Positions 1 to 64,000 of a stretch of 64,000 nt of DNA are shown piece after piece. The stretch comes from a virus. The translations under genes and the position numbers were made by a program. Below the pieces are notes generated by a model, which was given only the letters and a program-made list of their open reading frames with translations, did no database searches and was not told the origin of the DNA. How positions within the stretch are numbered: position 1 is the first letter of the stretch; each line of letters starts with the position of its first letter. The stretch lies in the IMG/VR virus record IMGVR_UViG_3300049324_000002, positions 1 to 64,000 of that record. One strand, given 5' to 3'.

Positions 1-226
1 CTCGAATCGCATAAGCAGCATATGCCTCCATACCAATCGGAAGCGTAATCGCAGTGTTAATCTGAAGACCATCCCAGATGCCGGGTAACAGCTTCACCGA
101 GCCAAACCCAGTGAGGCCACCCAACCCCACCCACCCGGACCAAATCGCTACCGCAGCGGGCAACGCCAGCAACACCACCGGCCACACTGGAATCTGCTTC
201 TTCTCAATCACTACGTCACATCGCAT
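1..226 (-). CDS. Membrane protein, 3' end outside the window
   Basis: My translation: MRCDVVIEKKQIPVWPVVLLALPAAVAIWSGWVGLGGLTGFG...NTAITLPIGMEAYAAYAIR; hydrophobic, and resembles membrane proteins of actinomycete mobile elements. Confidence 0.6.
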   Translation of the reverse strand, partial: MRCDVVIEKKQIPVWPVVLLALPAAVAIWSGWVGLGGLTGFGSVKLLPGIWDGLQINTAITLPIGMEAYAAYAIR

Positions 227-364
227 TCGATAGATTATATTTTCGACTAGTTAGCAGCCCTCAGGAACAAACTCCTACCCTCGAATGCTAACGTTAGGAA
301 ACGATACACTACGCTGGCGGGGTTAGAATGGGAACACCAGATAGCTAAGAGACAGGAACAAGAG

Positions 365-1219
365 ATGACCGGCCCAACGTACAAAGCCTGGCAGCTAGCA
401 AACGCGCTACGTCGAGCCCGTGAGCTATCTGGTAGGACACAAAAAGAAGCAGCGATGGCAATCGACTGCTCGCCAGGAAAGATCACACACATAGAAGCAT
501 ACAGGTACGGGATCAAGAAAACAGACCAGGAAGTGCTTCTAAGATTCTACGGTGTCGATGAAGACACAATCTCAGAACTAGAAGAACTGCGACAAGGTGC
601 AAACGAACGTGGATGGTGGTTCGAATACGACCTGCCAGAAGGACTAGCCAAATACGTAGGACTAGAATCAGCAGCAACAAGAGTAAGAACCGTCAGTCAC
701 GGTCTCATCCACGGACTACTACAAACCGAGGAATATGCAAAAGCACTACACCACATAGGATCATCACTATCCAACAGTGTAATCGACCAAAGAGTGGAAA
801 CGCGTATCAAACGACAGACAAGGCTAATAGGTGGTCCACGCACCACCCAACTAGAGCTACACGCTATCATGTCAGAATCTGCTATTCGTATTCTCGAACA
901 CACAGACCTAGCCGAAAGACAACTCAGACGACTAAAAGACCGTGCAAAACTAGAGAACGTGGAAATCCAAATAATTCCATTCAAAGCTGGACTTCATCCC
1001 AGTATGATGGCAGGGTTCAACGTTCTCAGCTTCGCTGATGAACTACTCTCAGATATTATTTACAACGAAGATGGAATGGGGGGACACATCGTTGATGAGA
1101 CAAAAAGCCTACAACGCATGGAGGCCACCTTCACAAGACTCTGTGGGCAAGCGCTATCCCCAAGCGATAGCCTGGAAATGATCACAGAGTCACTACAGCG
1201 GACAAGGAGAACAGCATGA
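365..1219 (+). CDS. XRE-family HTH regulator with DUF5753-type C-terminal domain
   Basis: N-terminal HTH (LRRARELSGRTQKEAA), GWW, LIHGLLQTEEYA and IQIIPF motifs typical of actinomycete XRE/DUF5753 proteins. Confidence 0.88.
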   Translation: MTGPTYKAWQLANALRRARELSGRTQKEAAMAIDCSPGKITHIEAYRYGIKKTDQEVLLRFYGVDEDTISELEELRQGANERGWWFEYDLPEGLAKYVGLESAATRVRTVSHGLIHGLLQTEEYAKALHHIGSSLSNSVIDQRVETRIKRQTRLIGGPRTTQLELHAIMSESAIRILEHTDLAERQLRRLKDRAKLENVEIQIIPFKAGLHPSMMAGFNVLSFADELLSDIIYNEDGMGGHIVDETKSLQRMEATFTRLCGQALSPSDSLEMITESLQRTRRTA

Positions 1220-1395
1220 TCAGGTGGCACACATCGTCTAGATGCGCCAACGACGAAAACTGCGTAGCAGTCGCTGACATACCCGGGGCACACCTCGTCA
1301 AAGACACCAAAGACAAGGACAGCCCACAACTCGCCTTCCCCAACGTCAACTGGGGAGCATTCATCCACGGAGTAAAAACAGGCACCATCGGTTAA
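1216..1395 (+). CDS. DUF397 protein (59 aa, below the ORF-track cutoff)
   Basis: MIRWHTSSRCANDENCVAVADIPGAHLVKDTKDKDSPQLAFPNVNWGAFIHGVKTGTIG: W-x-x-SS, NCV, (R/K)D(S/T)K and W-x-AF pattern; ATGA overlap with the XRE stop codon. Confidence 0.88.
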   Translation: MIRWHTSSRCANDENCVAVADIPGAHLVKDTKDKDSPQLAFPNVNWGAFIHGVKTGTIG

Positions 1396-1401
1396 CACAG
1401 A

Positions 1402-1450
1402 AACGTAGACACCCCCACTCGCAAGCACAATGAGTGGGGGTGTCTACGTT
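1402..1450. terminator. Bidirectional terminator between convergent genes
   Basis: Perfect 19-bp inverted repeat aacgtagacacccccactc / gagtgggggtgtctacgtt with an 11-nt loop. Confidence 0.8.
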
Positions 1451-1456
1451 AGTAAA

Positions 1457-2686
1457 TCAGTGAGTATGCTCCGCGTGATCCTCAGCAGACGGCTGAACAC
1501 CATCAGGCAGAATGCGACGACACTCCCTGCACCGATCCGCATGCCGAGCAACATCGCCACCAGTACGCATCAGCAACTGCTGATGAGCCGACGAAATCTC
1601 ACCATTCGCTGCAGCAGTCACAGCATTCATCAAACCATACATAGTGAGGTCATCGTTATCGACCAACTCGTCCAGCACACCACGCTGCAGCGGACCCGGG
1701 ATCCTATGCTCAGAAAACACATCCCGGATCGTCTGAGCAACATCACCATCGATGCGCTCATCCGCAGTCGACTGCACCGCATCGAAGCTCGACTCGAGGC
1801 CACCCAGCACACCATCCACAGCCTGCTGCGCCCACCGATACACATCCTCAGGATCCTGACCGCCAGTCTTCCGCGACCAACCAGCCGCAGTAGGACCAGT
1901 ATCAATCATCCCATTAGTGCACAGCATCCGATAGAGGAATCCCTCAATACCAGTCTGACCATCCCCGACCAGTGAATTCCTAAACTGCACACCACCCCAC
2001 CACAAATCATCAGACTCACCAGTACCAGTCATCTGACGAGTCAAATCCGGAATAACCAACTGAGTGAAAGTCTGGTGCAACGAATGCGCCATCTTCGTAG
2101 CATCAAAGAAAATCTCAGCATCCGGGTAACGGGTCTGAATAGCAGTAACAGCCCGCTCCACCAACTCAAGGTTACTGAAAGGATTGATAGTCGCACGAGT
2201 CAACGCTGCGGCAACATTATCGTCACCAACAAGCATCAACTTCAGATCGCGATTATCAAGACCAGTCCGATACCAGTAATTGAGTTGATCCTCAATCAGG
2301 AAGTTAGGACACTTCACCGCGTACTTAAAGCCCAGACCAAACTGCTTCAAAGACTCCAAGAACGCGTCAAGCGTGAGCTGATACTCAGTGCTATCATTCT
2401 CGCCATGAGAAAGGCTCAGGTAAACCGGAACCTTCTCAGTGCCATGCATTTGCAGCATGTCATCAGACCACAGAGACTCTTTGTTCTCATCTCCAACCTT
2501 AAATCGAACATGAGGACCGGTAGTCAAATCACGAAACGCAAGAGGCTCCGTAGACTGCAGAACCTGAATACCCTGATCCATGGTAAACAGCTTCTGACGA
2601 TCCAGCATATCCTGAACGGTAATAGCTGGGCCATTACCACTCATGTTCATGACATCGGGTAGATACTCAGTAGTCGTCACGGGCAA
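1457..2686 (-). CDS. DUF932-like phage protein
   Basis: 409 aa; RNS...G and YRMLCTNGM motifs typical of DUF932. Confidence 0.6.
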   Translation of the reverse strand: MPVTTTEYLPDVMNMSGNGPAITVQDMLDRQKLFTMDQGIQVLQSTEPLAFRDLTTGPHVRFKVGDENKESLWSDDMLQMHGTEKVPVYLSLSHGENDSTEYQLTLDAFLESLKQFGLGFKYAVKCPNFLIEDQLNYWYRTGLDNRDLKLMLVGDDNVAAALTRATINPFSNLELVERAVTAIQTRYPDAEIFFDATKMAHSLHQTFTQLVIPDLTRQMTGTGESDDLWWGGVQFRNSLVGDGQTGIEGFLYRMLCTNGMIDTGPTAAGWSRKTGGQDPEDVYRWAQQAVDGVLGGLESSFDAVQSTADERIDGDVAQTIRDVFSEHRIPGPLQRGVLDELVDNDDLTMYGLMNAVTAAANGEISSAHQQLLMRTGGDVARHADRCRECRRILPDGVQPSAEDHAEHTH

Positions 2687-2756
2687 CCTTCCCTCGTTGG
2701 ATATGGCGACACCACATCCTACCGAGCAAGCTCAGCAACTTGGATCGAGTCTAGAA

Positions 2757-4049
2757 CTATCTCGGTCCAGGCCCCGTCACGAACGACACGACCTTGTCAC
2801 CCGGCCCTGGCCCTCGAGCCAGAGCAGGCCGTGCGACCGGCTGAGAAGACGGCTGAGCCGCCGCTACAGGGACCACGTCGACCGGCAGCTCCTCCTCAGC
2901 CAGCAACGCCTCATCACCCGTAGGAACAGGCTCCTCGCCACCCTCCTCAAGATCAGGCAACGACACCAACACTCGCGTAGCTGGAAGTGACTTAATCGCC
3001 CACGCTGCCAACTTCGCACACCACTCAGGATCAGACGCAAGATTCAGTACATTCTGCAAACCTTGCACAGATGCACCCTTAGGACTCTGCGTCATACTAG
3101 GATGATACAAACCTTCTGGGAAATAGAAAAACGCACCATTCTTCTTAATAACCTTATTCCCAAGCAAAGCCTGCACAGCAGAATAACCCTGCGAGAATCC
3201 AGTACCCAACTCAAGATACAAAGAAGCAAACTGATAAGGTGCAGCAACCTTATTCTTAGTCACCTCAACGCGAGTAAGAACAGAATGAGGAACAGAAATC
3301 ACTTCACCAGTAAGAGGGTCACTTCTCTCAGACTTGAAATTCTTAGTGACAGCAAACTTCACACGAATAGAAGTGTAGAACTTCAAAGCCGAACCACCAG
3401 GAGTAGTCGTACGCTTCGGCATGCCAGGACGCGTAGGACCAGTCTCAATCACATCACGAATATGATTAATGAAGATAGCGGTAGTACCAGTACGAGCGAG
3501 AATAGGATTCAACTTAGACAAAAAATTACCAAGCAGTCTGGCACGCTCCATAGCCAACGTCCGGGAGTCTTTATCCTCTTCCGCCGACGACCGAGGCACC
3601 ATCGCTGGCACCGAATCGAAAATCATCAGCCCCACCCGGCCCGTGCGAGCAAGGTCGACGGCCACCTCACAACCATGCTCAAGGGACCCAGGAGGGAACG
3701 CACGAAACAAACTACGATCAGTAATATTCACACCCATAGCCTGAAGATACGGCTTATCCAAAGCCTGCTCATAATCAAAATACACAACGAGCTTACCCTG
3801 CTTCTGTGCTTGAACAGCAACCTCACAAGCAGCAGTCGTCTTCCCGGACTGAGACAAACCATAAAACTCTGCACTACGACCGCATGGTAAACCCTGACCA
3901 CCAAGAACATAATCAAAAGCTAGGTTACCAGTCGAAATAAAACCCTTATCGGCCCAAACATCAGCCTCACTAAAACCAGCCTCTTTGAAAGCATCGCCAA
4001 GAATCTTATCCAACTCAACATCAACGGCAGTAGACACAAAAACCTCCAC
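2757..4049 (-). CDS. recA: RecA-like recombinase (start more likely GTG at 4037)
   Basis: ISTG, Walker A GLSQSGKTT, IFDSVPAM, TPGGSALKFYTSIR, KNKVAAP. Confidence 0.93.
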   Translation of the reverse strand: MEVFVSTAVDVELDKILGDAFKEAGFSEADVWADKGFISTGNLAFDYVLGGQGLPCGRSAEFYGLSQSGKTTAACEVAVQAQKQGKLVVYFDYEQALDKPYLQAMGVNITDRSLFRAFPPGSLEHGCEVAVDLARTGRVGLMIFDSVPAMVPRSSAEEDKDSRTLAMERARLLGNFLSKLNPILARTGTTAIFINHIRDVIETGPTRPGMPKRTTTPGGSALKFYTSIRVKFAVTKNFKSERSDPLTGEVISVPHSVLTRVEVTKNKVAAPYQFASLYLELGTGFSQGYSAVQALLGNKVIKKNGAFFYFPEGLYHPSMTQSPKGASVQGLQNVLNLASDPEWCAKLAAWAIKSLPATRVLVSLPDLEEGGEEPVPTGDEALLAEEELPVDVVPVAAAQPSSQPVARPALARGPGPGDKVVSFVTGPGPR

Positions 4050-4056
4050 AACAAAA

Positions 4057-4117
4057 CACGCGATCAGTACGGTCCAAGGAAGGGGTCAAGCCAAACTCGG
4101 ACCGCACTGATCGCGCG
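4057..4117 (-). terminator. Long hairpin plus U-tract between rusA and recA
   Basis: 22-bp stem whose three mismatches are all G-U pairs on the minus-strand RNA, followed by TTTTGTT. Confidence 0.65.
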
Positions 4118-4141
4118 GGCCTAAGATTACCCCACAACTCT

Positions 4142-4840
4142 TTAACTGCCCAACTCGGGTAGACGGTTAACCGCCCAGAAACGAATCACAGCCCCCGGCA
4201 TCGCTAAAGCATCAACATCCTCACCAGGAAAAACTTTAGCAATACGTAAATACTCAATAATCAAACCATCATCGTCAATGGCACGAACTTTCACCAAAGC
4301 ATCTTCAGTAGACCTAACAAGCTTACTTGAATCATTACCTTTAGTAGCAGCATACGTACGACGCCTCTTAGGAGCGGCCGTAGGCTTCTTCATAGTGAAA
4401 ACCATGTAACCAACCAACGGTCCCTCAAGAGGATAACCCTCCAACAAAGAAACACCCTTATCTGGTGACACAATATCTAAAGCAACATCAGTCACATCAC
4501 TGCGCCACGGTGCAACACGCTTAGAAGACTCACGCATCGTAATGCGGCCCTCTTTAGTGCGCCCACCCGGGACCTTCGAGCCCTGCGGCGCAGGAGCACC
4601 AACAACGTGCATCTCAAAATGCGGTGCAGGCGCCATGCCAAGATAAAACATACGACGGAGCCACTCGACTGGGTTAGGGAGAACACCCTCCGCTGCAGGC
4701 ACCGAGCGACGCGCCAAAGACGTGCCCCCACGCGTACGAACAGCCGGAATCACCTGAGCAAGGCGCACCGTAGGAACCGTCGCAGACACAGATGAAACAG
4801 TAGTAACGTCGCTCTCCGAAACCCAGTCGAATGTATCCAT
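4142..4840 (-). CDS. rusA: RusA-like Holliday junction resolvase
   Basis: GAPAPQGSK, RESSKRVAPWR, DSSKLVRSTEDAL, IDDDGLI. Confidence 0.8.
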   Translation of the reverse strand: MDTFDWVSESDVTTVSSVSATVPTVRLAQVIPAVRTRGGTSLARRSVPAAEGVLPNPVEWLRRMFYLGMAPAPHFEMHVVGAPAPQGSKVPGGRTKEGRITMRESSKRVAPWRSDVTDVALDIVSPDKGVSLLEGYPLEGPLVGYMVFTMKKPTAAPKRRRTYAATKGNDSSKLVRSTEDALVKVRAIDDDGLIIEYLRIAKVFPGEDVDALAMPGAVIRFWAVNRLPELGS

Positions 4841-4844
4841 CGTC

Positions 4845-5891
4845 CTAGATCTTCGTACCTAGAGTAGCAAGCAGATCATCCAAATCAGGAACATCGCTGT
4901 CAGTAGACTTAACTGCAGCAGGCTCCTCCTCGGCAGACCCCGGAATCTCCTGAGCAGAGCCACCAGGCTTGAACTCGTTAAGCGAGTCACCCTCACCAGG
5001 GGCAGCATCCGCCTTAGTAGGAGAGAACCCATTCTCCGTCACAGGCAGTTCATTCGTGGAAACAGCCGAATCAAGCAAAGACGAATCCAGAGAATCAGTA
5101 ACATCCGCCTCAACAACCTGGCTCGGGCCACCATTACGAATCTTATGCCACGTTTCCTGAATGTCAGACAAATCATTCGTCAAGTAACGAAGATCTGCCT
5201 TACGACCACAGAAAGCGGCCAAATCCGCAGCGTGATTTTCCTTGTAAGTCTCCATACCACGAGTCAGATTGTCCTTGCTAGCCATCAAAGCACAAGCCTG
5301 AGCAGCCTTAATCGGGTAATTCTGGAAAGCCTGATTCTCACACGGACCAAGAATCAGATCAACCTTACGAGGATCAGGATCCTCACCCTCAGTAGCAAAC
5401 TCCGACAAAACCTGAGTGACCTGAGTGAAACGACCCTCACTCATCACCCACACCAAGCAACGAACACTAAACGGAACAGCAAGATTCGGAGTACCACCCT
5501 TAGTCTCGTACTGCAAGACATGGATAGCAAACCGACGAGACGGAGGCTTAAGATAATCGGTCTCCGCAGCCAACCTACAAGCCGGGCACTTCGCCGGATC
5601 AACGCCCTTCTCTTCCAGTACATCAGGATCACCAAGACAAATAGGAGTACCAACAAACTCCATATCGTGATCCTGATACTGCTCGTCACTACCCTTCTTC
5701 TTAACCCAAATCATCTTCGGCTTACCATCAACCGGAGAGATCTTAGGCTTATTAAGACTATGCACCCACTCATAAACCGGACCCGGCTCAATACAAACCA
5801 CTCGAGCAATCTGTCCCTTATCCAACTTCAACTTCGGAAAGCTCGTTGCAGACTGACGAACCTTGTCCGCACCAAACGTCGTTGCAGGCAT
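4845..5891 (-). CDS. Probable ssDNA-binding protein (gp32-like, Zn motif, acidic tail)
   Basis: H...C...CPAC cluster, long acidic C-terminus ending DLDDLLATL; ATG at 5891 follows a purine-rich RBS. Confidence 0.6.
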   Translation of the reverse strand: MPATTFGADKVRQSATSFPKLKLDKGQIARVVCIEPGPVYEWVHSLNKPKISPVDGKPKMIWVKKKGSDEQYQDHDMEFVGTPICLGDPDVLEEKGVDPAKCPACRLAAETDYLKPPSRRFAIHVLQYETKGGTPNLAVPFSVRCLVWVMSEGRFTQVTQVLSEFATEGEDPDPRKVDLILGPCENQAFQNYPIKAAQACALMASKDNLTRGMETYKENHAADLAAFCGRKADLRYLTNDLSDIQETWHKIRNGGPSQVVEADVTDSLDSSLLDSAVSTNELPVTENGFSPTKADAAPGEGDSLNEFKPGGSAQEIPGSAEEEPAAVKSTDSDVPDLDDLLATLGTKI

Positions 5892-6085
5892 TCTACTCTC
5901 TCTTCTTTCAGTAACACTAGTTAGCGCGACACCACTTAAGGCACGCCGCTGACATTCACTGAACGGAACGTCGCATGACATTTTAGTTGTGAATAGTGTA
6001 TCCGGAATGACCGGAGTCCGTTACTACATGAGACTGTTATACCGCGAGGGTCGGACAACCAGCGCCAAACGGGGGAAAGACATCG

Positions 6086-6619
6086 TCATCTCTCAAGAGA
6101 AGATTCGACACTCATCCCGCGCAGAATCAAATGCAAGTCCTTACGAACCTCATCGAGATAACGATAAGTACGCTGGATAATATCAACAGTATCATTCGAC
6201 TCATCCAACCAACGATCAAACTTACGCATCTGCCTACGCTCATTCAACGTAGCCAAATCAGCCTCAGCATAACGCTCACGAGGAGCAGGCTCCCCCCACC
6301 CGGACTGGCCCCTACCGCGCTTCGACGCACCACCCGTAGCAGCCGCCCACGCATCATCGTGCGCAGCCGTAGCCAACTTGAACGCCTCACGAATCCGACT
6401 ACGAAAACGAACCGCAGTAGTCAAAGCCACATCCACACGATCCATCGCCGACCGAACCTCCGCGAGATACTCCAACGCAGCGCGAGGCCCATCCTCAATA
6501 GCAGGCAACGGCGGAATCTTCGCACGCAAATCCAGTATAGGATCAACTAACTTAGCCAAATCAGAACTAGGACCGTCAGTTAAAATCTGTGCAATCTCAG
6601 CAGCAGATAAGACAGTCAT
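6086..6619 (-). CDS. Hypothetical coiled-coil protein
   Basis: 177-aa ORF coupled to neighbouring genes. Confidence 0.6.
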   Translation of the reverse strand: MTVLSAAEIAQILTDGPSSDLAKLVDPILDLRAKIPPLPAIEDGPRAALEYLAEVRSAMDRVDVALTTAVRFRSRIREAFKLATAAHDDAWAAATGGASKRGRGQSGWGEPAPRERYAEADLATLNERRQMRKFDRWLDESNDTVDIIQRTYRYLDEVRKDLHLILRGMSVESSLER

Positions 6620-6972
6620 TCTTTAGGATCCTCAATAAGCTTGCGACTATATAAAAGTTCAAAAGTACGTCTCTTTGCTGCCCGTCGCTGCTCCTTAGTC
6701 ACATCCATCACACCAACATGAAACATGGTAGCAGCCATCAAAACATACCGATCTGCATAAGGATCGGTTGGACTAGTAAACTCCTTCATCCAAAAATAAT
6801 AAGCTGCTGTACACCACTCAGTATCACTACTAGGATAAGGAGGAAGAACATCATTATTCTGATGAATTCTGTCAAAAGACGTTAAAGGAGTCCGTACGGT
6901 TTGCTTATCAGGAAGCTGCTGACAAATAAACCTACCAGTAATACTCTTCAGAGACTCTGATCCTTCACTCAT
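6616..6972 (-). CDS. Hypothetical protein
   Basis: ORF overlapping neighbouring start/stop codons. Confidence 0.55.
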   Translation of the reverse strand: MSEGSESLKSITGRFICQQLPDKQTVRTPLTSFDRIHQNNDVLPPYPSSDTEWCTAAYYFWMKEFTSPTDPYADRYVLMAATMFHVGVMDVTKEQRRAAKRRTFELLYSRKLIEDPKE

Positions 6973-7262
6973 TAGCCTGTCACTTTCTGCTTAACAGCAC
7001 CAAGCTTCTGCTTAATCGAATTCACAATAACAGAGTATTCACTATCAGTGTACCCACCAGCATCACGAACACGATACGCAAGAAGCTGCTGAGCGAGAAG
7101 TGACAAAGTAAGATAACGAACCTGAGTAGGAATAGTAGTAAGCTCGTCTACACCCCACTCAGACAGCAAGGCAACAAAATCACCTAAATCGACTTCAACC
7201 TCAATCTTTTTCCAATGACCGCTATTGCCAACCTCGAAAGATTGACCTTCCATTATCCTCAT
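6972..7262 (-). CDS. Hypothetical protein
   Basis: ORF overlapping neighbouring start/stop codons. Confidence 0.55.
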   Translation of the reverse strand: MRIMEGQSFEVGNSGHWKKIEVEVDLGDFVALLSEWGVDELTTIPTQVRYLTLSLLAQQLLAYRVRDAGGYTDSEYSVIVNSIKQKLGAVKQKVTG

Positions 7263-7621
7263 GAATTCTCTCCCGCCATCACCGGGTCGACCTGAGAATA
7301 CTCAGCCAACGGGAAAACACCTGTCTCGACTCCGCCACAAGACTGAACAAACCACGGCCCGGAAAACAACCCATAAGCAGTCCAGTCACAACCACGCTCA
7401 GGTGAACCATCATCATTCTTAGGCATATAACGACCAATGCACTCCCGACTAGCAGACTCGGGATCAGCACCTAACTCTTCAAACTGTTCACCAGTAGAAA
7501 CTGACTCACAAGAAGGGCAAGCGAAAGCCCATAGCTTCCAGTCATTACCAAACAACGACGCAGCCAACTTAGCGAACTCGTCCCACGACGCGAATCTACG
7601 ATACATCCACAAGTCTGCCAT
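7259..7621 (-). CDS. VVA0879-like Cys-rich phage protein
   Basis: FG-D...W-F-CPSC...CIGR...GCDWTAYGLF pattern. Confidence 0.65.
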   Translation of the reverse strand: MADLWMYRRFASWDEFAKLAASLFGNDWKLWAFACPSCESVSTGEQFEELGADPESASRECIGRYMPKNDDGSPERGCDWTAYGLFSGPWFVQSCGGVETGVFPLAEYSQVDPVMAGENS

Positions 7622-7641
7622 GACCCTGTCCTACCCGGCCG

Positions 7642-8094
7642 TCAGGCCAGCTCACCCTCGTCTGCTTCCAACACCGACCACTCCACCAAACCATCAGGCG
7701 TCCAGAAGTACCACGTACCTCTCCTGCGCCCAACAAAAACAAGAGTCAACAAACCATCAGAAATAGAAGTAATCCTATGCGCCATGTTCATAGGCATATC
7801 ATGGAACGACCAACGCTTCCACGTCTGTCGATCAGGATCACCATTCAGAGAATAAAACACATCCTCAGAGTAAGTGCCTCTCAGAATGAAAGACCAAAAC
7901 TTCCAAGGATGATCGTGTGGATATAGATCAGTATCAGGTTCATAAATCCAATGAAGATAAACTCCAAACCACGGAGTCTGCACAACACGCAATCGTCGAA
8001 GATAAACCTTATCAGAACCTCTTTTAGAAATATCTGCCCACTTCATAAAAGCAAACTTAGGTGGCTTCTTATAAGGATGTTTCACAGTAGGCAT
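7642..8094 (-). CDS. Cupin-fold phage protein
   Basis: YLH...PHDHPW...ILRG-Y-E...HRI metal-binding cupin pattern. Confidence 0.65.
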   Translation of the reverse strand: MPTVKHPYKKPPKFAFMKWADISKRGSDKVYLRRLRVVQTPWFGVYLHWIYEPDTDLYPHDHPWKFWSFILRGTYSEDVFYSLNGDPDRQTWKRWSFHDMPMNMAHRITSISDGLLTLVFVGRRRGTWYFWTPDGLVEWSVLEADEGELA

Positions 8095-8102
8095 GAAGTA
8101 TT

Positions 8103-10172
8103 CTACCCCGCCATCGCCAGCTCAGGCTCCTTCGCAGGAGCACGCTTAGGAACAATAATCTTGTTGTTAGCATCAAGCTTCAACTTGACCATACTGCCCC
8201 ACCTAGTACCGACCTCCCAATCAGCCTTAATCACAGGCCAACCCGGGACCGGGATACAAACCTCAGGGTTCACCAAATCAATGATCCGCTGCGGAGACAC
8301 CGAACGATGCGCCTCCCACACCAAAGCATCATGAATATTCATCTGCAAATGCACCTTCTCGTGCAACCCAACACTACGCAACTTACGATCCGCGCGCACC
8401 ATGGCAATCTTCATCAAGTCAGCAGCGCCACCCTGCGTAGGAGCATTCACACACAACCGCTCCCCAGTACCACGAATCGCTGACGAATCCGACTCCAACT
8501 GCCACAACGGGTGAATCCGTCCAAACTTCGAAATAGTATAACCAGCCTGAATGCCAGTCCTCGTCTGCTTATCAATCCAAGCCTGCACTGAAGAATATAT
8601 AGCAAAGTACTTCTCCATGAACGCCTTAGACTCTTCAACCGAAATACCAAGACGCTCAGCAATACCTTTAGCACCCTGACCGTACAAAATAGCGAAGTTC
8701 TGTGTCTTCGCTATACCACGCTGATCCTCAGTGACCTCCTCCAAAGGAACACCGAACATCAGCGAAGCAGTCATAACGTGAACGTCAATGCCCTCCTCAA
8801 ACGCCCTCACCAACGCTGGCTCACCAGACAACCCGGCCAGCACCCGCAACTCAATCTGCGAATAGTCGAAACCAATCAAATAATGATCCGGCGCAGCCAT
8901 AACGAAATCACGAAACTTTAAGAAAAACTCGAGGCCGCTCTCAAGCTGGTAATAATACTTCTTAGGCAACTGCTGATAGGGAGGATCAGAAACAGCGAAC
9001 CGACCAGACACAATAGACGTCTGACGATGACTAGGATGAGTACGACCATCCTTCGCATACCTGAAATCACGCGGGAACTTCTCTAGATAAGAACCAATCA
9101 ACTTCTTAACTTCACGATACTCAAGCAGTCTCTTAACAACAGCATGCTTCTTAGCCAACCCGGACAACGCCTTCTCATCCGTGCTCATCTTCCCACTACC
9201 CTTAGTCAAACGAGTAGTAGACATACCTAGCTGAGTATACAAAACATCGGCTACCTGAGCAGAAGAGTTAAGATTAATGTCAACACACTTGCCAGTCATC
9301 TCAGACAAGCGTTTCATAATCTCTTGACGCATCAACGTAGCAAACTGCTCAGCCTCAGTCTTAACACGCTCCATAGAAGTCCAGTCAAACTGAACTCCAT
9401 GGTCTTCCATATGTGCTAAGATAGGAACAATACCCATCTCCACACGATAAAGAAGTTTATCCTTAACCTTAGGTCGATTCTTCCTAGACAAAGCCAAACA
9501 CCATGCAGCGTCATCACAAGCATAAGTAATGACTTTAGGAGTCAACTCCAAATCAGTGAAACGAATACACTTCTTCTGCTTCTCGGTCATAGGAGGGAAC
9601 AAATCCCAAATCTCAGTCTGATGGTAACCAAACACTTCCTCAGACAAGTACTTCAAACCAAGCGCACGATACGTACCAAGCAAATAAGCTTCAATCATAG
9701 AATCAGAAAACAACGGGAAATACCCGTCAATATCTAACCCAGCCTCAGCCAACTCCGCTGACGACAAACGCTCCCGCAAAAACCTAGCCAAATGAGTAAG
9801 CTCGAACTTCGCGTTATGCGCAATCCCCTTACCACTCCCCAACAACACCGCCAACAGCCGAGCAAACTCAACCTCGTCAACACCCTGACCGCCACGGAAC
9901 CTCAACGGCACATAACGCGCCCACGAAGGATCCCCCGACACCGACACCCCCGCCAACACAGCCGTCTCCGGGTGCAACGAAAAACCAGGCATCGGAGGGC
10001 CATCATAACCACCCTCAATATCGTAACCAAAACCATCTTCGATAGTCGCTAACTTAGTGAATAACTTATCGACAACTCTTAGATCAGTTAAAAGACCACA
10101 GTCAACTGCCAACTGAAATAACACCCCCACCACTACGAACTTGCGAAAGAAGCGACTTAAGACAAGCGCCAC
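8103..10172 (-). CDS. polA: Family A DNA polymerase with 3'-5' exonuclease (true start probably near 10113)
   Basis: Exonuclease motifs YDIE, AHNAKFE, YACDDA; motif A DYSQIELR, motif B R...KTQNFAILYG, motif C IHDAL. Confidence 0.95.
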   Translation of the reverse strand: MALVLSRFFRKFVVVGVLFQLAVDCGLLTDLRVVDKLFTKLATIEDGFGYDIEGGYDGPPMPGFSLHPETAVLAGVSVSGDPSWARYVPLRFRGGQGVDEVEFARLLAVLLGSGKGIAHNAKFELTHLARFLRERLSSAELAEAGLDIDGYFPLFSDSMIEAYLLGTYRALGLKYLSEEVFGYHQTEIWDLFPPMTEKQKKCIRFTDLELTPKVITYACDDAAWCLALSRKNRPKVKDKLLYRVEMGIVPILAHMEDHGVQFDWTSMERVKTEAEQFATLMRQEIMKRLSEMTGKCVDINLNSSAQVADVLYTQLGMSTTRLTKGSGKMSTDEKALSGLAKKHAVVKRLLEYREVKKLIGSYLEKFPRDFRYAKDGRTHPSHRQTSIVSGRFAVSDPPYQQLPKKYYYQLESGLEFFLKFRDFVMAAPDHYLIGFDYSQIELRVLAGLSGEPALVRAFEEGIDVHVMTASLMFGVPLEEVTEDQRGIAKTQNFAILYGQGAKGIAERLGISVEESKAFMEKYFAIYSSVQAWIDKQTRTGIQAGYTISKFGRIHPLWQLESDSSAIRGTGERLCVNAPTQGGAADLMKIAMVRADRKLRSVGLHEKVHLQMNIHDALVWEAHRSVSPQRIIDLVNPEVCIPVPGWPVIKADWEVGTRWGSMVKLKLDANNKIIVPKRAPAKEPELAMAG

Positions 10173-10294
10173 CTACAAAGCCATCATCGGTTTGTAGTGC
10201 ATTATCTTTATTAACTAACTGATCACAGCGCACGCATCTAACTAGATTCCTAGAGCGCTTATGCGAGCGAATAGCCACCCTCGGTGATACCGGA

Positions 10295-11374
10295 TCACCA
10301 ACAGCTAAGGAGCACTTCGCCGAATGCGGGAGGTACAGGACGATTAGGAGATAACGCCGCGTCAAGATCCCCCAACAACGTACGACAACGACGCACACGA
10401 ACCTTATCGTACTTCCTAGCTATGTTATGATTCTGATCCTCACGATGAGCATAATGCAAAATCCACTTACGATGAATATTCAATCTACGCTCAACCTGCG
10501 TCAACAACTCACGAGTAGCCAACGCAATATGCAAAGGACCCAACCAATCCAACCGCTGCGACAAATACCCCAACACCTTCGACCAATCCGCAGCAGAAAA
10601 AGAACGATCCGCCAATGATGCCAGTGCTAACTCTTTACGATCAAATAACAAAGCCTCAGCGAAATCCTCAGCGCCATGCAAAGTCAGTACAGAACTAACC
10701 AACTTCTTAAACTCAGACTCACCATAAATAGTTGCATCCCTCAAACCAAGAACACGTATCTGCTCCACAACATCACGAGCCAACGCCGTATTCTCACCGG
10801 CCCGGGACCACAAAAACTCGGCCTGTCGCTGCGACACAGGCAACCGCAGCGACAACCACCGAGCCACCGGAGACAACCCATCAGTACCAGAAACATCAAT
10901 AGTAGGAGTATTACACTGAATGTACGTGCCTGCTGAATAATCCTTAATTAAAACTTCCCACTCAGTTAACTCAGTAACCCAATTAAACTTGCCTCGCATA
11001 TGTTTATCCGGGACACGAGTGCGCCTACCCGGCTCGGGGCGATCGGACACCAACACCAAAACAGTCTCGACAAAAGAAGTGCGATCAGTAACAAACTTCT
11101 TCAACCCAGACCAATCCCGCAACCGATCACAAGCCGACACCACCACTATCCGAGAAGCCACACCGGCCAACGGAGCGCGAGCTAACGTCTGCCAGATCTT
11201 CTCAGCAGGATCCTCAGCAGCGGACAACGAAATCCGCTGCTGAGCCCCAACCCGACGCTCAATCTCCAGCAACACCTCAGTACGCATAGTAGCGTCAGGC
11301 CCAAACACGTCAAAAACACGATACTTCTTCGTACTGTTAGGAGATGTAGTTAGCCACTGAACAGCAGTAGACAT
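10295..11374 (-). CDS. DNA polymerase III delta (HolA)-like clamp-loader subunit
   Basis: N-terminal FG-D, APLAGVASRIVVV and TVLVLVS pattern of the degenerate AAA+ HolA fold; size fits. Confidence 0.55.
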   Translation of the reverse strand: MSTAVQWLTTSPNSTKKYRVFDVFGPDATMRTEVLLEIERRVGAQQRISLSAAEDPAEKIWQTLARAPLAGVASRIVVVSACDRLRDWSGLKKFVTDRTSFVETVLVLVSDRPEPGRRTRVPDKHMRGKFNWVTELTEWEVLIKDYSAGTYIQCNTPTIDVSGTDGLSPVARWLSLRLPVSQRQAEFLWSRAGENTALARDVVEQIRVLGLRDATIYGESEFKKLVSSVLTLHGAEDFAEALLFDRKELALASLADRSFSAADWSKVLGYLSQRLDWLGPLHIALATRELLTQVERRLNIHRKWILHYAHREDQNHNIARKYDKVRVRRCRTLLGDLDAALSPNRPVPPAFGEVLLSCW

Positions 11375-11385
11375 TGCCTTACTAA

Positions 11386-11910
11386 CTATGTAGGATCAGG
11401 AGTGGTATCAAGAATAAGGTGAGCGCGAGCACTACCAACTTTCAAATACTTCTTCGCACGATCATGACTAGGTTTCGCACCCAAAGTAATCCACAATTCA
11501 GCAAGCTCACCACGCAGCTCATTATCAGACTTCGGATTACGCCTAGCACTCGGTCGTTTAACCCTATAAGGAGTAGGAGGAGTAGGACCAAGAATCTCCT
11601 CAGCAAGCTCCTTCAAAGAAGGAGAAACATGTGGATTAGCAAGGCTAAAATCACCAGCATTACTAGTCAAAGAGATATCAGAAGAAAAACCATTCTCTTC
11701 CCTAGCAAGCAGTGCTGCATTATAGTAAGCAACACCAACATGCTCAGCATCCGGCTGACACGAATAAAACTTAACCGGATAACCTCCCCATGAGCCAACA
11801 ACCATCACCTCGCCATAAACACCTTCGACATCATCAACTTCATGTACCAGCTTGCGGGACGAACACGCGTCACACACAGCAAGCTGAGCATTCTCCTGAG
11901 TAATCGCCAT
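11386..11910 (-). CDS. Hypothetical protein with possible C-terminal HTH
   Basis: CDAC motif; C-terminal PSHDRAKKYLKVGSARA. Confidence 0.55.
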   Translation of the reverse strand: MAITQENAQLAVCDACSSRKLVHEVDDVEGVYGEVMVVGSWGGYPVKFYSCQPDAEHVGVAYYNAALLAREENGFSSDISLTSNAGDFSLANPHVSPSLKELAEEILGPTPPTPYRVKRPSARRNPKSDNELRGELAELWITLGAKPSHDRAKKYLKVGSARAHLILDTTPDPT

Positions 11911-11916
11911 GCCAGC

Positions 11917-12573
11917 TCATACCGACCAACCCGCTACAGGTTGCAACGCCCCAGACGACATAATAGCGTCTTCTAAATCCTCAGGATTAGGAACGTGATT
12001 GAGATACTCTCGCTCTGAACCCTCAGTATGCTGACCGCCAGACTCAAGCCTAACAGTTCCATAATTCATCAAACGCTGCAAATAAGTCTGATCAACAGAC
12101 ATATTAGTATACAACGCCAATTTAATGTTCTCAACGTGATTAGAGAACACACCTTTAACAATACGAACACGACGACTAGTTACAACAATAATCTGTGCTC
12201 GCCAACCCAAAACGTGATGACACATCAAACACGTATGCAACAGAACTGACAGCCACACCAACACAGTCAACAACAATAAATGCGGTGCCAAAAACCATAT
12301 ATAAGGAGCGGCGAAATCAAGAAGCTGCCCGATAAAAAATCCTGCAATTGGAACAGCACCCATCTTGGTCATATCTTTAACCAAGAGAGTCCAGTGCAAA
12401 CGAGTAGCATAAATAAATCGCTCATTCGGCTGGATACGCAACGGAGCCGGACCAACAAACCGCCACGCCCGCTCATACAGCGCAAGGTCTTTACGACGTG
12501 GATCACTACCCGGCCACACTACTAAATCATCAATTAACTCCGCACCACGAACCGCCAACCCAGTGCCAGTCAT
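11917..12573 (-). CDS. Membrane protein with bacterial PH (bPH_2) domain
   Basis: Two TM segments, then VVTSRRV..KGVF...QTYLQRLMNYGTVRLESGG. Confidence 0.8.
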   Translation of the reverse strand: MTGTGLAVRGAELIDDLVVWPGSDPRRKDLALYERAWRFVGPAPLRIQPNERFIYATRLHWTLLVKDMTKMGAVPIAGFFIGQLLDFAAPYIWFLAPHLLLLTVLVWLSVLLHTCLMCHHVLGWRAQIIVVTSRRVRIVKGVFSNHVENIKLALYTNMSVDQTYLQRLMNYGTVRLESGGQHTEGSEREYLNHVPNPEDLEDAIMSSGALQPVAGWSV

Positions 12574-12837
12574 AACGGACCCAACCTATCAGTCGGACCA
12601 ACCCGGCCCATAAAACCAGACTTAGACTTGGTACCAAGCTTACTCTTCTTCTCTTTAATCCTAAAAATCATAATCGTGATAATCACAGGGACGACCATCA
12701 ACAAAACATGCTCGCCTTGCATCAAAAGCCAGTCACTTAAAGTCGTTGTGCACACAGTGATCACCAATCACTTTCAGCTAGCAGTTTGTGGTGTGTTGTC
12801 ACCCCCGAATTAGAACACAGCTAGTCATACCGACAAC

Positions 12838-13170
12838 CTACGGACGGCTAGCTCTATCTTGAATCTTAGAAACAACTGTGGGATCATCCTTGCGGTGGTT
12901 CGCCGCGTCAGGATCCCCCGCACCGTTCTCCTGCAACCACTGCTCAAACCGCTCAGCCAACTTCAAAACATCCTCATAATATTCTTTACCCATACCATGG
13001 AACTGAGCATCATTAGCATAAGCACGTAAAGCATTGGGTGCAGCAGGATCAGAAGCAGCAATCACAAAATACGGCCACTCAGGAACCGAACCATCACGAC
13101 GCTGCACCAGATACTTATCCCACAACTTAGCCACTAGATAACCCTCGCTTCTTTCAAGTAATCCTGCCAC
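12838..13170 (-). CDS. Conserved phage hypothetical protein
   Basis: KY-V-RRDG...FV...DP-A..ALRAYA pattern. Confidence 0.55.
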   Translation of the reverse strand: MAGLLERSEGYLVAKLWDKYLVQRRDGSVPEWPYFVIAASDPAAPNALRAYANDAQFHGMGKEYYEDVLKLAERFEQWLQENGAGDPDAANHRKDDPTVVSKIQDRASRP

Positions 13171-13505
13171 ACCAACATAGGTGAACGATTATCCAATGCC
13201 GCAGTGAAAACAATAAACACAGCAGTCATAATAGCACCAGACAAAATAGCCAAACCATAATCACTAGTAACATCAATACCTATGCTAACAACAGCATCAG
13301 CAAGATGCTGATTCATGATACGCATAAAAGAAGGTGAAACAGAACCCAACAAACCAGCAAAAGTACCAGAACTATCTTCATTCTGGTATTTAGACATAAG
13401 CTCCTTAATATCAGAAGCAATAGCTATTGAAGGAAGTGCTGCAGTCACAACCGCCTGTGAAACTTGCATCACAGAACTGAGCCTCTCCGACAGATTCGCA
13501 TCCAC
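13134..13505 (-). CDS. Hypothetical protein with C-terminal TM segment
   Basis: ORF in operon context. Confidence 0.5.
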   Translation of the reverse strand: MDANLSERLSSVMQVSQAVVTAALPSIAIASDIKELMSKYQNEDSSGTFAGLLGSVSPSFMRIMNQHLADAVVSIGIDVTSDYGLAILSGAIMTAVFIVFTAALDNRSPMLVWQDYLKEARVI

Positions 13506-13508
13506 TAC

Positions 13509-14420
13509 TCATCCTCTCATTGCACCAGCCGCAACAGCCCCCATTAACACCTTAGGACGCGCTCCCACAAAACGATGAAGTAAACCAAGAATCTTCATCG
13601 CAACAGAAATAGGAACACCTCCCAAATCCTCAGCAGAAAACGCTGAATACCGTCCTGTCACACGCTCATGCACAGCACGTACTAACATCTCTGTCTGAAT
13701 CTCAGTCCAACCTTTAGCCCTACCAGCCAAAGCATCAACATCACCAATCGCAAGACTGGCAAAGAACCCCAACACAGCCTCACGAGCACCCACCGCGTCA
13801 ACACGCGCCGACAACGAAGGACTCACCCGGCCACCGCCCAACGCTGCAGCCGCTCGAGCCTCCACCCTCTCCAAATCCGACACCCTGTAAAGCACCTCAG
13901 CGACCTCGTCAACCCCCAACAGACCAGACCGCACCACCACACACCGAGACTCCACCGTAGGCAACACAGGCCCAGACGCCAACAACACGAACCGCACTCC
14001 CGCAGGAGGCTCCTCCAACGTCTTCAGCAAAGCCTCACAAACACGAGAAGACGCCCGCCACGTCGACCCATCCGACCTCGTGTGATCCAATCTCACAACC
14101 GCCACCCGGCCGCGAGGCCCAGGCGCCACCCGAACCCACTCAATCAAATCCCGAACCATAGACATCGTCAGTTCAGGCTCCGACAACTTCAACCCACCAG
14201 AATCAGTCTTACGGCCTTTCTCATCAGTCCAAAAAGGCTGTGGAAACAAACGATAATCCACAGCAGAAACACCAGCCTGCTTAACCAAAAAATTCGCTAC
14301 AGTCCTCTTACCCGTAGACGACGGAGCCTGTAAAAGAAAACACGGAGTACTACCGGACAAAAAGGAAGGGACGAGACTCCGTAGAGCCTCGTCCCAACCA
14401 ACCGGAGCTGTCTCGGGCAC
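13509..14420 (-). CDS. DNA polymerase III delta-prime (HolB)-like subunit
   Basis: Degenerate P-loop APSSTGKRT, ALLKTLEEPP, LPTVESRC (SRC motif). Confidence 0.8.
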   Translation of the reverse strand: MPETAPVGWDEALRSLVPSFLSGSTPCFLLQAPSSTGKRTVANFLVKQAGVSAVDYRLFPQPFWTDEKGRKTDSGGLKLSEPELTMSMVRDLIEWVRVAPGPRGRVAVVRLDHTRSDGSTWRASSRVCEALLKTLEEPPAGVRFVLLASGPVLPTVESRCVVVRSGLLGVDEVAEVLYRVSDLERVEARAAAALGGGRVSPSLSARVDAVGAREAVLGFFASLAIGDVDALAGRAKGWTEIQTEMLVRAVHERVTGRYSAFSAEDLGGVPISVAMKILGLLHRFVGARPKVLMGAVAAGAMRG

Positions 14421-14440
14421 AACCCGTCATACCGGGCCTA

Positions 14441-15184
14441 TCAGACCGCCGCGAGGCCCGCAGACTGCAAAGAGTCAGCAAACCGCTCCAAGATGCGATC
14501 AGCAGCCTCCGCCTTCACACCAAGCTCGCGCACCACATCAGCGCGGCGCAGCTTCCGCGTAGAACCCATCGCCAACTCAATCATCCGATCAATAACACTA
14601 ACCTCAAGATCCGACGCACCAGACCGAATACTATCCACCATATCGTGGAAGTCTACCTCAGTATCAATGGTGCCAGCAGGGCCATGCAAATCACCCCACG
14701 TAGTGCTGCCATCGTCATCACCAATAGCAGCATCCCACAGCAAAAGCTCATTCGACTTCACTCGAGCAATATTACGCTTCTTACCAGGAGCATACGCAAG
14801 CAGGAAATGCGTGTAATAAGTACGGAAAACAGACTCGCCAGTCTTCGACCTAGACTCCCATCCATTCGAGAAGACACCAATACTGTCTCGCTCCATGAAA
14901 CGGGTCATCAGATCCATCGCAACATTCTCAATGTCATCACGGTGGAACCCAAAATTGGATAGATACCACAACGTGTATGACTTGTACTGAGAGAAAAACA
15001 CCCCATAGTTCGGGGGAGCGTGATGGAAGTCATCCATCCCAGCCCAGTCAGTAACAATCGCCTGGCGCTCCTCCTTCGGAACCACATACCCCGGGGGGCG
15101 ACCCAACACATCCGCACCCGGCCGCCCATGCGACGCGCGGGTCTGAACAGGAAGCGCATCAACCGTAGAACTTGCAGTAGCCAT
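14441..15184 (-). CDS. Sigma-factor-like transcriptional regulator
   Basis: Region-2-like DDIENVAMDL...FRTY and C-terminal HTH ADVVRELGV. Confidence 0.5.
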   Translation of the reverse strand: MATASSTVDALPVQTRASHGRPGADVLGRPPGYVVPKEERQAIVTDWAGMDDFHHAPPNYGVFFSQYKSYTLWYLSNFGFHRDDIENVAMDLMTRFMERDSIGVFSNGWESRSKTGESVFRTYYTHFLLAYAPGKKRNIARVKSNELLLWDAAIGDDDGSTTWGDLHGPAGTIDTEVDFHDMVDSIRSGASDLEVSVIDRMIELAMGSTRKLRRADVVRELGVKAEAADRILERFADSLQSAGLAAV

Positions 15185-15268
15185 AGTTTCTTGACCCCTT
15201 CTAAAATACCCGACCTCAACGTGTTGTCAGTAGACTAGCATGACCATGCAGACCATGCAAGTCTGCAC

Positions 15269-15568
15269 TCACACGTCCAAGGTCTCTAACAGCGTAGGAT
15301 CCCACGCCCAATACTCAACAGCCACCGGACCGGCAACACGCTCGGCCACAACCGCTGTACCTGCAGACTTCGACTCGCGAGGCTTCCGCGCAACAGGGGC
15401 CTCATCACCCGCGTGCGCCAAGCGATACACCTCAAACGGATCCAGCATCGCCGCTGCGAGATCCACGCTGCACAACTCAGCAAACTTCACACACGACCGC
15501 TGATGCATAACAATCAGGCGCAACTTACCCTCAGCAGAACAGCCAGCACACCTAGCAAGTTGCGGCAT
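15269..15568 (-). CDS. Small Cys/His protein
   Basis: CAGC...HQRSC. Confidence 0.5.
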   Translation of the reverse strand: MPQLARCAGCSAEGKLRLIVMHQRSCVKFAELCSVDLAAAMLDPFEVYRLAHAGDEAPVARKPRESKSAGTAVVAERVAGPVAVEYWAWDPTLLETLDV

Positions 15569-15570
15569 TA

Positions 15571-16008
15571 TTATCCTTCTGAATCGTCCAGAGGAGTAGA
15601 AGCAAGAATCACTCTGGCACCGTGAGGTCGGGGGAGAACCTCATGTCTCGTAGAGACACACAACTCGCCTGGCTGGGAATGACAAAGAATGACCGGGCAA
15701 GATTGGCTGAGGACTTCAACCGAATAAAAACCTATTGATTTTGTGATCACACCGGGCGGGCAAGCATGCAGCCGGTAGATCCAACAATCGACCACCTGCG
15801 GTCGACCCACCGCCGAGACTACCACCGCAGTCCTACCGCGCAGCGGGGACACCCGAATTGGCCCAGCCGGATCCAGCAAAACGTATCGCGCCTCAGGAAC
15901 CATCGGGTCTGCATAAAGCACATCGAACTGACACACCGGGCAAGCACCCAAAGAAATGCCAACGGGCACGTTCCCAACCTCAGGAACGTGCCCGCTCGAC
16001 AAAGCCAC
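15571..16008 (-). CDS. Zinc-finger-like hypothetical protein
   Basis: CPVC, HACP and CPVILC...PGELC...HGAR motifs. Confidence 0.55.
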   Translation of the reverse strand: MALSSGHVPEVGNVPVGISLGACPVCQFDVLYADPMVPEARYVLLDPAGPIRVSPLRGRTAVVVSAVGRPQVVDCWIYRLHACPPGVITKSIGFYSVEVLSQSCPVILCHSQPGELCVSTRHEVLPRPHGARVILASTPLDDSEG

Positions 16009-16017
16009 GAGAACAGC

Positions 16018-16458
16018 CTAGACCGACACCGACTCCTCAGCCGGAACGGTGCCCTCCTGCGGAACGGTGCCCTCAGGAGCGTCAAGAATGGCATACTCGT
16101 CACCACGGAAACGCGCGTAAACACGAATCACCGGGTTACCCTCAGCGTCATACTGGTCCTTGGACCGGCTAGCCGCCTCGAAAACACCCTTCGGGGAAAA
16201 CGCAGCGATACGACCCTGCGAAATCAGGGACGCACGGTTAGACGCCTGTGCCCGAGCTTTCTTAGCCTGCGCCTCATCAGAGGGAACAGGGGTCTCTTCG
16301 ATAATTGCCCACTCGTCAACACGCGCCCGCAGACGGTCAGCAACCACCTTCGTAGCACCAGACGCAGTCGCACGACCACTAGGCGCTTCCCAAATCAGCT
16401 CATCAGCCACGATCAAACACTCCCTTAAACTCAATTGCCATTGACAGCTCTTGCTCAC
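16018..16458 (-). CDS. Hypothetical protein
   Basis: ORF; C-terminal EGTVP duplicated by a short tandem DNA repeat near 16042-16074. Confidence 0.55.
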   Translation of the reverse strand: MSKSCQWQLSLRECLIVADELIWEAPSGRATASGATKVVADRLRARVDEWAIIEETPVPSDEAQAKKARAQASNRASLISQGRIAAFSPKGVFEAASRSKDQYDAEGNPVIRVYARFRGDEYAILDAPEGTVPQEGTVPAEESVSV

Positions 16459-16552
16459 TTGTTGTACCGGACCGCCCGTTACCTTGCCCGGGTAGCCGGG
16501 ATGCTTAGTGCGGTTGATACCTACGATACCTCTTATACCCGAGAACTACAAA

Positions 16553-16870
16553 CTACGAGGTGGAGCCCAAACAACCAGCACACATCGCGGGGTCACTAAC
16601 CTTAGCTGACCGATCCTTCAGGTCTGACGGAGACAACCAACGGAAGCAACGACCACACCTAGTCGTACCGACAGCTTTCTTACCAGAACGTGCACGCATA
16701 TGCTTACACCGGTAAGACTCGTGCGTAGCCCTGTATTCATAGTCAGGGCACGTACAAGTGAAAGGCAAGTCACCTATAATCTCAACAGTATAAAAAGCGC
16801 CTTTCGACCCTGCGACCTGTACAAGGCACAGAGAGAAACTGATTCGGCGCATTTCAATCACCCCGGGCAA
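16553..16870 (-). CDS. SWIM zinc-finger protein
   Basis: YTV...CTCPD...CKHM. Confidence 0.75.
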   Translation of the reverse strand: MPGVIEMRRISFSLCLVQVAGSKGAFYTVEIIGDLPFTCTCPDYEYRATHESYRCKHMRARSGKKAVGTTRCGRCFRWLSPSDLKDRSAKVSDPAMCAGCLGSTS

Positions 16871-17502
16871 CCAGAAAGATCCCGCTGAAGCGCTGCTGCA
16901 TCAGGGGCAGTAACAGTCAAATTCCAACGAACAGCAGTCGCACTATAAACACGAGCATACGTACACTCACCAGACTTAGAGATAGGGCTCCAAGAAGCAG
17001 GACCCTTATCGCCTTTACTCTCATTCACACTTCCAGTAACAGGAAGCAAATTCAACTGATCATTATAAAACTTCTTACGCTCATCCTGAGTCAATTTATA
17101 CAACCCAGCATACCACGCCTGCTCCTTAGAGAAAACGTGATCAATCTGAGCCTGCTTAGGAGTAATACGATTACCAGTATAAACATCAATAAACGAACCA
17201 TCGTCACTACAACCATCACCATCCGAATCAACAGGAGGTGACCCAACCTTCTCTAAAAGAATCTCACGCGTATCACACTTACCACGAACAATAGCCCACG
17301 TAGCTGGAAAATACGTAGGCTTATACGCAGGAATAGAAGGATCAACAATAGAAGAACGTGCAAAAGGAAAAGCATCAGAAGTAGTAGCCGCTGATGTCGG
17401 GGGAACCACAACCGGAGCTGCAGGCGCACCAGCACACCCGGCCAGCGACAACAGCGCAGCCACAGCTAGACAACCACGAACCCTCACCAAGATACCTCGC
17501 AT
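16858..17502 (-). CDS. Lipoprotein HNH nuclease (DUF1524/GmrSD C-terminal type)
   Basis: Lipobox LAGC; CDTRE, QIDHV, NLLPVTGSVNESKGDKGP. Confidence 0.8.
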   Translation of the reverse strand: MRGILVRVRGCLAVAALLSLAGCAGAPAAPVVVPPTSAATTSDAFPFARSSIVDPSIPAYKPTYFPATWAIVRGKCDTREILLEKVGSPPVDSDGDGCSDDGSFIDVYTGNRITPKQAQIDHVFSKEQAWYAGLYKLTQDERKKFYNDQLNLLPVTGSVNESKGDKGPASWSPISKSGECTYARVYSATAVRWNLTVTAPDAAALQRDLSGCPG

Positions 17503-17545
17503 ACCTCAAGACTTCGGACAGTGACTATCTATCGTAGCATAGAAC

Positions 17546-17767
17546 CTAGGTACCAAGGTAAGCTACAGCCTCCAACAAAACAACAGGAGTGCTATCACCA
17601 TCAGGCGACACCCAATTTGCAGTCTCTAACAAAACACCACGATAGGGCTGCTCTGCATGACCACCAGAAAAGATAGGCAACCCACCAGGCAACATGGCCA
17701 AAGCCTCACGCAACTCATGAACAGTAGTTATCGTAATCTGCTCAGAAGTAAGAAAAAAAGTGTTCAT
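17546..17767 (-). CDS. Hypothetical protein
   Basis: ATG 6 nt after a promoter motif. Confidence 0.55.
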   Translation of the reverse strand: MNTFFLTSEQITITTVHELREALAMLPGGLPIFSGGHAEQPYRGVLLETANWVSPDGDSTPVVLLEAVAYLGT

Positions 17768-17773
17768 AGACAG

Positions 17774-18289
17774 TCATACCCGCAACATCAGGGCATCCTT
17801 CGCCAACCCCAACCAACGATCAACATCCTCAGGAAGATGAATACCGTCAGCATCCTTCAAACACTGTCGGTAAGCCTCCGTGAACCTATCCACATCGTTA
17901 GCATCAGCCCACACACCCAACGCCAAAACAGCGCCAGCACGTAACTCATACGACTGATCGGCAAGAGCCACATCCTCCGAAATCACCCGGCCCTCCAACA
18001 ACTGCCGCGCGGCCGACAACGGACGACAACCCCACAACTGAGCAGCAAGCGAAACCGAATCATGCTGCTCATCACAAATATGGCAATACATCTTGCCATC
18101 CGCGTAAAGCCGTGCTTCCTTCTCAGCGCCACGATCAGGATGATAAATACCATTAGGACAATAAATCTTCACACTAGTACCAAACGGGGGCAGAGTAGGA
18201 GCATCCACCCCCATCGTCCTCAAAATCTCAAAGATAGGAACAGCAGCATTAGCCTGCTGAATAATCCCACCCCTATGCAAACGTTTCAT
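17774..18289 (-). CDS. Stand-alone CHC2 zinc finger (primase N-terminal-like)
   Basis: CP...HPD...YCHIC; no TOPRIM domain. Confidence 0.7.
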   Translation of the reverse strand: MKRLHRGGIIQQANAAVPIFEILRTMGVDAPTLPPFGTSVKIYCPNGIYHPDRGAEKEARLYADGKMYCHICDEQHDSVSLAAQLWGCRPLSAARQLLEGRVISEDVALADQSYELRAGAVLALGVWADANDVDRFTEAYRQCLKDADGIHLPEDVDRWLGLAKDALMLRV

Positions 18290-18593
18290 TACTTACTAGT
18301 ACCAAACAACTTAGCCCACCAAGAAGGCAAACTATCTGTATAACCAAGAACATACCGAACAACAGGAATCAACTCGATCGCCAAGCACATAAGCAACAAG
18401 AGTATGAAGACAAAGAACAAATACATACTTCACCTCGAAGATCTACGAAAATTAGAAATACGGGAAGCACTCCTGTCTACATCAGACATATAGCTATCGT
18501 AACGAACAGCAAGAGTGATCATACGCACAGCGCGCAGAATAGTAAGACAAAACAAGACCACACAAAACGCGATCAACCAACCCCACCACGGCA

Positions 18594-19064
18594 TCAAGCA
18601 CCACCATTCACACGATCAAGAATCTCGATAACCACACCAGCATCGCTCTCATCCACACCCGGGGCAGGCTCCGCGTCAACAACCAGCAAACCCAACTTCG
18701 CACTAATCCTAGTAACGATAGCGCGCAACTCAGCGACCTCGTCCTCTAGCTTCGCAACACGCTCAACAGCAGCACCAAAATTAGCGACACCCTCGTGCGG
18801 AGACTTCCGCACCTTCCCGTCCTTCGAGAACTCCACCGCCTGGAACCGGCGACGACCCTGAAGGGCCTGCAGTGCCACCGTACGAGCCCCAGCAGACACC
18901 CGACGCTCAGGAGTCGACGTCAGCGACCGCTCACCCATCTCCAGCAACGCACGATCCGCAGGAACCACCGCAGCACCAACCATGAGAATATCTTCACGAT
19001 TGTGCCACTCACCATCCTCCAGTACAGCCATCATGGCTACAGTCCATGGCTTCGTATCCGACAT
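18594..19064 (-). CDS. Hypothetical protein with coiled coil
   Basis: ATG at 19064 after a GAGGGAG RBS. Confidence 0.55.
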   Translation of the reverse strand: MSDTKPWTVAMMAVLEDGEWHNREDILMVGAAVVPADRALLEMGERSLTSTPERRVSAGARTVALQALQGRRRFQAVEFSKDGKVRKSPHEGVANFGAAVERVAKLEDEVAELRAIVTRISAKLGLLVVDAEPAPGVDESDAGVVIEILDRVNGGA

Positions 19065-19367
19065 CCCAAACTCCCTCTCAGCGGAAAACCAACTTGTCAG
19101 GAGTCCTACCGGATGCGCGTCAGGACGGAAGATCCCTAGGCAAAGGCACATCTACATCGTCATCCTCATCGCACCACGCCTGATACGCTTCAGGACTAAC
19201 AGGATGCATATCATGATGAGTATGCCCAGAAGAAGTAAACCCACAATTCGAAACATAAGTCTCAAACGGAATACCATCAAACTGACCAGGAACAACCTCA
19301 GTCATCTTAACACCAATACTTAGATCACCGCAATCACCAATCCAATGGCGTGACCTCAATTCAACCA

Positions 19368-20864
19368 CTACACACCTCCAAGTAAAAAATCCGCTGCACC
19401 AGCACCGTCAAATGATGAACCGCCCCAAATATCCTCACTTCCACCACCATCAGAATTAACACGAGAAGACAAGTAACTCGTAGCATAGTCCATCCGAACA
19501 GGAATAGCATCACCACCCAGAAGAACATTACCGTCACGATTCTTCAACACACCCAAACGAAGATTCGCATACCGGCCATCCCTCGTACCATCAGGAGACA
19601 AAGCCAAAACCATATCAGGAGTATTCACAATCTCAGAAGTATCAGCAAGACCCCGCAAAATCACTTCACCAGTACGATCCATCTCTTCCTGAGCCGCACG
19701 ATTAATCTGCCATGGAGTAACAAGAGGTAACCCATTACCCTTATCATAATCAATAGCCAAATGCTTACAGCCCTTAATCAACCCAACCAACTCTTCACGC
19801 GTAGAATTCACCCTACGAGAATCACCAGACATCAACGCAACATAGTCAATATAAAGAACATCGATCTTCCGAGCCCGGGACCGCTGCCGCAACTGCGCAT
19901 CCAACGCAGCAACAGTATGCCCATGAGGCATCTGAGCCAACCACAACGACCCATCCAACCTAGCCAAATCCTGCACAACCAAAGCCATAAACTCAACATG
20001 CTCCGCAGGCAACTCACCACGCTTCAACAAATTAGAATCCAACCCATTCGGGATACTAAGATGCTCCCGCAACTCCTTAAACTTCGTAGCCCTAGAATGA
20101 TGCGCAACCAACCGCCACCGAACCGTATTACGAACAGTCTCAGAAGTAGCAAAATAAACATGCAACCCCTGCGCAGCAGCCGCGTGATAAGCCATATGCA
20201 CACAAGTATGCGACTTACCCACACCACTAGGCGCAGCCACCACAATCATCTCACCAGGACCAAACCCACCAGTAATAGCATCCAACTTATCAACACCGAC
20301 CAAAGGACGACGAGACCTATCCTCCGACTTCGCCGACCGATAAACCACCATCACATCCTTAGCCTCCTTGCGAATATCACCCGCAGGAGAATCATCCACC
20401 GCAATCTCAGCAGTAACCTCAGCAATACGATACGACGCCCACTCCCGCGCATCCGCAGCCCCAGACCACACCCGGCCACCATCCTCCTCAGTGACCGAAC
20501 CATTCAAAATCTCAGTAGCATCCCGCAACAAAGTAGTCGTCAACCACTGCTCACGATTCGCTCGCAACTGCCTAGCAGCCCACCGAGCATCAGAAGTAGA
20601 AGCGGACTCCGCGACCAACGCCGCATACGTCTCCCGCACCACCGCAGCAGTGCCAGCATCCACCCCAGAAACCAAATCCTCCACAGCAGAAGCAGTCAAC
20701 AAACCATTAGCCACAGAACGATAAGTCAAAACACCACGGAACAAAGAACGCAAAATAGGATCAACGAAATGATTCTCAGTAATCGAACGGGAAATTTCAT
20801 CAATCAACTGCGTATCATGGGTAAAAAGGGCAGTCAGAACTACCTTAGATGGATCCGAAGACAC
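19368..20864 (-). CDS. dnaB: DnaB-like replicative helicase
   Basis: AAPSGVGKS, YIDYVALM, WQINR, VLKNRDG. Confidence 0.9.
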   Translation of the reverse strand: MSSDPSKVVLTALFTHDTQLIDEISRSITENHFVDPILRSLFRGVLTYRSVANGLLTASAVEDLVSGVDAGTAAVVRETYAALVAESASTSDARWAARQLRANREQWLTTTLLRDATEILNGSVTEEDGGRVWSGAADAREWASYRIAEVTAEIAVDDSPAGDIRKEAKDVMVVYRSAKSEDRSRRPLVGVDKLDAITGGFGPGEMIVVAAPSGVGKSHTCVHMAYHAAAAQGLHVYFATSETVRNTVRWRLVAHHSRATKFKELREHLSIPNGLDSNLLKRGELPAEHVEFMALVVQDLARLDGSLWLAQMPHGHTVAALDAQLRQRSRARKIDVLYIDYVALMSGDSRRVNSTREELVGLIKGCKHLAIDYDKGNGLPLVTPWQINRAAQEEMDRTGEVILRGLADTSEIVNTPDMVLALSPDGTRDGRYANLRLGVLKNRDGNVLLGGDAIPVRMDYATSYLSSRVNSDGGGSEDIWGGSSFDGAGAADFLLGGV

Positions 20865-21044
20865 AATTACTCCCCGTGGCCGTCACAAGTGCGAATAGTA
20901 TCGTCCCAAAAATCAATCATAATGACAACAGCGGGGTCTGTTGTACTCTCTCGAATAGTATCAACAAGACGACGCAGATCCGATTTGTGAGCATGATCGG
21001 CTACATAAACACAAAGCTCACCATAAGACATTGCACGACGCATA

Positions 21045-21539
21045 TCACACCGATCCTGGATTCAACTTACCCTTATCCGCTAACCTGGCCGCGCCACGCA
21101 AAATGCGACTCCAATGTGCTTTAATAATTCGTCTCGCCTCAAGACGAGCAGCCCTCTCCGGGAAATCAATATACCTCGACCACTTCTTAAAATCAGACAA
21201 ATCCGTACCAGAACCAATAGCTGCCTTAGCCATAGCCTCCGCAGGATCAAACCCATGCACCGTAACAAACAAATGCGCAGCGCCCTCTTGGCCAGCCACA
21301 CAAACACACAAATGTGCTCGCAACTGCTCCTCATTTAAAAGGCGTCCCTCACCAGCAAAATAAGTAACTCCCTCAACACCTAAACTCGTCTTAGTACGCC
21401 ACAATTTATAGCTAAGAACATCAAGACCCATCTGCTCGCCAACAATCCCATGCGAAAGCTCATGAGCCCCACCCTCATCAAGAGGATCAACAAGCAAGCC
21501 CTCATCAGTCAAAAGCAAAGGCTTCGTGCCACCCCACAC
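21045..21539 (-). CDS. HEXXH metalloprotease-like protein (M41-like)
   Basis: AHELSHGIVG followed by VAG...A helix pattern. Confidence 0.5.
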   Translation of the reverse strand: MWGGTKPLLLTDEGLLVDPLDEGGAHELSHGIVGEQMGLDVLSYKLWRTKTSLGVEGVTYFAGEGRLLNEEQLRAHLCVCVAGQEGAAHLFVTVHGFDPAEAMAKAAIGSGTDLSDFKKWSRYIDFPERAARLEARRIIKAHWSRILRGAARLADKGKLNPGSV

Positions 21540-21857
21540 CTAACTGCCCTCCCGCGCCGCCTGAGCACGCCGCCTCACCAGCAACCCAGCATCCCGCCAC
21601 GAGATCTCCTCAGCGCCAGCACGCACAGCCTGCCAACGCTTCCCAGACGTCACATCGTAATGCCACATCCAAGGAGCACTCTCATTATGATCCTGAAACC
21701 AATGTCGCTTTAAACCAATACGCGCAGCAAGCTCATGCAACTCAGTCTGGTCATCTTTATCAGTAAACAAATGACACCAACGAGAAGTATGGACTTTACC
21801 ATTATCATTATTTGTAACAGAAGCAGGAATACCTGCGTCATCAACATAGACCGTCAT
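21540..21857 (-). CDS. DUF4031 protein
   Basis: MTVYVDD, WCHL, ELHELAARIGLKRHWFQ, HYDVT. Confidence 0.85.
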   Translation of the reverse strand: MTVYVDDAGIPASVTNNDNGKVHTSRWCHLFTDKDDQTELHELAARIGLKRHWFQDHNESAPWMWHYDVTSGKRWQAVRAGAEEISWRDAGLLVRRRAQAAREGS

Positions 21858-21875
21858 AGGCCATCATACCGAGGC

Positions 21876-22148
21876 TCAGCCGCGCTCCATCCAACGCGAC
21901 TCACACACAATACAAGTACGCATAACGTGATCATCAACACTAGGCTCGAGAAAATGAACAGCAATATGACCAAGAGGACAAGTAGAAGTGCAAGAAAAAT
22001 CTATGTCAGTAAGAGTGATAGCTCTATCAAATCCAGCGTCAGAAATAACACGAACAAAACTCAAATTTTTCGAGCAAGTACGCTGATGCTCGAGCACATC
22101 AACTAAAGGACCGTCGAACCCACACCCAGCGCAACTTATACCAGACAT
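21876..22148 (-). CDS. Small Zn-binding protein (paralogous to the C-terminus of the next gene)
   Basis: CPLGHIAVHFLEPS..DHVMRTC..C. Confidence 0.6.
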   Translation of the reverse strand: MSGISCAGCGFDGPLVDVLEHQRTCSKNLSFVRVISDAGFDRAITLTDIDFSCTSTCPLGHIAVHFLEPSVDDHVMRTCIVCESRWMERG

Positions 22149-22165
22149 AACTTATCGTACCGTCC

Positions 22166-22828
22166 TTAAGCTCGTTCCAACCACCGAGCATCACACTCAG
22201 AACACACCCGCATAACGTGATCATCTTCACTAGGCTCGAGAAAATGAACAGCAATATGTCCATTAGGACACGAAGAACTAGCAGAAAAAGCAAACTCAGT
22301 CTTAGTCACAGGAACAGTCGACCACTCAACAATAGGAACATCAGAAAACCCACTCAAAGCGCATATCGTATCCACATCACCTTTAGATGCTGCATCTGAA
22401 CCACTCATGGCCTTTAATGCCAACACATCAATCTGACAAATAGTCTCGCCTAGCTCTTTCTCAACCTGCTGAGTCAAATCAGACAACTCAACAAAAGCCC
22501 TATCAAGCTGACGACGCACCATCACAGAATTAGTTCTATTACGAATAACAGCCCAACGCCACGACCAATACCACGAAGAAAGGATAATAACAGGTGCACC
22601 GTACCCAAGAATATACTGACCCAGACCGGAAGCAAAAAAAGCTATCCACCACAAAATAATACCATATGTCATCGTCACAGCCCAGTAAAGCTTAGCAACG
22701 CCCGCCCTAACAGGGGGATGCCGCAACATCCAAGTAAACCTATCTACCACAACCGCCACATTAACAACAGCTAACAAAAACCAAAGAAAGTTAATGTCAT
22801 ATGTACTAGCGGCGTCGGCAGTACCCAT
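22166..22828 (-). CDS. Membrane protein with C-terminal Zn-binding domain
   Basis: Three TM segments, coiled coil, CPNGHIAVHFLEPS..DHVMRVC..C. Confidence 0.65.
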   Translation of the reverse strand: MGTADAASTYDINFLWFLLAVVNVAVVVDRFTWMLRHPPVRAGVAKLYWAVTMTYGIILWWIAFFASGLGQYILGYGAPVIILSSWYWSWRWAVIRNRTNSVMVRRQLDRAFVELSDLTQQVEKELGETICQIDVLALKAMSGSDAASKGDVDTICALSGFSDVPIVEWSTVPVTKTEFAFSASSSCPNGHIAVHFLEPSEDDHVMRVCSECDARWLERA

Positions 22829-22840
22829 ACCACACCAATC

Positions 22841-22896
22841 GAAAAGTGTTGTCGAATCGAACTGAATTGAGGCGCACGGAAACGAGTAGTCGAACT
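22841..22896 (-). repeat. Orphan unit of the pentamer-periodic array
   Basis: Minus strand: AGTTC GAC TACTC GTTTC CGTGC GCCTC AATTC AGTTC GATTC GAC AACAC TTTTC. Confidence 0.8.
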
Positions 22897-22908
22897 ATAC
22901 AAGCAAGA

Positions 22909-23148
22909 TCAGTCTTCGTCCACTGGCCTCACAACAGGCTCATCAGTCTTAGGCTTGTCCACATTCAGTGACAGCGGAGCGGTGGGACGCCGACGCGCAC
23001 GAACACGCGCACGCACATCCACCGTCACCCCCAGCACCACCACACAAGCCGCCAACGCCACGACCAGCACCCACCCAGGCACCTGGAACCACAGCGCAGC
23101 AACGACAGCCGCGACACCAGCAACGATCATAAGAAGTATTTGTCCCAT
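22909..23148 (-). CDS. Small 2-TM membrane protein lying between array segments
   Basis: MGQILLMIVAGVAAVVAALWFQVPGW...; ATG at 23148 is 6 nt after a CGGTAGGA motif. Confidence 0.65.
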   Translation of the reverse strand: MGQILLMIVAGVAAVVAALWFQVPGWVLVVALAACVVVLGVTVDVRARVRARRRPTAPLSLNVDKPKTDEPVVRPVDED

Positions 23149-23170
23149 GACACGTCCTACCGAGCGCATC

Positions 23171-23781
23171 GTCGGCATGAGATGACTTGCGGCGAGTAGT
23201 CGTATCGAACTGACCAGCAACGGGCTCGGCGGGAGTCGCATAGTCACACGTATCGACGTGATCTGAAAGCGGCAAGTCAGCTTGGGGATGGCTGGAAATG
23301 ATCGCGACAGGAGTAGTCGAACCGATCCGGTCAGAACAGGCGCGAAGCGTGGGGATTAGTCAATCGAGTCGAGTGGACTTGTCGCGAATTGGGTTGTCTG
23401 ACCGAGACGAGTAGATACGGGTAGATACGTCAGACGGAATGGCAGCGAAATGCGTAGTCGAACGGAAAAGATCGGAACTGTCTCGGGTAGTCACATGACA
23501 GGAACAGACACGATGCGATTCGTCGGTGTCGATTGGACAGGCCCTGGCTCGACGTGTCTGAAAGCACTGCAGGGCATCGACTCGAAAGGAGTAGTCGGAA
23601 AGGACTTGAACTGCCGAGGAGGGACACGGGTAGTCGGAAAGATGTGACAGGAATGGGCACGCGTAGTCGACTTGACAAGCAATGCCGCGAAACGAGTAGT
23701 CGAACGATCCGATTAGAAGTGCCTCTGAAAGGCCCGGCGTAGAGTAGTCGTACGACATGACGAGAAGAGAAATGGTTAGTC
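23171..23781 (-). repeat. Array 1: about 17 units of GAC + 5-9 pentamers ending in C; putative guide-RNA array
   Basis: 18 GAC anchors with consensus GACTACTC; spacings 28-48 nt clustering at 3+5n. Confidence 0.88.
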
Positions 23782-23785
23782 AGTA

Positions 23786-23818
23786 CCCAGACAACTGGGG
23801 TCAGCACACATCATACCC
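23786..23818 (-). promoter_or_regulatory. Putative promoter (GGGTATGAT) and 5' hairpin for array 1
   Basis: Genome-wide promoter motif at 23811-23818, then CCCAG-TTGT-CTGGG hairpin just before the first GAC. Confidence 0.6.
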
Positions 23819-23821
23819 CAC

Positions 23822-24574
23822 TCACCCGGCCAACGGCAGATCCAACACCGACCTCAAAGACTTACGCAAAATATCTTGCGCTTCCTCACGTAAAACCTGA
23901 ATCCACATACCAGACCAACGACTAGCCACCGGATCCCGCGAAATCTCAGGAATAGCCTGCGCAACCTTCGAATCAGAAAGCTGGTAATAACAAGACAACA
24001 CCAACACGCAACGATGCAACGGGGGCAACGCCCGCACCGCCGACACCACCTCAGCACACAACGCCGACCGTAACGCCGTCCCCTCCACATCAAGAGGAAC
24101 AACGATCTGCTCAGCTTCCTCATAATCATCCAACGGAACAGGCACTCTCAACAAAGCTGAAAGAGCCCTATTCACATCCTCAACACTAATGCCAGTCCTA
24201 GATGATATAGACTGCGGCGAATCATAATCCCACGAAACATACAAATCCACACCCTTTAAACCAATCTCCTTCACCAACGCACGCTCAGCACGCGTAGCCG
24301 GATCAGAAGACCGCAACTCATCAATAATCGCACCAATAATACGACGAGTGGCATAAGTACTAAACCAAGACAAAGCAGTAGGCGTATACATTTCATAATC
24401 ATGTTCTCTACAATAATCAGGCCACCTCACAGCGGCCAACACTAAACCATTCAACGCCCACGAAATAACTTCATCGCGCTCATACCCATTTAACTTGCAC
24501 CACTCTTTGTGTGCAAGTGCTGTCGCGAGCCCAACACGATCAATCACAAGCTGTTGTTGCTCGACAGACAGCAC
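23822..24574 (-). CDS. FliA/WhiG-family RNA polymerase sigma factor
   Basis: FSTYATRRIIGAIIDELRSSD..TR region 2.4 signature; GTG at 24574 after GAGGAG. Confidence 0.8.
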   Translation of the reverse strand: MLSVEQQQLVIDRVGLATALAHKEWCKLNGYERDEVISWALNGLVLAAVRWPDYCREHDYEMYTPTALSWFSTYATRRIIGAIIDELRSSDPATRAERALVKEIGLKGVDLYVSWDYDSPQSISSRTGISVEDVNRALSALLRVPVPLDDYEEAEQIVVPLDVEGTALRSALCAEVVSAVRALPPLHRCVLVLSCYYQLSDSKVAQAIPEISRDPVASRWSGMWIQVLREEAQDILRKSLRSVLDLPLAG

Positions 24575-24593
24575 CGCACCACTCCTCAAACTC

Positions 24594-27353
24594 TCAGGAA
24601 CAACCAGACGTAGAACCACAATTCGAACAAACGAAACACACACCCGCAGCCTGCATAACCACACCACACGACGAACACAAAGGGTTATCCTGATGGTAAC
24701 CCTTAGCTACGGGTACCACTTCATCCAGGCCCGCTGCCACCCCAGAAGGCGCCTCAGACCGCTCCACCGTAGACAACACACCCAACCGATCACGCTGCTC
24801 ACGAGACAAATGATCCAACGCCAACCTACGGAACACATAATCCATAATAGACGTAGCCATACGGATTTCAGGATCATTCGTCATACCACGTGGCTCAAAC
24901 TGAGTGCCAACGAACTTCTCAACAAACACATCTAACGGCACACCATACTGCAAAGCAATCGATACTGAAATCGAGAACGCATCCAACAGCCCAGCCAACG
25001 TTGACCCCTGCTTACCCAACTTCAGGAAGATCTCCCCCGGCCCATTCCCCGGGTACGAACCCACCGTCAGATACCCCCCAGCACCCCCCACATCAAACGA
25101 CAGCGTCTCAGCCGGACGCCTCGAGGGCAGACGCTGCCGCACCGGCTGAACCACATGTGGCGACCCCTCAATAACACCAGACACAATCAAGTCAGGCTGA
25201 ATCACACCGCCAACGAGCTTACCGTCATCTACTTTCTTCACAGACAACGGCTGAGCAGCCTTCGAATTATCCCTATACACAGCAAGAGACTTCAACCCAA
25301 GACGCCACCCAGCCAAATAAACAGCCTCAATATCAGTGACAGTAGAATCCTCAGGCATATTGATGGTCTTCGAAATCGCACCACACAAGAAAGGCTGCAC
25401 CGCAGCCATCATCAACAAATGCCCATCAGAAGCAATCGAACGCTCACCAACAGCACAATCAAACACCTCGTAATGCTCCCACCTCAACGCAGGAGCACCA
25501 ACAACATGCCCATTCACAGCAACATAATCAACAACAGCCTCAACCTGCTCAGGCTCATAACCCAACGTCTGCAACGCACGAACAACAGACTTATTCACAA
25601 TCTCCATCGAACCACCATGCGCCAACTTCTTATGCTTCACCAAAGAAAAATCAGGCTCCACACCAGTCGTATCAGCATCCATCATAAAACTAATAGTGCC
25701 AGTAGGAGCGATCAAGCTGACCTGGGCATTGCGATAACCATGCACATCACCCAACTCCGCAGCATGACTCCACAAAGCCTGCGCCCGATCATAAAGAGTC
25801 GTATCCAACCCACCGACACGATCAGCACAAACAGTAGCAGCAGTATGCCTACACACAACATCACGATGCGCATCAGCATTACGAGCATAACCATCATAAG
25901 GACCAACAACCCGAGCCAACAACGCCGACTGATCCCACGCAGCCGCCGACATCAACGACGTAATCGACCCAGCCAACGCACGACCACCAACACTATCGTA
26001 CGCACGACCCATCGACATCAACAACGCACCCAAATTACAATAACCAATACCCAACTGACGATACCTACGAGACACCTCAGTAATCTTCGCAGTCGGGAAA
26101 TCAGCAAACGACACTGAAATATCCATAGCAGTGATAACCAACTTCACCGCAGCCTCAAACGCCTCGAACGAAAACCCGCCATCCTTAGTCATAAACTTCA
26201 ACAAATTAAGGCTAGCTAGGTTACAGCTCGAATTGTCCAAATGCATATACTCGCTACAAGGATTACTCGTAGTAATACGACCATCCTCAGGACACGTGTG
26301 CCACGCATTAATCGTGTCATCATACTGAATGCCAGGATCAGCACACTCATGAGCCGACTGCGCCATCGCCCGAAACAACTCACGAGCATCAATCGTGTCA
26401 ACAACAGACCCATCCAACCGAGCCCTCAACGCAAACCCCGAACCATCCTCCACCGCACGCATAAACTCATCAGACACCCGAACAGAATTATTAGCATTCT
26501 GATACTGCACAGAATTGATGTCGTCGCCACCCAAATCCATATCAAACCCTGCATCACGCAGGACCTTAATCTTCTTCTCTTCCCTAGACTTCAACTGCAC
26601 GAAATCAAGAATATCAGGATGATCTACATCCAAACAAACCAACTTCGCAGCACGCCGCGTAGAACCACCCGACTTAATAGCCCCAGCCGACGAATCCGCA
26701 CCACGCATAAAACTCGCTGGCCCGGACGCTGTACCACCAGACGACATCAACTCCTTACTAGAACGAATCCGAGAAAGATTCACACCAGACCCCGAACCGC
26801 CCTTAAAAATCAACCCCTCCTCTTTATACCAATCCAAAATCGAATCCATCGTGTCATCGACAGACAGCAAGAAGCAAGCACTCACCTGCTGCCGACCACG
26901 CGTCCCCACGTTAAACCACACCGGAGAATTAAACGCGAAAAACTGATGCAACAACAACCACGTCAACTCATCAGAAAAAACAATCGCATCTTCATCAGTA
27001 TTGAAATAACCAAACTCAACACCACGCGAAACATACGTACTCACCACACGATCAATCAACTGCTGCAAAGACCACTCACGAGCATCCGAACCCAACTGCC
27101 CCCGAAAATACTTACTCGCCACAATCTGCCGCGCCGACACCGACCACGAAGCCGGAAACTCCACACCACGCTGCTCGAAATTAACCGAACCATCCCGCCA
27201 ATTCAACAAAACAATATCAGAACGCTCCCACTTCACCTCCGAATACGGATGCTTACCCGCAGAAGTAAACAAACGGCTAACCTTCAAACCACCCTGACTA
27301 GAAACACCAGTAGTCACAACACAGACCCCATTCTCCCAAACACAGCGCTTCAA
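24594..27353 (-). CDS. nrdJ: Class II (B12-dependent) ribonucleotide reductase
   Basis: FNSPVWFN, QVSACF, SNPCSEY, IAPTGTISFMM, C-terminal CxxC...CxxC. Confidence 0.95.
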   Translation of the reverse strand: MKRCVWENGVCVVTTGVSSQGGLKVSRLFTSAGKHPYSEVKWERSDIVLLNWRDGSVNFEQRGVEFPASWSVSARQIVASKYFRGQLGSDAREWSLQQLIDRVVSTYVSRGVEFGYFNTDEDAIVFSDELTWLLLHQFFAFNSPVWFNVGTRGRQQVSACFLLSVDDTMDSILDWYKEEGLIFKGGSGSGVNLSRIRSSKELMSSGGTASGPASFMRGADSSAGAIKSGGSTRRAAKLVCLDVDHPDILDFVQLKSREEKKIKVLRDAGFDMDLGGDDINSVQYQNANNSVRVSDEFMRAVEDGSGFALRARLDGSVVDTIDARELFRAMAQSAHECADPGIQYDDTINAWHTCPEDGRITTSNPCSEYMHLDNSSCNLASLNLLKFMTKDGGFSFEAFEAAVKLVITAMDISVSFADFPTAKITEVSRRYRQLGIGYCNLGALLMSMGRAYDSVGGRALAGSITSLMSAAAWDQSALLARVVGPYDGYARNADAHRDVVCRHTAATVCADRVGGLDTTLYDRAQALWSHAAELGDVHGYRNAQVSLIAPTGTISFMMDADTTGVEPDFSLVKHKKLAHGGSMEIVNKSVVRALQTLGYEPEQVEAVVDYVAVNGHVVGAPALRWEHYEVFDCAVGERSIASDGHLLMMAAVQPFLCGAISKTINMPEDSTVTDIEAVYLAGWRLGLKSLAVYRDNSKAAQPLSVKKVDDGKLVGGVIQPDLIVSGVIEGSPHVVQPVRQRLPSRRPAETLSFDVGGAGGYLTVGSYPGNGPGEIFLKLGKQGSTLAGLLDAFSISVSIALQYGVPLDVFVEKFVGTQFEPRGMTNDPEIRMATSIMDYVFRRLALDHLSREQRDRLGVLSTVERSEAPSGVAAGLDEVVPVAKGYHQDNPLCSSCGVVMQAAGVCFVCSNCGSTSGCS

Positions 27354-27394
27354 AGCGTCAGACGACTAAACCGAGAACAAACGAGTCATACCGA

Positions 27395-29095
27395 TCACGC
27401 CGCGCTCAAAGCACCAACATCAGGACTAATAAACTGCAACATCTGAGCAGGCGACAGCTTCGCGTACATAGGATCATCCTCAGACCAAATCACACTAGCC
27501 AAAGCAGCCTCGACCTCCATCGCCCGAAGCTTCCTCTCCTCATGCGTATTAGACGCATAAAGACTATGCACATACACCGTCTTATAAGCACTACCAGCAC
27601 GACGAACCCGGCCCGCCAACTGAGTCATCCGAGCAGGATTAGGAATCTGATCCACATTCACCTGATGCCTAGCACACTGCAAATTCAGCGACTGCTCAAT
27701 AGCACACGTACCCACCAAAGCACGACACGTAGGATCATCCCAAAACCGCTCCGTCGCAGCACTCCGCCGCTTACGATCCCGATCCGCACCCCAATACCGC
27801 ACATGCCCAATCCCATTAGCATCCAACCGATTACACAATGCCTCTAACCCAGGACGATAATGAATGAACAAAACAGCTTTCTCATCCTCATCGCCCTCCT
27901 CCTCAGCCGCCCAGTCATTCAACAGCTTATCCACAATCCAATCAAACTTCACTGAAGCCCCAGGAGAATCACGGCCATCAATAACCGCTAAACTCTCACA
28001 AATCTGAGCCGCAGCCAGCCACTTAGCTTTAGCCTTCCCAAGCTCAAGCTCACCACCCTCCCCCAACACCTTCAACACACCACGCTGCAACTCGTCATAA
28101 CGAGCGCGCTGCTCGGGAAGCAAATCAAGAAACACATTATTGGGGATGATAAGTGGCATCTCAATGTCGTCAACATCCTTAGGAAGACGACGTAACACTC
28201 GAGGAGCAATCAACTCCTTAAACTCCCCAAGATGCTTATAACCCACCACCTCCATAACAGTACGAGTCTTCTTCTTACCAGTCTTCTGATCCCTACCAGT
28301 ATAAATAGTAGCTTTCTGCCTACGCAGATACCGGAGAATGAACGCGTCACGAGGACCGAACAACATCCGCGCCAGACCAATAGAATCCAAAAGATCGTAC
28401 AACTCCAAAAGCTTCTTCTGCAAAGGAGTCGCAGTCATCAACATCACCCGTGACGCCGACGTAGCCATACGCTTCACAGCCCACGACGTCTTATTATCAC
28501 AATTCCGTAGACAATCCACATCATCAATCACAAGATGATGAATCCCGAGACGCTCAATAATCTCAACATCCCGCAAAAACATCTGATGACCCACAACAGC
28601 TATATCCCACGGAAACGCATACAAATCAGAACGCTGATCCCGATCCCCATCAATCACCTCAGTAGTCAAACCAGGAATCGTACGACGCAACTCATTACGC
28701 CACTGCGTCAACGCAGCAGGCCGACACACCACCAACACCCGACCACCACCACGACGCGGATCCAACTCACCCGCCTGCGCAGCAAGAGCAATCGTCCCGC
28801 ACGCACTAAACGTCTTACCCAACCCAACAACATCCGCCAACAAACCCTTACGAATCAGAAAAAACCACGAAATAGCGACACGCTGATGTCGACGCAAAAT
28901 CACACCACAACGCCGACAAGAAACACACGGGACACCATCAGGAACATGCTTCTCACAAGGGTCGGAATTCCACAAATTCAAAACAGGTAGATTCACATCA
29001 TGTGCAGTACGCGCACGCTCCGCCGCTGCAGCTAAAGCCTGTGGATCCACACGATCCAGTGCCGATACCACAGAAAAACCTCCTCGAAAGGCCAC
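27395..29095 (-). CDS. SNF2-family helicase/ATPase
   Basis: LLADVVGLGKT, MTATPLQ, SLNLQ, QLAGRVRRAG. Confidence 0.85.
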   Translation of the reverse strand: MAFRGGFSVVSALDRVDPQALAAAAERARTAHDVNLPVLNLWNSDPCEKHVPDGVPCVSCRRCGVILRRHQRVAISWFFLIRKGLLADVVGLGKTFSACGTIALAAQAGELDPRRGGGRVLVVCRPAALTQWRNELRRTIPGLTTEVIDGDRDQRSDLYAFPWDIAVVGHQMFLRDVEIIERLGIHHLVIDDVDCLRNCDNKTSWAVKRMATSASRVMLMTATPLQKKLLELYDLLDSIGLARMLFGPRDAFILRYLRRQKATIYTGRDQKTGKKKTRTVMEVVGYKHLGEFKELIAPRVLRRLPKDVDDIEMPLIIPNNVFLDLLPEQRARYDELQRGVLKVLGEGGELELGKAKAKWLAAAQICESLAVIDGRDSPGASVKFDWIVDKLLNDWAAEEEGDEDEKAVLFIHYRPGLEALCNRLDANGIGHVRYWGADRDRKRRSAATERFWDDPTCRALVGTCAIEQSLNLQCARHQVNVDQIPNPARMTQLAGRVRRAGSAYKTVYVHSLYASNTHEERKLRAMEVEAALASVIWSEDDPMYAKLSPAQMLQFISPDVGALSAA

Positions 29096-29486
29096 CGACG
29101 ATTACCCTCCGTCATACCGAACCATCCGGCTGACCCGGGCCGTCGACAACGAAACGAGGAGGCGAACCCCACGAAACACGTAAAGTCTCGACAGAAAGGC
29201 GAGATGGGTGCGGAGCGACCAACTGAACCGCAGAATCTAAATCAACACTACAAGCCGCAAGAGCATCGAAAATAAGTTTATCACGAGTCGCAACATCCAT
29301 ATCACACATCTCCTGAGAACTGAGGAATAATGTGTGACGGTCAAGTACGAAACGTGCTCAAGCGGCATCAAAAGGATCCACAAAAAAATCAGACCCAGCC
29401 GCACCGATCGCCAGACAGGAAAACTACCTCATCCACCTGACGACCAAAACCCGACACCACTGAGAAAAACCCGTGACTCTCAGCAA

Positions 29487-29520
29487 GGGAGAGGGACCGA
29501 TCGGGGACGGTCCCCCTCCC
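29487..29520 (-). terminator. Hairpin terminator after the late genes
   Basis: GGGAGGGGGACCG / CGGTCCCTCTCCC stem. Confidence 0.65.
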
Positions 29521-29531
29521 ACACCAACCCC

Positions 29532-29984
29532 CTAATGGGTAACAGGAAGATGCGCCTCCACCGGCTGCGGTGCAGGAGCCTCAGCCACAGGAGCCTCCTC
29601 AACAGGGGCCTGCGGAGCGCTCGGAACCGGGCCAGGAATCGAAGGCTCCGCAGGAGCAGGTGTCACAGGATTACGGCAGTCACCAAGGTGGATGCCTACC
29701 AACAGCTCAGACGCACGACGATCAACCTCGTCAGCAGTCGTACCCACCGGACCGCGCTGGCGCTCACCACCAACAATCTTCACCAACACCAGACAGTCAC
29801 GATCCAAGGCACGAACCTTCACCCGCAACCCATCATAATTACAGTCAACCGTAGACCCAGGGCGAACATGACCAACATCCGCACAACTAGTGTCATCGCC
29901 AGGCGCTGCCGAAGCCGGGGAAACCACACCCGCACCCAACGCCAACGCAGCCGCCCCAACCATAAGAACTCGCGAACCAAACAA
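29532..29984 (-). CDS. Secreted Pro-rich protein
   Basis: Signal peptide ending PASA; Pro/Ala-rich tail. Confidence 0.6.
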   Translation of the reverse strand: MFGSRVLMVGAAALALGAGVVSPASAAPGDDTSCADVGHVRPGSTVDCNYDGLRVKVRALDRDCLVLVKIVGGERQRGPVGTTADEVDRRASELLVGIHLGDCRNPVTPAPAEPSIPGPVPSAPQAPVEEAPVAEAPAPQPVEAHLPVTH

Positions 29985-30065
29985 AACATACTCCCTCAGT
30001 CAGCTCGTCCCCACACGCCCGGGGCCACCATCACCTAACGACCACACCACCACAACGACGCGCAC

Positions 30066-30512
30066 TCACGGTGACTGCGGGCAATTCAACGCCGACGCGC
30101 CATTCCGCAACACAGTAAACCCACGATCGTAAGCATCAGGACCCTGCGGAAACTTATCCCTAGACGCAGGATTATAGAAACCAATCAACAACGAATACAA
30201 AGGACACAACGCATCATGGCGCAAAACAGTATCCTGCTGATGCTGCGCCTCCAACTGAGCCTGCGTATCCTTCACATCAGAATTACTCGCATACAAAAAC
30301 CCACCCAAACCCAACACAATCACAGACAACAAAACATCCACACACAAACCAATAATCGTCAAACGCAACCCACGCTCACCACGCGAAGTACGAGTCTCCA
30401 ACTTATCCGTAGACTTAATAAGCGTATCAACAGACTCAGTTAATGCAGAAACAGTAGCCTGCAACGTAGCCGCACGAATCGCCAGCGGATCCTCAGGACT
30501 CACGAAACTCAC
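30066..30512 (-). CDS. Membrane protein (lysis-region accessory)
   Basis: Coiled coil, one TM segment, Cys pair. Confidence 0.6.
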   Translation of the reverse strand: MSFVSPEDPLAIRAATLQATVSALTESVDTLIKSTDKLETRTSRGERGLRLTIIGLCVDVLLSVIVLGLGGFLYASNSDVKDTQAQLEAQHQQDTVLRHDALCPLYSLLIGFYNPASRDKFPQGPDAYDRGFTVLRNGASALNCPQSP

Positions 30513-30640
30513 CCCCCGAACCTTGCATAGGAATTTCAGTCTCCGCCTTCAACTCAGTGACAAACACATCCAGCAAAGCCACCGCATCAAGCAACTGCTT
30601 CCTAAGCTCTTCGGAACGAAGTCGCAACTCTCGCTCAGTC

Positions 30641-30958
30641 TCAGTGCGCATCTCGTCCCCTTCGCGCAATCTGCAACGCGTCCCCAATAGCAGTAGTAGC
30701 CTCAGCGAGAGTTGTTAGATATTTATCCTGAATAGCAGCGTTCAACTTACGTAACTCTTCGGACAACGCCTCATTACGTTGCCGCTCCAAATCCAAAGCC
30801 TTAGCCTCACGATCAAACAAAACCTTCACCGCAAGTAAAGCCAACAACGCAATAACACCCAACGGGCCATACTGCAAAAACACAGAAGTAGGCTCAGCAA
30901 CAGCCTGCATAACCACAGCCTGCAAAATTAAAACCTGAGCGACCACAAAGGTCAGCAC
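30641..30958 (-). CDS. Holin-like membrane protein
   Basis: QYGPLGVIALL TM segment plus coiled coil. Confidence 0.55.
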   Translation of the reverse strand: MLTFVVAQVLILQAVVMQAVAEPTSVFLQYGPLGVIALLALLAVKVLFDREAKALDLERQRNEALSEELRKLNAAIQDKYLTTLAEATTAIGDALQIARRGRDAH

Positions 30959-30968
30959 AAACCCTCAC

Positions 30969-31601
30969 TCAATCAGAATGACCATCAATCAAGCCGCGCC
31001 CACCCGGGCTAGTTAACGGGCCAATCGACGGAGGCTGAACACTCTGCTCCCGAGAAGCAGTAAACTCAGAAGGCACACTAATATCACCGGACAACGCCGT
31101 ATCCGAAATAATCAAATGCTTATCAGCAGGAGCAGAACTAGTGGCGACAGTAGCACCGGGCATAGCAATAACAGGCCCATCAGGATCAATCAGCTCATGA
31201 CGATTAGAAACATCCGTCCGAGGGCTCTGCTTAAACAACCCGAAATCACCCGTCGCATTCTGCACAGCCTGACTCGAGCCAGCCGAATGCGAAGTAAACG
31301 TGGCCAAAAACGCCATGAAAATACTCAACACATAAACTTTCCAATCCAACGAACTCGACCACACCGTAGTCGAAATAGCACCAGCCAACGCCGCCAACCC
31401 AGTAGCAATCCCCGACTTCGCCCACCACGGAGCAGTCGAATGAGTCACGAAATCAACCACACTCGGGATAATCACACCCGCGATCAAACTCGCCAACAAC
31501 GGCGCAATATTAATCGCATCCAACGGAGCCGTATCCACAACAACCCCCAAACTCAAAGAAAGAAAGCCTCCCCGCGAGTATTCGGACGACACCCCCAACA
31601 A
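30969..31601 (-). CDS. Putative holin
   Basis: Three TM segments; located after the tail genes. Confidence 0.55.
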   Translation of the reverse strand: MLGVSSEYSRGGFLSLSLGVVVDTAPLDAINIAPLLASLIAGVIIPSVVDFVTHSTAPWWAKSGIATGLAALAGAISTTVWSSSLDWKVYVLSIFMAFLATFTSHSAGSSQAVQNATGDFGLFKQSPRTDVSNRHELIDPDGPVIAMPGATVATSSAPADKHLIISDTALSGDISVPSEFTASREQSVQPPSIGPLTSPGGRGLIDGHSD

Positions 31602-31827
31602 AACTAATCAGACACAACATCCGGTGACCCAGGAGGTGAAATCTGAGTAGCCTCACGAACCCTCAACTGCCGCTGCAACTCAGCCTTCTCACCCTCCACC
31701 GTAGCCAACCTAGCCGCCGTCACAGCCAACTCCCGAACCGTAGCAACATGAATCCTCTCCAAATGCTCAATAACCAACCCCGCATCCACCGGAACACCCT
31801 GACCAGAACCATCAACAGGAGCAGACA

Positions 31828-34800
31828 CTACAAACCCACCTTCGCCTTAATAGCCTCAATATCAGAACCCTGCTTCTTCAACCGACCATGCAACTTACGT
31901 AAAATCTCCCACATAAACCCCATCATAGAACCATGATCAATATGAGGTTCAGTAGGATCCCTCGGGGTATAAACACGCACCCCCACCGGCAAATCCTCCG
32001 CCATCGGACCAAAATGATGCCTAACCCCCACCAACGGAGAACTCTCCAACCTCACCGGAACCAACACATCAGGATGCTCACCCGGCCCAGGATCACTCCG
32101 TCGCAACCGAACAGGATCAGGCTCACCCCTCGGTAAATGATCCGCAATATACTCCCACTGCCTAGAAGGAGCCCTCTCCAACACATCCAAAACATCAACC
32201 GAAATATCCTTGATATTCGTCTTCTTAGCAACACCAGAAGACTGCGTCACCGTATCCGCAGTAAACCCAACATGCAAAGACGTGTTACCCTCAGCCACCG
32301 CATAAATCCAATTCACCTGAAAAGCAAAAGCACTCCCCTTCGCAGGACACCCAATAATAAAAGCATCCCCCGAATCCTTCTTCATACGACCCAAACCAAC
32401 ATCAATCGTCGCGGAACTAGTAGTAAACGCAAACTCATGATAGGGAACATCCCGCAACCCATGCGCAATAAAAAGCAACCTAGACGAATTCATCCCAGCC
32501 GAATACTGCCTCGCATACACCGCAGACTCAGTATCCACCAACAACCCAGCAGTAGAATCAAACCAACCAAAAGCAGCCTCATACCACCACATACGCAAAA
32601 CAGCCTCACCAGACAACCCCGCCTGCCGGTCACCCTTCAAATAAGTCAAAGAATACCCAGCATACCCAGGCACATCCGCAGTGAACAACGAAATGAACTT
32701 ACCCAACGTATTATTCGCCGGATAAAACCTGATCTCCGTAGGAGCCGTACCACTAGGGTTAATAACAATACGCGCGCCAGTAATACCAGTCTTAATCTCA
32801 CCGAGAATAGAAACAGCGCCAGCATTCGTCACCTGAAACGTCTTCACCGCCGACGAGTTAAAAGCAAACAACTCCGACGAGTTCATCCCAAACCGAGCAC
32901 CCGACGCAGCAGTAGCAATCGACCCAGACAAAATAACCGCAGCCGACAACGTACCAGCCGTAATCTTACCGACATCCAAATCATTAATCGCCGCCGACCC
33001 AATCGACAACGCCGCATAATCCGGATTCAAAATCTGCCGAGGAACACCAGACGCCTGCGCCGACGTAGCCGACCTATTCCCCGACATATCCACACCAACA
33101 AGCCGAACAAAATAAGTAGTACCATACGTGCCTTTAGTGTAACCGAGCGCAGCGGCACTACCAATCGTATCCCACAAAGTAGTGGAAGTAGGAGTAAAAC
33201 TACTCACCGTACTAACATGCACCTCAACATACCTGAAATCCTTAGGCATAGCCTCACCCAAAGACCCCAAACCATTCCACTCAACCCGCAACGCAGCCAA
33301 CAAAGCAGTAACAACAGGAGTCGACGGAGTAGGAGGCGCAGTCGTATCAGACGCAGTAGTATGATTAACCGTCGAAGACCAACCACTAAAATTACCAATA
33401 GTATCCGACACACCAACCCGAACCTGAATCGCCGCACCCGGCCGCACAGCCGAAAAATTAGCGAACGTATCCTGCGTCTGCGTAACCAACATCCACGACA
33501 ACAACGCGCTAACAGGAGACATACTAACATCAGTATACTTCCAGTAAACAGCATACAAACCTAAATCAGTTACCGCAGTGCCATCCGAGTTAAACCCAAC
33601 CGGATCCCACTGCACCGACACCGCAGCCAACGTCACATTCTGATCCGTCGTATAAGCAATAGACGAAACAGTCACACCAGTAGGAGGCGCAGGAGCAATC
33701 CCATCAATCAACGTCGTAGGAATAGGACGAGCATTACTCGTCCCAGTAATCGTAGTACCGCCAGCAATACCCTGCAACCGTAAAGCCAACGCAGCAGTAC
33801 GCTCAGCAATCAAATCATTCAACACCACCGACCCGGACAACTCACCATCAGCATCCTGAGCGATAGTCCACTGTGCAACACGCAACCTCTCCAAATCCGA
33901 CCCAAGATCAGACCAACCCCAATCCCCCGTATCAAAATCACGCAACGGAACAGGACCACCAGTAACACTACCCGCATCCAACGTCAAACCATGCGTCTTC
34001 TCCATCGTCCCAGAAATAGCACCAGAAAGGAAAAACTGAGAATACGCAGTCAACGTAGTAGGATCACTGATCTGCCCCTGCGACACACCAATCTCAATAC
34101 GCCTACCACGCCTAGTCAAAGCACCAGCATCACTCGCCCACTGATACACCCCCAACGCACCCGCAACCAACGCAGAAGTAGCAGTACCACGAACAGTATG
34201 CTTACGAGGAGAATCAACAATACTCTGACCCTCACGAAAAACAACAGGAGGATTAGTAAGAGTCCTATCAACCCCAAAAGGGGGCTGATAAATCTTCAAA
34301 TCCTTACCAATAACCTTAAACTCACACATCCCAGCAGTAGCCAACCCCTGCAAACACTTCAAATAATCCGTACCCGGAGCGAACGTCAAAGTAATAATCT
34401 GAGTCCAAGAAACACCAGCAGAATCATGAGTACCAGTAAAAGACGCCCACGTCATATCCGTCAAAGCACCACGCGCAACAGCCTCAGCCATCAACGTCGC
34501 AACAATGGTACCAGCAGTACAAGAATAATAATGCGCATCATTAGAAGCGACAGTCGCATCATCACCCTGCGTAGGCATACCACCCTGAGGCTCCACCACA
34601 GCCTCACTCAAACGACCAGCAGCCAACAAACCAGTATACGACCAAACAGAACCCTCAACAACATCATCACCAGCAGACTCAGAAACATAAGACAACAACT
34701 CATCCTGCGCAACACCATCAATAAAAGTACGAATCATCAAATCACGATCATCAACGACCGTCTCATTCAAAACAGACCAATTCACCCCATTAGCAGGATA

Positions 34801-34917
34801 AGTAAAAGTAAGCGACCCCGCATCATTCACCACCGGCGAAATCGTAAACGTCTCCACATCAGGCAAAGGACACCTAAGAGACAAATCAGTATTCAAAACC
34901 CAAAACTCAACTAACAC
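31828..34917 (-). CDS. Minor tail/host-recognition protein with Fn3-like repeats and C-terminal peptidase S74-like chaperone
   Basis: PAPPTG and DTTAPPTPS repeats; SS..KKTNI...WEY...GPMAEDL. Confidence 0.8.
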   Translation of the reverse strand: MLVEFWVLNTDLSLRCPLPDVETFTISPVVNDAGSLTFTYPANGVNWSVLNETVVDDRDLMIRTFIDGVAQDELLSYVSESAGDDVVEGSVWSYTGLLAAGRLSEAVVEPQGGMPTQGDDATVASNDAHYYSCTAGTIVATLMAEAVARGALTDMTWASFTGTHDSAGVSWTQIITLTFAPGTDYLKCLQGLATAGMCEFKVIGKDLKIYQPPFGVDRTLTNPPVVFREGQSIVDSPRKHTVRGTATSALVAGALGVYQWASDAGALTRRGRRIEIGVSQGQISDPTTLTAYSQFFLSGAISGTMEKTHGLTLDAGSVTGGPVPLRDFDTGDWGWSDLGSDLERLRVAQWTIAQDADGELSGSVVLNDLIAERTAALALRLQGIAGGTTITGTSNARPIPTTLIDGIAPAPPTGVTVSSIAYTTDQNVTLAAVSVQWDPVGFNSDGTAVTDLGLYAVYWKYTDVSMSPVSALLSWMLVTQTQDTFANFSAVRPGAAIQVRVGVSDTIGNFSGWSSTVNHTTASDTTAPPTPSTPVVTALLAALRVEWNGLGSLGEAMPKDFRYVEVHVSTVSSFTPTSTTLWDTIGSAAALGYTKGTYGTTYFVRLVGVDMSGNRSATSAQASGVPRQILNPDYAALSIGSAAINDLDVGKITAGTLSAAVILSGSIATAASGARFGMNSSELFAFNSSAVKTFQVTNAGAVSILGEIKTGITGARIVINPSGTAPTEIRFYPANNTLGKFISLFTADVPGYAGYSLTYLKGDRQAGLSGEAVLRMWWYEAAFGWFDSTAGLLVDTESAVYARQYSAGMNSSRLLFIAHGLRDVPYHEFAFTTSSATIDVGLGRMKKDSGDAFIIGCPAKGSAFAFQVNWIYAVAEGNTSLHVGFTADTVTQSSGVAKKTNIKDISVDVLDVLERAPSRQWEYIADHLPRGEPDPVRLRRSDPGPGEHPDVLVPVRLESSPLVGVRHHFGPMAEDLPVGVRVYTPRDPTEPHIDHGSMMGFMWEILRKLHGRLKKQGSDIEAIKAKVGL

Positions 34918-34953
34918 GAAACACCCTCACTAACCCGGGGCAAGAAAAGAAGA

Positions 34954-35769
34954 TTAACCAGCAAACAAATACTTACGCCTACCAGTCAACGCAAACACAC
35001 CAGTACTACCAGCAGTCTGCGACGCAGTCACCTGCGGAATCACATCACCAGGATCCAACACAAACCACCGAGGATCCCCACCATGCACCAACGCACTATA
35101 AGAAGGCGTAATAGATGTTCCCGTCAAAGTCCACAACCCACAATCAATAGCCACAGACTGCGACCCCGTCAACACAGCATTATACTGAACATAAACCCCA
35201 GACGAAGACAACAACTTAGGATTCGTGCAAGGACCCGTAAACTTCACAATCAAATCATCCATAGGAGCCGTCGCACCAGTAAACGCAGAAACATTCCACA
35301 CACCAGTACCAGTCTTAGACTCCGTCACATCAACCGTATCTTTCCAAAAAGCACCCGACACCCGCAACGTCACAGCAAACTCAGCCCTCGACGCCCCAGC
35401 CAAAACCGTCATATCAATAGCATCAACAACCTGACCATTCACCTGCCGATGCGAACCATCCTCCAAAGTCTGCACCAACACCACATCATCAACACTAAAC
35501 AACATACCCAACCGATCAGCATTCTTCTGCAACATAGTGCGCAACTTCTTATCACTAGGCAGAGTGCCATCAGTGTTACAACCATTAATCCAAAAAGGCA
35601 GAATAACAGTACCAGAAGAATACTTCTTACGAGGAGTACGAACCGTCCCATGCCGACCCGGGACATCCAAATCTTTACCACGCTTAGGAGGACTAGTCCA
35701 ACGACCAGTCAAATCCCCAACATTATACGCCAAATTAGATATATCAACACCATTCACAGTCATAGACAT
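34954..35769 (-). CDS. Distal tail (Dit)-like protein
   Basis: VPGRHG motif; directly after the tape measure gene. Confidence 0.75.
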   Translation of the reverse strand: MSMTVNGVDISNLAYNVGDLTGRWTSPPKRGKDLDVPGRHGTVRTPRKKYSSGTVILPFWINGCNTDGTLPSDKKLRTMLQKNADRLGMLFSVDDVVLVQTLEDGSHRQVNGQVVDAIDMTVLAGASRAEFAVTLRVSGAFWKDTVDVTESKTGTGVWNVSAFTGATAPMDDLIVKFTGPCTNPKLLSSSGVYVQYNAVLTGSQSVAIDCGLWTLTGTSITPSYSALVHGGDPRWFVLDPGDVIPQVTASQTAGSTGVFALTGRRKYLFAG

Positions 35770-35782
35770 GTGAAAACCTCAC

Positions 35783-38700
35783 TCACGAGAACATCCCCAT
35801 CAAAGACAAAGAACGCATACGAGCCGCCGCCGAGTCAGAAGCAGTCTCAGCAACCGGATTATAGATGTTCGTATTAATGACAACATCCCTAGATGAGTCA
35901 CTACTAGAAGCGCCATGCACCACCGTAGAAGATGACCCGGCCGACAACGCCGCATCCAACCCGGCCCGCACAGCACCCCCCAACGCAAACCGCTGCACCG
36001 ACGCACGCCCCACAGGCGAGAACAAGTCAGCAGCATGCACCCCACCTGACGCGTTCAACCTCGTCAACAAATCAAGGCCAAGTGCCTCCGACACACCCCT
36101 ACTCAAAACAAACTCACCCGGCGTCAACATCGCCGGAACCGAATCACCCCCACCCGGCCCAGAAGCAGTAACCACACCACCATCCGCGTAACCGTGACCC
36201 TTCCACCCCGCAGCCAACGAACCATACGCAGCCACAGTATACTTAATAGCAGAAGTAATATTAGCCATAGGATCAACCGACACACCATACGAATAAGGAC
36301 CCTTATCAAACCTAGCATCCTTGTAAGCCGCGTACGTGCCAGCGATAACCTGCATCAAACCAACAGAAGGATGACCAGCCTGCCAGTTCGAATCCCACTG
36401 ATTAACCACAGTAGGATTACCACCAGACTCAGTGCTCATCTGCATCAACAAGGCACCGATATTCTCAAGAGCCTGATTCTCAGCAGTCAGTGCCGCTAAC
36501 CCAGTGGCCCTCCACTGCTCAACGCCAGCCCCACCACCCTGCAACAACCCACTCGCACCAGCATTAGCCAACGCCGCTGCAGCGGCAGCCGCCCGCGCCG
36601 CATAATCCTTAGCCTTCTCAATAACCGCGTCAATAACTTTAGAAGGTATAGCCTTCATAACATCAGTGAAGCCACCTGACCCGGGCACACGCCCAGCATC
36701 ATCAGACACCCCACCAAACAACGTACGAACAGACCCAACAGGATCCGACACCATCGAAGCAATCGCGCCCGTAACATCACCAACGACACCACCACCAGCA
36801 AACCTATTCCCACCCGCTGGCTTAGCACGACCACCAGAATAAAACTCATTCGCCTTGTAAACAAAGTCAGGACCCAGTCCCCGAACAGCCTCAGGAACGA
36901 GTACTCCCTCTCCTGGCGAGAGGACCACTGGTACCGAGTCCCGACCCGGAGCATAGCCAGGGAGAACACCACCCTCAGCCAGCAACGCAGCAGGCGCTAG
37001 CTTCCCCAACCCGAACACACCAGCAAGACCATTCCACAACGGAACAATCCCACGATTGTAAACAACGTCAATCACAAAGTTAACAGGACCCTTAGCAATA
37101 TCACCTAACCTGTTCCAAGCACCCTCAATAGCACCAATAACATTCGTAAAAGTATCACCAAGAAGATGTACCACACCCATAAAGCCATTGAAGATAGGCA
37201 AGAGGATGTTATTGTAAATGCCTGTGAAAGCACCACCAATGAAATCTAGAGCAGGCTTAATAGCATTATTCCACAACCACAAAGCAGCGTTACCTGTATC
37301 CTGGAAAGCTCTGACCAAAGAATCAATCACAGGCTTAACAAGAGTATTCCACAAGAAACCAAACGCAGCCCCCATGAAATCAAGAGCAGGCTTAATAGCA
37401 TTAACCCACAACCACGTACCAGCATCACCTAGCTGCTGTAACCCCTCCAAAAACAAGTCAACAATAGGCTTGATAACATTAGTCCACACAGCAGTGAAGA
37501 AAGCACCAACAGCATCCAACGCACCAATAACAATATTACGGAACGTCTCAGAATGCGTCCAAGCATAAATAAACGCAGCAACCAAAGCTGCAATCGCAAG
37601 AACAACCAACCCGATAGGGTTAGCATCCATCGCAGCATTCAACAACCACTGCACCGCAGCCCACGCAGCAGTAGCACCCTTAACAATCGCAGACCCCGCA
37701 GCAAACAACAACTGCTTAGCATTAGCAGCTAAAGTCTCAACACCCAACTTAATGTAACTACCTGCAGCGCTAGCAACAGCACCCGCAACCTGCAAAGCAG
37801 ACCCAACAGCCTTACCTAACCCAGACGCTGCACTACCAGCCGCACTAGCAACAGCACCCGACAACGTAGAAGCAACACCAGACAACGCAGACTTAGCAGC
37901 CTCAGCAAGAGGCTTAATCTTCGCCAAACCAGCCGAAATGACTTCCGGTGCAAACGACCCAGCAATAGAACCTGCAATACCACCAACCGCTGCACCAGTA
38001 TCCCCACCCACCGCCTGGCCGATCGCTGCCCCGGCCAGACCACCACCAATAGACCCCGCGATCCCACCGGCCACCCGCCCCACAGCCACCGCGCCACGGC
38101 CCACAGAGCCCGCCACCGCGCTCAACCGCGACGGCGCAGCAGGTGCCGAGCGAGGAGTACCAGGAGGATAAAAAGGCGCAGCCCCAGCAGGAACAGCAGT
38201 CTGAACAGGCGACGCTGCAGGAGTCCCCGGCTTGAACACCGACATCGCCGCGCCGCCCACCGCAGCACCGGCACGCGCCGTAATCGTACGAGGAGTAGCA
38301 GTCTCACCCGCAACAGCCGACTTCACACCACCAACAAAACTCGTAGGAGACGCCTTAACCGGAGCAGCCTCACCAGCCAAATAAGAAGCAGACCGCCCAG
38401 CCAACGCGTTAATCCCACCAGCAACACTAGACAAACCAGTAATAGAACCTATCAGCTTGATTGCTTTCAACCCACCAGCAATCGCCAACAACCACACACC
38501 AAGCTCAGCAATATAAGGAACCGAAGTGATAGCCTGCAAAACAGAAGCAAAAATATTCAATATAGTAACGAAAGCTGACAAACCACCTCCGCCTCCAGCA
38601 TTAACCAAGTTAGTAAGAACATCAGCAAGCTTCGAAATAATCTCAATAAGCTGCTGACCAATAGAAAGTGAAACATCCTTCATTGCAGCAGCAAGACGCT

Positions 38701-41032
38701 GGAACGCAGGAACCAAATTATCTCTAACCGCAACCAGCAACTCATAAGTTGTCTTAGAAGCACCAGTCCCAATAATAGACGTAGCCAACATACCAAGCAA
38801 CTGCAAAATGATACGGATCGAAGGCTCCATATCATCGAAATACTTCTTTAGCTTACCAAAACCCTCAGCAGTGTGTAGGTAATCATTAGTCTTCTTCGTC
38901 AACTCCTCAAACGACGTCAACAACCGCTCACCCAAAGGAGCCGCTGCTGCGAAAACCTGATAAAGAATGCCACCAACATTCTTCAGGATGTTACCAAGAA
39001 GAGATAGTATATCTTTAACTTTAACAAAGAAATCAGTAAGCTGACCAGTATCACGAGCAGCCTGAGTAGTCGCTTTAATATGCTCAGACCAAGCCAACGT
39101 CAGCTTGGTCAACCAGTCCAACAGCGGAACAGCCGCCATAGACAAGTTTTCAATAACGCTAAGAAGATTAAGGAGTATGTGCCCAAAGTTATCTACAAGC
39201 TTTGGACCTTCCCCAGTACCAAACGAAAGGAAGTCCTTCTGAAAACTGTTAAGCTCAGCAGCACCGTCATTAGCAAGAGAACTAAGAACAGCGCCAAAAG
39301 CTTTAATAGAAGGTATTGCTACTGAGTCAACCAGAGGAATGACTGCTTTAATCGCAGTCTCTAACCCGGGCAGGAACGCGCCCTCAGCGGCGCCAGTAAT
39401 CTTATCAACCAACGGGATAAGAGACTGCAAAAAATAAACAAACTGCTGGCCAGCAGGAGCCAAATGCGACATTGCAGTAGCAAGAGCAGTCTGTGCCGCA
39501 TTCTGCTTATTCGCTGCACTCGAAACCTGCTCAAGCGCAGCCTCTAACGAACGCTGCGCCTGCGTAACCGACTGATCCGCAGACAACATTCTATCCGCAG
39601 CAGTAACCCGTGCATCCGCAGCATTCTCAACTGCTTGTGTCTCAGCATCCTTAGCGCTCGCTACCTGATTAGAAGCATTAACTACATTAGCTGCTCCATT
39701 AACACCATCAGCCTGCGCTTTAGTATTATCTTCAGTAGCTCTCGAAGATGAAATCCTTGCTTCGGCTAAACGCTGCTCAGCCTCAGCAACCTGCAAATCA
39801 GCTTTACGCTTATCCAAAGCCGTAGAAGTAGCACTAGCATTAACTGCAGCTTGATTCTGCTGTGCATCAATAAGAGCAATCTCAGCAGACTCGACCGACA
39901 GCCTAGCGTCGATCTCAGCATTCTGCATATCAATGAGATCGCGTACAGCTTTCTCACGCTCAGCATTCAAACTAGCAAGAGCAGTCTGAACATCCTTATG
40001 CGCCTGCGCTAAAGCTTTATCTGCAGCCGCTACATCTTTCTCACCCTGTACCTCAGCCTGCGCTCGCGAACGCTCCGCATTAGCCAGAGCATCCTGCGCA
40101 TTAGCCAACCCACGCGTGGCCGACGCAGCCGCCTGAGCATCAGACGCAGCCGACTGAGCAGACTGAGACTGTGCACTCTGTAAAGCCTTTAAGGCAGTAC
40201 CAATACCCTTAAAAGCCAATAATGCTGTGCCCACTGCCCCGGCCGCCGCTAAAGCAGCAGGACCCAACGCAGCAATCGCACCCGCAGCAGGCGCAGCAGC
40301 ACCCAAAATGCCGATCAGCGCGCCACCCAGCGCAACGATCGAACCAATCAGCCCACCAATAAAAGCCGGTAGAGCCGGGGCAACCATCAACAATAGAGTA
40401 CGCAAAAACTTAGACGACGAAGAATCCGCGTCCTTAGAAGAACTACTATAATTCTTCAGCTCAGATGAAAGAGAGGCGAAATACCCCTTAGACTGCTGAG
40501 CCGACGATCCAGTACGACGATTAGAATCACCAAGCTTATCTGAAGAACGTGCAGCATCGTCAGTATCCCGAGCCACATCCTTTAACGCAGCAGAATGCGC
40601 CTTATGTGCAGTAGTCGCATCTTTAGCAGCATTCTTCTCTTTACCAAGAGCAGTAGAATGCCCATCACTACTAGACGAGGCATCCTTCTCAGAATTAACC
40701 AAATTGGCAAGACTCGCCGACAACTTCTGAACCATATCAAGCTTAGAACTAGCAGCCTGCTGCTCTTTATTCAAAGCAATAGTATGCTTGTCCGCAGACT
40801 TCGTTGCAGCTTCCTCACCGCGCTGCAACGAAGTAGTTAACTTATCAGTCTCACCACGCAACTTAGACTGAGCAGTCGCCATCTTCGAAACATTGGACTC
40901 AAACGCCTTCGAAGATGCTGGGTCAGAAGCCAACGACTTTAATGCCGTAAGCTTCGCAGCAGTCTTATCAACCTCACTATTCAATGAAGCGAAATCGGCG
41001 ACAGCCTTAAAAACCGCTGTAGCGGAAGGCAC
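35783..41032 (-). CDS. Tape measure protein with lytic transglycosylase domain
   Basis: 1749 aa, Ala-rich helical repeats; ESGGNP...GLMQ...DPMANI. Confidence 0.92.
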   Translation of the reverse strand: MPSATAVFKAVADFASLNSEVDKTAAKLTALKSLASDPASSKAFESNVSKMATAQSKLRGETDKLTTSLQRGEEAATKSADKHTIALNKEQQAASSKLDMVQKLSASLANLVNSEKDASSSSDGHSTALGKEKNAAKDATTAHKAHSAALKDVARDTDDAARSSDKLGDSNRRTGSSAQQSKGYFASLSSELKNYSSSSKDADSSSSKFLRTLLLMVAPALPAFIGGLIGSIVALGGALIGILGAAAPAAGAIAALGPAALAAAGAVGTALLAFKGIGTALKALQSAQSQSAQSAASDAQAAASATRGLANAQDALANAERSRAQAEVQGEKDVAAADKALAQAHKDVQTALASLNAEREKAVRDLIDMQNAEIDARLSVESAEIALIDAQQNQAAVNASATSTALDKRKADLQVAEAEQRLAEARISSSRATEDNTKAQADGVNGAANVVNASNQVASAKDAETQAVENAADARVTAADRMLSADQSVTQAQRSLEAALEQVSSAANKQNAAQTALATAMSHLAPAGQQFVYFLQSLIPLVDKITGAAEGAFLPGLETAIKAVIPLVDSVAIPSIKAFGAVLSSLANDGAAELNSFQKDFLSFGTGEGPKLVDNFGHILLNLLSVIENLSMAAVPLLDWLTKLTLAWSEHIKATTQAARDTGQLTDFFVKVKDILSLLGNILKNVGGILYQVFAAAAPLGERLLTSFEELTKKTNDYLHTAEGFGKLKKYFDDMEPSIRIILQLLGMLATSIIGTGASKTTYELLVAVRDNLVPAFQRLAAAMKDVSLSIGQQLIEIISKLADVLTNLVNAGGGGGLSAFVTILNIFASVLQAITSVPYIAELGVWLLAIAGGLKAIKLIGSITGLSSVAGGINALAGRSASYLAGEAAPVKASPTSFVGGVKSAVAGETATPRTITARAGAAVGGAAMSVFKPGTPAASPVQTAVPAGAAPFYPPGTPRSAPAAPSRLSAVAGSVGRGAVAVGRVAGGIAGSIGGGLAGAAIGQAVGGDTGAAVGGIAGSIAGSFAPEVISAGLAKIKPLAEAAKSALSGVASTLSGAVASAAGSAASGLGKAVGSALQVAGAVASAAGSYIKLGVETLAANAKQLLFAAGSAIVKGATAAWAAVQWLLNAAMDANPIGLVVLAIAALVAAFIYAWTHSETFRNIVIGALDAVGAFFTAVWTNVIKPIVDLFLEGLQQLGDAGTWLWVNAIKPALDFMGAAFGFLWNTLVKPVIDSLVRAFQDTGNAALWLWNNAIKPALDFIGGAFTGIYNNILLPIFNGFMGVVHLLGDTFTNVIGAIEGAWNRLGDIAKGPVNFVIDVVYNRGIVPLWNGLAGVFGLGKLAPAALLAEGGVLPGYAPGRDSVPVVLSPGEGVLVPEAVRGLGPDFVYKANEFYSGGRAKPAGGNRFAGGGVVGDVTGAIASMVSDPVGSVRTLFGGVSDDAGRVPGSGGFTDVMKAIPSKVIDAVIEKAKDYAARAAAAAAALANAGASGLLQGGGAGVEQWRATGLAALTAENQALENIGALLMQMSTESGGNPTVVNQWDSNWQAGHPSVGLMQVIAGTYAAYKDARFDKGPYSYGVSVDPMANITSAIKYTVAAYGSLAAGWKGHGYADGGVVTASGPGGGDSVPAMLTPGEFVLSRGVSEALGLDLLTRLNASGGVHAADLFSPVGRASVQRFALGGAVRAGLDAALSAGSSSTVVHGASSSDSSRDVVINTNIYNPVAETASDSAAARMRSLSLMGMFS

Positions 41033-41059
41033 CGATTCACCCCACTTCTAGCATACCCA

Positions 41060-41536
41060 TCATTGACGGGTAGGAAATATCCCCATCAATTTCTCGAACG
41101 AACCTGGAACAGGCTCAATAACTGACGGGCTAGTGGTTTCTTCGGGTTCCTCCGGGATAATCGAGAGATTCATTGCAGCTCGCTGCAATTCCTTCGCGCC
41201 ATCCGAAGACATAGCGGTAGCCGCAATAAAAGTGGCGAGGGCTCTGGTCTGCCATTCTAAATACAACCGAGACTTAGCATCCTCAACAGACAAACGCTCT
41301 CGAACAGACTCAACAATCTGCCTTACTCGACGGACGGTGAGGTCGAGGACACAATCGTCGGACCATCCGTACTCGGAAGAGATGAGGTCACAGGTTCGGG
41401 CAAAGGCTCCTGCAACCCTGCTGTCTGATCGATAGACGCCTGTTGGATCACTGCGAGAGTAGGATCGGTCTTCGCGGCGACCTTGAACATCGCCGCTAGG
41501 CGTTTCCCCAAAGCAACCAGATCGTCTTTCTCCTGA
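41060..41536 (-). CDS. Tail assembly chaperone, frameshifted (-1) extension
   Basis: The -1 frame is open from 41536 to 41060 and encodes YGWSDDCVLDLTVRR... Confidence 0.6.
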   Translation of the reverse strand, partial: SGERRSGCFGETPSGDVQGRREDRSYSRSDPTGVYRSDSRVAGAFARTCDLISSEYGWSDDCVLDLTVRRVRQIVESVRERLSVEDAKSRLYLEWQTRALATFIAATAMSSDGAKELQRAAMNLSIIPEEPEETTSPSVIEPVPGSFEKLMGIFPTRQ

Positions 41537-41973
41537 TTAACCACAGTCTCGATGATGGTCACAACATCACCAATATCCGGATTCTCCAACTCCGAATACA
41601 ACACATCAACAAGCTGAGCGTTACGCTCCTTAGCCTGCTTATCCCGACCCGGAGTCAGACCAACCGGCTCCACCACAGACTGAATAAACGCGACCGTCTC
41701 ATCCTCAGCCTCAGGCAACGCAATAACCGCAATAGCTAACAATTGCGTGCCAAACACCTCGGCGGCATTCTCATCAGTCGCCATCGACAAAGCATCACGC
41801 AAAGCCGGAAGATAAGAAGAACCACCACGCGTCACAATACGAAGCAGCTTAAACAACTGCCTCATACGCAAAGGCAGTACCTTCGCTGAAATACCAGAAG
41901 ACAAATCAACAACAGCAGACTCTGGATCAAGACGATCGATCTCAGAAGTAGGATCAGTCACAACATTAACCAC
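41323..41973 (-). CDS. Tail assembly chaperone
   Basis: Between major tail and tape measure genes; contains TTTGGGGAAAC. Confidence 0.7.
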   Translation of the reverse strand: MVNVVTDPTSEIDRLDPESAVVDLSSGISAKVLPLRMRQLFKLLRIVTRGGSSYLPALRDALSMATDENAAEVFGTQLLAIAVIALPEAEDETVAFIQSVVEPVGLTPGRDKQAKERNAQLVDVLYSELENPDIGDVVTIIETVVNQEKDDLVALGKRLAAMFKVAAKTDPTLAVIQQASIDQTAGLQEPLPEPVTSSLPSTDGPTIVSSTSPSVE

Positions 41974-42007
41974 GTACGCGCTCCCTGGCGTCTAAAAAAG
42001 AATGGAA

Positions 42008-42550
42008 CTAGGCTGCAGAGGTATTCACCAAACGACCGATAGACTGCTCAGTAAGAGCAACACCAGCCTCATCAACAGTAGAAAGAACTGCACGACCAGT
42101 GTAGTTAACGGTCATGCCATCCTTATAGGTAGGACCATCAAACGCGATCGGCTGGAACTGAACACGATAAAGAACAATGTCCATGGTACGAATCGCGCCC
42201 AAAGAATCCTTAGACGGCACACGAATCAATACAGGCTTAGGTGGCTGGTTCAAACTGCTCTGATTCCACAGCGGAACGCTCCAACTATCTGAAGACGATG
42301 TCACTGTAGCGCCAGTCAACAGCGAGATAACTCTAAAAGGAATGTAGCCAGAGCTAATCTTCAGCTCAGCATAGTTGAACCAAAACCAGCTAGACAGCAC
42401 TGCGTTATCGCCAGTGTTATCATGCTGATCTGAGTTAACCGCTACAGAACCCTCACGAACACCATAAATATCCGCTTGCTCAGCGCCAGTCGTGCCGTCA
42501 AGGATAGCAGCGTGAGAAACGCTAAACCCTTCAAAAATTCCCGTAGACAC
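42008..42550 (-). CDS. Major tail (tube) protein
   Basis: Size, beta-rich composition and synteny. Confidence 0.7.
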   Translation of the reverse strand: MSTGIFEGFSVSHAAILDGTTGAEQADIYGVREGSVAVNSDQHDNTGDNAVLSSWFWFNYAELKISSGYIPFRVISLLTGATVTSSSDSWSVPLWNQSSLNQPPKPVLIRVPSKDSLGAIRTMDIVLYRVQFQPIAFDGPTYKDGMTVNYTGRAVLSTVDEAGVALTEQSIGRLVNTSAA

Positions 42551-42630
42551 TATCGAATCCCTCAGCTCAAAAGTAGAAACACACGACTGACTTCTGAGCT
42601 ATGGCATTCATTGCTCAACGCCCAAAGGCG

Positions 42631-42897
42631 CTAGCCCTCAGATGGATGTTCGGCGCCACTGATCGCAACACGAAGAATCTCTGTCTCCACCAACTCACCA
42701 AGAATATCAAACCTATGCAAAATCAACTTAATGTCAGAATGCCCTTCAGAACGCAATCTACGACGGCAATCCTGGCAAGCCATCTCCAAAAGATTGCCAG
42801 ACGTCACTTCAGGTTGCTCACCACTCACACGCAACTTAGCCAGTAACTTACGTGGCCCTAAAGGACAACGCAAAGAAATCTCAGAAGGGGCAGTCAC
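42631..42897 (-). CDS. Com-like zinc-ribbon protein
   Basis: LRCP...KLLAK...EMACQDC. Confidence 0.5.
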   Translation of the reverse strand: MTAPSEISLRCPLGPRKLLAKLRVSGEQPEVTSGNLLEMACQDCRRRLRSEGHSDIKLILHRFDILGELVETEILRVAISGAEHPSEG

Positions 42898-44102
42898 TAA
42901 GACACCTTGTCCAAAGCACTACGGATATCCGAGTCACGAACAACAGCCGACCCGGCCCCCGAACGGCACGAACGCATCAACGACGCAACCTCTAACCCAC
43001 GCCCACCGGCCAACACAGGAAGTCTCAACAACAATCTCTCTAAAACAGAATCCCAATTCATCATCGCAGGCAACACACGTGCGGCAGCCTCAACACGCGG
43101 CCTAATAGACGCACGATCCTTATACAAATCCAACATAATCTCTGACAAATGATCTACAGAAACTTTCGCTCCCTTAACACCAGGAGTAAAATCCTTCCAC
43201 TCAAAACTCACAGGCCACGCATACTGCGAAGACATCCACTGTGCATGCCCACCCATCAAGGGAGCAACCACAGCCCCACCAGACATAGCAAACTGCACAG
43301 CCGGACGATTCTTACCTTCACCCCACGACGGAGCCAACAACACATGACAAGAATTATACAAATCAAATAACTTATCTTCAGACCAAGACTCAGCAATAAC
43401 CTTCAACCCAGGACACCACTGCTCCATAGCAGGATGCAACCCAGGAAAAGTAGTCTTCAAAATCAACTCAGCATCAGCAAGCTCACCAGCATCGCGAAGC
43501 TGCTTAAACGCCTCAATAGCAACCCACGGATTCTTCCTCGTAGAAAGAGCACCAGCCATCAAAAACTTAAACGGACTAGCAAACCAATCACGCTTACACT
43601 CAAGAACCGGATCCACACCCCCCTGCAACACCGAAATATTATCACAATAAGGTTCCAACGCGCGGCGCGAAACCTCATCATAAGCAAGAACAGAATCGAA
43701 CCTATCCAAAGACTGCTTAAGATTCTGTCTCACATTAAACGCATGCTCACAATTATTAGGACCAAGCTCATCAACATTATCCAGTGAATCCCACTCCCAC
43801 ATCGTCCAGGCCAAAGCAACCGTAGACGCACACCAAATACCACACTGATCCGGCTTAGCCAACTCCTGAGGACACCTATGCGAAATAAGTAAATCAACCA
43901 TATCAGGAATAGGACGCGTCAAAGCTGCAGCAATATCCCTAGGCAGCGGAGGGAAGACAGAAGACGGAGCCAAAAACGTATCAGCACCCCACTGCTGAAA
44001 CGCACGAACAAGCTCAATCCCATCTTTACCGTAACCAGTTACTGAATTGGCAGGAGCAGAGATCAGTACTTTCATTAACCTACGCTCAGTCCGTAGTGAC
44101 AA
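42897..44102 (-). CDS. Glycosyltransferase (GT-B/GT4-like)
   Basis: TGYG, TMWE, RKNP, LYNSCHVLLAPSWGEG. Confidence 0.85.
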   Translation of the reverse strand: MSLRTERRLMKVLISAPANSVTGYGKDGIELVRAFQQWGADTFLAPSSVFPPLPRDIAAALTRPIPDMVDLLISHRCPQELAKPDQCGIWCASTVALAWTMWEWDSLDNVDELGPNNCEHAFNVRQNLKQSLDRFDSVLAYDEVSRRALEPYCDNISVLQGGVDPVLECKRDWFASPFKFLMAGALSTRKNPWVAIEAFKQLRDAGELADAELILKTTFPGLHPAMEQWCPGLKVIAESWSEDKLFDLYNSCHVLLAPSWGEGKNRPAVQFAMSGGAVVAPLMGGHAQWMSSQYAWPVSFEWKDFTPGVKGAKVSVDHLSEIMLDLYKDRASIRPRVEAAARVLPAMMNWDSVLERLLLRLPVLAGGRGLEVASLMRSCRSGAGSAVVRDSDIRSALDKVS

Positions 44103-44590
44103 ATAAGTTTCTTACCACCATCAAAATCTGCTACATCAAGCACATCAGGATGAGAAAGAAGCTGCGACCCCCACACCCGCAACCCCCTATCGGTATCCTC
44201 CCGACCCCACGTCTCATCGAAACCCATCGGGCGATGCAACTCAGTATCAAAAGGCTCCCACGCAGCCCACAACCGAGACTCAGCATCTCGTCTGACAATC
44301 AACCCAGCATCTCGGGACGCGTCTGCAATCAACTCCAAACGCAACCGAGGGAACCTCGCAGTGTTATGAGAATTCGGACGCGCCCACGCGCCAGCCACCG
44401 ACACCACCGCAGCCGTACTCGAACTCCCCTCAACCACCACACCAAACTCGTCATGGAACAACCACGTCGACGCCTCAGAACCCACCCCAGCAGGCCCCAG
44501 GACAGCCCGTACAGCCTCCACAGCCGCTAACCGGCGCCTAGCCGCCAACGCCACATCCACCGTGGCCGAAGCGACCAAAGGTAAAGTCAT
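44075..44590 (-). CDS. Tail terminator-like protein
   Basis: Synteny. Confidence 0.5.
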   Translation of the reverse strand: MTLPLVASATVDVALAARRRLAAVEAVRAVLGPAGVGSEASTWLFHDEFGVVVEGSSSTAAVVSVAGAWARPNSHNTARFPRLRLELIADASRDAGLIVRRDAESRLWAAWEPFDTELHRPMGFDETWGREDTDRGLRVWGSQLLSHPDVLDVADFDGGKKLICHYGLSVG

Positions 44591-44961
44591 TCCCTCATCC
44601 TAATATCCATCGACGTATACATAGCATTCTTTAAATCTTCGTGGATCAAGTCAACATTGCGAAGGAAGTCGTGCGATCCTCCTTTACCCATCTCAGCGCC
44701 AGCATACGTAACAGGATCATGAGGAAACCCAGGAGAATCCCCACCATAAGATATATCCCCACTCCACTCAGACTCTTTCGTCTCAAAATGAGTACGACCA
44801 GAACCCTTAAGAGAACCAGTAATAACGTGAACAATAGCCTGAGTCTCAGCAAAAGCAGTATCCATAATCGCTTCTAATTCAGCGACCGTCTCCTCACCCG
44901 GACCAGAGATCGCTCTTAACGCGTCTTTCCACTCATCCATATTAATGCTAATAGAAATCAC
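44587..44961 (-). CDS. HK97 gp10-like neck protein
   Basis: VHVITGSLKGS and YA..E motifs. Confidence 0.65.
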   Translation of the reverse strand: MISISINMDEWKDALRAISGPGEETVAELEAIMDTAFAETQAIVHVITGSLKGSGRTHFETKESEWSGDISYGGDSPGFPHDPVTYAGAEMGKGGSHDFLRNVDLIHEDLKNAMYTSMDIRMRE

Positions 44962-45365
44962 GACGACCGAACACCCGCAGCCACAGACGGGGGAAGCTCC
45001 ACCGCCTGCCCCTCGAGATGATGCAATCGAGACATACTAGTAGAAACATCAGGAGCGACACGAATCTGCCACGTACCAGTCACGGGGCCAGAAACACACT
45101 CAATGTGGTCACCAGGACGTAAATCAATATTGGGAGAAACCCAATAGGTAGCAACACGATCAGGAGTACGACCAGCCTGAGGAGGCATAGGGAAGTCTTT
45201 ACCGGGTCGGAAAAAACCGACCTCAAGTCTAATAGGCACTTCTTCAAGTCCTGCAACATCGCGCCATGCTGTAGTAAGAATTCCGTCCTGCATAGAAACT
45301 AGCGGGCGAGATACCTTAACCCGTGAAGGCATTAAATGAATGCCGATCATTATGAAAACGGCCAA
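44958..45365 (-). CDS. Head-tail stopper-like protein
   Basis: DLRPGDHI and HHLE motifs; synteny. Confidence 0.6.
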   Translation of the reverse strand: MAVFIMIGIHLMPSRVKVSRPLVSMQDGILTTAWRDVAGLEEVPIRLEVGFFRPGKDFPMPPQAGRTPDRVATYWVSPNIDLRPGDHIECVSGPVTGTWQIRVAPDVSTSMSRLHHLEGQAVELPPSVAAGVRSS

Positions 45366-45892
45366 TCATCAGGCTCCCAGCCTGCATGCTCAACAAAAGA
45401 ATCTCGCCCAGTATAAGGAGAACCTCTAAATCTATTTGTATCCGCAGGACCGACTAGAATCCTCTCACCATGAACTTCTGCAGTATCGTTATGCCGATCA
45501 TAAACATGAATCGAATTACTCTCAATCGCAAGCTCAGACCGCAACTGAGACACAGCCAAATCAAACCAAGCAACACCCGTAGGAATCCCCTGCAAAACCG
45601 CATTCTGTGCCAACGAATAAGAATAAGTACCAATCGTCTCCGTACGGAAAGGAGAAAACCGCAAATCACGACTATCCTGGCCCTCATAAAGAGCCTCAGC
45701 CATAGACAACACGCCACGATTAGCTAATCTAAGATTTAAACCTTCGTCAGGAAGCTCCGTCAATCCAGTAGCAAGCTCAAACAAATCCCCAGCCTGCAGG
45801 AGAGACTCAACAACAAAGCGCTTGTAGTAAATAGACTCTTTGCCAGTAAAATTAGCCAGGTCGACAAGAGTTAGTCCAGTATCCACGACCAC
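45350..45892 (-). CDS. Head-tail adaptor
   Basis: ETIGTYSYS motif. Confidence 0.7.
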   Translation of the reverse strand: MVVDTGLTLVDLANFTGKESIYYKRFVVESLLQAGDLFELATGLTELPDEGLNLRLANRGVLSMAEALYEGQDSRDLRFSPFRTETIGTYSYSLAQNAVLQGIPTGVAWFDLAVSQLRSELAIESNSIHVYDRHNDTAEVHGERILVGPADTNRFRGSPYTGRDSFVEHAGWEPDDWPFS

Positions 45893-45921
45893 TCCCCTAT
45901 CGAACTAACAAGCGCAACCTC

Positions 45922-46356
45922 TTAACGACGAGCCGCCGAAACAGGAGCGATAGCGCGAGGCTTCCTCCCACGCTTCAATTCCGCCTCCAACGAATTATCG
46001 TCAGCATATGGCTGACCCGGCCACGGGCCGTGACGGAAATAAATTCGGCCATAACGCTGCATCTGTCCACGGTCATCAAGATCCAACCAAGAATCCCCAA
46101 ACCGATCCATAGTATCCTTGTACACAACCTCGTCCGTAACATACTCGATCTCCTGTCCACGATACCAAATCTGGCCGTGCGCAGAAAATCCGTCTTCGAG
46201 AATGTGAATCAGGATAACCTGAGGCTCCTCAACGGGAACAGGAACCACATCAGGCTCAGAAGGAACTGGTGCAGACACAACGGAAGCCGGAGCGGCTGCT
46301 GGCGCAACAGCCGCGTCCGGTCCCTGCTTAGGAAAACGAATAGTATCGGGCATCAA
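45922..46356 (-). CDS. Hypothetical virion-module protein
   Basis: ORF after the capsid gene. Confidence 0.55.
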   Translation of the reverse strand: MMPDTIRFPKQGPDAAVAPAAAPASVVSAPVPSEPDVVPVPVEEPQVILIHILEDGFSAHGQIWYRGQEIEYVTDEVVYKDTMDRFGDSWLDLDDRGQMQRYGRIYFRHGPWPGQPYADDNSLEAELKRGRKPRAIAPVSAARR

Positions 46357-46381
46357 CGTGCTCCTTGGTTAATCAGTGATA

Positions 46382-47374
46382 CTAGACGCCCACGTTAGCG
46401 ACTAGGAACTGCTCAGGACGGTATACAACCGGCAAGAAATTATACTCCATCAAGTATTGGCGGAAAGACGGGTCATTCTCTTTCCACGTCTTACTGAACT
46501 TACCAGTGTGACCGTCAGGAGCGTCATCATCAGCGGAAGGACCCTCAAGGAACTCCATCGGACGATTGTCAGTCAGGTTAGAGAAAATCATGAGGCCCTC
46601 ATCCAAGAACCGAGTCTCAGTCCCATCATCAGTCTCATAGATTGACTCACAAACAGTCCAGTTCAGCCCCAAGAAGCCCGGGAGAATACCAGTCGAGTAG
46701 TACTCATCCCGCATACGGTCCGACATCAGACCGGCAGCGTTACCATTCGCCGCAAAAGCATCGAAGACCTGAGCGAGAGTATTCTCAGTAGTGAAAACCT
46801 CACGCACCGGAACCTGACCATCACGCTGAATCTGACGCTTCCACGCGCGCACATCCGCCATAATCTGCGGAACCGTAGCACTTCCCCACGCAATAGAAGC
46901 AGTCACCTGATGCGAGGAAGGGAACTTGTAATCGATATCAGCTTGCACATCCGGGAAGTCAAGCTGAATGCGGCCCTGCAGAGCCTTCCAAGCACAGAAC
47001 TCAACAAAGTTATCAAAACGAATGTTCAGGTCATTGATCTCACGGAGAACAGCCTGCTCTGCATTCGTCGCAGCAAGCTGACCAGGAGTCCGCAACCAGT
47101 GAATGGTCGTCGGCTCAAATATCTTCTTCTCACGCAAGTAAATGAAGGCTGCGCTTTCCTGCGACCGACCCAACCGAGGCACAACGTGCGCCTCGGAGTT
47201 CGGTACATTTGGCTTAGCCATCATACGGCTACCACGAATGACATCCCAGCGCGCAACCGGATAAGGCCACGGAGCACTAGAAAGTCTATTCTTCAAAATC
47301 AGCGTTTCCGGTGTTTGTAGTTTTTCTACAACACCCTTCAACACCATAGGCTCAAGCAGACCAATTTCCGGCAC
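46382..47374 (-). CDS. Major capsid protein (lambda gpE-like)
   Basis: 330 aa; E...WKALQG-I, IDY, C-terminal LPVVYRPE; synteny. Confidence 0.85.
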   Translation of the reverse strand: MPEIGLLEPMVLKGVVEKLQTPETLILKNRLSSAPWPYPVARWDVIRGSRMMAKPNVPNSEAHVVPRLGRSQESAAFIYLREKKIFEPTTIHWLRTPGQLAATNAEQAVLREINDLNIRFDNFVEFCAWKALQGRIQLDFPDVQADIDYKFPSSHQVTASIAWGSATVPQIMADVRAWKRQIQRDGQVPVREVFTTENTLAQVFDAFAANGNAAGLMSDRMRDEYYSTGILPGFLGLNWTVCESIYETDDGTETRFLDEGLMIFSNLTDNRPMEFLEGPSADDDAPDGHTGKFSKTWKENDPSFRQYLMEYNFLPVVYRPEQFLVANVGV

Positions 47375-47497
47375 TTCATCACCTCAAAGCTCGGGCTAGC
47401 AGCCAGCTAGCACTTGTCTTCATCAGCGAATCCTGTGCGGATCCCGGCCTGCACCAGACCCCTAAGGTCTCAACCGGTTGGCCTATCGATTTAATTA

Positions 47498-47908
47498 TTA
47501 GAAGGTGTAAGTTCCAAACACACTGTCAGTACGCGCATTAAGATCGACCAGCGCGGCAGCATCAGAACCGACAACCATCTCAAGCTTCAGAATGCCAGAG
47601 ATAACGACGTTACCCTGGTAAACACGAGCGTCAGAAGAACTATCTGTTCCAGTGTCAACGCCGCGCCGCAAAATACCGCGACAAACGTTAGCACCACCAG
47701 AACCACCATCATTGTACTTAACCCACAACTTGTCGGCAGTACGCTGAGCCATTGCCTGCCCGAGCGGGAGAATCCCCTGACCCGGGGCCAACGTCACACC
47801 CTTCTGCGTAAACCGCGCAGTCGAGTAAAGAAGCTCAGGATCATAACTAGTGTTACCCTTGTAAAAACCAGGCGCCGGGATAATATTGCCGACGTACTCT
47901 ACAGCCAT
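47498..47908 (-). CDS. Head decoration protein
   Basis: GVTLAPGQGILPLG...GIL pattern; upstream of the capsid gene. Confidence 0.75.
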   Translation of the reverse strand: MAVEYVGNIIPAPGFYKGNTSYDPELLYSTARFTQKGVTLAPGQGILPLGQAMAQRTADKLWVKYNDGGSGGANVCRGILRRGVDTGTDSSSDARVYQGNVVISGILKLEMVVGSDAAALVDLNARTDSVFGTYTF

Positions 47909-47949
47909 TACGCTCTTTCCCTCCGCCTAGCTCAAAAACTCGTTATCGA

Positions 47950-49164
47950 CTAAGACTTAGTTCCAACGTACTGAGCGGCGGCACCACCGGGAGCAGTCAA
48001 GCGCGCAATCTCCGCCTCGATATCAATTTCATGCTTATCGTGCTCTTTGCCCTGAGGAGCAATCCCCTGCTCAACACTCATCTTCACAATGGGCTCATCA
48101 GGAACAATCTGATCGAACATCTCACGGTTAGTGAGACACATCGTCAAATGGACCTCACGCTTAGCCGGAAGGATACGACCCTCACTAATAAGACGATCAA
48201 CCTCGATCTCAGCGTTCTTCGTCTCCAACGCAGCAATCCGACCATCCGAAGCAGTCTGCGCTGCAGACAAAGCCACGTTACGATTAGCCAACTCAGTCAC
48301 AGCCTTGACAACATCCTCGTCTGAAACACCATCAGACTTCGACAACTTGGCGCCTTCCTCCGAACCCGCGAGGGCAGCGGCCACCCGATCAGCAAGAGTG
48401 GTATCAACAGCAGAAAGCTTCACCTCAAGATCTGCAGCCTTCTTCTCTGCGACCTCAGAAGCAGTAACAGCGTCAGTGACAGCAGTCTCAGCAGTAGAAA
48501 GCTGAGTACGCAAAGCATCAACATCGATCTGGTGATCAGTGTTAAGCTCCGCCAACACATCCGCCAAAGGTCGCGGCACAGAAACCTCCTGAGAATCGCC
48601 GCTCATCTGAACAAGAACGGGCTCACCAAGGTCTTCGGCCGATGCAGCAACAACCGCCTCATATGGATCAAGACCTGTCACATAAGGACGATTAGTGACA
48701 GCCACGTGCAAAAGAGTAGGACCAACACGCTGGCCAGACTTCGAATCCTTATAATTCAAATGAAAAAACGCTGACGCACCAAGCAGTGTTTTACCAAAAT
48801 CATTAACATGCTTGCGAGCATCAACCAGAGCGTAAACCTTGCCAGTCGCCTTATTATCTTCAATACCTACGACTTCACCAAGATTCGCTGCTGGGTTCTC
48901 AACATGCGCATTCTGATCATTAGCGAGAGGAACCTGCACAATATCACAAACATTATTCGTAAAATTACGCTTCATCCTATCAATGAACTCATCATTGATA
49001 TCAATCTTCGTGCCAGTGACAGGATGGAGCAGCACACCCCTATTCAGGATATGCTTACGGTAAACCTTTCCCTGCACCTTCCGAGAAAGCTCGACCTCAG
49101 TTTCAGTATCCGTTGCCGTCCAGTCAGCATAAGGACTAGGAGCAATGATGCAGTCAGACGCCAT
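47950..49164 (-). CDS. Prohead protease/scaffold (Mu gpI-like)
   Basis: GPTLLHVAVTNRPYV, then coiled coil and GRILPA. Confidence 0.75.
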   Translation of the reverse strand: MASDCIIAPSPYADWTATDTETEVELSRKVQGKVYRKHILNRGVLLHPVTGTKIDINDEFIDRMKRNFTNNVCDIVQVPLANDQNAHVENPAANLGEVVGIEDNKATGKVYALVDARKHVNDFGKTLLGASAFFHLNYKDSKSGQRVGPTLLHVAVTNRPYVTGLDPYEAVVAASAEDLGEPVLVQMSGDSQEVSVPRPLADVLAELNTDHQIDVDALRTQLSTAETAVTDAVTASEVAEKKAADLEVKLSAVDTTLADRVAAALAGSEEGAKLSKSDGVSDEDVVKAVTELANRNVALSAAQTASDGRIAALETKNAEIEVDRLISEGRILPAKREVHLTMCLTNREMFDQIVPDEPIVKMSVEQGIAPQGKEHDKHEIDIEAEIARLTAPGGAAAQYVGTKS

Positions 49165-49760
49165 ACACCATTATTCGCCAACAACCAACCGAGGCCAATC
49201 AGCTACCTCATCATTGAACACTTCAAGATTAAGAAGACTACTACCGTCAATAACAAAAGTCTCTACCCACCGACCCTTACCATTAATATTCTCTTCCAAC
49301 CGCTGCGCGACAAAACCTCTAGGACTAAGACGAGCTTCAATAACTCGTGGTTTAGACTCCATCAGATGGATCCTTAGCATAGTGTTTATTACGTAACTCA
49401 TCGGCACACTCTACGCAAACTAAAGTAGGGACACCCTTAATTACCATAAGGACAGTAGCAGGCTTATTACATACCTCACTCTTAGGCACAGACCCGGCCG
49501 CGATAGAAACGGCCATATACTCCCACTCCATAGGGCAAGCAGGAACAGCATCCAAATAAGGCTCAGTCACAAACAAACACTATACCGCAGAATCGCCAGA
49601 ATCAGTAGCAGATGAATCTTCCGGCTCGTCCTTCACCACCGGCAACCCATCCCCATCCACCGCCAAATCAGGAGCAGGCGAATAACGACGCGTCTCGAAG
49701 AAATCGTCAGCCACAGACTCCAATTCGTCCATAGACGGTCCAGTCTGCATATCAGCGTCA

Positions 49761-51068
49761 CTATTCACTGACGGGCTGCTCACCGCTACCCACCCCCTCC
49801 CACTTCGCAAAAACAGACGGATCAATGTAAGAAGCCAGTGCAACAGTCGGAGTGTTACCAAGTTTCTCCGACACCGCCACAGCCACCGCGCGGCGAGCCT
49901 TCACCAAAGCCGCCTTATTAGATGGTACCGGCATAGCCTCCACCATAGCAAAAGCATGCAACGTGCCATGATACGTACGTAAATCCTTTAACTTAAACCC
50001 AGGAGCAACAGAATGTAGATAGTCTGCTGTCTTTCTCTCATTTGTGGCAAACACCTTATCCCCTGGTGCCTTACCAGCAAGTCTAGGCGTCAACATAGCA
50101 GCCAACTGAGGATCCTCAACAGAGAAAGAAAGATCTACACCCTTTTTACCAGTGAAATCGAGATGAACAGTCTCACCATCTACCTTAACGTGACCAGCAC
50201 GAAGATTAGTCGCACCAAACGCTTTCTTCTCTGCACCAGTATCAGAATCCGAACCCGGGCGCAACCCCAACCGCCGAATCAACATTAAAGCAGCGGCGTG
50301 GTCGTTGGTCGCTGAGTCACTAGAAATACTATGATCGATATCCCCAATATGAGAACGCAAAGTATTAATCCTCGCGAACTTCGCTGCCGCTTGCTTTTCT
50401 GAGTGCGCCGACGAATAGACATACTGAGAACGTCCTTTCGAGTCCATACCAACAGCCTGCAAAGCTGCATTAGGATCATCAGTAACCTGAACATTCGTCC
50501 AAGCTGGTGGCAACTTAATGCCATCCTTAGCAAGACGCTCATGATCCGCCTGAGACGCTACATGGAACCCCGCTCGAGCAGGCGCGGCAGGAGGTTCTCC
50601 ACTGGGAGCGCTCGGCGTACCAGGCGATTGTGCATCATTGTGGACAGGTTCAGAATGCGTACTAGAAGGACTACTCGAAACCGGAGCCGCGCCGGGGGCC
50701 TGTGAAATACTCTTAATCGTCACACCCTTATGGCCACGAGGATGAGGAGTAATCCGCTTACCAGTCTCACGATCATAATCGTAAGCTGACACTTCCTCAA
50801 TACCATGAGGAGTATGCCTCGCATGCGCAGGAACATGCACAATAGTAGCCTGCACCTCAAGCACATGCGTATCTAAAATACTATCTGGAATAGGGTTACC
50901 ATCTACATAACCCTCAATCCACATCTTAGCTTTAATTCTAGCTGACGGAGAAGCAGATTTGACGTCAAAAGGGTTGTCTGAATTAGGATTGCCGACCCGG
51001 GCGGCACGCACACCGTCACGGTACGCAGCAACCATATCCTGCTCAATCGACACCAGTTGACCTCTCAC
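49761..51068 (-). CDS. DNA topoisomerase IB with N-terminal extension
   Basis: PPAWTNV, DSKGRSQYVY; catalytic R (LRPG), K (GKKG), R (DLRTY), N (LGNT), Y (SYIDP). Confidence 0.92.
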   Translation of the reverse strand: MRGQLVSIEQDMVAAYRDGVRAARVGNPNSDNPFDVKSASPSARIKAKMWIEGYVDGNPIPDSILDTHVLEVQATIVHVPAHARHTPHGIEEVSAYDYDRETGKRITPHPRGHKGVTIKSISQAPGAAPVSSSPSSTHSEPVHNDAQSPGTPSAPSGEPPAAPARAGFHVASQADHERLAKDGIKLPPAWTNVQVTDDPNAALQAVGMDSKGRSQYVYSSAHSEKQAAAKFARINTLRSHIGDIDHSISSDSATNDHAAALMLIRRLGLRPGSDSDTGAEKKAFGATNLRAGHVKVDGETVHLDFTGKKGVDLSFSVEDPQLAAMLTPRLAGKAPGDKVFATNERKTADYLHSVAPGFKLKDLRTYHGTLHAFAMVEAMPVPSNKAALVKARRAVAVAVSEKLGNTPTVALASYIDPSVFAKWEGVGSGEQPVSE

Positions 51069-51084
51069 ACCAAGTAGTACCGCG

Positions 51085-53985
51085 TCACAGATGTGCAGAA
51101 TTGAACTTACCTAGATAATTATTAATCCAATCCTTGAACGTCAAACGGCCATGCAACTCAAACCATTCTTTCAGCTCAGGAGATGCGTACTTCAATACGC
51201 GAGACTCAGGACCCGAGAACAAAGAAAGAGGAGACAACGCCTTAGCCTCCCCATCCTTCGTCAACATATGTCCATGCATATCAAGCTCAGCCTGCAAATA
51301 CAACTGATAGATGTAATCCTTGTAAGCTTTACGTCCAAGCTCAGTAAGATTAACCCCAGTATAACCATTAGCACGTAAAGCAGCAATCGCAGACCTACGA
51401 CGCTGAGCATCCGGCGTCACACCATAAACCTGCTCAACCGCCGACTCCTCATGACCCCCCGCAGCCAACAACTTCTCAAACTGAGCAGCACGCTTCTCAT
51501 CATCCGCCCATTTACGTTTCGACGTAACATCACGACGATCAGCCTCAGCAGACAACGTATCAAAAGCATCCATATTCCCAGAAACAAGAGCATGTTGCAT
51601 AAAAGTATCAAGATGCTGATCATTCAGTGCGCGAACACCAGAAAGTGCCTTATCAAGTGAAATACCATCAACCGATGAAAAATGAGGATCAGTCAACTGC
51701 TTTGCTCGCGCCACCGAAACAGGCGTCAACCGCTCAGCACCATTCACATCCAACGAACGATCCCACACAGAACCATTCGAGTGAATCATATAATTCTGAT
51801 CAGTAGACCCAGGGACAAGATCATTCATCTTCATACTCACAGTCGACTTATTACCGGACACCTGAACGTAATACCGGTGCCTAGTCGACGCTACCTTCTG
51901 CAACCCCGCAGCTAACGCAGAGCCACGATCACCCGGTGCAGGACTAACCTTAAACGCAGACTTCGCAGACGTCAGAAGCCCACTCCAAGCAGTCAACTCC
52001 TGCCTAGGCAACGCTGCAGGCGCAACAGCACCCACCGGCAACGCAGCCGAACGCGGTGGCGTAGGAGCATCAGGAATCGACACCGCATCACCACGAACCG
52101 CCTGCTCGCGACTAGCAGTCTCAGCCTCAAGCGCCTTCACAGAATCCCGAGCACTCTTAAACTCAGGGGAACTAGTAGCAGTACCATTAGTACGAACCTG
52201 TGCAAAAGCACTATGAGCAGAACCTAACGCACTAGCCAACTGCTCATCAGTCATCGATGGTATATCAGAACTGTTAGTAGGAGAAACCCCACCACCATCA
52301 GGAACACCACTCGAAGCTGGCCCAGCACCCCCAGATGAAGAATTGTTGGAATCATGCTGATCCAAATGATGCTGCAAAGCATCAACAACACCCTGCTTCA
52401 ACTTAGAGTAATGTAAACTCTTACCAGCATGTGTTTCCGCAACACTCTTCAAATCCTCGCCTGCAAGAGGGTTACCTGCATTCTTCAATGGAGCCTTAAC
52501 AGAAGTAGAATTCTCCCCATTCAACAACTTAATAGCTTGAGCAACATGATCGCGCGCAAAAGTCTTCTGACCTACCAACAACTCGCTCTTAGGTTGAGAT
52601 ATAGGATCACCACTGCGCTTACCAATAGTAGGATCCTGAGGATCGCTCTTAAGAGAAGTGACCTGTCCCAAACCATGCCAATAATCAAGATACTTACCTA
52701 CACCACTAGAATCGACATTCTCAGAATTATCTAAATGTGTTGCAACACCCGAACCATCTGGGTGCACATCCAACCCAGCATGAGAGCCATCCGGCAAACT
52801 AATATGATAAGAACCCGGCGTCCAACCATGACCAGACGTAGCCTTACCTGAACCACCTCCACCCTTAATAACAGACTTACCATGTAACTTAGGTGTCGAA
52901 AGAGTATGAATAGCGCCTACTGAAACAGTAGGAACACCACCCCCTCCACCACCCGTGTTACGATTATTATGATGTGGAACTTTACGCCCAGTATCAATAT
53001 TGAAATAGTAACCCTTGACGAAGTTGAGATGCCCCTTCTGCAACCGAGTATAAGGCTTAACCCACACTACAGTAGCCTCAACAAACTCAAACCCAGCATC
53101 CGAACCCATCAAAGACAAAACCTGATCCGCATACTGAATCATTGAAAGAGGAGTAGGACCTAAATTATTCTTACCCATCTTCGCCGGAAGATATAATAAA
53201 ATTGAACATCTACAATTAGGATGCCTAGGGGGGCGAGCAATCACACCCTGATACGAGGCAGGCTCACCCGGCCGCTCAGGGAACGAATCATCCAACGGAA
53301 CATGCACACCATGCAACCGCACACACAAAGGACACGGCACCGTCTCCAAATCAAAACGAGCCGTCCACAACTTATGGACCTCACCAGTCCAACCCTCAGT
53401 AGCGTGCTTTAACTCATTCTCAGTAGCGCGATTACGGCCAGCTTCAATAGCCGTCCCTGCAGCCAACTTCGCACGGCCCGCCAGCGCCATCACCAACTCA
53501 GCAGGCTCCACACCACCAGACTGAGCTAACGTCTTCTGCCCATCCACAAAATCCTTCACAACCTGACTCATAAAATCATCGTCAAGTGAAAAGATAGTGT
53601 CACTCTTTGCAGACCTGCCAAACACCCCTAACTGCTGATCAGCAAACCTCCGACCCTCCGCAGCACCACCAGCAAATGCCCGCTGCAAAACAGCAGTCAC
53701 CGCAATCAACAATGCAGTAGTCAAAAGAGGATGAGTCTCATCCTCCGCCGAAGACGACTGCTCAGCCGGACTAGTGCGAGCCGTATAAGCAGACAAATGC
53801 TGAGCATAAACACGATCAATCTCAGTGTCAGCCTGATTCTCAATTGCAGCCGTACGCGCGCGTGAAACATCATTCAAATTCAAAAGCTGCATCAAAGGGT
53901 CCTGACTCGACACCGGACCCGCCACGGCAGGGGCAGTCACGACACCGACCCCACCAAATCCTCCGCCGTCTTCCACTCCGCCCAC
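51085..53985 (-). CDS. MuF-like minor head protein with long C-terminal extension
   Basis: KLW...CPLC..LHG...PPRHPNCRC; directly after the portal gene. Confidence 0.8.
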   Translation of the reverse strand: MGGVEDGGGFGGVGVVTAPAVAGPVSSQDPLMQLLNLNDVSRARTAAIENQADTEIDRVYAQHLSAYTARTSPAEQSSSAEDETHPLLTTALLIAVTAVLQRAFAGGAAEGRRFADQQLGVFGRSAKSDTIFSLDDDFMSQVVKDFVDGQKTLAQSGGVEPAELVMALAGRAKLAAGTAIEAGRNRATENELKHATEGWTGEVHKLWTARFDLETVPCPLCVRLHGVHVPLDDSFPERPGEPASYQGVIARPPRHPNCRCSILLYLPAKMGKNNLGPTPLSMIQYADQVLSLMGSDAGFEFVEATVVWVKPYTRLQKGHLNFVKGYYFNIDTGRKVPHHNNRNTGGGGGGVPTVSVGAIHTLSTPKLHGKSVIKGGGGSGKATSGHGWTPGSYHISLPDGSHAGLDVHPDGSGVATHLDNSENVDSSGVGKYLDYWHGLGQVTSLKSDPQDPTIGKRSGDPISQPKSELLVGQKTFARDHVAQAIKLLNGENSTSVKAPLKNAGNPLAGEDLKSVAETHAGKSLHYSKLKQGVVDALQHHLDQHDSNNSSSGGAGPASSGVPDGGGVSPTNSSDIPSMTDEQLASALGSAHSAFAQVRTNGTATSSPEFKSARDSVKALEAETASREQAVRGDAVSIPDAPTPPRSAALPVGAVAPAALPRQELTAWSGLLTSAKSAFKVSPAPGDRGSALAAGLQKVASTRHRYYVQVSGNKSTVSMKMNDLVPGSTDQNYMIHSNGSVWDRSLDVNGAERLTPVSVARAKQLTDPHFSSVDGISLDKALSGVRALNDQHLDTFMQHALVSGNMDAFDTLSAEADRRDVTSKRKWADDEKRAAQFEKLLAAGGHEESAVEQVYGVTPDAQRRRSAIAALRANGYTGVNLTELGRKAYKDYIYQLYLQAELDMHGHMLTKDGEAKALSPLSLFSGPESRVLKYASPELKEWFELHGRLTFKDWINNYLGKFNSAHL

Positions 53986-55586
53986 GACAACGACATCACA
54001 GCATCATCGTGCAACCACGTAGAAGCCGAAGGAATACCCTCCACGCTAAGCTGAGACGGCAACGCCGGATACTTCCCCTTCGTAGGAGCCGGTGAACCAC
54101 CAGACGCAGTAGAGGACGCAGCAGAAGACGCACCCGGGCCGCCAGCGGGAGCTACAGGCTGAGGCCCCGGCAACCACTGCTGTGCAGCCGGTACACCCTG
54201 CTGCTGATCCGCAGGATTCGCACCCACCGGCTGAAACGGACGCTGCATAGGAGGAGGAGCCTGATCCTGCATAAAATGATCCAACGACAAAGCGTCCTGC
54301 TTATCCAAAGCCTTAGACACCTTCTCGTAATCTATATCCATTCCCATCTCGCCAGCCATATACCGCTCAAGCTCCAACAAAAACCGACGAGTCACATTCG
54401 CAGAAGGCCCAGCACCTGCCAACTTATCGAACGTAGTTATAATCGCCTTCTTCTGATCCTCGTTGAACGCGCCAAACTTAACAGACGGATAATTATGGCT
54501 ACCAAAATTCCAATCAATGAACCTAGGAATCAGCCACTCATTAATCAACGTCTCGAGATCCGAGATCAAAACATTGATCAATATCTGGTGCATTTCCTCA
54601 GTATCAGTACTAAAGTCGACAGTAGGTCTACGACCACCCTGCTGCTCATCCATATGCGGAGCCAACACAGACTTAGACATCTGCGAATTGTGGTGATTAA
54701 TAAAATCCATAAAAGGGAAATCACCGAGGCTCTTACCTAAATCCTCGACCGAGTAACCCTTGTCAGGGACCGACATTGCCTGGGCGAGACCAAAATCTGC
54801 AAGTCCCTTCTTAAAGGCTGCAATCTCGTTAGGAGATGCCCCGGGGGGATACTTCCCAAGTCGCGACCCAACCGCACGATGCTGAGCAGCAAGATGCGCC
54901 AAGTAATACATCTTGATCTTCTTATCGTAATGATAAAAGGCAGCATTGAAATAAGAAACACCATAGAACGGGTTCTCTTCATCCCCACAAGCATAATAAA
55001 GAGAATTATCCTTTTCTATCTTAATGTCCAAGTACCTGCCACCAGGAGCAGCAGTACGCTGACGCAACCCGTTATACTCGCCCTTCTCACCAATCAAGAA
55101 CTGAATGGTCTCACTAGGACGATAAGCAATCTTAGACAACGCGTACTTACCCTGCAAAGGGCCACGACGCGGAACCGTATACACCAACTCAAACGGAGCA
55201 AAACCATCCACCACAGCTAACAACATCTGCGAAATTACACGAGCAAAGGAAGTCTGCATCCCACCCGACACTGCAGGAGTAGACAACAAATCCTCCGCGA
55301 ACTTCGCCTCCTTATCCCCACCCGGGGCCGGGATCCACGTCAACCGCCGCGCAGCCGCCCGCACCGGCATCGTCAACAAACGAAACAAACCACGAGCCTG
55401 ACCATCATTACGACGCATCTCAACCAACTGCTGAACAGTAGGCTCCTGATTGCGAATCAAAACATAATCGCCGCTAGCAAAAACCTCAGAAAAAGGCATC
55501 CCACGAATCTGGACGCCCATCTCCGTATCGATTTCTTTGGTCGTAGGCTTAGCCATCTGACCAGGCTGCAACTTAGTAACCGACAC
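53937..55586 (-). CDS. Portal protein (Mu gp29/DUF935-like)
   Basis: GFAPFELVY, NPFYGVS, LIPRFIDWNFG; synteny. Confidence 0.85.
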   Translation of the reverse strand: MSVTKLQPGQMAKPTTKEIDTEMGVQIRGMPFSEVFASGDYVLIRNQEPTVQQLVEMRRNDGQARGLFRLLTMPVRAAARRLTWIPAPGGDKEAKFAEDLLSTPAVSGGMQTSFARVISQMLLAVVDGFAPFELVYTVPRRGPLQGKYALSKIAYRPSETIQFLIGEKGEYNGLRQRTAAPGGRYLDIKIEKDNSLYYACGDEENPFYGVSYFNAAFYHYDKKIKMYYLAHLAAQHRAVGSRLGKYPPGASPNEIAAFKKGLADFGLAQAMSVPDKGYSVEDLGKSLGDFPFMDFINHHNSQMSKSVLAPHMDEQQGGRRPTVDFSTDTEEMHQILINVLISDLETLINEWLIPRFIDWNFGSHNYPSVKFGAFNEDQKKAIITTFDKLAGAGPSANVTRRFLLELERYMAGEMGMDIDYEKVSKALDKQDALSLDHFMQDQAPPPMQRPFQPVGANPADQQQGVPAAQQWLPGPQPVAPAGGPGASSAASSTASGGSPAPTKGKYPALPSQLSVEGIPSASTWLHDDAVMSLSWAEWKTAEDLVGSVS

Positions 55587-55618
55587 GCACTAACCTCCGC
55601 ACTAGAACCGCACGTAGA

Positions 55619-57478
55619 TCAGTGCGGCAAAAACGTACCCCACCCAGCCTCATAAGCACCCAACGGCGCCATCAAAGGCCCCGACGTCCAAAACTCGTCC
55701 TCAAGAGAGTCTTCGTTCGTCGCCTCCGAACCACCCAACTCAACCGCGCCATTCACAGCACCACACACAGCATCAGCCAAATCCTTAGAACCATCAGCAG
55801 GATGATCAATCTTCAAAGTACGAGGATCCTGCTGCAACCCAAGAATCTCCTGACGCAACAACAAAGAAGAAGGCATGCGAGCACGTCCCTCTTCCACCAT
55901 AGTGCGAAACAACTTATAAGGATCTTCCTTACGATCAATAGAAACCAAAGGAGCCTGAATACCAGCAACCATCAGCTCCTGGCGAGTACTCAAAGACTGC
56001 CAACCATCCAAACTAACCTGACCAATAGTAAAACCACGCTGCACCAAATCAAACACAAGCTCACGAATAGCACGAAGCTGAATCTCCCGAGGAGGATTCA
56101 ACGACAAATCCGCCTCCAAAGCCAATGCACAATCCACATGCACCACCGGCAAATATTCAAACGTAACCTCTTCGCCAGTGTTCAAATCACGCTTAGCGTA
56201 CGTATCCCACGAAACCACATGAGCCATAGCGAACCCGGCCCTATCCTGCGACGTAGCCAAATCACCATGACACGCATACACAGCACCCTCTTTAGGCACC
56301 AACGAACGCGGAATAGAAAACTGAGCATGCCACGCACCCCGGTGATACTCCCAACTCACACGAATCTCAGGAGCATCAACCAAAGCCGCATCCACCGCAG
56401 CCTCAGAACGAAAATAAGGAGGCAACCTCGTACGAGCCGGACGACACAGATAGGCAGCACAAGCCCAGTCACGATCCGCCTCGAAGTCATCCACCAACTC
56501 CTCAGGAACCGGAACAGGTGACTCAGGAATCTTCACAAAAATACCACGCGCCAGTAAAGGATTAAAATCCCAACTAGGCATAGGTCCTACAACATAATGC
56601 TTAGACTCAATGCCCTTCTTACGAATATTCTCCTTAGCTTTCGCGTGCATCTTAGAGATAGGTGAACCAAAATAACGAGGATACGAAATCCTGATATTCT
56701 TAAACGTCCTAGGGAAACGAGTAACAGAAGACGTGCTCAACATACGAACAATACCCTCAGCAGAACGCACAGGCATTCTCTGAGTAGGACCAATATGCTT
56801 CGCAACTTCCTCAGCAGTACGGAAAGCATCAACCTCATCAGCAACACCAAGAATAAGGTTAAGACCCTCCTGCGTCTCCGCATCCGAAGATCCTGAAATA
56901 GACGTAATACCTTTCTCCCACTCAATCACAGCGCGCAAAGGATTACAACGATCCTTAAACCAACCACGAGACACAATACGAGTCATAGGCTCGAAGTAAG
57001 CAAGACGCGCCTGATCGCGAGTAGAAGCGACATTCAACATATGAATAGATTCATCCAAAGGCATACCAAAATAAGCCTTCGGTGACCTCAAACAAAGCAA
57101 CAAGTAAGCAACACGCAATGACGCAAGACGCGCTAGTAGATCCTTACCTCCACCCTTACCAACCATCATAGTAAGGTAATTCACCATAGGAATAGGAGTC
57201 CAGTAAGGCCACGCCGCAGCCATAGCAGGATAAATCTCAGGATAAAAAATACGTTCAGAAACCTGCAAAGCAGAATACTGCGGTGCAGATAACGGAGACA
57301 TACCAATAAAACGTTTATCCTGAACAAAAACGTCTAGCGGTACAGGCTCCTCGGCGAAAGTATCAGAAAGAATGGAGTCAGCCCCAGGAGCGGCATCCTC
57401 CACATCACCCTGAACACGCAACCAATCGGCAGGACTAAGATCACTCCCTGCCGGTACAATAGGAGAACGCGGTATCAC
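55619..57478 (-). CDS. Terminase large subunit
   Basis: GKGGGKD, ADEVD, HGDLA, DGWQS, KDLADA. Confidence 0.9.
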   Translation of the reverse strand: MIPRSPIVPAGSDLSPADWLRVQGDVEDAAPGADSILSDTFAEEPVPLDVFVQDKRFIGMSPLSAPQYSALQVSERIFYPEIYPAMAAAWPYWTPIPMVNYLTMMVGKGGGKDLLARLASLRVAYLLLCLRSPKAYFGMPLDESIHMLNVASTRDQARLAYFEPMTRIVSRGWFKDRCNPLRAVIEWEKGITSISGSSDAETQEGLNLILGVADEVDAFRTAEEVAKHIGPTQRMPVRSAEGIVRMLSTSSVTRFPRTFKNIRISYPRYFGSPISKMHAKAKENIRKKGIESKHYVVGPMPSWDFNPLLARGIFVKIPESPVPVPEELVDDFEADRDWACAAYLCRPARTRLPPYFRSEAAVDAALVDAPEIRVSWEYHRGAWHAQFSIPRSLVPKEGAVYACHGDLATSQDRAGFAMAHVVSWDTYAKRDLNTGEEVTFEYLPVVHVDCALALEADLSLNPPREIQLRAIRELVFDLVQRGFTIGQVSLDGWQSLSTRQELMVAGIQAPLVSIDRKEDPYKLFRTMVEEGRARMPSSLLLRQEILGLQQDPRTLKIDHPADGSKDLADAVCGAVNGAVELGGSEATNEDSLEDEFWTSGPLMAPLGAYEAGWGTFLPH

Positions 57479-57842
57479 TTGCCAAACTTGCTCAACAACG
57501 CAGAAGCAGACGCAGCCTTCGCCTTATAACCATCAGCACTACAAGCGAACTGACCGCCGATCTTCTTAATCGTACCCACACGCTTATTCATTGAATTCAC
57601 CACAGAAAACACACCCGGCCCGCCAGCGGGATCCGACCGCACCTTCAACCCAGACGGAGAATCCGAAGACGACGCATTAGAAGCAGTCTGCTTCCCTGCA
57701 CCACCCTGCTTCAACCACGGAGGAGCACTCATCACTAAACCTTCTCACCCTGCGACGGAGGTGGACTATTACGATTCTTAAACCACCTAATAACTGCAGC
57801 AATCAACTTCAACTCGAGAAACTTCTTCAGCACAGTAACCCC

Positions 57843-58028
57843 CTACGCAACTGCTGGGTGCAACACTAAAGACAACACAACATACAAAATTATTCCAAGC
57901 ACCAGTAAAACAATGCCAGGACGGTACCCGCCAGGAACAAGATCTCCTGCACCCGGAATGACTCCCAGAATAATAAGAATCAAACCAATCACAGCCATGA
58001 TGACGCAGAGAGTAAGCAGAAGTCCCAT
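57843..58028 (-). CDS. Small 2-TM membrane protein (possible holin)
   Basis: Two hydrophobic helices, near the endolysin. Confidence 0.55.
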   Translation of the reverse strand: MGLLLTLCVIMAVIGLILIILGVIPGAGDLVPGGYRPGIVLLVLGIILYVVLSLVLHPAVA

Positions 58029-58237
58029 TACACGTTCCTCGCGATAGAAGCGTTAGCCCAAAACATGACCTCTTCTATCTTCGTCAAGGCAAGAGCCTTC
58101 TCACGCCCGTCAGGTAGCTGCTGGTCAAATTCCTTAGCCAACGCTAAACAATTATTGCGAACAGACTGATGCTGCTCCACCTTCTTCTCATCAGGAGCAT
58201 GATAAGAAAAACGATTATCCAAATCAGAAGTAGCCAC
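58028..58237 (-). CDS. Acb2/Tad1-like anti-defence sponge protein
   Basis: RFSYHAP...GREKALALTKIEEVMFWANASIAR helical hairpin. Confidence 0.7.
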   Translation of the reverse strand: MATSDLDNRFSYHAPDEKKVEQHQSVRNNCLALAKEFDQQLPDGREKALALTKIEEVMFWANASIARNV

Positions 58238-58245
58238 TACACTCC

Positions 58246-59172
58246 CTACTTAGGCTTCATCTCTCGGGTCACAACACCGCCAGCAGACTTAGTCACATCC
58301 CACGAAACAATAGCCTTAGTAGCACCATCAGGCAGCGGAGGATGAACCACTCGCTTATAATTATTATCAGGAGTCTGCTTCAAATCAACATCAGTCCACT
58401 TCCAGTCAACTAAGCCCCCCTTATCACCTTGAATGTAAACCTGAATCCAACAAGGTCCAATAACATCCAAGAGCGTAGCGGAAAGCCAAGCCTGACCAAA
58501 AATGCTAGAAGCAGACCCAGACGTAACAGAGATAACCCGACGCCCAGTACCTGAAATATCGAAATCTGTAAGCATCGGTTCTCCCACAATAGGTGAACTA
58601 GTTAATGCTGCCCAAATCTCAAACCGAAACAAATTCATATTAAAACTGCGGGTCGACCCATCCCCAATACCCGGATCCCACTTACCCTCAATCGAAGTCT
58701 CGAAATGACCTCGAACCCAATCAGGAGTGGTATGACCAAGAATCCCACAAATCACGCCACCAAGAATACGAGCCGACCTATACTGCTGAGGAGTCCAAGG
58801 CTGCAACCCCGGGTACATAACCTCATTGCCCCACACAAGCGGGTTAAACAACCTCGTCACAGGCAACGGACCCATACTCGGGCCGCCACTAGCACCAGCA
58901 TGATTAGCAGGCTGTGCAGCAATAATGTGGATCGTGCCGTCAGGATAGGTGCAACAATTGCACAGCGGCGGATCCAAATCTGAACGGCCATTCACCAAAA
59001 TAGAAAGACCGCCACCGTAACTATCGCCAGTATGGTGGGTAATCAAACCCTGCGGTCGGCCATTAGGAAACACATAACCATTACCACGAGTCTCCCAACC
59101 CGGCTCGAATGTGACAGGCACCTTATTATAACGGAGCCCATCAGCAACAGCATTCGCGAATCCTACACTCAT
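58246..59172 (-). CDS. Endolysin, N-acetylmuramoyl-L-alanine amidase
   Basis: GWETRG, THHTG, ANHAG, GNE, GH.E...KWDPG. Confidence 0.88.
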   Translation of the reverse strand: MSVGFANAVADGLRYNKVPVTFEPGWETRGNGYVFPNGRPQGLITHHTGDSYGGGLSILVNGRSDLDPPLCNCCTYPDGTIHIIAAQPANHAGASGGPSMGPLPVTRLFNPLVWGNEVMYPGLQPWTPQQYRSARILGGVICGILGHTTPDWVRGHFETSIEGKWDPGIGDGSTRSFNMNLFRFEIWAALTSSPIVGEPMLTDFDISGTGRRVISVTSGSASSIFGQAWLSATLLDVIGPCWIQVYIQGDKGGLVDWKWTDVDLKQTPDNNYKRVVHPPLPDGATKAIVSWDVTKSAGGVVTREMKPK

Positions 59173-59513
59173 CTAGGATTCTCATCTCTCCAGGCAAGGA
59201 AAGCTGGCTTATCGGCGAACCGATCATTGCCAGCTTCCTCATAAGGAAGGAACGTGATAAAAGGATAATCTAAACTAGGGTCAAAATCAGGCTCAAGGTA
59301 AGGCGCGCACGGCGCGACATCCAACGCACCAATAACCGACACAACCTCAGGATCCCCATCAACATGGTCAACAACACGCATGTTAACGAGATGCTTAGAT
59401 CGCGAAGGGTCATCGTAAGGATCAGCAGCGCCCAACAAATGCTCAACAACATGAGCAACCGTCAAACGCAAAAGGTCCTGATCCCCGCGAGGGATGTCGC
59501 GCCGATAGCGCAT
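59169..59513 (-). CDS. Hypothetical protein
   Basis: ORF coupled to the endolysin start. Confidence 0.55.
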   Translation of the reverse strand: MRYRRDIPRGDQDLLRLTVAHVVEHLLGAADPYDDPSRSKHLVNMRVVDHVDGDPEVVSVIGALDVAPCAPYLEPDFDPSLDYPFITFLPYEEAGNDRFADKPAFLAWRDENPR

Positions 59514-59517
59514 CTAA

Positions 59518-59913
59518 CTAGCGACCGCGTCGACCGGAAGGAGCACCATCAACAGAAGTGCTACCACCGCCATCAGTGGTACCAGTGCCATCATCGATCG
59601 GAGGCACATCCGGGGCCGGGGGAACCGGCTGGTTCGGGTCAGTACCAATAGTACGCAGGTGCTCCACGAAAGGCACAAGCTGGTCAGCCGCAGCCTGCGC
59701 AGCGGCAGCCTGAGAACCCGTAAGCTGGCCAACCTGATCAATCAGGTTCTGCACTCGGTCCGCGACCTGATTGGTCACATCATTAAGCTGACCAAGCTCG
59801 TCATCAAAAACACTCATGTGCCGCTCCAATCTCTCTACTTTGTGCTTCAGCAACTTCAACTCGTCGCTGCTTGAATCATTCCCGATATGGATATGTAGCG
59901 TCAGGATACTCAT
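59518..59913 (-). CDS. Coiled-coil hypothetical protein
   Basis: ATG at 59913 after AAGGA; the longer ORF-track version overlaps the upstream gene. Confidence 0.6.
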   Translation of the reverse strand: MSILTLHIHIGNDSSSDELKLLKHKVERLERHMSVFDDELGQLNDVTNQVADRVQNLIDQVGQLTGSQAAAAQAAADQLVPFVEHLRTIGTDPNQPVPPAPDVPPIDDGTGTTDGGGSTSVDGAPSGRRGR

Positions 59914-59968
59914 CTCAGTATCCTTCTGTTTCGTTAAGCCGGACGGGGGGTCACTAGAAACTTCGGAC

Positions 59969-60487
59969 TTATCCTCCGTCAGGCCCTGCCTCGAGGGCAG
60001 CGGCGAATTTAGCGTAAAGAGGACGCGACTGATCCGTTGGCAAAGTCCGTAAAACATGGGCAACAACCTTTGCCGTATGAGTCGCGACAATTCCATGCAA
60101 AGCCTCCGGACTAATCTTATTGCCGTAAGCAACAGAGCAGAAATCAGAAGACAAATCACGCCACAACTTATAAGTCGAACTCCTGTCACGATCATTCAAC
60201 CAGGAATTCTGCATATCACGCCAACGAATAAAGATGTAGTAATACGCAATACGCTCTAACTGCATAGCCTGCAAAGTACCAGTAGGAAGATGCGCAGCAT
60301 CCCTACGCAACCCCTTAATCAACTTAGAATGCAAATCACGCAAAGCCATGTCAGTAACAGCAGAAGGAAGCTCCCACATATTCTCCGGAAGCTCAGTAAA
60401 AGCCTCAACCGGCTCCTCTACGTGATACTCAGAAGGAGCGACAGGCACCACACTCAAGGCCCGATCCGCAGACACCCAAACCTCCAA
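59969..60487 (-). CDS. Hypothetical helical protein (terminase small subunit candidate)
   Basis: First gene of the late operon; function inferred from position only. Confidence 0.4.
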   Translation of the reverse strand: MEVWVSADRALSVVPVAPSEYHVEEPVEAFTELPENMWELPSAVTDMALRDLHSKLIKGLRRDAAHLPTGTLQAMQLERIAYYYIFIRWRDMQNSWLNDRDRSSTYKLWRDLSSDFCSVAYGNKISPEALHGIVATHTAKVVAHVLRTLPTDQSRPLYAKFAAALEAGPDGG

Positions 60488-60520
60488 AACGTCACGTACA
60501 CCTGGAGTCTTCGGACAACA

Positions 60521-60550
60521 AAAAGACCACCCCAGTTTATGAAGTGGTCA
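60521..60550 (-). terminator. Intrinsic terminator after dnaX
   Basis: GACCACTTCA / TGGGGTGGTC stem followed by TTTTT. Confidence 0.7.
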
Positions 60551-60567
60551 TTCTGTAAACTATGAAA

Positions 60568-61713
60568 TTAGTTACGAACCATGGCAGCCATCTCAGAAGC
60601 AGTCAACCCCCCTTTAGCCTTCACCTGACCAACCCCACCCGGGCACAACGCCTGCCCCAACAACGTCACCACCAAATCCAAAGCAGCATGTGCATCAGAA
60701 GATGGCTGTATCCTAGAATAATACTCCCACACCACACGCATCCCGGCCACACACCTAGCCGAGTCAAGGCGACTAGCCAACACCTTCTCGTCAGCAGACG
60801 GGGGAGGCGACAACGACGACCCAGACTCAGACATCGTCAACACCAGCAAACGCTTCAACGTCGACACCACCGAGCCCACCACCTCACGAGGCCCCGGGAG
60901 GACGCCCAGCGCCACGCCAGCCGCCTCAAACGCACCCACATAGTCCGGGCCAGCGACCAACGCCCGCACCACAGCCAACCCATGATCCTCAATACCTAGT
61001 AACTGTGTAAGCTGATCAGAAGTACGTACATGCACAAGAGCAGCCTGCTCAGCCATCATCACAGCATTACGAGCCACCCCGCGAGAACGCGTCGCGATAG
61101 CAGTGCAAAGTTCCGAGCTGAAACTAAATCCCTCAGCATCAGAGATGTCACGAATCCGCTGCGCCAACTCCGCCTCAGGAATCCTCGTAAACTCGCAACT
61201 AAAGCAACGAGAAACTACAGTATCCTTAACCTTATCAAGGTCAGTAGTAACCAACATAAAAACAACATTAGGAGGAGGCTCCTCCAAAACCTTCAACAAA
61301 GCATCAAACCCAGTATCAGAAAGAGCGTGCACCTCATCCAAAATAATAACACGATAACGACCCTGCGCCGCATAACGAGCCCGCTCACGCAACGCTCGCA
61401 TATCATCAGCCTTACCATGTGACGCAGCATCAATCTCCGTCACATCAGAAGACCGACCCTCAGCAGTCAACTCACAAGTAGAACAAACACCACACGGCCG
61501 CTCATTAACATCATCATGCTCACAATTCAAAGCAGCAGCGAGAACCCTAGCCATAGTAGTCTTACCAGACCCGAGTGAGCCATGAAAAAGATAGGCCCCT
61601 CGAACCTCATCTGCCTGTATCATGCGCTGTAACACAAGCCGCGCCAATCTCTGACCAACAACATCAGAAAATCGGCGCGGCCTGTATTTCAGGGCTAAAG
61701 CTTTCTGGCTCAT
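60568..61713 (-). CDS. dnaX: DNA polymerase III gamma/tau clamp-loader ATPase
   Basis: LKYRPRRFSDVVGQ, GSGKTT, CGVCSTC, EIDAAS, LDEVH, SRC. Confidence 0.93.
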   Translation of the reverse strand: MSQKALALKYRPRRFSDVVGQRLARLVLQRMIQADEVRGAYLFHGSLGSGKTTMARVLAAALNCEHDDVNERPCGVCSTCELTAEGRSSDVTEIDAASHGKADDMRALRERARYAAQGRYRVIILDEVHALSDTGFDALLKVLEEPPPNVVFMLVTTDLDKVKDTVVSRCFSCEFTRIPEAELAQRIRDISDAEGFSFSSELCTAIATRSRGVARNAVMMAEQAALVHVRTSDQLTQLLGIEDHGLAVVRALVAGPDYVGAFEAAGVALGVLPGPREVVGSVVSTLKRLLVLTMSESGSSLSPPPSADEKVLASRLDSARCVAGMRVVWEYYSRIQPSSDAHAALDLVVTLLGQALCPGGVGQVKAKGGLTASEMAAMVRN

Positions 61714-61736
61714 AACCCCTCAATCAGTAGAAAAAT

Positions 61737-62507
61737 CTATTCCTCCGAATCCCCAGGCTTAGCCTTCTTAGCACCAGCCTTAGGGGTGGTCGTCTTCGGA
61801 GGCTTCGTCAACAGATCCCATTGCGTGACCTTGTACCGGCCAAACCCACCAGACCGAGAAGCGCCAACACCCTGCTCCTGACCAGTCAGCCACACAATCT
61901 CCCAGAAACCATCACAAGCCGCATCAAAATCGAAGTCAGTAATAACCTGAAACTTCAATACAGCAGGAGTCACATGCTCCTTATAATGCGGGGCAGAACC
62001 ATACTGAGTATGCACGAACTGCTGCACAATACCAGAAGCAGTAAGCACGTTCTTGCCATCATCAGGATTAAAGATATGAACCTTATCATCCGTCACCATA
62101 ATATGCTCAGCAACGAACCCCTTAGCAAACTTACTCGTCACACCCCACGAGCGAAGCGGCACGTTCCCGGCCGCGACGGCGACCATCACAGCCTCTTTCA
62201 GCGCAGCCTTCACCTGACGACCATCAATGTACAGGCCCTCAGTATCTTTCTTAAACCCAGTGAAGTGCTTAGCCGAACCAACCAGCTTCACAGCCTCCTC
62301 AGCAGACACCGCGCGCTCAGCCATCGTCTCAGCAACAGCCCGACGAACAGCATCGTCTTTATCCTCAATCTTGGTACGCAACCAAGACTCCGCGACCTTC
62401 TCATCAGTAGGAATACCACCAGCAATCGAATCCACCTGAATCGTGGCCGCGTAACGCCACTTCCAAACCCTATCCTGTGCTGAAGCGAAAACAGAAGTAG
62501 CCGACAT
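61737..62507 (-). CDS. Stand-alone Cas7/RAMP-superfamily protein
   Basis: LYIDGRQVKAALKEA (cf. RAMP YIPGSSLKGALR) and C-terminal G-rich loop GVGASRSGGFGRY. Confidence 0.8.
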   Translation of the reverse strand: MSATSVFASAQDRVWKWRYAATIQVDSIAGGIPTDEKVAESWLRTKIEDKDDAVRRAVAETMAERAVSAEEAVKLVGSAKHFTGFKKDTEGLYIDGRQVKAALKEAVMVAVAAGNVPLRSWGVTSKFAKGFVAEHIMVTDDKVHIFNPDDGKNVLTASGIVQQFVHTQYGSAPHYKEHVTPAVLKFQVITDFDFDAACDGFWEIVWLTGQEQGVGASRSGGFGRYKVTQWDLLTKPPKTTTPKAGAKKAKPGDSEE

Positions 62508-62597
62508 CAGATATGCTCCTTGTTATTTGTTGTCGAATCAACCCCGGACAAGCCGAGGCACAGCACCGTCACCATTGACGACAAACCCCTTATACCG

Positions 62598-62846
62598 AGA
62601 GATCGATATGAGTTGAATGAACAGACAAGTCGAGATGAATTGAAACGACTCGGCTAGAAAAGTCGGCGTTGAATAGTATCGAGTTGACGGGTGAAGTCGG
62701 TAGGGAGGCGACCCGATCAGGAGCGACATGAGTGGTCGATGCGAAGGGAAGCGAATAGAGAAGTCGGTGATGTATAGACTAGCAGCGAAATGACTTGGCT
62801 TGTCGAATCGACTTGATCTGATATGAACCGTCTTGAGAAGTCGAAA
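62598..62846 (-). repeat. Array 2: seven GAC-anchored pentamer-periodic units upstream of the RAMP gene
   Basis: Anchors at 62629, 62662, 62696, 62735, 62763, 62802, 62840; e.g. GAC TTCTC AAGAC GGTTC ATATC AGATC AAGTC GATTC. Confidence 0.88.
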
Positions 62847-63404
62847 CTAAGAAGCAACAATAGAAGTACGGCCCTGAATCGAACTGTACATTCTATCAAT
62901 ATCCTCTTCAGAGAAGACAGCACCCACCGTCTGCTGGCCAACCCGGGACGCCAGCGCGAGCAAGAACGCCTCCTCCAACAAAGCAGTATGAGCTGAACGT
63001 GAATACCTAGCAGCCGCGAAATTCAAATCATCACGATTCATGTCAAGCAAACGACGCTGAGTATTCTCACCATCAACAGCGTAACGTACGGTCTTCCAAT
63101 GACTAATCGCACTGGAATCCCCGCCCGTAAACTTGCGAGCATCTGCCGCAAACGCAGACCGTGCCGCATTCGACCGAGCCCGCGCTCGAGCGGAGGCAAG
63201 CCGATGCTTAATCTGCTCAGCCAAGAACGTACTAGAATGCTCCAACAGCCAACCAGTAAGCAACTCAGGATCAGTTTTCTTCAACCTACTGACAAGTGTC
63301 CACGAAGCAACAGAAGGAATCAAATCCGACTCAGCATCTAAAAGAATATCGGTAATCATTTTAGACATCTCAGCAGAGTAATTCCTGCCTGGATCTTCAT
63401 CCAC
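62847..63404 (-). CDS. Hypothetical protein directly upstream of array 2
   Basis: 185-aa ORF whose stop codon lies 4 nt before the first GAC. Confidence 0.7.
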   Translation of the reverse strand: MDEDPGRNYSAEMSKMITDILLDAESDLIPSVASWTLVSRLKKTDPELLTGWLLEHSSTFLAEQIKHRLASARARARSNAARSAFAADARKFTGGDSSAISHWKTVRYAVDGENTQRRLLDMNRDDLNFAAARYSRSAHTALLEEAFLLALASRVGQQTVGAVFSEEDIDRMYSSIQGRTSIVAS

Positions 63405-63407
63405 CGC

Positions 63408-63674
63408 TCAGCTCTCCTCAACCGGCGCCTGAGAAAACGCAGCGCTCGAATGGCCCGGGAACTTACGATCGTACCAACGCGAATAAACTACCATAAACGG
63501 AACATCAGGTACACACTCATCATCAGCGATACCCTTACCAGGAGTGGCAGCCTTGATGAGAACCTGCACCATCAGCCAGTGCGGAATCAACTTACGAATA
63601 ATAGGCGTAATATCGCGATGATATGTACGATAAAGAAGATATCTAACTCGAGCAACACAAACATGAAGATTCAT
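63408..63674 (-). CDS. Hypothetical protein
   Basis: ATG 6 nt after a GGGTAGGA motif. Confidence 0.55.
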   Translation of the reverse strand: MNLHVCVARVRYLLYRTYHRDITPIIRKLIPHWLMVQVLIKAATPGKGIADDECVPDVPFMVVYSRWYDRKFPGHSSAAFSQAPVEES

Positions 63675-63682
63675 GAAGCGTC

Positions 63683-64000
63683 CTACCCGGGAGACGCCTC
63701 CACCGCTAACTGAGCAAACCCCGTCCAGTACAAAGGCTTAGGAATACCATCCTGCTCACAAACCAAATCAAGTAACACACCAAAAGCTGCGTAATAAGTA
63801 GTCTCTAGCTTATGTCCAAGACGCAACAGATTACGTAAATAAGCACACAAATCTAAAGCTTCTTCCATAGCATCGCGTAAAGTATCACGTCCATCGTCCG
63901 GGCACAACAACTGACCGTAACGATCAAACCCAACCTTCTTACGAGCAACAATACGCTCAACAGTAGCCTGATACAAAACACCAGGAATATAACTAGAAGT
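63683..64000 (-). CDS. Phage protein, possibly all-alpha NTP-pyrophosphatase-like; 5' end probably outside the window
   Basis: R..G..RYG...DGRD.L.DA.EE.LD...Y pattern; frame open to the window edge. Confidence 0.45.
   Translation of the reverse strand, partial: TSSYIPGVLYQATVERIVARKKVGFDRYGQLLCPDDGRDTLRDAMEEALDLCAYLRNLLRLGHKLETTYYAAFGVLLDLVCEQDGIPKPLYWTGFAQLAVEASPG

What the first reader, a model, noticed from the sequence alone, without database searches (positions are those of the whole stretch)
23171..23781. Array 1: about 17 guide-like units with lengths quantised at 3+5n nt
GTC anchors (plus strand) fall at 23171, 23199, 23243, 23276, 23316, 23359, 23396, 23429, 23457, 23490, 23522, 23556, 23594, 23633, 23666, 23699, 23747 and 23779. 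The spacings are 28, 44, 33, 40, 43, 37, 33, 28, 33, 32, 34, 38, 39, 33, 33, 48, 32. Ten of 17 are exactly 3+5n, six are off by one, and one is off by two. Between anchors G recurs every 5 nt (e.g. gtc gactt gacaa gcaat gccgc gaaac gagta gtc) while the other bases differ in every unit. This is not a simple tandem repeat, not CRISPR and not codon-periodic. It is G-rich on a strand that is otherwise A/C-rich, which implies selection. A promoter motif (23811-23818) and a 5' hairpin (23786-23799) suggest a dedicated minus-strand transcript acting in trans with the RAMP gene.
Basis: partly seen in the sequence, partly recalled or inferred. Interest (0 to 1): 0.9.

Follow-up and report, generated by a model that had tools for sequence, protein, structure and literature searches.

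The report
Phage VIPR-type five-base guide array
This 610-base non-coding stretch is a real array of about 17 short units written in five-base steps, and it is most likely guide RNA for the phage's own Cas7-like protein, which makes it an unusual example of the CRISPR-related VIPR systems first described in 2026 rather than a new kind of system.

Summary
All 18 GTC anchors and their spacings are as stated. G recurs every 5 nt (lag-5 z = 8.3 against shuffles). The phase is locked to each anchor: G sits at -5/-10/-15/-20/-25 in 100/88/83/83/72% of units.

The same grammar occurs in Array 2 (window 62585-62860) and in a 4-kb array outside the window, about 135 units in all.

Array 2 lies directly upstream of a 256-aa gene (61737-62507, minus strand). 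Its model matches Cas7/Csm3 (Z 10) and it carries a RAMP glycine loop.

In 56 of 69 related viral and actinobacterial loci the same array grammar lies near the homologous gene, nearly always on one strand. A helical partner gene is present in 42 of 51 loci.

Notes from this scan on other genomes pointed me to the 2026 VIPR preprints: a Vipr RAMP protein with guide RNAs of fixed-trinucleotide/NN pentamers that silence rival phages. I read them and checked the phiSUSP1 reference locus.

This locus fits the kind but departs from the characterised type in four ways:
- The motif is G-A-(A/C)/NN, not GGY/NN.
- The array is inverted relative to the gene.
- Each unit has only 5-8 pentamers and no structured tail.
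- The partner gene is unrelated.

Transcription, the RNA strand and the targets remain untested.

The parts
23171..23781 (.). Array 1: 17 units bounded by 18 GTC anchors (+ strand). Each unit has a loose start (GTC-R-R-A...) followed by 5-8 phased pentamers G-A-(A/C)-N-N that run into the next anchor, usually G-A-n-T-A-GTC. On the gene-sense (minus) strand this reads GAC + UACUC + (N-N-K-U-C)n. The strand of the functional RNA is unresolved.
23784..23835 (.). Boundary element shared only by Arrays 1 and 3. It comprises a hairpin CCCAG-N4-CTGGG (23786-23799) and ATCATACCCC (23810-23819; on the minus strand a -10-like TATGAT). It is either a minus-strand promoter plus 5' hairpin, or a 3' end hairpin for a + strand transcript.
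   Evidence: The 38-nt match at genome 85105-85140 is 89% identical. Both motifs occur only at these two places in the 146-kb genome. The consensus promoter scan did not call it.
62585..62860 (.). Array 2: 6-7 units of the same grammar (anchor mostly AAGTCG on the + strand). It starts 5 nt after the stop codon of the partner gene and ends about 80 nt before the Cas7-like gene.
61737..62507 (-). Vipr-like (Cas7-like RAMP) gene, 256 aa, single copy in the phage. Conserved motifs are YI(D/E)GRQ(V/L)KAA(L/I)KEA and the glycine loop G(V/I)GASRS(G/Q)GFGRY.
62847..63404 (-). Conserved partner gene (185 aa, all-helical, no known fold or family), in the position of a VIPR accessory (vap) gene.

Best explanation
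Array 1 is one of three guide arrays of a VIPR-type system carried by this roughly 146-kb actinophage-like virus. The other two are Array 2 in the window and a 4-kb array at genome 81.1-85.1 kb.

Inferred mechanism, by analogy with the published systems:
1. The array is transcribed as a long precursor and cut at or near the GTC/GAC marks into short RNAs.
2. Protomers of the phage's single Cas7-like (Vipr-like) protein line up along each RNA, one per pentamer. They hold the fixed trinucleotide (G-A-M on the + strand, which is K-U-C on the minus strand) and expose the two variable bases.
3. The exposed dinucleotides together specify a gapped DNA target, most likely in rival phages or other mobile elements, which is then bound and silenced.

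This footprint explains why unit lengths step by 5 nt (3 + 5n).

Shown here: the grammar, its anchor-locked phase, the Cas7-like fold, and the co-occurrence of array, gene and partner gene over wide divergence.

Inferred only: transcription, the RNA strand, processing, protein binding and targets.
For: Grammar:
- + strand pentamer position 3 is A or C in about 75% of cases and positions 4-5 are near-uniform. That is a fixed trinucleotide plus NN.
- Unit lengths in the 4-kb array peak at 28, 33 and 38.
- In 967 units from 56 other loci the peaks are at 28/33/38/43/48/53, with 44% at 3 mod 5.

Protein:
- The AlphaFold model has pLDDT 77.
- Its best PDB matches are all Csm3 or Cas7: Foldseek E 6e-6 and probability 1.0, VIA-align Z 10.0 over 168 residues.
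- There are weak Csm3, Cas6 and type IV Cas7 profile hits.
- hhalign against the phiSUSP1 195-aa protein beside that phage's GGY/NN arrays (assigned as Vipr by position and length; the record calls it hypothetical) is weak (E 0.075, probability 0.75%) but colinear over 128 columns. It aligns both hallmark motifs, including GVGDWRPRFGRF with GVGASRSGGFGRY.

Association:
- The sense-strand array pattern is strongly enriched within 700 nt upstream of the gene in most of 57 viral loci, for example 18 found against 0.16 expected.
- It is present upstream in 12 of 12 actinobacterial genome loci.
- In total there are 1297 sense hits against 217 antisense.
- Reciprocal scan by DNA pattern: 30 of 39 hits are real arrays. 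At least 22 of these have the gene on the contig. All 9 chance hits lack it.
- The partner gene is present in 42 of 51 loci.
- A distant family member (profile E about 1e-37) also has the array.

Evolution:
- In a 98%-identical relative, the anchors (0 changes in 24 positions) and the invariant C (2 in 55) are conserved while other positions change. The array as a whole diverges at the third-codon-position rate.
- Between phages whose genes differ by 16-28% at third positions, the arrays are no more alike than unit-permuted arrays.

Literature: VIPR is a phage-borne Vipr RAMP plus vap gene plus pentamer guide RNAs. It comprises seven types, includes non-canonical motifs and staggered arrays, and forms a filament that sequesters the fixed trinucleotide.
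Against: - There is no expression or binding data.
- The motif is not GGY, and units have only 5-8 pentamers (10-16 specifying bases) against 9-16 in characterised guides. Single units would therefore be poorly specific.
- There is no structured 3' tail. Neither strand folds better than shuffles (z +0.9 and +0.4).
- Arrays are oriented opposite to the reference system relative to the gene.
- The partner protein shows no DNA-binding fold and no likeness to the gene in the Vap1 position of phiSUSP1.
- Decoding the NN bases with the published 1-nt-skip rule against 3 Mb of related phage DNA gave only a weak excess: 60 of 222 near-perfect best hits against 44-51 in eight controls.
- Sequence homology to a bona fide Vipr is weak.
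Confidence: 0.7

Rival explanations
1. The arrays are protein-binding scaffolds or cis-acting leaders rather than DNA-targeting guides. The Cas7-like protein coats the untranslated RNA in 5-nt steps in order to control translation or read-through of the gene that follows each array, including its own gene. The variable bases carry no information.
For: - Every array in this phage sits directly upstream of a gene on the same strand.
- In relatives the array typically ends 30-50 nt before the start codon, next to the ribosome-binding site.
- In the closest pair the array diverges at about the neutral rate.
- No convincing targets were found.
Against: - The reference systems with the same architecture are shown to be programmable guides.
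- Arrays also lie downstream of the gene, or kilobases away.
- A 4-kb leader is hard to justify.
- Between moderately diverged phages, arrays turn over faster than third codon positions.
Confidence: 0.13
2. The arrays are decoys. They are guide-like RNA or DNA that soaks up the Vipr proteins or guides of competing phages, or other host RNA-binding factors such as Rho, which binds YC-rich, G-poor RNA. On this reading they do not direct the phage's own protein.
For: - The scale is very large (about 135 units, 3.4% of the genome).
- The gene-sense RNA would be C-rich and G-poor, with UC every 5 nt.
- VIPR systems are reported to target one another.
Against: - The arrays co-occur tightly with the phage's own Cas7-like gene and partner gene.
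- Small prophages carry only 4-15 units beside the gene.
Confidence: 0.08
3. The array is a DNA-level element, for example iterons of a replication origin, a partition or packaging site, or a zone of primase recognition sites (GTC). It would be read on double- or single-stranded DNA and would be unrelated to the RAMP gene.
For: - Array 1 lies in the replication and nucleotide-metabolism region, with RNR and SNF2 helicase upstream and DnaB downstream.
- Array 2 lies next to dnaX.
- GTC is strongly over-represented.
Against: - The only conserved neighbours across 59 loci are the Cas7-like gene and its partner, not replication genes.
- Orientation relative to the gene is fixed.
- There are no inverted repeats or AT-rich unwinding region.
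- The same grammar is explained by the published RNA system.
Confidence: 0.04

Closest known systems
VIPR systems, type II of Escherichia phage phiSUSP1 (Vipr + vap1 + vrRNAs); bioRxiv 10.64898/2026.04.26.720920 and 10.64898/2026.04.26.720927
   Same: - It is phage-borne.
- It has one small RAMP protein with a glycine loop plus one accessory gene, flanked by long non-coding stretches.
- The RNA is written in 5-nt repeats of a fixed trinucleotide and two hypervariable bases.
- There is no CRISPR array.
- The variable content turns over quickly and no self-targeting is seen.
   Different: - The fixed trinucleotide is G-A-(A/C), or G-G/A-N in GC-rich relatives, not GGY.
- There are 5-8 pentamers per unit against 9-16.
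- Units abut with only a GTC/GAC mark. In phiSUSP1 each guide has its own promoter-like upstream stretch and an approximately 40-nt structured tail.
- The G-rich strand is antisense to the gene here and sense in phiSUSP1.
- There are about 135 units in three arrays against four guides.
- The partner protein is unrelated to the gene in the Vap1 position of phiSUSP1.
Non-canonical VIPR arrays (GAC/NN, CAC/NN, WGT/NN, TGH/NN) and 'staggered' arrays; bioRxiv 10.64898/2026.10.21.760802 and fig. S18 of the discovery preprint
   Same: - The period is 5, with a fixed trinucleotide other than GGY, next to a Vipr-like fold.
- In staggered arrays the end of one guide marks the start of the next, as the abutting units here suggest.
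   Different: - Those clusters are described as about 10 repeats per array. Here the runs are 5-8 repeats, punctuated for up to 4 kb.
- I could not see the figures or tables, so I cannot say whether this actinophage clade is among the 664 loci or 21 clusters.
Class 1 CRISPR effector backbones (Csm3/Cmr4/Cas7 filaments on crRNA)
   Same: - The predicted fold of the protein is the same.
- Protomers are taken to line up on RNA with a fixed footprint, so RNA lengths are quantised, as type III crRNAs are in 6-nt steps (established knowledge; review PMC11127173).
   Different: - The footprint is 5 nt, not 6.
- Binding would be sequence-specific to the repeat rather than sequence-independent.
- There are no identical repeats of 23-50 nt.
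- No other RAMP gene is found in the genome.
Type IV-B CRISPR-derived Csf complex (PMC7937560)
   Same: It is a reduced system on a mobile element. A Cas7-like filament plus a small helical partner assembles on RNA that does not come from a CRISPR array, without a nuclease.
   Different: Type IV-B has no dedicated array and binds heterogeneous RNA. Here a dedicated, grammar-bearing array accompanies the gene. The helical partner gave no match to Cas11.

Membership tests
VIPR | Small RAMP protein (RRM core, glycine-rich loop, thumb) encoded alone, not within a cas operon | tested here: met
   - The model matches Csm3/Cas7 (Foldseek E 6e-6; Z 10.0, rmsd 4.8 over 168 residues).
- The G-loop G(V/I)GASRSxGFGRY is invariant in the family.
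- The gene is single-copy and Pfam finds no other RAMP in the genome.
VIPR | Protein belongs to the Vipr lineage rather than to Cas5/6/7 | tested here: inconclusive
   - hhalign of the family profile against the 195-aa protein at the phiSUSP1 locus gives E 0.075 and probability 0.75%, but is colinear over 128 columns with both motifs aligned.
- tblastn against GenBank phages did not reach phiSUSP1.
- No phylogeny was made.
VIPR | Guide region of tandem 5-nt repeats: a conserved trinucleotide alternating with a hypervariable dinucleotide | tested here: met
   - + strand positions 1/2/3 are G 73-100%, A 50-76% and A-or-C about 75%.
- Positions 4-5 are near-uniform.
- 175 different pentamers occur among 468.
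VIPR | Canonical GGY fixed trinucleotide | tested here: not met
   The motif is G-A-(A/C) here and G-(G/A)-N in GC-rich relatives. The preprints allow 'a related consensus' and list non-canonical motifs, so this excludes the canonical type, not the kind.
VIPR | Each guide has 9-16 repeats capped by a conserved structured 3' tail (type II) | tested here: not met
   - Units have 5-8 pentamers and only a 3-8-nt conserved mark.
- Neither strand folds better than shuffles.
- One hairpin is present per array, at one end only.
VIPR | Minimal two-gene locus (vipr + accessory vap) on a virus or provirus, flanked by long non-coding stretches | tested here: met
   - The partner gene family is present in 42 of 51 loci with enough upstream sequence, and it is the only conserved neighbour.
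- The loci are IMG/VR contigs and actinobacterial prophage-like regions.
- The partner has no detectable DNA-binding fold and no likeness to the phiSUSP1 gene in the Vap1 position.
VIPR | Array RNAs are expressed and co-purify with the protein | not testable with these tools
The complex predictor was unavailable and takes no RNA.
VIPR | Variable dinucleotides decode, with one skipped base between them, to sites in rival mobile elements and not in the phage's own genome | tested here: inconclusive
- There was no excess in all-unit counts against the pooled related-phage and own-genome set.
- Own-genome matches were no better than controls under two other pairing models.
CRISPR-Cas | Array of near-identical direct repeats of about 23-50 nt separated by unique spacers | tested here: not met
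   Tandem Repeats Finder and the repeat finder give only degenerate 16-27-nt families at 63-87% identity. The shared part is about 8-11 nt.
CRISPR-Cas | Adaptation and effector genes (cas1, cas2, large subunit, Cas5/Cas6) near the array | not tested
   Only the neighbours were scanned, and they gave RNR, SNF2 helicase, a sigma-like protein, DnaB and DnaX. A whole-genome scan with the RAMP family found nothing. cas1 and cas2 were not searched.

The most novel reading that the evidence does not exclude
This actinophage clade (841 protein clusters at 50% identity) would be a distinct VIPR type.
- Its code is re-specified. Either the protein reads a C-based repeat (N-N-K-U-C) on the gene-sense RNA, or the guides are made antisense to the operon.
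- Kilobase precursors are cut at GAC/GTC marks into over 100 very short guides (5-8 pentamers) per phage.
- Such short guides could only reach useful specificity by acting in numbers or with the unknown helical partner.
Probability: 0.35. Interest if true: 0.7.

Novelty: new variant of a known kind. Interest (0 to 1): 0.5.

Why it matters
VIPR was described only in 2026, from enterobacterial and Pseudomonas phages. It is proposed as the viral ancestor of CRISPR effectors and as a new programmable DNA-recognition code.

This locus shows the same logic in a large, mostly uncultured actinophage and prophage clade, with these differences:
- a different fixed trinucleotide
- the opposite array orientation
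- far shorter guides
- arrays of up to 4 kb
- a partner protein of unknown fold

Working out which strand is used would show how flexible the protein-RNA code is. Working out how 10-16 specifying bases can suffice would show what sets the code's specificity. It would also give Streptomyces-type hosts a native small programmable silencer.

Tried and rejected
- Megablast of the region against GenBank phages found no match.
- Rfam found nothing in the arrays.
- Coherent Fourier power at period 5 failed as an array detector, because the phase shifts at every anchor. Normalised autocorrelation failed in GC-rich relatives. I replaced both with an anchor-plus-phased-C pattern.
- A direct search for close relatives of the protein in viral contigs found none. 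The profile search then found 57 loci.
- Pfam, NCBIfam and PHROGs give no family for the Cas7-like protein or its partner.
- Partner protein: Foldseek gave nothing at E below 2 and the wide structural search gave Z at most 4.7, so no Cas11-like or DNA-binding assignment can be made.
- I tested contiguous and three-base-per-pentamer pairing models for targets in the phage's own genome and in 2.4 Mb of related phages. Neither did better than shuffled controls.
- Before finding the VIPR preprints I considered a TRAP-like ring reader, RecT-type annealing proteins, Rho loading sites and T7-type primase sites (GTC). These leads came from memory and are not needed once the Cas7-like gene association is seen.
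- My literature searches on Cas7-like, orphan Cas7 and 5-nt periodicity did not find VIPR. The name came from earlier notes of this scan.

Full report
**What is there.** The window is the first 64 kb of a 146,490-bp IMG/VR virus record. All long genes lie on the minus strand, and the + strand is A/C-rich throughout, with GC skew about -0.25 and AT skew about +0.3. The finding lies in a 670-bp gap. Upstream in gene sense is a sigma-factor-like gene (23822-24667), preceded by a class II ribonucleotide reductase and an SNF2 helicase. Downstream is a small membrane-protein ORF that starts at about 23149.

All 18 GTC coordinates and all 17 spacings are correct, and 10 of 17 spacings are 3 mod 5. 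Independently of any choice of anchors, G autocorrelation peaks at lags 5, 10 and 15 (z = 8.3, 5.6, 4.6 against dinucleotide shuffles) and is depressed at other lags. Relative to the anchors, G occupies -5, -10, -15, -20 and -25 in 100, 88, 83, 83 and 72% of units, and A occupies the next base in 44-72%. The stretch is 33% G against 19% elsewhere. It is not a tandem repeat, not an Rfam family and not coding.

**Two more arrays.** A scan of the window and then of the whole genome found the same signal at 62585-62860 and in a 4-kb block at genome 81.1-85.1 kb. In the 4-kb block, 127 anchors give a consensus G-A-n-T-A-G-T-C-R-R-A. Spacings peak at 28, 33 and 38. The phase is sharp 5' of the + strand anchor (G 100/97/85/83/73%) and blurred 3' of it. 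Pentamer position 3 is A or C in about three quarters of cases and positions 4 and 5 are near-uniform. The unit of the code is therefore a semi-fixed trinucleotide plus two free bases. Arrays 1 and 3 share a boundary element, a 5-bp hairpin plus ATCATACCCC, that occurs nowhere else in the genome. Array 2 lacks it and begins 5 nt after the stop codon of the preceding gene.

**The associated gene.** Array 2 ends about 80 nt upstream of a 256-aa ORF (61737-62507, minus strand) that has no Pfam or NCBIfam family.
- It has 188 homologues in the 90% clusters and 841 clusters at 50% identity. Most are from viral contigs and Actinomycetota: Streptomyces, Nocardiopsis, Actinomadura, Streptosporangium, Streptacidiphilus and others.
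- An alignment shows two invariant motifs, YIEGRQLKAALKEA and GIGASRSxGFGRY. The second has the RAMP glycine-loop pattern.
- The AlphaFold model (pLDDT 77, pTM 0.73) matches only Cas7-family chains at the top of the PDB lists. These are Csm3, type VII Cas7, III-D, Cas7-11 domains, Cmr4 and type IV Csf2, with Foldseek E down to 6e-6 and Z up to 10.0.
- Weak profile hits to Csm3, Cas6 and type IV Cas7 fall on the same two motifs.

**Gene and array travel together.**
- In a Nocardiopsis prophage whose protein is 51% identical, the 425-bp gap upstream of the gene is an array of GAC + TACCC + (NNNCC)n units of 33-52 nt.
- Across 57 IMG/VR loci the pattern GAC-(NNNNC)x4 on the gene-sense strand is enriched by one to two orders of magnitude in the 700 nt upstream of the gene. 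It usually ends 30-110 nt before the start codon, and some arrays lie just downstream.
- All 12 actinobacterial genome loci show an array upstream.
- Sense hits outnumber antisense hits 1297 to 217.
- Pooled, 967 units from 56 loci have lengths peaking at 28, 33, 38, 43, 48 and 53.
- The reverse test started from the DNA pattern alone and gave 39 stretches. Thirty are real arrays. At least 22 of these have the gene on the same contig, and most of the rest abut contig ends or lie on incomplete fragments. The nine chance matches all lack the gene.
- Three loci have the gene but no adjacent array.
- The only other conserved neighbour is a roughly 180-aa helical protein upstream of the array (window 62847-63404), present in 42 of 51 loci. 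It has no recognisable fold or family.

**Evolution.**
- A metagenomic relative with a 98% identical protein has a colinear Array 2 that is 9.2% diverged. This equals the third-codon-position rate of the flanking genes (7-13%), against 2.3% in the leader after the array.
- The changes spare the anchors (0 of 24) and the invariant C (2 of 55) and fall mostly on the other positions. This sample is small.
- Between phages whose genes differ by 16-28% at third positions, the arrays differ in length and are no more alike than unit-permuted arrays.

**What it is.** My own literature searches found nothing closer than type IV-B and other reduced CRISPR derivatives. Earlier notes of this scan on other genomes named VIPR systems. 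I treated that as a lead and read the preprints.
- The discovery paper describes phage-borne loci with one small RAMP (Vipr), one accessory gene (vap) and guide RNAs of 9-16 GGY/NN pentamers with a 3' tail.
- The NN bases recognise double-stranded DNA with one skipped base between them.
- The natural targets are satellites and prophages.
- There are seven types that use GGY/NN 'or a related consensus', and they include staggered arrays.
- The structural paper shows Vipr protomers forming a filament that sequesters each fixed trinucleotide and presents the NN bases.
- A third preprint reports 21 clusters with other fixed trinucleotides, such as GAC/NN and CAC/NN, next to Vipr-like folds.

I checked the reference locus myself. 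In phiSUSP1 (KT454805.2) two small minus-strand genes at 28.0-29.1 kb are flanked by gaps. On the gene-sense strand these gaps read GGTTG GGTCT GGTGT and so on, followed by a tail that begins GGGTAGTTAGTC. The family profile aligns weakly (E 0.075, probability 0.75%) but colinearly with the 195-aa phiSUSP1 protein beside those arrays. The record annotates it only as hypothetical, so I assign it as Vipr by position and length. Both hallmark motifs are included in the alignment. The partner protein is unrelated to the second phiSUSP1 gene, in the Vap1 position.

**How this locus differs, and what is open.**
- The fixed trinucleotide is G-A-(A/C), or G-(G/A)-N in GC-rich relatives.
- Units carry only 5-8 pentamers and abut one another, with no structured tail.
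- The phage holds about 135 units.
- The G-rich strand is antisense to the genes, whereas in phiSUSP1 it is the gene-sense strand.

There are therefore two possibilities. In this clade the guides may be made from the strand opposite to the operon. That keeps a G-based code and the order 'tract, then GTAGTC'. Alternatively the gene-sense RNA is used and the protein reads a C-based repeat. Operon context and the -10-like TATGAT favour the second. Likeness to the reference favours the first. I put them near even.

**Target tests.** Because the target is double-stranded DNA, the two variable positions are the same under either strand reading, so I could test the published decoding rule.
- Against 3 Mb of related phage DNA, only the one-base-skip rule gave more near-perfect best hits than controls: 60 of 222 against 44-51 in eight controls. 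The 0-, 2- and 3-base rules gave none. This is about two standard deviations, so it points the right way but proves nothing.
- All-unit counts against the pooled related-phage and own-genome set showed no excess under any skip rule.
- Own-genome matches were no better than shuffled controls under two other pairing models, three bases per pentamer and contiguous.
- With 10-16 specifying bases per unit, chance matches dominate. A proper test needs the large databases used in the preprint.

**Verdict.** The finding is real. It is best read as a VIPR-type guide array that serves the Cas7-like gene 39 kb away in the same window. The kind has been known since 2026, and this scan has met the same C-rich clade on other genomes. 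The features of this clade make it a variant worth an experiment rather than a new kind. No RNA or binding evidence could be obtained here.

Noticed in passing
L003:5200-5271 (genome 85199-85270), minus strand: A tRNA gene (Rfam 45.6 bits; ARAGORN missed it) lies immediately upstream, in gene sense, of the boundary element of the 4-kb array. The reference phiSUSP1 locus has nothing similar.
   Followed up: no
window 1-64000 and the whole 146-kb record: Strand asymmetry is extreme. Essentially all long ORFs are on the minus strand, and the + strand has GC skew of -0.1 to -0.4 and AT skew of +0.1 to +0.4 throughout. The arrays are the only long stretches where G exceeds C.
   Followed up: partly
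window 19368-20864, 24594-27353, 27395-29095, 60568-61713 (all minus strand): The phage encodes a DnaB-like helicase, a class II (B12) ribonucleotide reductase with a TSCPD domain, an SNF2-family helicase and a DnaX clamp-loader subunit. The Cas7-like gene sits directly upstream of dnaX.
   Followed up: partly
window 23822-24667, minus strand: A 281-aa protein has weak FliA/WhiG-type sigma-factor matches (NCBIfam E 3e-11, below cut-off; PHROG 351). It ends one base before the boundary element of Array 1 and could drive phage-specific promoters.
   Followed up: no
window 37239-37488: A 135-nt tandem repeat (1.9 copies, 74% match) lies inside the 1749-aa ORF 35783-41032.
   Followed up: no
L065:4001-5120 (Microcystis phage Mae-JY09, PP395641.1, 37713-38830): This is the only GenBank phage with a homologue of the Cas7-like protein (29.5% identity, annotated hypothetical). 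A GC-rich array of CGACTACCC-type units follows the gene to the end of the record.
   Followed up: partly
L121:27860-27885 (phiSUSP1) compared with window 23194-23201 and similar anchors: The conserved tail of the phiSUSP1 guides begins GGGTAGTTAGTC, which resembles the + strand anchor GAGTAGTC here. It may be chance, or a remnant of a shared tail that would argue for the + strand as the RNA.
   Followed up: no
L039, L053, L061 (IMG/VR contigs): Three homologues of the Cas7-like gene have coding-like sequence rather than an array directly upstream, and no array within the fetched 10 kb on either side.
   Followed up: partly
L004:15562-15771: In a 79%-identical relative of this phage, a 69-aa gene with the Acb2/Tad1 hairpin family (an anti-CBASS/Thoeris sponge) lies 5 kb downstream of the Cas7-like gene, next to the amidase. 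The matching place in the window was not checked.
   Followed up: no

What the first reader, a model, noticed from the sequence alone, without database searches (positions are those of the whole stretch)
61737..63404. Candidate phage RNA-guided system: solo Cas7/RAMP protein plus non-CRISPR arrays with a 5-nt periodic code
Seen: a 256-aa protein with RAMP hallmarks (YIDGRQVKAALKE; G-loop GVGASRSGGFGRY) and no cas1, cas3, cas5, cas6, cas8 or cas10 or CRISPR array in the window. Directly upstream is an array whose units are GAC plus a run of pentamers ending in C, mostly NNNTC. The same grammar recurs about 39 kb away. Known: Cas7-family proteins polymerise along guide RNA with a fixed nucleotide step (6 nt in Cascade/Csm). 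Inference: each unit is a guide RNA with an 8-nt GACUWCUC handle, one RAMP subunit binds each pentamer, and the 2-3 variable bases per pentamer jointly specify a gapped target. No nuclease is evident, so the action may be transcriptional silencing of rival phages or host genes. From memory, this resembles the recently reported phage VIPR systems (RAMP plus GGY/NN pentamer RNAs). The fixed motif and the GAC-punctuated units here differ, so it may be a new variant; this comparison needs checking.
Basis: partly seen in the sequence, partly recalled or inferred. Interest (0 to 1): 0.96.

Follow-up and report, generated by a model that had tools for sequence, protein, structure and literature searches.

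The report
Phage VIPR system with GA-NNN guides
This 146-kb uncultured phage carries a VIPR system, a CRISPR-related RNA-guided DNA silencer first described in 2026. It has one Cas7-like protein, a conserved partner gene and about 134 short guide units written in five-base steps, so it is a real and large example of a published kind, with an unusual guide format.

Summary
The 256-aa protein (61737-62507, minus strand) has a Cas7/Csm3-type RAMP fold. Profile comparison links it weakly but collinearly, including the G-loop, to the SUSP1 Vipr family. The genome has no Cas1, Cas5 or CRISPR array.

The intergenic tract 62555-62846 and a second tract at 23150-23800 are strongly 5-nt periodic. A third, 4-kb tract lies outside the window. 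Read on the plus strand, units are runs of 4-9 pentamers G-A-(A/C)-N-N closed by GTC, with lengths stepping by 5.

In 68 of 71 related viral loci, and in all 10 other loci fetched, such arrays lie within 4 kb of the gene. The second pentamer base covaries with G-loop residues. A conserved ~180-aa helical partner gene (62847-63404) accompanies the gene.

This is a VIPR-family system (bioRxiv 10.64898/2026.04.26.720920). Alternative repeats, staggered arrays, orphan guides and a GAC/NN motif are already in print. It is a new member of a known kind, and this scan has met VIPR-like loci in many other genomes.

Three things stay open. The first is which strand is the guide. The second is whether three bases per unit are read rather than two; stop-codon depletion hints at this. 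The third is the targets, none of which was found.

The parts
61737..62507 (-). vipr-like gene: 256-aa single-RRM RAMP (Cas7-like) with the G-loop GVGASRSGGFGRY
62508..62554 (-). leader between array 1 and the vipr start: conserved TTCGACAA box, ribosome-binding site and the start of a covarying hairpin region that runs to about 62590
   Evidence: Alignment with L013, L002, L004 and L005. Folds.
62555..62846 (.). array 1: about 7 guide units. Plus strand: (G-A-M-N-N)n then GTC. Gene strand: GAC then (N-N-K-T-C)n. It starts 4 nt after the partner gene's stop codon.
62847..63404 (-). conserved partner gene (candidate vap): 185-aa helical protein with no known family or fold
   Evidence: Homologues lie beside vipr in L002, L004, L008, L006, L007 and L009, and weakly in L001. 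No Pfam or PHROG hit. Model pLDDT 75, with no fold match.
23150..23800 (.). array 2, an orphan array 39 kb from vipr: about 17-20 units with the same grammar and the delimiter GTAGTC on the plus strand
23785..23835 (-). element shared with array 3 on the gene-strand 5' side of the array: a TATGAT box followed by the hairpin CCCAG-N4-CTGGG
   Evidence: The array 3 copy scores as a promoter-like site, TTGAGT-18-TATGAT, on the minus strand.

Best explanation
This is a VIPR-family (Viral Interference Programmable Repeat) RNA-guided system of an uncultured 146-kb phage.

The three arrays would be transcribed and cut into short guide RNAs of 28-48 nt. Copies of the Vipr-like RAMP would line up along each guide, one protomer per pentamer. 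Each protomer would hold the constant first two bases (G-A on the plus strand, U-C on the gene strand) through its G-loop and thumb, and would present the variable bases. The filament would then bind matching double-stranded DNA of rival mobile elements or of the host and block transcription. No nuclease is present. The conserved ~180-aa partner would act as the accessory (vap-like) factor.

What is shown: the fold, the array grammar, the gene-array linkage across the family, and the covariation between G-loop and pentamer. What is inferred from the published SUSP1 work: RNA expression, filament assembly, DNA binding and silencing.

The guide strand is not settled. My odds are about 60:40 for the gene (minus) strand, co-transcribed with its neighbours, over the plus (G-rich) strand.

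For: Link to true Vipr. hhalign of family alignment A1 against the SUSP1 Vipr family A2 gives E 2.9e-4 over 165 collinear columns, including helix 1 and the G-loop. A2 matches PDB 36pp, 'SUSP1 Vipr protein', at 2e-82.

Not CRISPR. No Cas1, Cas5d or Pfam RAMP hit in the genome.

Arrays. The periodicity is far above background. Unit lengths are quantised at 5n+3. The logo is G 84%, A 64%, A/C 70%, then two variable positions.

Linkage. All loci fetched through homologues carry the array beside the gene, as do 68 of 71 IMG/VR loci.

Direct readout. Pentamer base 2 follows the G-loop. SRSQG..GR goes with G. SRS[G/A]G goes with A. ..GT[Y/F] goes with A. A distant clade has T.

Conservation between near-identical phages. 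Against L013, the array has 0 changes in GTC, 1 at base 1, and 8 at base 3.

Strand, for the gene strand. 93 of 109 arrays have C on the vipr strand. The arrays fill the gaps between co-oriented genes and abut the next ribosome-binding site. A TTGAGT-18-TATGAT site and a co-oriented tRNA lie just upstream of array 3. The terminator layout in L068 also fits.
Against: Sequence similarity to characterised Vipr is weak. hhalign probability is 41%. The A2 profile against this family gives E 1.3 at best at NR scale. The A1 profile does not reach PDB 36pp.

The constant motif is G-A, not GGY. There is no structured 3' tail, only GTC punctuation. Units hold 4-9 repeats against the published 9-16.

No RNA data exist for this family. 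No target was found under any skip rule.

Against the gene strand as guide: every vrRNA motif described in the VIPR papers keeps a conserved G. The 5'-to-3' order of conservation on the plus strand (G > A > A/C, then N, N) mirrors GGY/NN. In L079, a hairpin with a U-rich tail sits at the 3' end of the G strand. L061 shows that one array must be antisense to its neighbours under either model.
Confidence: 0.85

Rival explanations
1. The same VIPR-type system, but the guide is the plus (G-rich) strand. It would be transcribed antisense to the surrounding genes from its own promoters. Pentamers would be G-A-M/N-N, GTC would be a minimal 3' tail, and the published two-base, one-skip code would apply.
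For: All vrRNA motifs described in the VIPR papers carry a conserved G. On the plus strand the order of conservation within the pentamer mirrors GGY/NN. The pentamer phase is locked to the GTC on the 3' side, like repeats followed by a tail. L079 has a GC hairpin plus a U-rich tail at the 3' end of the G strand. Strong hairpins are somewhat commoner on the flank that would be the G strand's 3' end: 44 against 25. L061 and L063 show that arrays can be inverted relative to vipr.
Against: In the prophage loci and at arrays 2 and 3 there is no room for a promoter between the array and the next gene's ribosome-binding site. No conserved plus-strand promoter is found. A 4-kb antisense transcript inside a one-strand gene cluster would collide with read-through transcription. 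In L068 the array lies directly downstream of a strong plus-strand terminator.
Confidence: 0.35
2. The arrays are DNA-level elements rather than guide RNAs, for example phased protein-binding or architectural repeats. The RAMP-like protein would have another role.
For: No RNA data exist. No targets were found. The arrays take up 3.4% of the genome.
Against: RAMPs are RNA-binding proteins. The array is tied to this one gene in nearly all of about 80 loci. The G-loop covaries with a pentamer base. The only homologous family with experiments uses such repeats as RNA. A 5-bp period places sites on alternating faces of the DNA helix.
Confidence: 0.04
3. A decayed or minimal CRISPR-Cas remnant, for example a type III or IV Cas7 left in a phage, next to unrelated low-complexity DNA.
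For: The best structural matches are Csm3, type VII Cas7 and type IV Csf2.
Against: The genome has no Cas1, no Cas5d and no CRISPR repeats. The Pfam RAMP model does not hit the protein. The family has 840 sequence clusters and a constant solo context with pentamer arrays.
Confidence: 0.02

Closest known systems
Type II VIPR of Escherichia phage SUSP1 and the Pseudomonas fulva prophage (Vipr + vap1 + vrRNAs; bioRxiv 10.64898/2026.04.26.720920 and .720927; PDB 36pp)
   Same: A phage-borne solo single-RRM RAMP with a G-loop and no cas genes. 5-nt tandem-repeat arrays beside the gene. A small accessory gene. No nuclease. Guides both next to the gene and elsewhere in the genome.
   Different: The protein is 256 aa against 195 aa, with a helical insert, and only profile-level similarity (E 2.9e-4). 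The G-loop is GASRSGGFGRY against GDWRPRFGRF. The constant motif is G-A with three free bases against GGY with two. Units have 4-9 repeats closed by GTC against 9-16 repeats plus a structured tail of about 40 nt. In SUSP1 the G strand is the gene strand; here it is the opposite strand. The accessory protein shows no detectable relation to anything known.
VIPR types with alternative repeats (NNNGG, YNNNG, NNNNG) and 'staggered' vrRNA arrays (same preprint, Methods and the Fig. S17-S18 legends)
   Same: Only one or two constant bases per pentamer. Back-to-back guides without spacers, where the end of one guide marks the start of the next. The prophage relatives of this gene use NNNGG.
   Different: The figures and tables are not held in the library. 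I could not check whether this protein clade, the GTC punctuation or the GA motif is among the seven published types.
Non-canonical VIPR-like clusters found with a genomic language model (GAC/NN, CAC/NN, WGT/NN, TGH/NN; bioRxiv 10.64898/2026.10.21.760802)
   Same: 5-nt periodic arrays with a constant trinucleotide other than GGY, next to a Vipr-like fold. GAC/NN fits the plus-strand consensus G-A-(A/C)-N-N here.
   Different: Those arrays are described as about 10 repeats. Nothing is said of GTC-punctuated short units or multi-kb arrays. Identity with this clade could not be checked.
Class 1 CRISPR Cas7 backbone (Csm3 of type III-A, e.g. PDB 6xn3 chain F)
   Different: The step is 6 nt and the spacers are contiguous. 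Cas5, Cas6, Cas10 or Cas8 and Cas1-Cas2 are needed, with repeat-spacer arrays. None of these is present here.

Membership tests
VIPR system | Sequence homology to characterised Vipr proteins (SUSP1 / X1U2U4 lineage) | tested here: inconclusive
   hhalign A1 against A2: E 2.9e-4, probability 41%, 165 collinear columns. HMM searches either way are not significant at database scale. Superposition on PDB 36pp was not possible because the fold library ends on 2026-04-08.
VIPR system | No CRISPR array and no other cas genes at the locus; viral or proviral context | tested here: met
   No Cas1, Cas5d or Pfam RAMP hit in the 146-kb virus record. No CRISPR-like repeats. The neighbours are a clamp loader, lysin, portal and MuF. 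The relatives are phages and prophages.
VIPR system | Tandem 5-nt repeats with constant and hypervariable positions in the intergenic DNA beside vipr | tested here: met
   Present in 68 of 71 IMG/VR loci and in all 10 other loci.
VIPR system | Canonical GGY/NN repeat | tested here: not met
   The consensus here is G(84%)-A(64%)-A/C(70%)-N-N. The paper admits 'a related consensus' (NNNGG, YNNNG, NNNNG). This therefore excludes type II but not the VIPR family.
VIPR system | Invariable structured 3' tail after the repeat tract (SUSP1 clade) | tested here: not met
   Units are separated only by GTC plus 0-2 nt. No Rfam family or ribozyme is present. This resembles the published 'staggered' arrays.
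VIPR system | Accessory vap gene next to vipr | tested here: inconclusive
   A conserved ~180-aa partner is present in 8 loci. It has no family or fold match. Relation to vap1-6 cannot be tested because their sequences are not at hand.
VIPR system | vrRNAs are expressed, co-purify with Vipr and guide binding to dsDNA by the 1-nt skip rule | not testable with these tools
   No RNA or binding data. In-silico target searches under 0-3 skip rules gave no signal above shuffled guides.
Class 1 CRISPR-Cas | Repeat-spacer array plus an adaptation module (Cas1-Cas2) and a multi-subunit effector (Cas5, Cas6, large subunit) | tested here: not met
   There is one RAMP gene only.

The most novel reading that the evidence does not exclude
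In this large Vipr clade each protomer may hide only two bases and present three. A guide would then spell whole codons of its target with no skipped base: five RNA bases for three DNA bases. The guide would be the pyrimidine-type (N-N-K-U-C) RNA of the gene strand, cut at GAC like a crRNA 5' handle.

The hints are these. Base 3 is as free as bases 4-5 and tracks genomic wobble composition. Stop codons are depleted in gene-strand triplets, 54 observed against 85.6 expected, but not in plus-strand triplets, 61 against 66.8. The depletion repeats weakly in held-out loci, 46 against 63.
Probability: 0.25. Interest if true: 0.7.

Novelty: new member of a known kind. Interest (0 to 1): 0.45.

Why it matters
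VIPR was described only in 2026 and is proposed as the viral ancestor of CRISPR effectors. This locus adds a large, mostly actinobacterial and phage clade of Vipr-like proteins: 840 clusters at 50% identity. It also shows how large an arsenal such a system can carry, with one protein serving about 134 guides in three arrays that take up about 5 kb of a 146-kb phage.

The clade gives a natural experiment on how the constant bases are read, because G-loop changes track changes in pentamer base 2. It also gives a clean test of whether the noncontiguous code can read three bases per unit, and of which strand is used. For tool building, very short guides with a 3-nt boundary would be a compact multiplex format. 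None of this is a new principle.

Tried and rejected
Periodicity. A plain Fourier scan at period 5 over 150-nt windows did not single out the arrays, because the phase jumps at each GTC. Pair-distance counts did.

Sequence annotation. Pfam, PHROGs and PDB sequence searches name neither the RAMP nor the partner. tblastn against the phage records found only Microcystis phage Mae-JY09.

Partner protein. The ESM Atlas, Foldseek and VIA-align gave only long-helix look-alikes.

Targets.
- Eight rules, with 2 or 3 bases read and 0-3 skipped, were run against the phage's own genome and related loci. Results equalled shuffled guides.
- Four rules with 198 long units from all loci against 1.6 Mb gave no clear excess.
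- Guide triplets read as peptides against six-frame translations gave no excess.
- Three exact gapped or contiguous patterns with 21 specified bases, scanned in IMG/VR, gave 0 hits.
- A listing script returned nothing.
- Under the published two-base rule, units of 4-7 repeats specify too few bases for an exact-match scan to carry statistical power.

Strand.
- Generic promoter and terminator scans were mostly uninformative.
- The minus strand folds better everywhere, but that follows from its G/T richness.
- Hairpin positions around 102 arrays gave a weak and ambiguous bias.
- The leader motif of arrays 2 and 3 was not found in other viral contigs.

Stop-codon depletion. It looked strong in 12 loci, 9 observed against 31.6 expected. 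It shrank once all loci were used and boundary pentamers were removed. AT-rich triplets in general are also depleted, so I treat it as a hint only.

Rfam. No known RNA family occurs in the arrays.

Full report
**What is there**

All genes in this part of the window lie on the minus strand. It follows a 339-nt intergenic tract, which in turn follows a 185-aa ORF at 62847-63404. A clamp-loader gene lies downstream. Neither small protein matches any Pfam or PHROG family.

**The periodicity is real**

On the plus strand of 62560-62850, GA dinucleotides recur at distances 5, 10 and 15 (19, 16 and 12 pairs). Other distances give 0-7 pairs. The window-wide mean for distance 5 is 0.77 per 200 nt, and the 25 best windows all fall in this tract or in 23281-23621. 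The second array spans about 23150-23800.

The window is the first 64 kb of a 146,490-bp IMG/VR virus record rated 95% complete. That genome holds a third array of about 4 kb at 81100-85140. It has one vipr-like gene only.

**Grammar of the arrays**

Read on the plus strand, a unit is a run of pentamers closed by GTC. The pentamer consensus is G (84%), A (64%), A or C (70%), then two near-random bases.

- The pentamer phase is locked to the GTC that follows. The 0-2 nt after a GTC vary.
- This gives unit lengths of 28, 33, 38, 43 and 48 nt, with some off by one.
- About 134 units are present in the genome.

Against a near-identical phage (L013), array 1 has no change in GTC, one at base 1, five at base 2 (mostly A/G), eight at base 3, four at base 4 and one at base 5.

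**The protein**

An AlphaFold2 model built from 41 homologues has pLDDT 83.

- Foldseek gives 111 solved chains at E <= 1e-3. The top hits are all Csm3, type VII Cas7 or Cmr subunits.
- Viral predicted structures annotated as RAMPs are the best BFVD hits.

I located the SUSP1 VIPR locus in KT454805.2 from its YNNGG arrays: vipr at 28474-29061 and vap1 at 28031-28471. I then built a profile of that family, whose PDB match is 36pp, 'SUSP1 Vipr protein'. Profile-profile comparison with the present family gives E 2.9e-4 over 165 collinear columns, aligning helix 1 and the G-loop. Plain HMM searches do not bridge the two families. The relation is therefore remote. The present family is large: 840 clusters at 50% identity.

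**Linkage of gene and array**

- Every locus fetched through homologues has its only strong 5-nt-periodic stretch beside the gene. These include close phages, Nocardiopsis and Streptomyces prophages, and a Microcystis phage at 29% identity.
- Of 71 further viral loci, 68 have such arrays within 4 kb.
- Pentamer base 2 follows the G-loop sequence. SRSQG..GR goes with G. SRS[G/A]G, the window's clade, goes with A. A clade with ..GT[Y/F] goes with A. A distant clade has T. These are a few independent switches, so the point is suggestive. It is what direct readout by the G-loop, as seen in SUSP1, would predict.
- The 185-aa ORF is conserved next to vipr in eight loci, sometimes in a different order. 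Its model is helical and matches no known fold.
- Cas1, Cas5d and Pfam RAMP searches of the whole genome are empty.

**What it is**

These features fit the VIPR systems described in 2026: a phage-borne ancestral RAMP, an accessory gene and guide RNAs built of 5-nt repeats. In those systems the Vipr filament holds the constant bases, and the variable bases pair with double-stranded DNA to silence transcription.

The canonical GGY/NN motif and the structured tail are absent here. The literature, however, already covers the variations seen:
- repeats NNNGG, YNNNG and NNNNG, and 'staggered' arrays in which one guide ends where the next begins;
- orphan vrRNAs away from vipr;
- Vipr-linked arrays with other constant triplets, including GAC/NN.

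I could not read the figures or tables, so I cannot say whether this exact clade is in the published set. Notes from this scan show VIPR-like loci in many other genomes, including GA-NNN formats and multi-array jumbo phages.

**Which strand is the guide?**

For the gene strand:
- 93 of 109 arrays have C on the vipr strand.
- The arrays fill the space between co-oriented genes and run up to the next ribosome-binding site, which leaves no room for an antisense promoter.
- Arrays 2 and 3 share a TATGAT box plus hairpin on the minus strand. At array 3 the box forms a TTGAGT-18-TATGAT site just after a minus-strand tRNA.
- In L068 the array lies beyond a strong terminator on the G strand, but inside the 3' region of a convergent gene on the C strand.

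For the plus (G) strand:
- Every vrRNA motif described in the VIPR papers keeps a conserved G.
- The order of conservation within the pentamer mirrors GGY/NN.
- The phase lock to a 3' GTC mirrors repeats followed by a tail.
- L079 has a hairpin with a U-rich tail at the 3' end of the G strand.

Loci such as L061 and L063 carry arrays in both orientations around vipr. One array must therefore be antisense to its neighbours under either model. I put the odds at about 60:40 for the gene strand.

**The code and the targets**

No target was found.
- All skip rules scored like shuffled guides against the phage's own genome and against about 1.6 Mb of related loci.
- Peptide readings did the same.
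- Three exact scans of IMG/VR gave nothing.

Under the published two-base rule, units of 4-7 repeats would specify only 8-14 bases. That seems too few for unique recognition.

Base 3 is as variable as bases 4-5, and its composition follows the wobble composition of the genome concerned. Gene-strand triplets avoid stop codons, 54 observed against 85.6 expected (p 2e-4). Plus-strand triplets do not, 61 against 66.8. The effect repeats weakly in 40 held-out loci, 46 against 63 (p 0.015). I removed boundary pentamers, and I treat the result as a hint that three bases per unit mirror sense codons.

**Verdict**

The system is a new member of a published kind with an unusual guide format. The guide strand, a possible three-base code and the targets remain open and directly testable.

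Noticed in passing
G000 81100-85140 (outside the window; L086:400-4440): A third array of about 4 kb and about 100 guide units, far larger than the two in the window. On the minus strand it is preceded by a tRNA gene (G000 85199-85270) and a TTGAGT-18-TATGAT promoter-like site. It runs up to the ribosome-binding site of the next gene.
   Followed up: partly
whole genome (window 1-64000 and beyond): Extreme strand asymmetry. The plus strand is A 32%, C 30%, G 19%, T 18%. Long ORFs lie mostly on the minus strand: 38,801 against 16,543 residues in ORFs of at least 100 aa. The arrays invert this skew.
   Followed up: no
L002:15562-15771, L004:9195-9407 (relatives of the window's phage): Close relatives encode a 69-70-aa protein with the Acb2/Tad1 hairpin domain (PF24729), a family of anti-CBASS and anti-Thoeris signal sponges, a few genes downstream of the amidase. 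I did not check for the window's own copy.
   Followed up: no
window 37239-37488: A 135-nt tandem repeat, 1.9 copies, 74% matches.
   Followed up: no
window 60568-61713: The clamp-loader gene next to vipr has its best full-length match among deposited phages in Microbacterium phage Magritte, at 33% identity. No deposited phage is close at the DNA level, so the phage has no cultured near relative.
   Followed up: no
L061, L063 (IMG/VR relatives): Here the order is array, vipr, partner gene, array, and the two arrays are in opposite orientation. In L068 both arrays have G on the vipr strand. Array orientation is therefore not fixed within the family.
   Followed up: partly
window 23785-23835 and G000 85095-85175: The shared element before arrays 2 and 3 can form two mutually exclusive hairpins, GGGGT..ACCCC and CCCAG..CTGGG, around the TATGAT box. 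This looks like a possible switch.
   Followed up: no

What the first reader, a model, noticed from the sequence alone, without database searches (positions are those of the whole stretch)
62598..62846. Array 2 fills the gap between the candidate accessory gene and the RAMP promoter
The minus strand reads: TAG TTTC | GAC TTCTC AAGAC GGTTC ATATC AGATC AAGTC GATTC | GAC AAGCC AAGTC ATTTC GCTGC TAGTC TATAC ATCACC | GAC TTCTC TATTC GCTTC CCTTC GCATC | GAC CACTC ATGTC GCTCC TGATC GGGTC GCCTC CCTACC | GAC TTCAC CCGTC AACTC GATAC TATTC AACGCC | GAC TTTTC TAGCC GAGTC GTTTC AATTC ATCTC | GAC TTGTC... Spacings are 38, 39, 28, 39, 34, 33. The handle here tends to GACTTCTC versus GACTACTC in array 1, suggesting each array expanded locally. 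This adjacency is what ties the array grammar to the RAMP protein.
Basis: seen in the sequence. Interest (0 to 1): 0.85.

Follow-up and report, generated by a model that had tools for sequence, protein, structure and literature searches.

The report
Pentamer-phased array beside orphan phage Cas7
A 250-base non-coding stretch in a large phage carries a strict five-base rhythm (…TC every 5 bases, reset by GAC), and the same kind of array sits beside the same lone Cas7-like (CRISPR-backbone-type) gene in dozens of unrelated phages, pointing to an undescribed protein–array system that is neither CRISPR nor TIGR.

Summary
Window 62598-62846 (minus strand) is a non-coding lattice of NNNTC pentamers, interrupted by GAC every 28-39 nt. 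TC-TC pairs at lag 5 number 19, against 2.6±1.6 in shuffles (0 of 5000 reach 19).

Only three such regions exist in the 146-kb phage: array 1, array 2 and a 3.9-kb array outside the window.

A DNA-pattern-only scan of viral contigs pulled out about 28 loci that encode homologues of this protein beside the match. Conversely, a strict detector found an array flanking 38 of 80 homologue loci, against 0 of 263 control segments.

Array sequence is not conserved; only the C lattice and the GAC phase shift are. Near-identical phages differ by gain or loss of whole units.

It is not CRISPR: no repeats, no cas1. It is not TIGR: no Nop protein, no dual repeats.

Best reading: the arrays are the cognate nucleic acid, probably the sense transcript, coated by the orphan Cas7 in a 5-nt register. 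The biological role is unknown.

The "promoter" and the crRNA-like "handle" are unproven. Other first-stage notes on this genome flag the same grammar.

The parts
62598..62846 (-). Array 2: seven units of GAC + 5-7 pentamers NNN(T/C)C. It starts 4 nt after the stop codon of the upstream gene.
   Evidence: Sequence; lag-5 statistics; segmentation; no RNA structure beyond shuffles (z -0.8)
62508..62597 (-). Non-periodic leader of the Cas7-like gene. It holds CTCTCGGTATAAGG (62588-62601), a hairpin CCTCGG..CCGGGG (62542-62558), a last unit GATTCGACAAC (62529-62539) and the RBS AAGGAG (62516-62521).
   Evidence: Elements are conserved in relatives L227 and L230. The L230 hairpin reads CCTCAG..CTGAGG, a compensatory change. 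YCGACAAY + RBS also ends arrays in G001, L086 and after array 1.
61737..62507 (-). 256-aa orphan Cas7/Csm3-like RAMP protein (P0001)
62847..63404 (-). 185-aa helical protein (P0002), the recurrent upstream partner of the array and Cas7-like gene
   Evidence: Homologues lie upstream of the Cas7-like gene in about 39 loci. AF2 pLDDT 90, all-helical, with no PDB fold match at E<=1e-3.
23160..23810 (-). Array 1: the same grammar with GACTACNC marks. It is syntenic with a 5.7-kb array in the relative G001.
   Evidence: synteny
22848..22892 (-). Isolated CGACTACTC unit plus GATTCGACAAC just upstream of the start of gene 22166-22828
60568..61713 (-). Clamp-loader (DNA pol III gamma/tau-like) gene directly downstream; context only
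   Evidence: PF13177 E 4.6e-34; phrog_5846 E 1.5e-64

Best explanation
Array 2 is one copy of a previously undescribed class of phage non-coding arrays. Each is a C-rich, G-poor lattice in which every fifth base is C, usually preceded by T or C. Every 5-8 pentamers a 3-nt GAC insertion shifts the lattice. These arrays are the cognate nucleic-acid partner of the adjacent orphan Cas7-like protein.

Most likely mechanism (inferred, not shown): the array is transcribed with its flanking genes, since it lies on their sense strand with no terminator before it. The unstructured RNA is then coated by a filament of the Cas7-like protein, one subunit per 5 nt. The invariant YC is the base-specific contact that replaces the Cas5/Cas6 handle recognition of CRISPR complexes. 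GAC acts as a register reset or nucleation mark and divides the coat into segments of 5-8 subunits.

What the coated RNA then does is open. Candidates are shielding long untranslated RNA, timing expression of the downstream module (the last unit abuts its RBS), or acting as a decoy or scaffold.

Shown: the grammar, its rarity, the Cas7 fold, and the cross-phage co-occurrence. Inferred: RNA rather than DNA as the ligand, the 5-nt register, filament formation, and the role.
For: Grammar and rarity.

Cas7 fold. G-rich loop and the LYIEGRQLKAALKEA helix motif are conserved in 26 homologues.

Co-occurrence from both directions:
- A pattern-only scan returned 119 loci, of which about 28 carry a homologue beside the match.
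- The protein-first set of 80 loci has arrays in 38 by a detector that gives 0 of 263 on null DNA and 4 of 140 on far segments. Fisher p is 2e-28 and 6e-16.
- The pairing also occurs in the isolate Microcystis phage Mae-JY09 and in a Nocardiopsis prophage.
- The protein is otherwise very rare: 1 of 50,697 phage records.

A logo over 588 GAC marks from 37 independent loci shows C at +7, +12, +17, +22 and +27 (75-85%) and at -1, -6 and -11. GAC is therefore a 3-nt phase shift.

Only the lattice is conserved between relatives at 60% amino-acid identity.

The C-rich strand is the sense strand of the Cas7-like gene in 33 of 38 array-bearing loci.

The RNA has no structure beyond shuffles, as expected for an extended protein-bound strand.

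Established knowledge: Cas7 subunits bind extended crRNA with a fixed periodicity (6 nt), and type III crRNA lengths step by that period. Here unit lengths step by 5 (28/33/38/43).
Against: Known Cas7 proteins use a 6-nt register and bind RNA without base specificity, so both the 5-nt register and the C readout are extrapolations.

Five loci carry arrays on the strand opposite to the Cas7-like gene.

Two of the three arrays in this phage, including the 3.9-kb one, are far from the single Cas7-like gene.

The gene's neighbours are replication and recombination genes (clamp loader, Rad52, RusA, PD-(D/E)XK nuclease). That context would also suit a DNA-level role.

The strict detector missed arrays in 42 of 80 loci, and at least one of those (L196) truly seems to lack one.
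Confidence: 0.5

Rival explanations
1. Minimal RNA-guided system. The array is cut at or near each GAC into crRNA-like units of 28-43 nt. A Cas7-like filament holds each unit, and the three free bases of each pentamer pair with a target in the host or a competing element.
For: Units are discrete, with lengths quantised by the lattice period, as type III crRNAs are by 6 nt. Unit content turns over between phages that are 99.1-99.9% identical in the flanking genes. The Cas7 fold is the guide-holding backbone of class 1 effectors. TIGR-Tas is a precedent for non-CRISPR guide arrays in phages (PMC12045711).
Against: No processing enzyme, nuclease, Cas5, Cas10 or Cas11 partner is conserved nearby. 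Two of every five bases are fixed, leaving only 15-21 informative bases per unit. The units have no above-chance complementarity to this phage or its relative: 0 sites with 0-1 mismatch, the same as shuffled controls. The equivalent of the Csm3 catalytic Asp is not invariant. Arrays of 3.9-5.7 kb would be extreme for guides.
Confidence: 0.17
2. DNA-level element. The arrays are replication origins, iteron fields or a single-strand DNA lattice, bound by the 185-aa or 256-aa protein during replication or recombination.
For: Arrays sit in non-coding gaps next to replication and recombination genes: clamp loader, DnaB region, Rad52, RusA and a nuclease. Phage origins are typically repeat-rich gaps beside the gene of their binding protein (established knowledge).
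Against: No iterons of 10 bp or more are conserved. A 5-bp period puts sites on opposite faces of duplex DNA. Three to five arrays per genome, up to 5.7 kb long, is unlike an origin. The partner protein has an RNA-binding Cas7 fold. The strong strand asymmetry fits a single-stranded ligand.
Confidence: 0.13
3. Rho-loading or termination zones (super-rut sites), or a Rho sponge, that separate transcription modules. The Cas7-like protein would be a modulator at most.
For: The transcript would be untranslated, unstructured and C>G (C 31-34%, G 15-21%), with YC every 5 nt. The rest of the sense strand is G>C. YC is the dinucleotide bound by Rho's primary site in E. coli-type Rut sites (PMC13650167). 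The three arrays lie between gene modules.
Against: In M. tuberculosis, an actinobacterium, Rut sites of full-length Rho are not enriched in YC and show no C>G bias (PMC13650167). The hosts here appear to be Actinomycetota. Rho needs neither a strict 5-nt phase nor GAC marks. This reading does not explain the tight link to the Cas7-like gene.
Confidence: 0.08
4. Functionless by-product: slippage-generated degenerate microsatellite or compositional noise.
For: Unit indels occur between close relatives. Some sub-unit duplications are present.
Against: The lattice and GAC phase shift are kept in 37 or more independent loci spanning 45-70% GC, while the intervening bases are free. Arrays persist at syntenic sites at 60% protein identity with no sequence identity. 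The detector gives 0 of 263 on null segments.
Confidence: 0.03

Closest known systems
Type III (Csm/Cmr) CRISPR effector backbone: Cas7 (Csm3/Cmr4) on crRNA
   Same: The protein has the Cas7 RAMP fold and a G-rich loop. It sits beside an array of short units. Unit lengths step by the lattice period, as type III crRNAs step by 6 nt (established knowledge).
   Different: No CRISPR repeats, no cas1 or cas2, and no Cas5, Cas10, Cas11 or Cas6 nearby. The period is 5, not 6. The periodic position is sequence-fixed (YC). Pfam RAMP models do not recognise the protein.
[quoted passage not shown]
   Same: A phage-borne, non-CRISPR array lies directly upstream or downstream of a small RNA-binding protein gene. 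Standard repeat finders miss the arrays.
   Different: TIGR units are a fixed 36 nt, with two alternating 8-12-nt repeats and 9-nt spacers, and the protein is a Nop domain. Here there are no conserved repeats, units vary from 28 to 43 nt, the lattice is 5 nt, and the protein has a Cas7 fold.
Protein-titrating or protein-coated repeat RNAs (CsrB/CsrA; TRAP on (G/U)AG repeats spaced 2-3 nt) - from memory
   Same: A short motif recurs at a fixed short spacing on an unstructured RNA and is read by an oligomeric protein. TRAP's spacing is also about 5 nt.
   Different: The protein folds are different. Those RNAs carry 9-22 sites, not hundreds. They have no GAC phase shifts and no phage context.
Rho utilisation (rut) sites
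   Same: C>G, YC-rich, unstructured, untranslated RNA.
   Different: The strict phase, the GAC marks, the kilobase length and the linkage to a Cas7-like gene are not rut features. Actinobacterial Rho does not favour YC.

Membership tests
CRISPR array | Near-identical direct repeats of about 23-50 nt alternating with unique spacers | tested here: not met
   The repeat finder gives only 10-35-nt families at 60-90% identity, which reflect the lattice. No 18-mer occurs 3 times or more within 400 nt anywhere in the genome. TRF finds nothing here.
CRISPR-Cas locus | Adaptation genes (cas1/cas2) or a full effector module nearby | tested here: not met
   No Cas1 (PF01867) in the 146-kb genome. Neighbour clustering across 28 loci finds only the 185-aa helical protein as a recurrent partner.
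Cas7 / Csm3-Cmr4 RAMP | RRM-like core with the Cas7 topology | tested here: met
Cas7 / Csm3-Cmr4 RAMP | C-terminal glycine-rich loop GhGxxxxxGhG | tested here: met
   GVGASRSGGFG in the window protein. G213, R218 and G223 are invariant in 26 homologues.
Cas7 / Csm3-Cmr4 RAMP | Recognised by curated sequence models (Pfam RAMPs PF03787) | tested here: not met
   No Pfam hit for 26 members apart from one weak Cas6_C hit (E 0.003). No PF03787 match at E<=1 in the genome. A profile against PDB sequences gives only E 0.17-1.5 to Csm4 and Cmr6.
Cas7 / Csm3-Cmr4 RAMP | Catalytic Asp after strand 1 (target RNA cleavage) | tested here: inconclusive
   D35 in the GGxPxD loop is replaced by S, K, N or Q in many homologues. 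No residue-level superposition on Csm3 was available.
Cas7 / Csm3-Cmr4 RAMP | Binds RNA as a filament with 6-nt periodicity | not testable with these tools
   The arrays show a 5-nt signal and no 6-nt signal.
TIGR-Tas | Nop-domain Tas protein next to the array | tested here: not met
   The flanking proteins have no Pfam domain. The 256-aa protein has a Cas7 fold. The definition is taken from PMC12045711.
TIGR-Tas | Two alternating 8-12-nt repeats, 9-nt spacers, 36-nt unit | tested here: not met
   Units are 28, 33, 34, 38 or 39 nt with no conserved repeats.
Rho utilisation site | C>G, YC-rich, unstructured untranslated RNA | tested here: met
   C 31%, G 15% in array 2. Folding z-scores are -0.8 and +1.4. 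Dependence on Rho could not be tested, and actinobacterial Rho does not prefer YC.
Phage replication origin with iterons | Several copies of a 10-22-bp iteron | tested here: not met
   Only the 8-9-nt mark (C)GACTNNTC recurs.
Simple tandem repeat / microsatellite | Head-to-tail copies at 70% identity or more | tested here: not met
   TRF at minimum score 30 reports nothing in 62508-62846 or 23160-23810.

The most novel reading that the evidence does not exclude
A new class of virus-borne ribonucleoprotein system. A stand-alone Cas7 homologue reads a 5-nt periodic code (YC lattice with GAC punctuation) on long, fast-evolving arrays. It may be a stripped-down RNA-guided system, or a programmable RNA-coating filament that phages use to control or protect their transcripts. 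Either way it would be a free-living relative of the class 1 CRISPR backbone, with a sequence-specific register never seen in Cas7 proteins. The family is large (about 2,240 clusters at 50% identity) and almost wholly viral.
Probability: 0.45. Interest if true: 0.92.

Novelty: categorically new. Interest (0 to 1): 0.86.

Why it matters
If the link holds biochemically, this is a third kind of array-plus-RNA-binding-protein module in phages, after CRISPR and TIGR. It is built on the Cas7 fold but lacks repeats, adaptation genes and any known effector.

It bears on how class 1 effector backbones arose, since it would be a Cas7 that finds its RNA through a periodic code rather than through Cas5/Cas6 handles.

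It would define a new RNA-protein recognition rule (5-nt register, YC readout). It would also explain kilobase-scale 'junk' gaps in large actinophage genomes.

The family is large and entirely unannotated: every named member is a 'hypothetical protein' with no Pfam or PHROG family. One result would therefore annotate thousands of viral genes.

The system is directly testable, because a cultured phage (Mae-JY09) and a prophage in a sequenced Nocardiopsis genome carry the module.

Tried and rejected
- Long-range Fourier power at period 5 missed the arrays because GAC shifts the phase. It was replaced by lag-5 autocorrelation.
- Phage single-subunit RNA polymerase promoters (the mark resembles T7/SP6 cores): no such polymerase among the large ORFs, and early genes use sigma-70-like leaderless promoters.
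- FtsK/TraB-type oriented 8-mers: the 809-aa protein gives only a weak AAA_10 hit. This was not pursued.
- GANTC methylation sites: not enriched beyond lattice expectation (reasoned).
- tRNA and Rfam families: none in the window.
- DNA similarity to 50,697 phage records: none.
- The nearest isolate, Microbacterium phage Magritte (portal 41% identity), has no arrays.
- The first strict 19-base pattern was too insensitive: it gave 0 hits even in this genome.
- The search for related loci with the single protein, and with the 26-sequence alignment, failed. A 10-sequence alignment worked.
- 185-aa protein as a Cas11-like small subunit: no PDB fold match at E<=1e-3.
- Self-targeting by units: none above shuffled controls.
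- Structured RNA: none.
- A sigma-70 promoter for the RAMP gene: none on the minus strand.
- Literature searches for orphan Cas7 in phages or for pentamer arrays found nothing relevant.
There are therefore no expression or oligomer data.
- Proteins flanking arrays 1 and 3 have no Pfam family.

Full report
**Setting.** The window is bases 1-64000 of a 146,490-bp IMG/VR virus record, 95% complete.
- Nearly all genes lie on the minus strand. That strand is T>A and G>C throughout.
- The genes are those of a tailed phage: terminase, portal, MuF-like head protein, tail proteins, ribonucleotide reductase, helicases, DnaB, clamp loader and endolysin.
- The nearest cultured phage is Microbacterium phage Magritte, at only 41% portal identity.

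**The observation.** The finding interval lies in a 339-nt gap between ORF 62847-63404(-) and ORF 61737-62507(-).
GAC marks at 62842, 62804, 62765, 62737, 62698, 62664 and 62631 give spacings of 38, 39, 28, 39, 34 and 33.
- Between the marks run pentamers ending in C, mostly TC.
- TC recurs at lag 5 at 2.8 times expectation and at lag 10 at 2.4 times. C at lag 6 is depleted.
- The interval holds 19 TC..TC pairs at lag 5, against 2.6±1.6 in 5000 shuffles; none reaches 19.
- In sliding windows this is the strongest lag-5 signal in the window. Array 1 (about 23160-23810) is second.
- In the whole genome only three regions pass the threshold: array 1, array 2 and a 3.9-kb non-coding block at genome 81128-85028 with about 100 units.
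- The 9-mer CGACTACTC occurs 28 times on the minus strand and never on the plus strand.
- In the 3.9-kb array, pentamer position 4 is T in 69% of cases. Position 5 is C by construction of the segmentation. Positions 1-3 are nearly free.
- The arrays are C 31-34% and G 15-21%, the reverse of the genome's sense-strand skew.
- Tandem Repeats Finder, the repeat finder and an 18-mer census find no true repeats.
- The RNA would have no structure beyond shuffles.

**The neighbouring protein.** The 256-aa product of 61737-62507 has no Pfam or PHROG family.
- An alignment of 26 homologues shows an invariant GG-P loop after the first strand, a LYIEGRQLKAALKEA-type helix and a C-terminal GhGxxxxxGhG loop.
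- The AlphaFold model is confident: pLDDT 86, pTM 0.79.
- Foldseek against the PDB returns 87 matches at E<=1e-3. The top ranks are Csm3 of type III-A, Cas7 of type VII and Cmr4.
- The gene is therefore an orphan Cas7-like RAMP.
- Sequence models do not see this. There is no Pfam RAMP hit, and PDB sequence profiles give only E 0.17-1.5 to Csm4 and Cmr6.
- The genome has no cas1 and only one copy of this gene.

1. Close relative. A phage at about 60% protein identity (G001, 153 kb) keeps arrays at syntenic sites.
   - One follows the homologue of the 185-aa gene.
   - A second lies between the Cas7-like gene and the clamp loader.
   - A 5.7-kb array sits where this phage has the 0.65-kb array 1.
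   - None shares sequence with its counterpart; only the grammar is shared.

2. DNA pattern first. A scan of 2.9 million viral contigs used only C every 5 nt plus two CGAC marks and returned 119 loci.
   - About 28 of them encode a homologue of the 256-aa protein right beside the match.
   - That protein occurs in only one of 50,697 sequenced phage records.
   - In these higher-GC phages the pentamers end in CC rather than TC, so the lattice reads YC.

3. Protein first. In 80 loci chosen by protein alone, a strict detector (periodicity plus C>G) found an array flanking 38.
   - The same detector gave 0 of 263 on control kilobase segments and 4 of 140 on far segments of the same loci. Fisher p is 2e-28 and 6e-16.
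   - Four of five 'no call' loci inspected by eye also carry arrays.

4. Named genomes. The module occurs in Microcystis phage Mae-JY09 (the gene, then a roughly 400-nt CCGAC array at the record's end) and in a Nocardiopsis prophage.

5. Consensus. A logo over 588 GAC marks from 37 independent loci shows C at +7, +12, +17, +22 and +27 (75-85%) and at -1, -6 and -11. GAC is thus a 3-nt shift of a 5-nt lattice, and GAC-to-GAC distances cluster at 3-4 mod 5.

6. The upstream gene. The 185-aa gene recurs upstream of the Cas7-like gene in about 39 loci, usually with the array between them. Its model is helical with no PDB match.

7. Family size. There are about 2,240 clusters at 50% identity with E<=1e-3. 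Every member that carries a name is a 'hypothetical protein'. They are viral or sit in Actinomycetota genomes.

**Dynamics.** Two contigs encode the identical Cas7-like protein and are 99.1-99.9% identical in the flanking genes. They differ by an 88-nt gain or loss of units in the gene-distal part of the array. Adjacent near-duplicate units occur in the Nocardiopsis array. Arrays at one syntenic site range from 0.65 to 5.7 kb. This supports local expansion and contraction.

**What precedes the gene.** The last 90 nt before the start codon are not periodic.
- They hold a conserved CTCGGTAKRAG element.
- They hold a hairpin with a compensatory change between relatives.
- They end in a final unit GATTCGACAA followed by the RBS.
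- The same YCGACAAY-RBS ending closes arrays in G001, in L086 and after array 1.
- The consensus scan finds no sigma-70-like promoter on the minus strand. The 'RAMP promoter' therefore stays a guess.

**Mechanism.** The data show a coupled pair: a Cas7-fold protein, and an unstructured, strand-asymmetric lattice in which only YC every 5 nt and GAC are under selection.
- Established knowledge: Cas7 proteins hold extended RNA with a fixed register, and crRNA lengths step by that register.
- The simplest reading is that the array transcript is coated by this protein, one subunit per pentamer.
- The fixed YC would supply the specificity that Cas5 and Cas6 supply in CRISPR complexes.
- GAC would reset or nucleate the coat.
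- I put this at about 0.5. It is inferred, not shown.
- Weighing against it: the register would be new for Cas7, five loci have arrays on the opposite strand, and two arrays here are remote from the gene.

**Rivals.**
- A true guide system (0.17). It is favoured by discrete, quantised and fast-changing units. It is disfavoured by the missing effector and processing genes, the low information per unit and the lack of matches in the phage genomes.
- A DNA-level origin or single-strand lattice (0.13). It is suggested by the replication and recombination neighbours.
- Rho loading zones (0.08). These fit the composition, but actinobacterial Rho does not favour YC (PMC13650167), and the reading leaves the Cas7 link unexplained.
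- Neutral slippage (0.03).

**Comparison with known systems.**
- It is not a CRISPR array: no repeats and no cas1.
- It is not TIGR-Tas, which has 36-nt units with two alternating 8-12-nt repeats and a Nop-domain protein (PMC12045711).
- It works most like a Cas7-crRNA backbone without the rest of the complex.
- I found no paper describing it.

**Limits.**
- There are no expression, binding or oligomer data.
- The hosts of this phage and of most contigs are unknown.
- Other first-stage notes on this genome describe the same grammar and the RAMP call. I tested those claims here rather than relying on them.

Noticed in passing
outside the window: genome G000 81128-85028 (locus L021 17128-20000 and L022 1-1028): A 3.9-kb non-coding block of about 100 GAC+pentamer units holds 20 of the genome's 28 CGACTACTC copies. 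Spurious ORFs of 100-155 aa run through it because stop codons are rare.
   Followed up: partly
outside the window: genome G000 about 96-112 kb and 128.5 kb (minus strand): About 20 genes start with ATGACGAAC directly after a conserved cTTGCGT-N17-TATGCT promoter-like block (leaderless). Many have CTACCGAC just upstream of the -35, sharing the CGAC of the array marks.
   Followed up: partly
L013-L020 (relative G001), 145351-151050: A 5.7-kb array sits at the site syntenic with this phage's 0.65-kb array 1. Array size at one locus thus varies about nine-fold between relatives.
   Followed up: partly
window 62542-62558 and L230 (leader of the Cas7-like gene): A small hairpin before the final GATTCGACAA unit is kept by compensatory changes (CCTCGG..CCGGGG against CCTCAG..CTGAGG). 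It may be a regulatory stem.
   Followed up: no
L145 (Microcystis phage Mae-JY09, PP395641, 37713-38976): The only cultured phage found to carry the Cas7-like gene has it as the last gene, followed by a roughly 400-nt CCGAC array at the end of the record.
   Followed up: partly
window 37239-37488: A 135-nt tandem duplication (1.9 copies, 74% match) lies inside the 1749-aa ORF, the probable tape-measure gene.
   Followed up: no
window 1-64000: Very strong strand asymmetry: AT skew is +0.17 to +0.39 and GC skew -0.10 to -0.39 on the plus strand. The sense strand is therefore A-poor and C-poor everywhere except in the arrays.
   Followed up: no
L197, L198, L200, L205, L208: In five viral contigs the arrays next to the Cas7-like gene lie on the opposite strand, and in two of them on both sides of the gene. 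The orientation of the neighbouring genes there was not resolved.
   Followed up: partly
window 22909-23147: A small ORF between array 1 and the next CGACTACTC unit appears to encode a short hydrophobic (membrane-like) protein with an Arg-rich tail. It was read only by eye, and the start coordinate was not pinned down.
   Followed up: no
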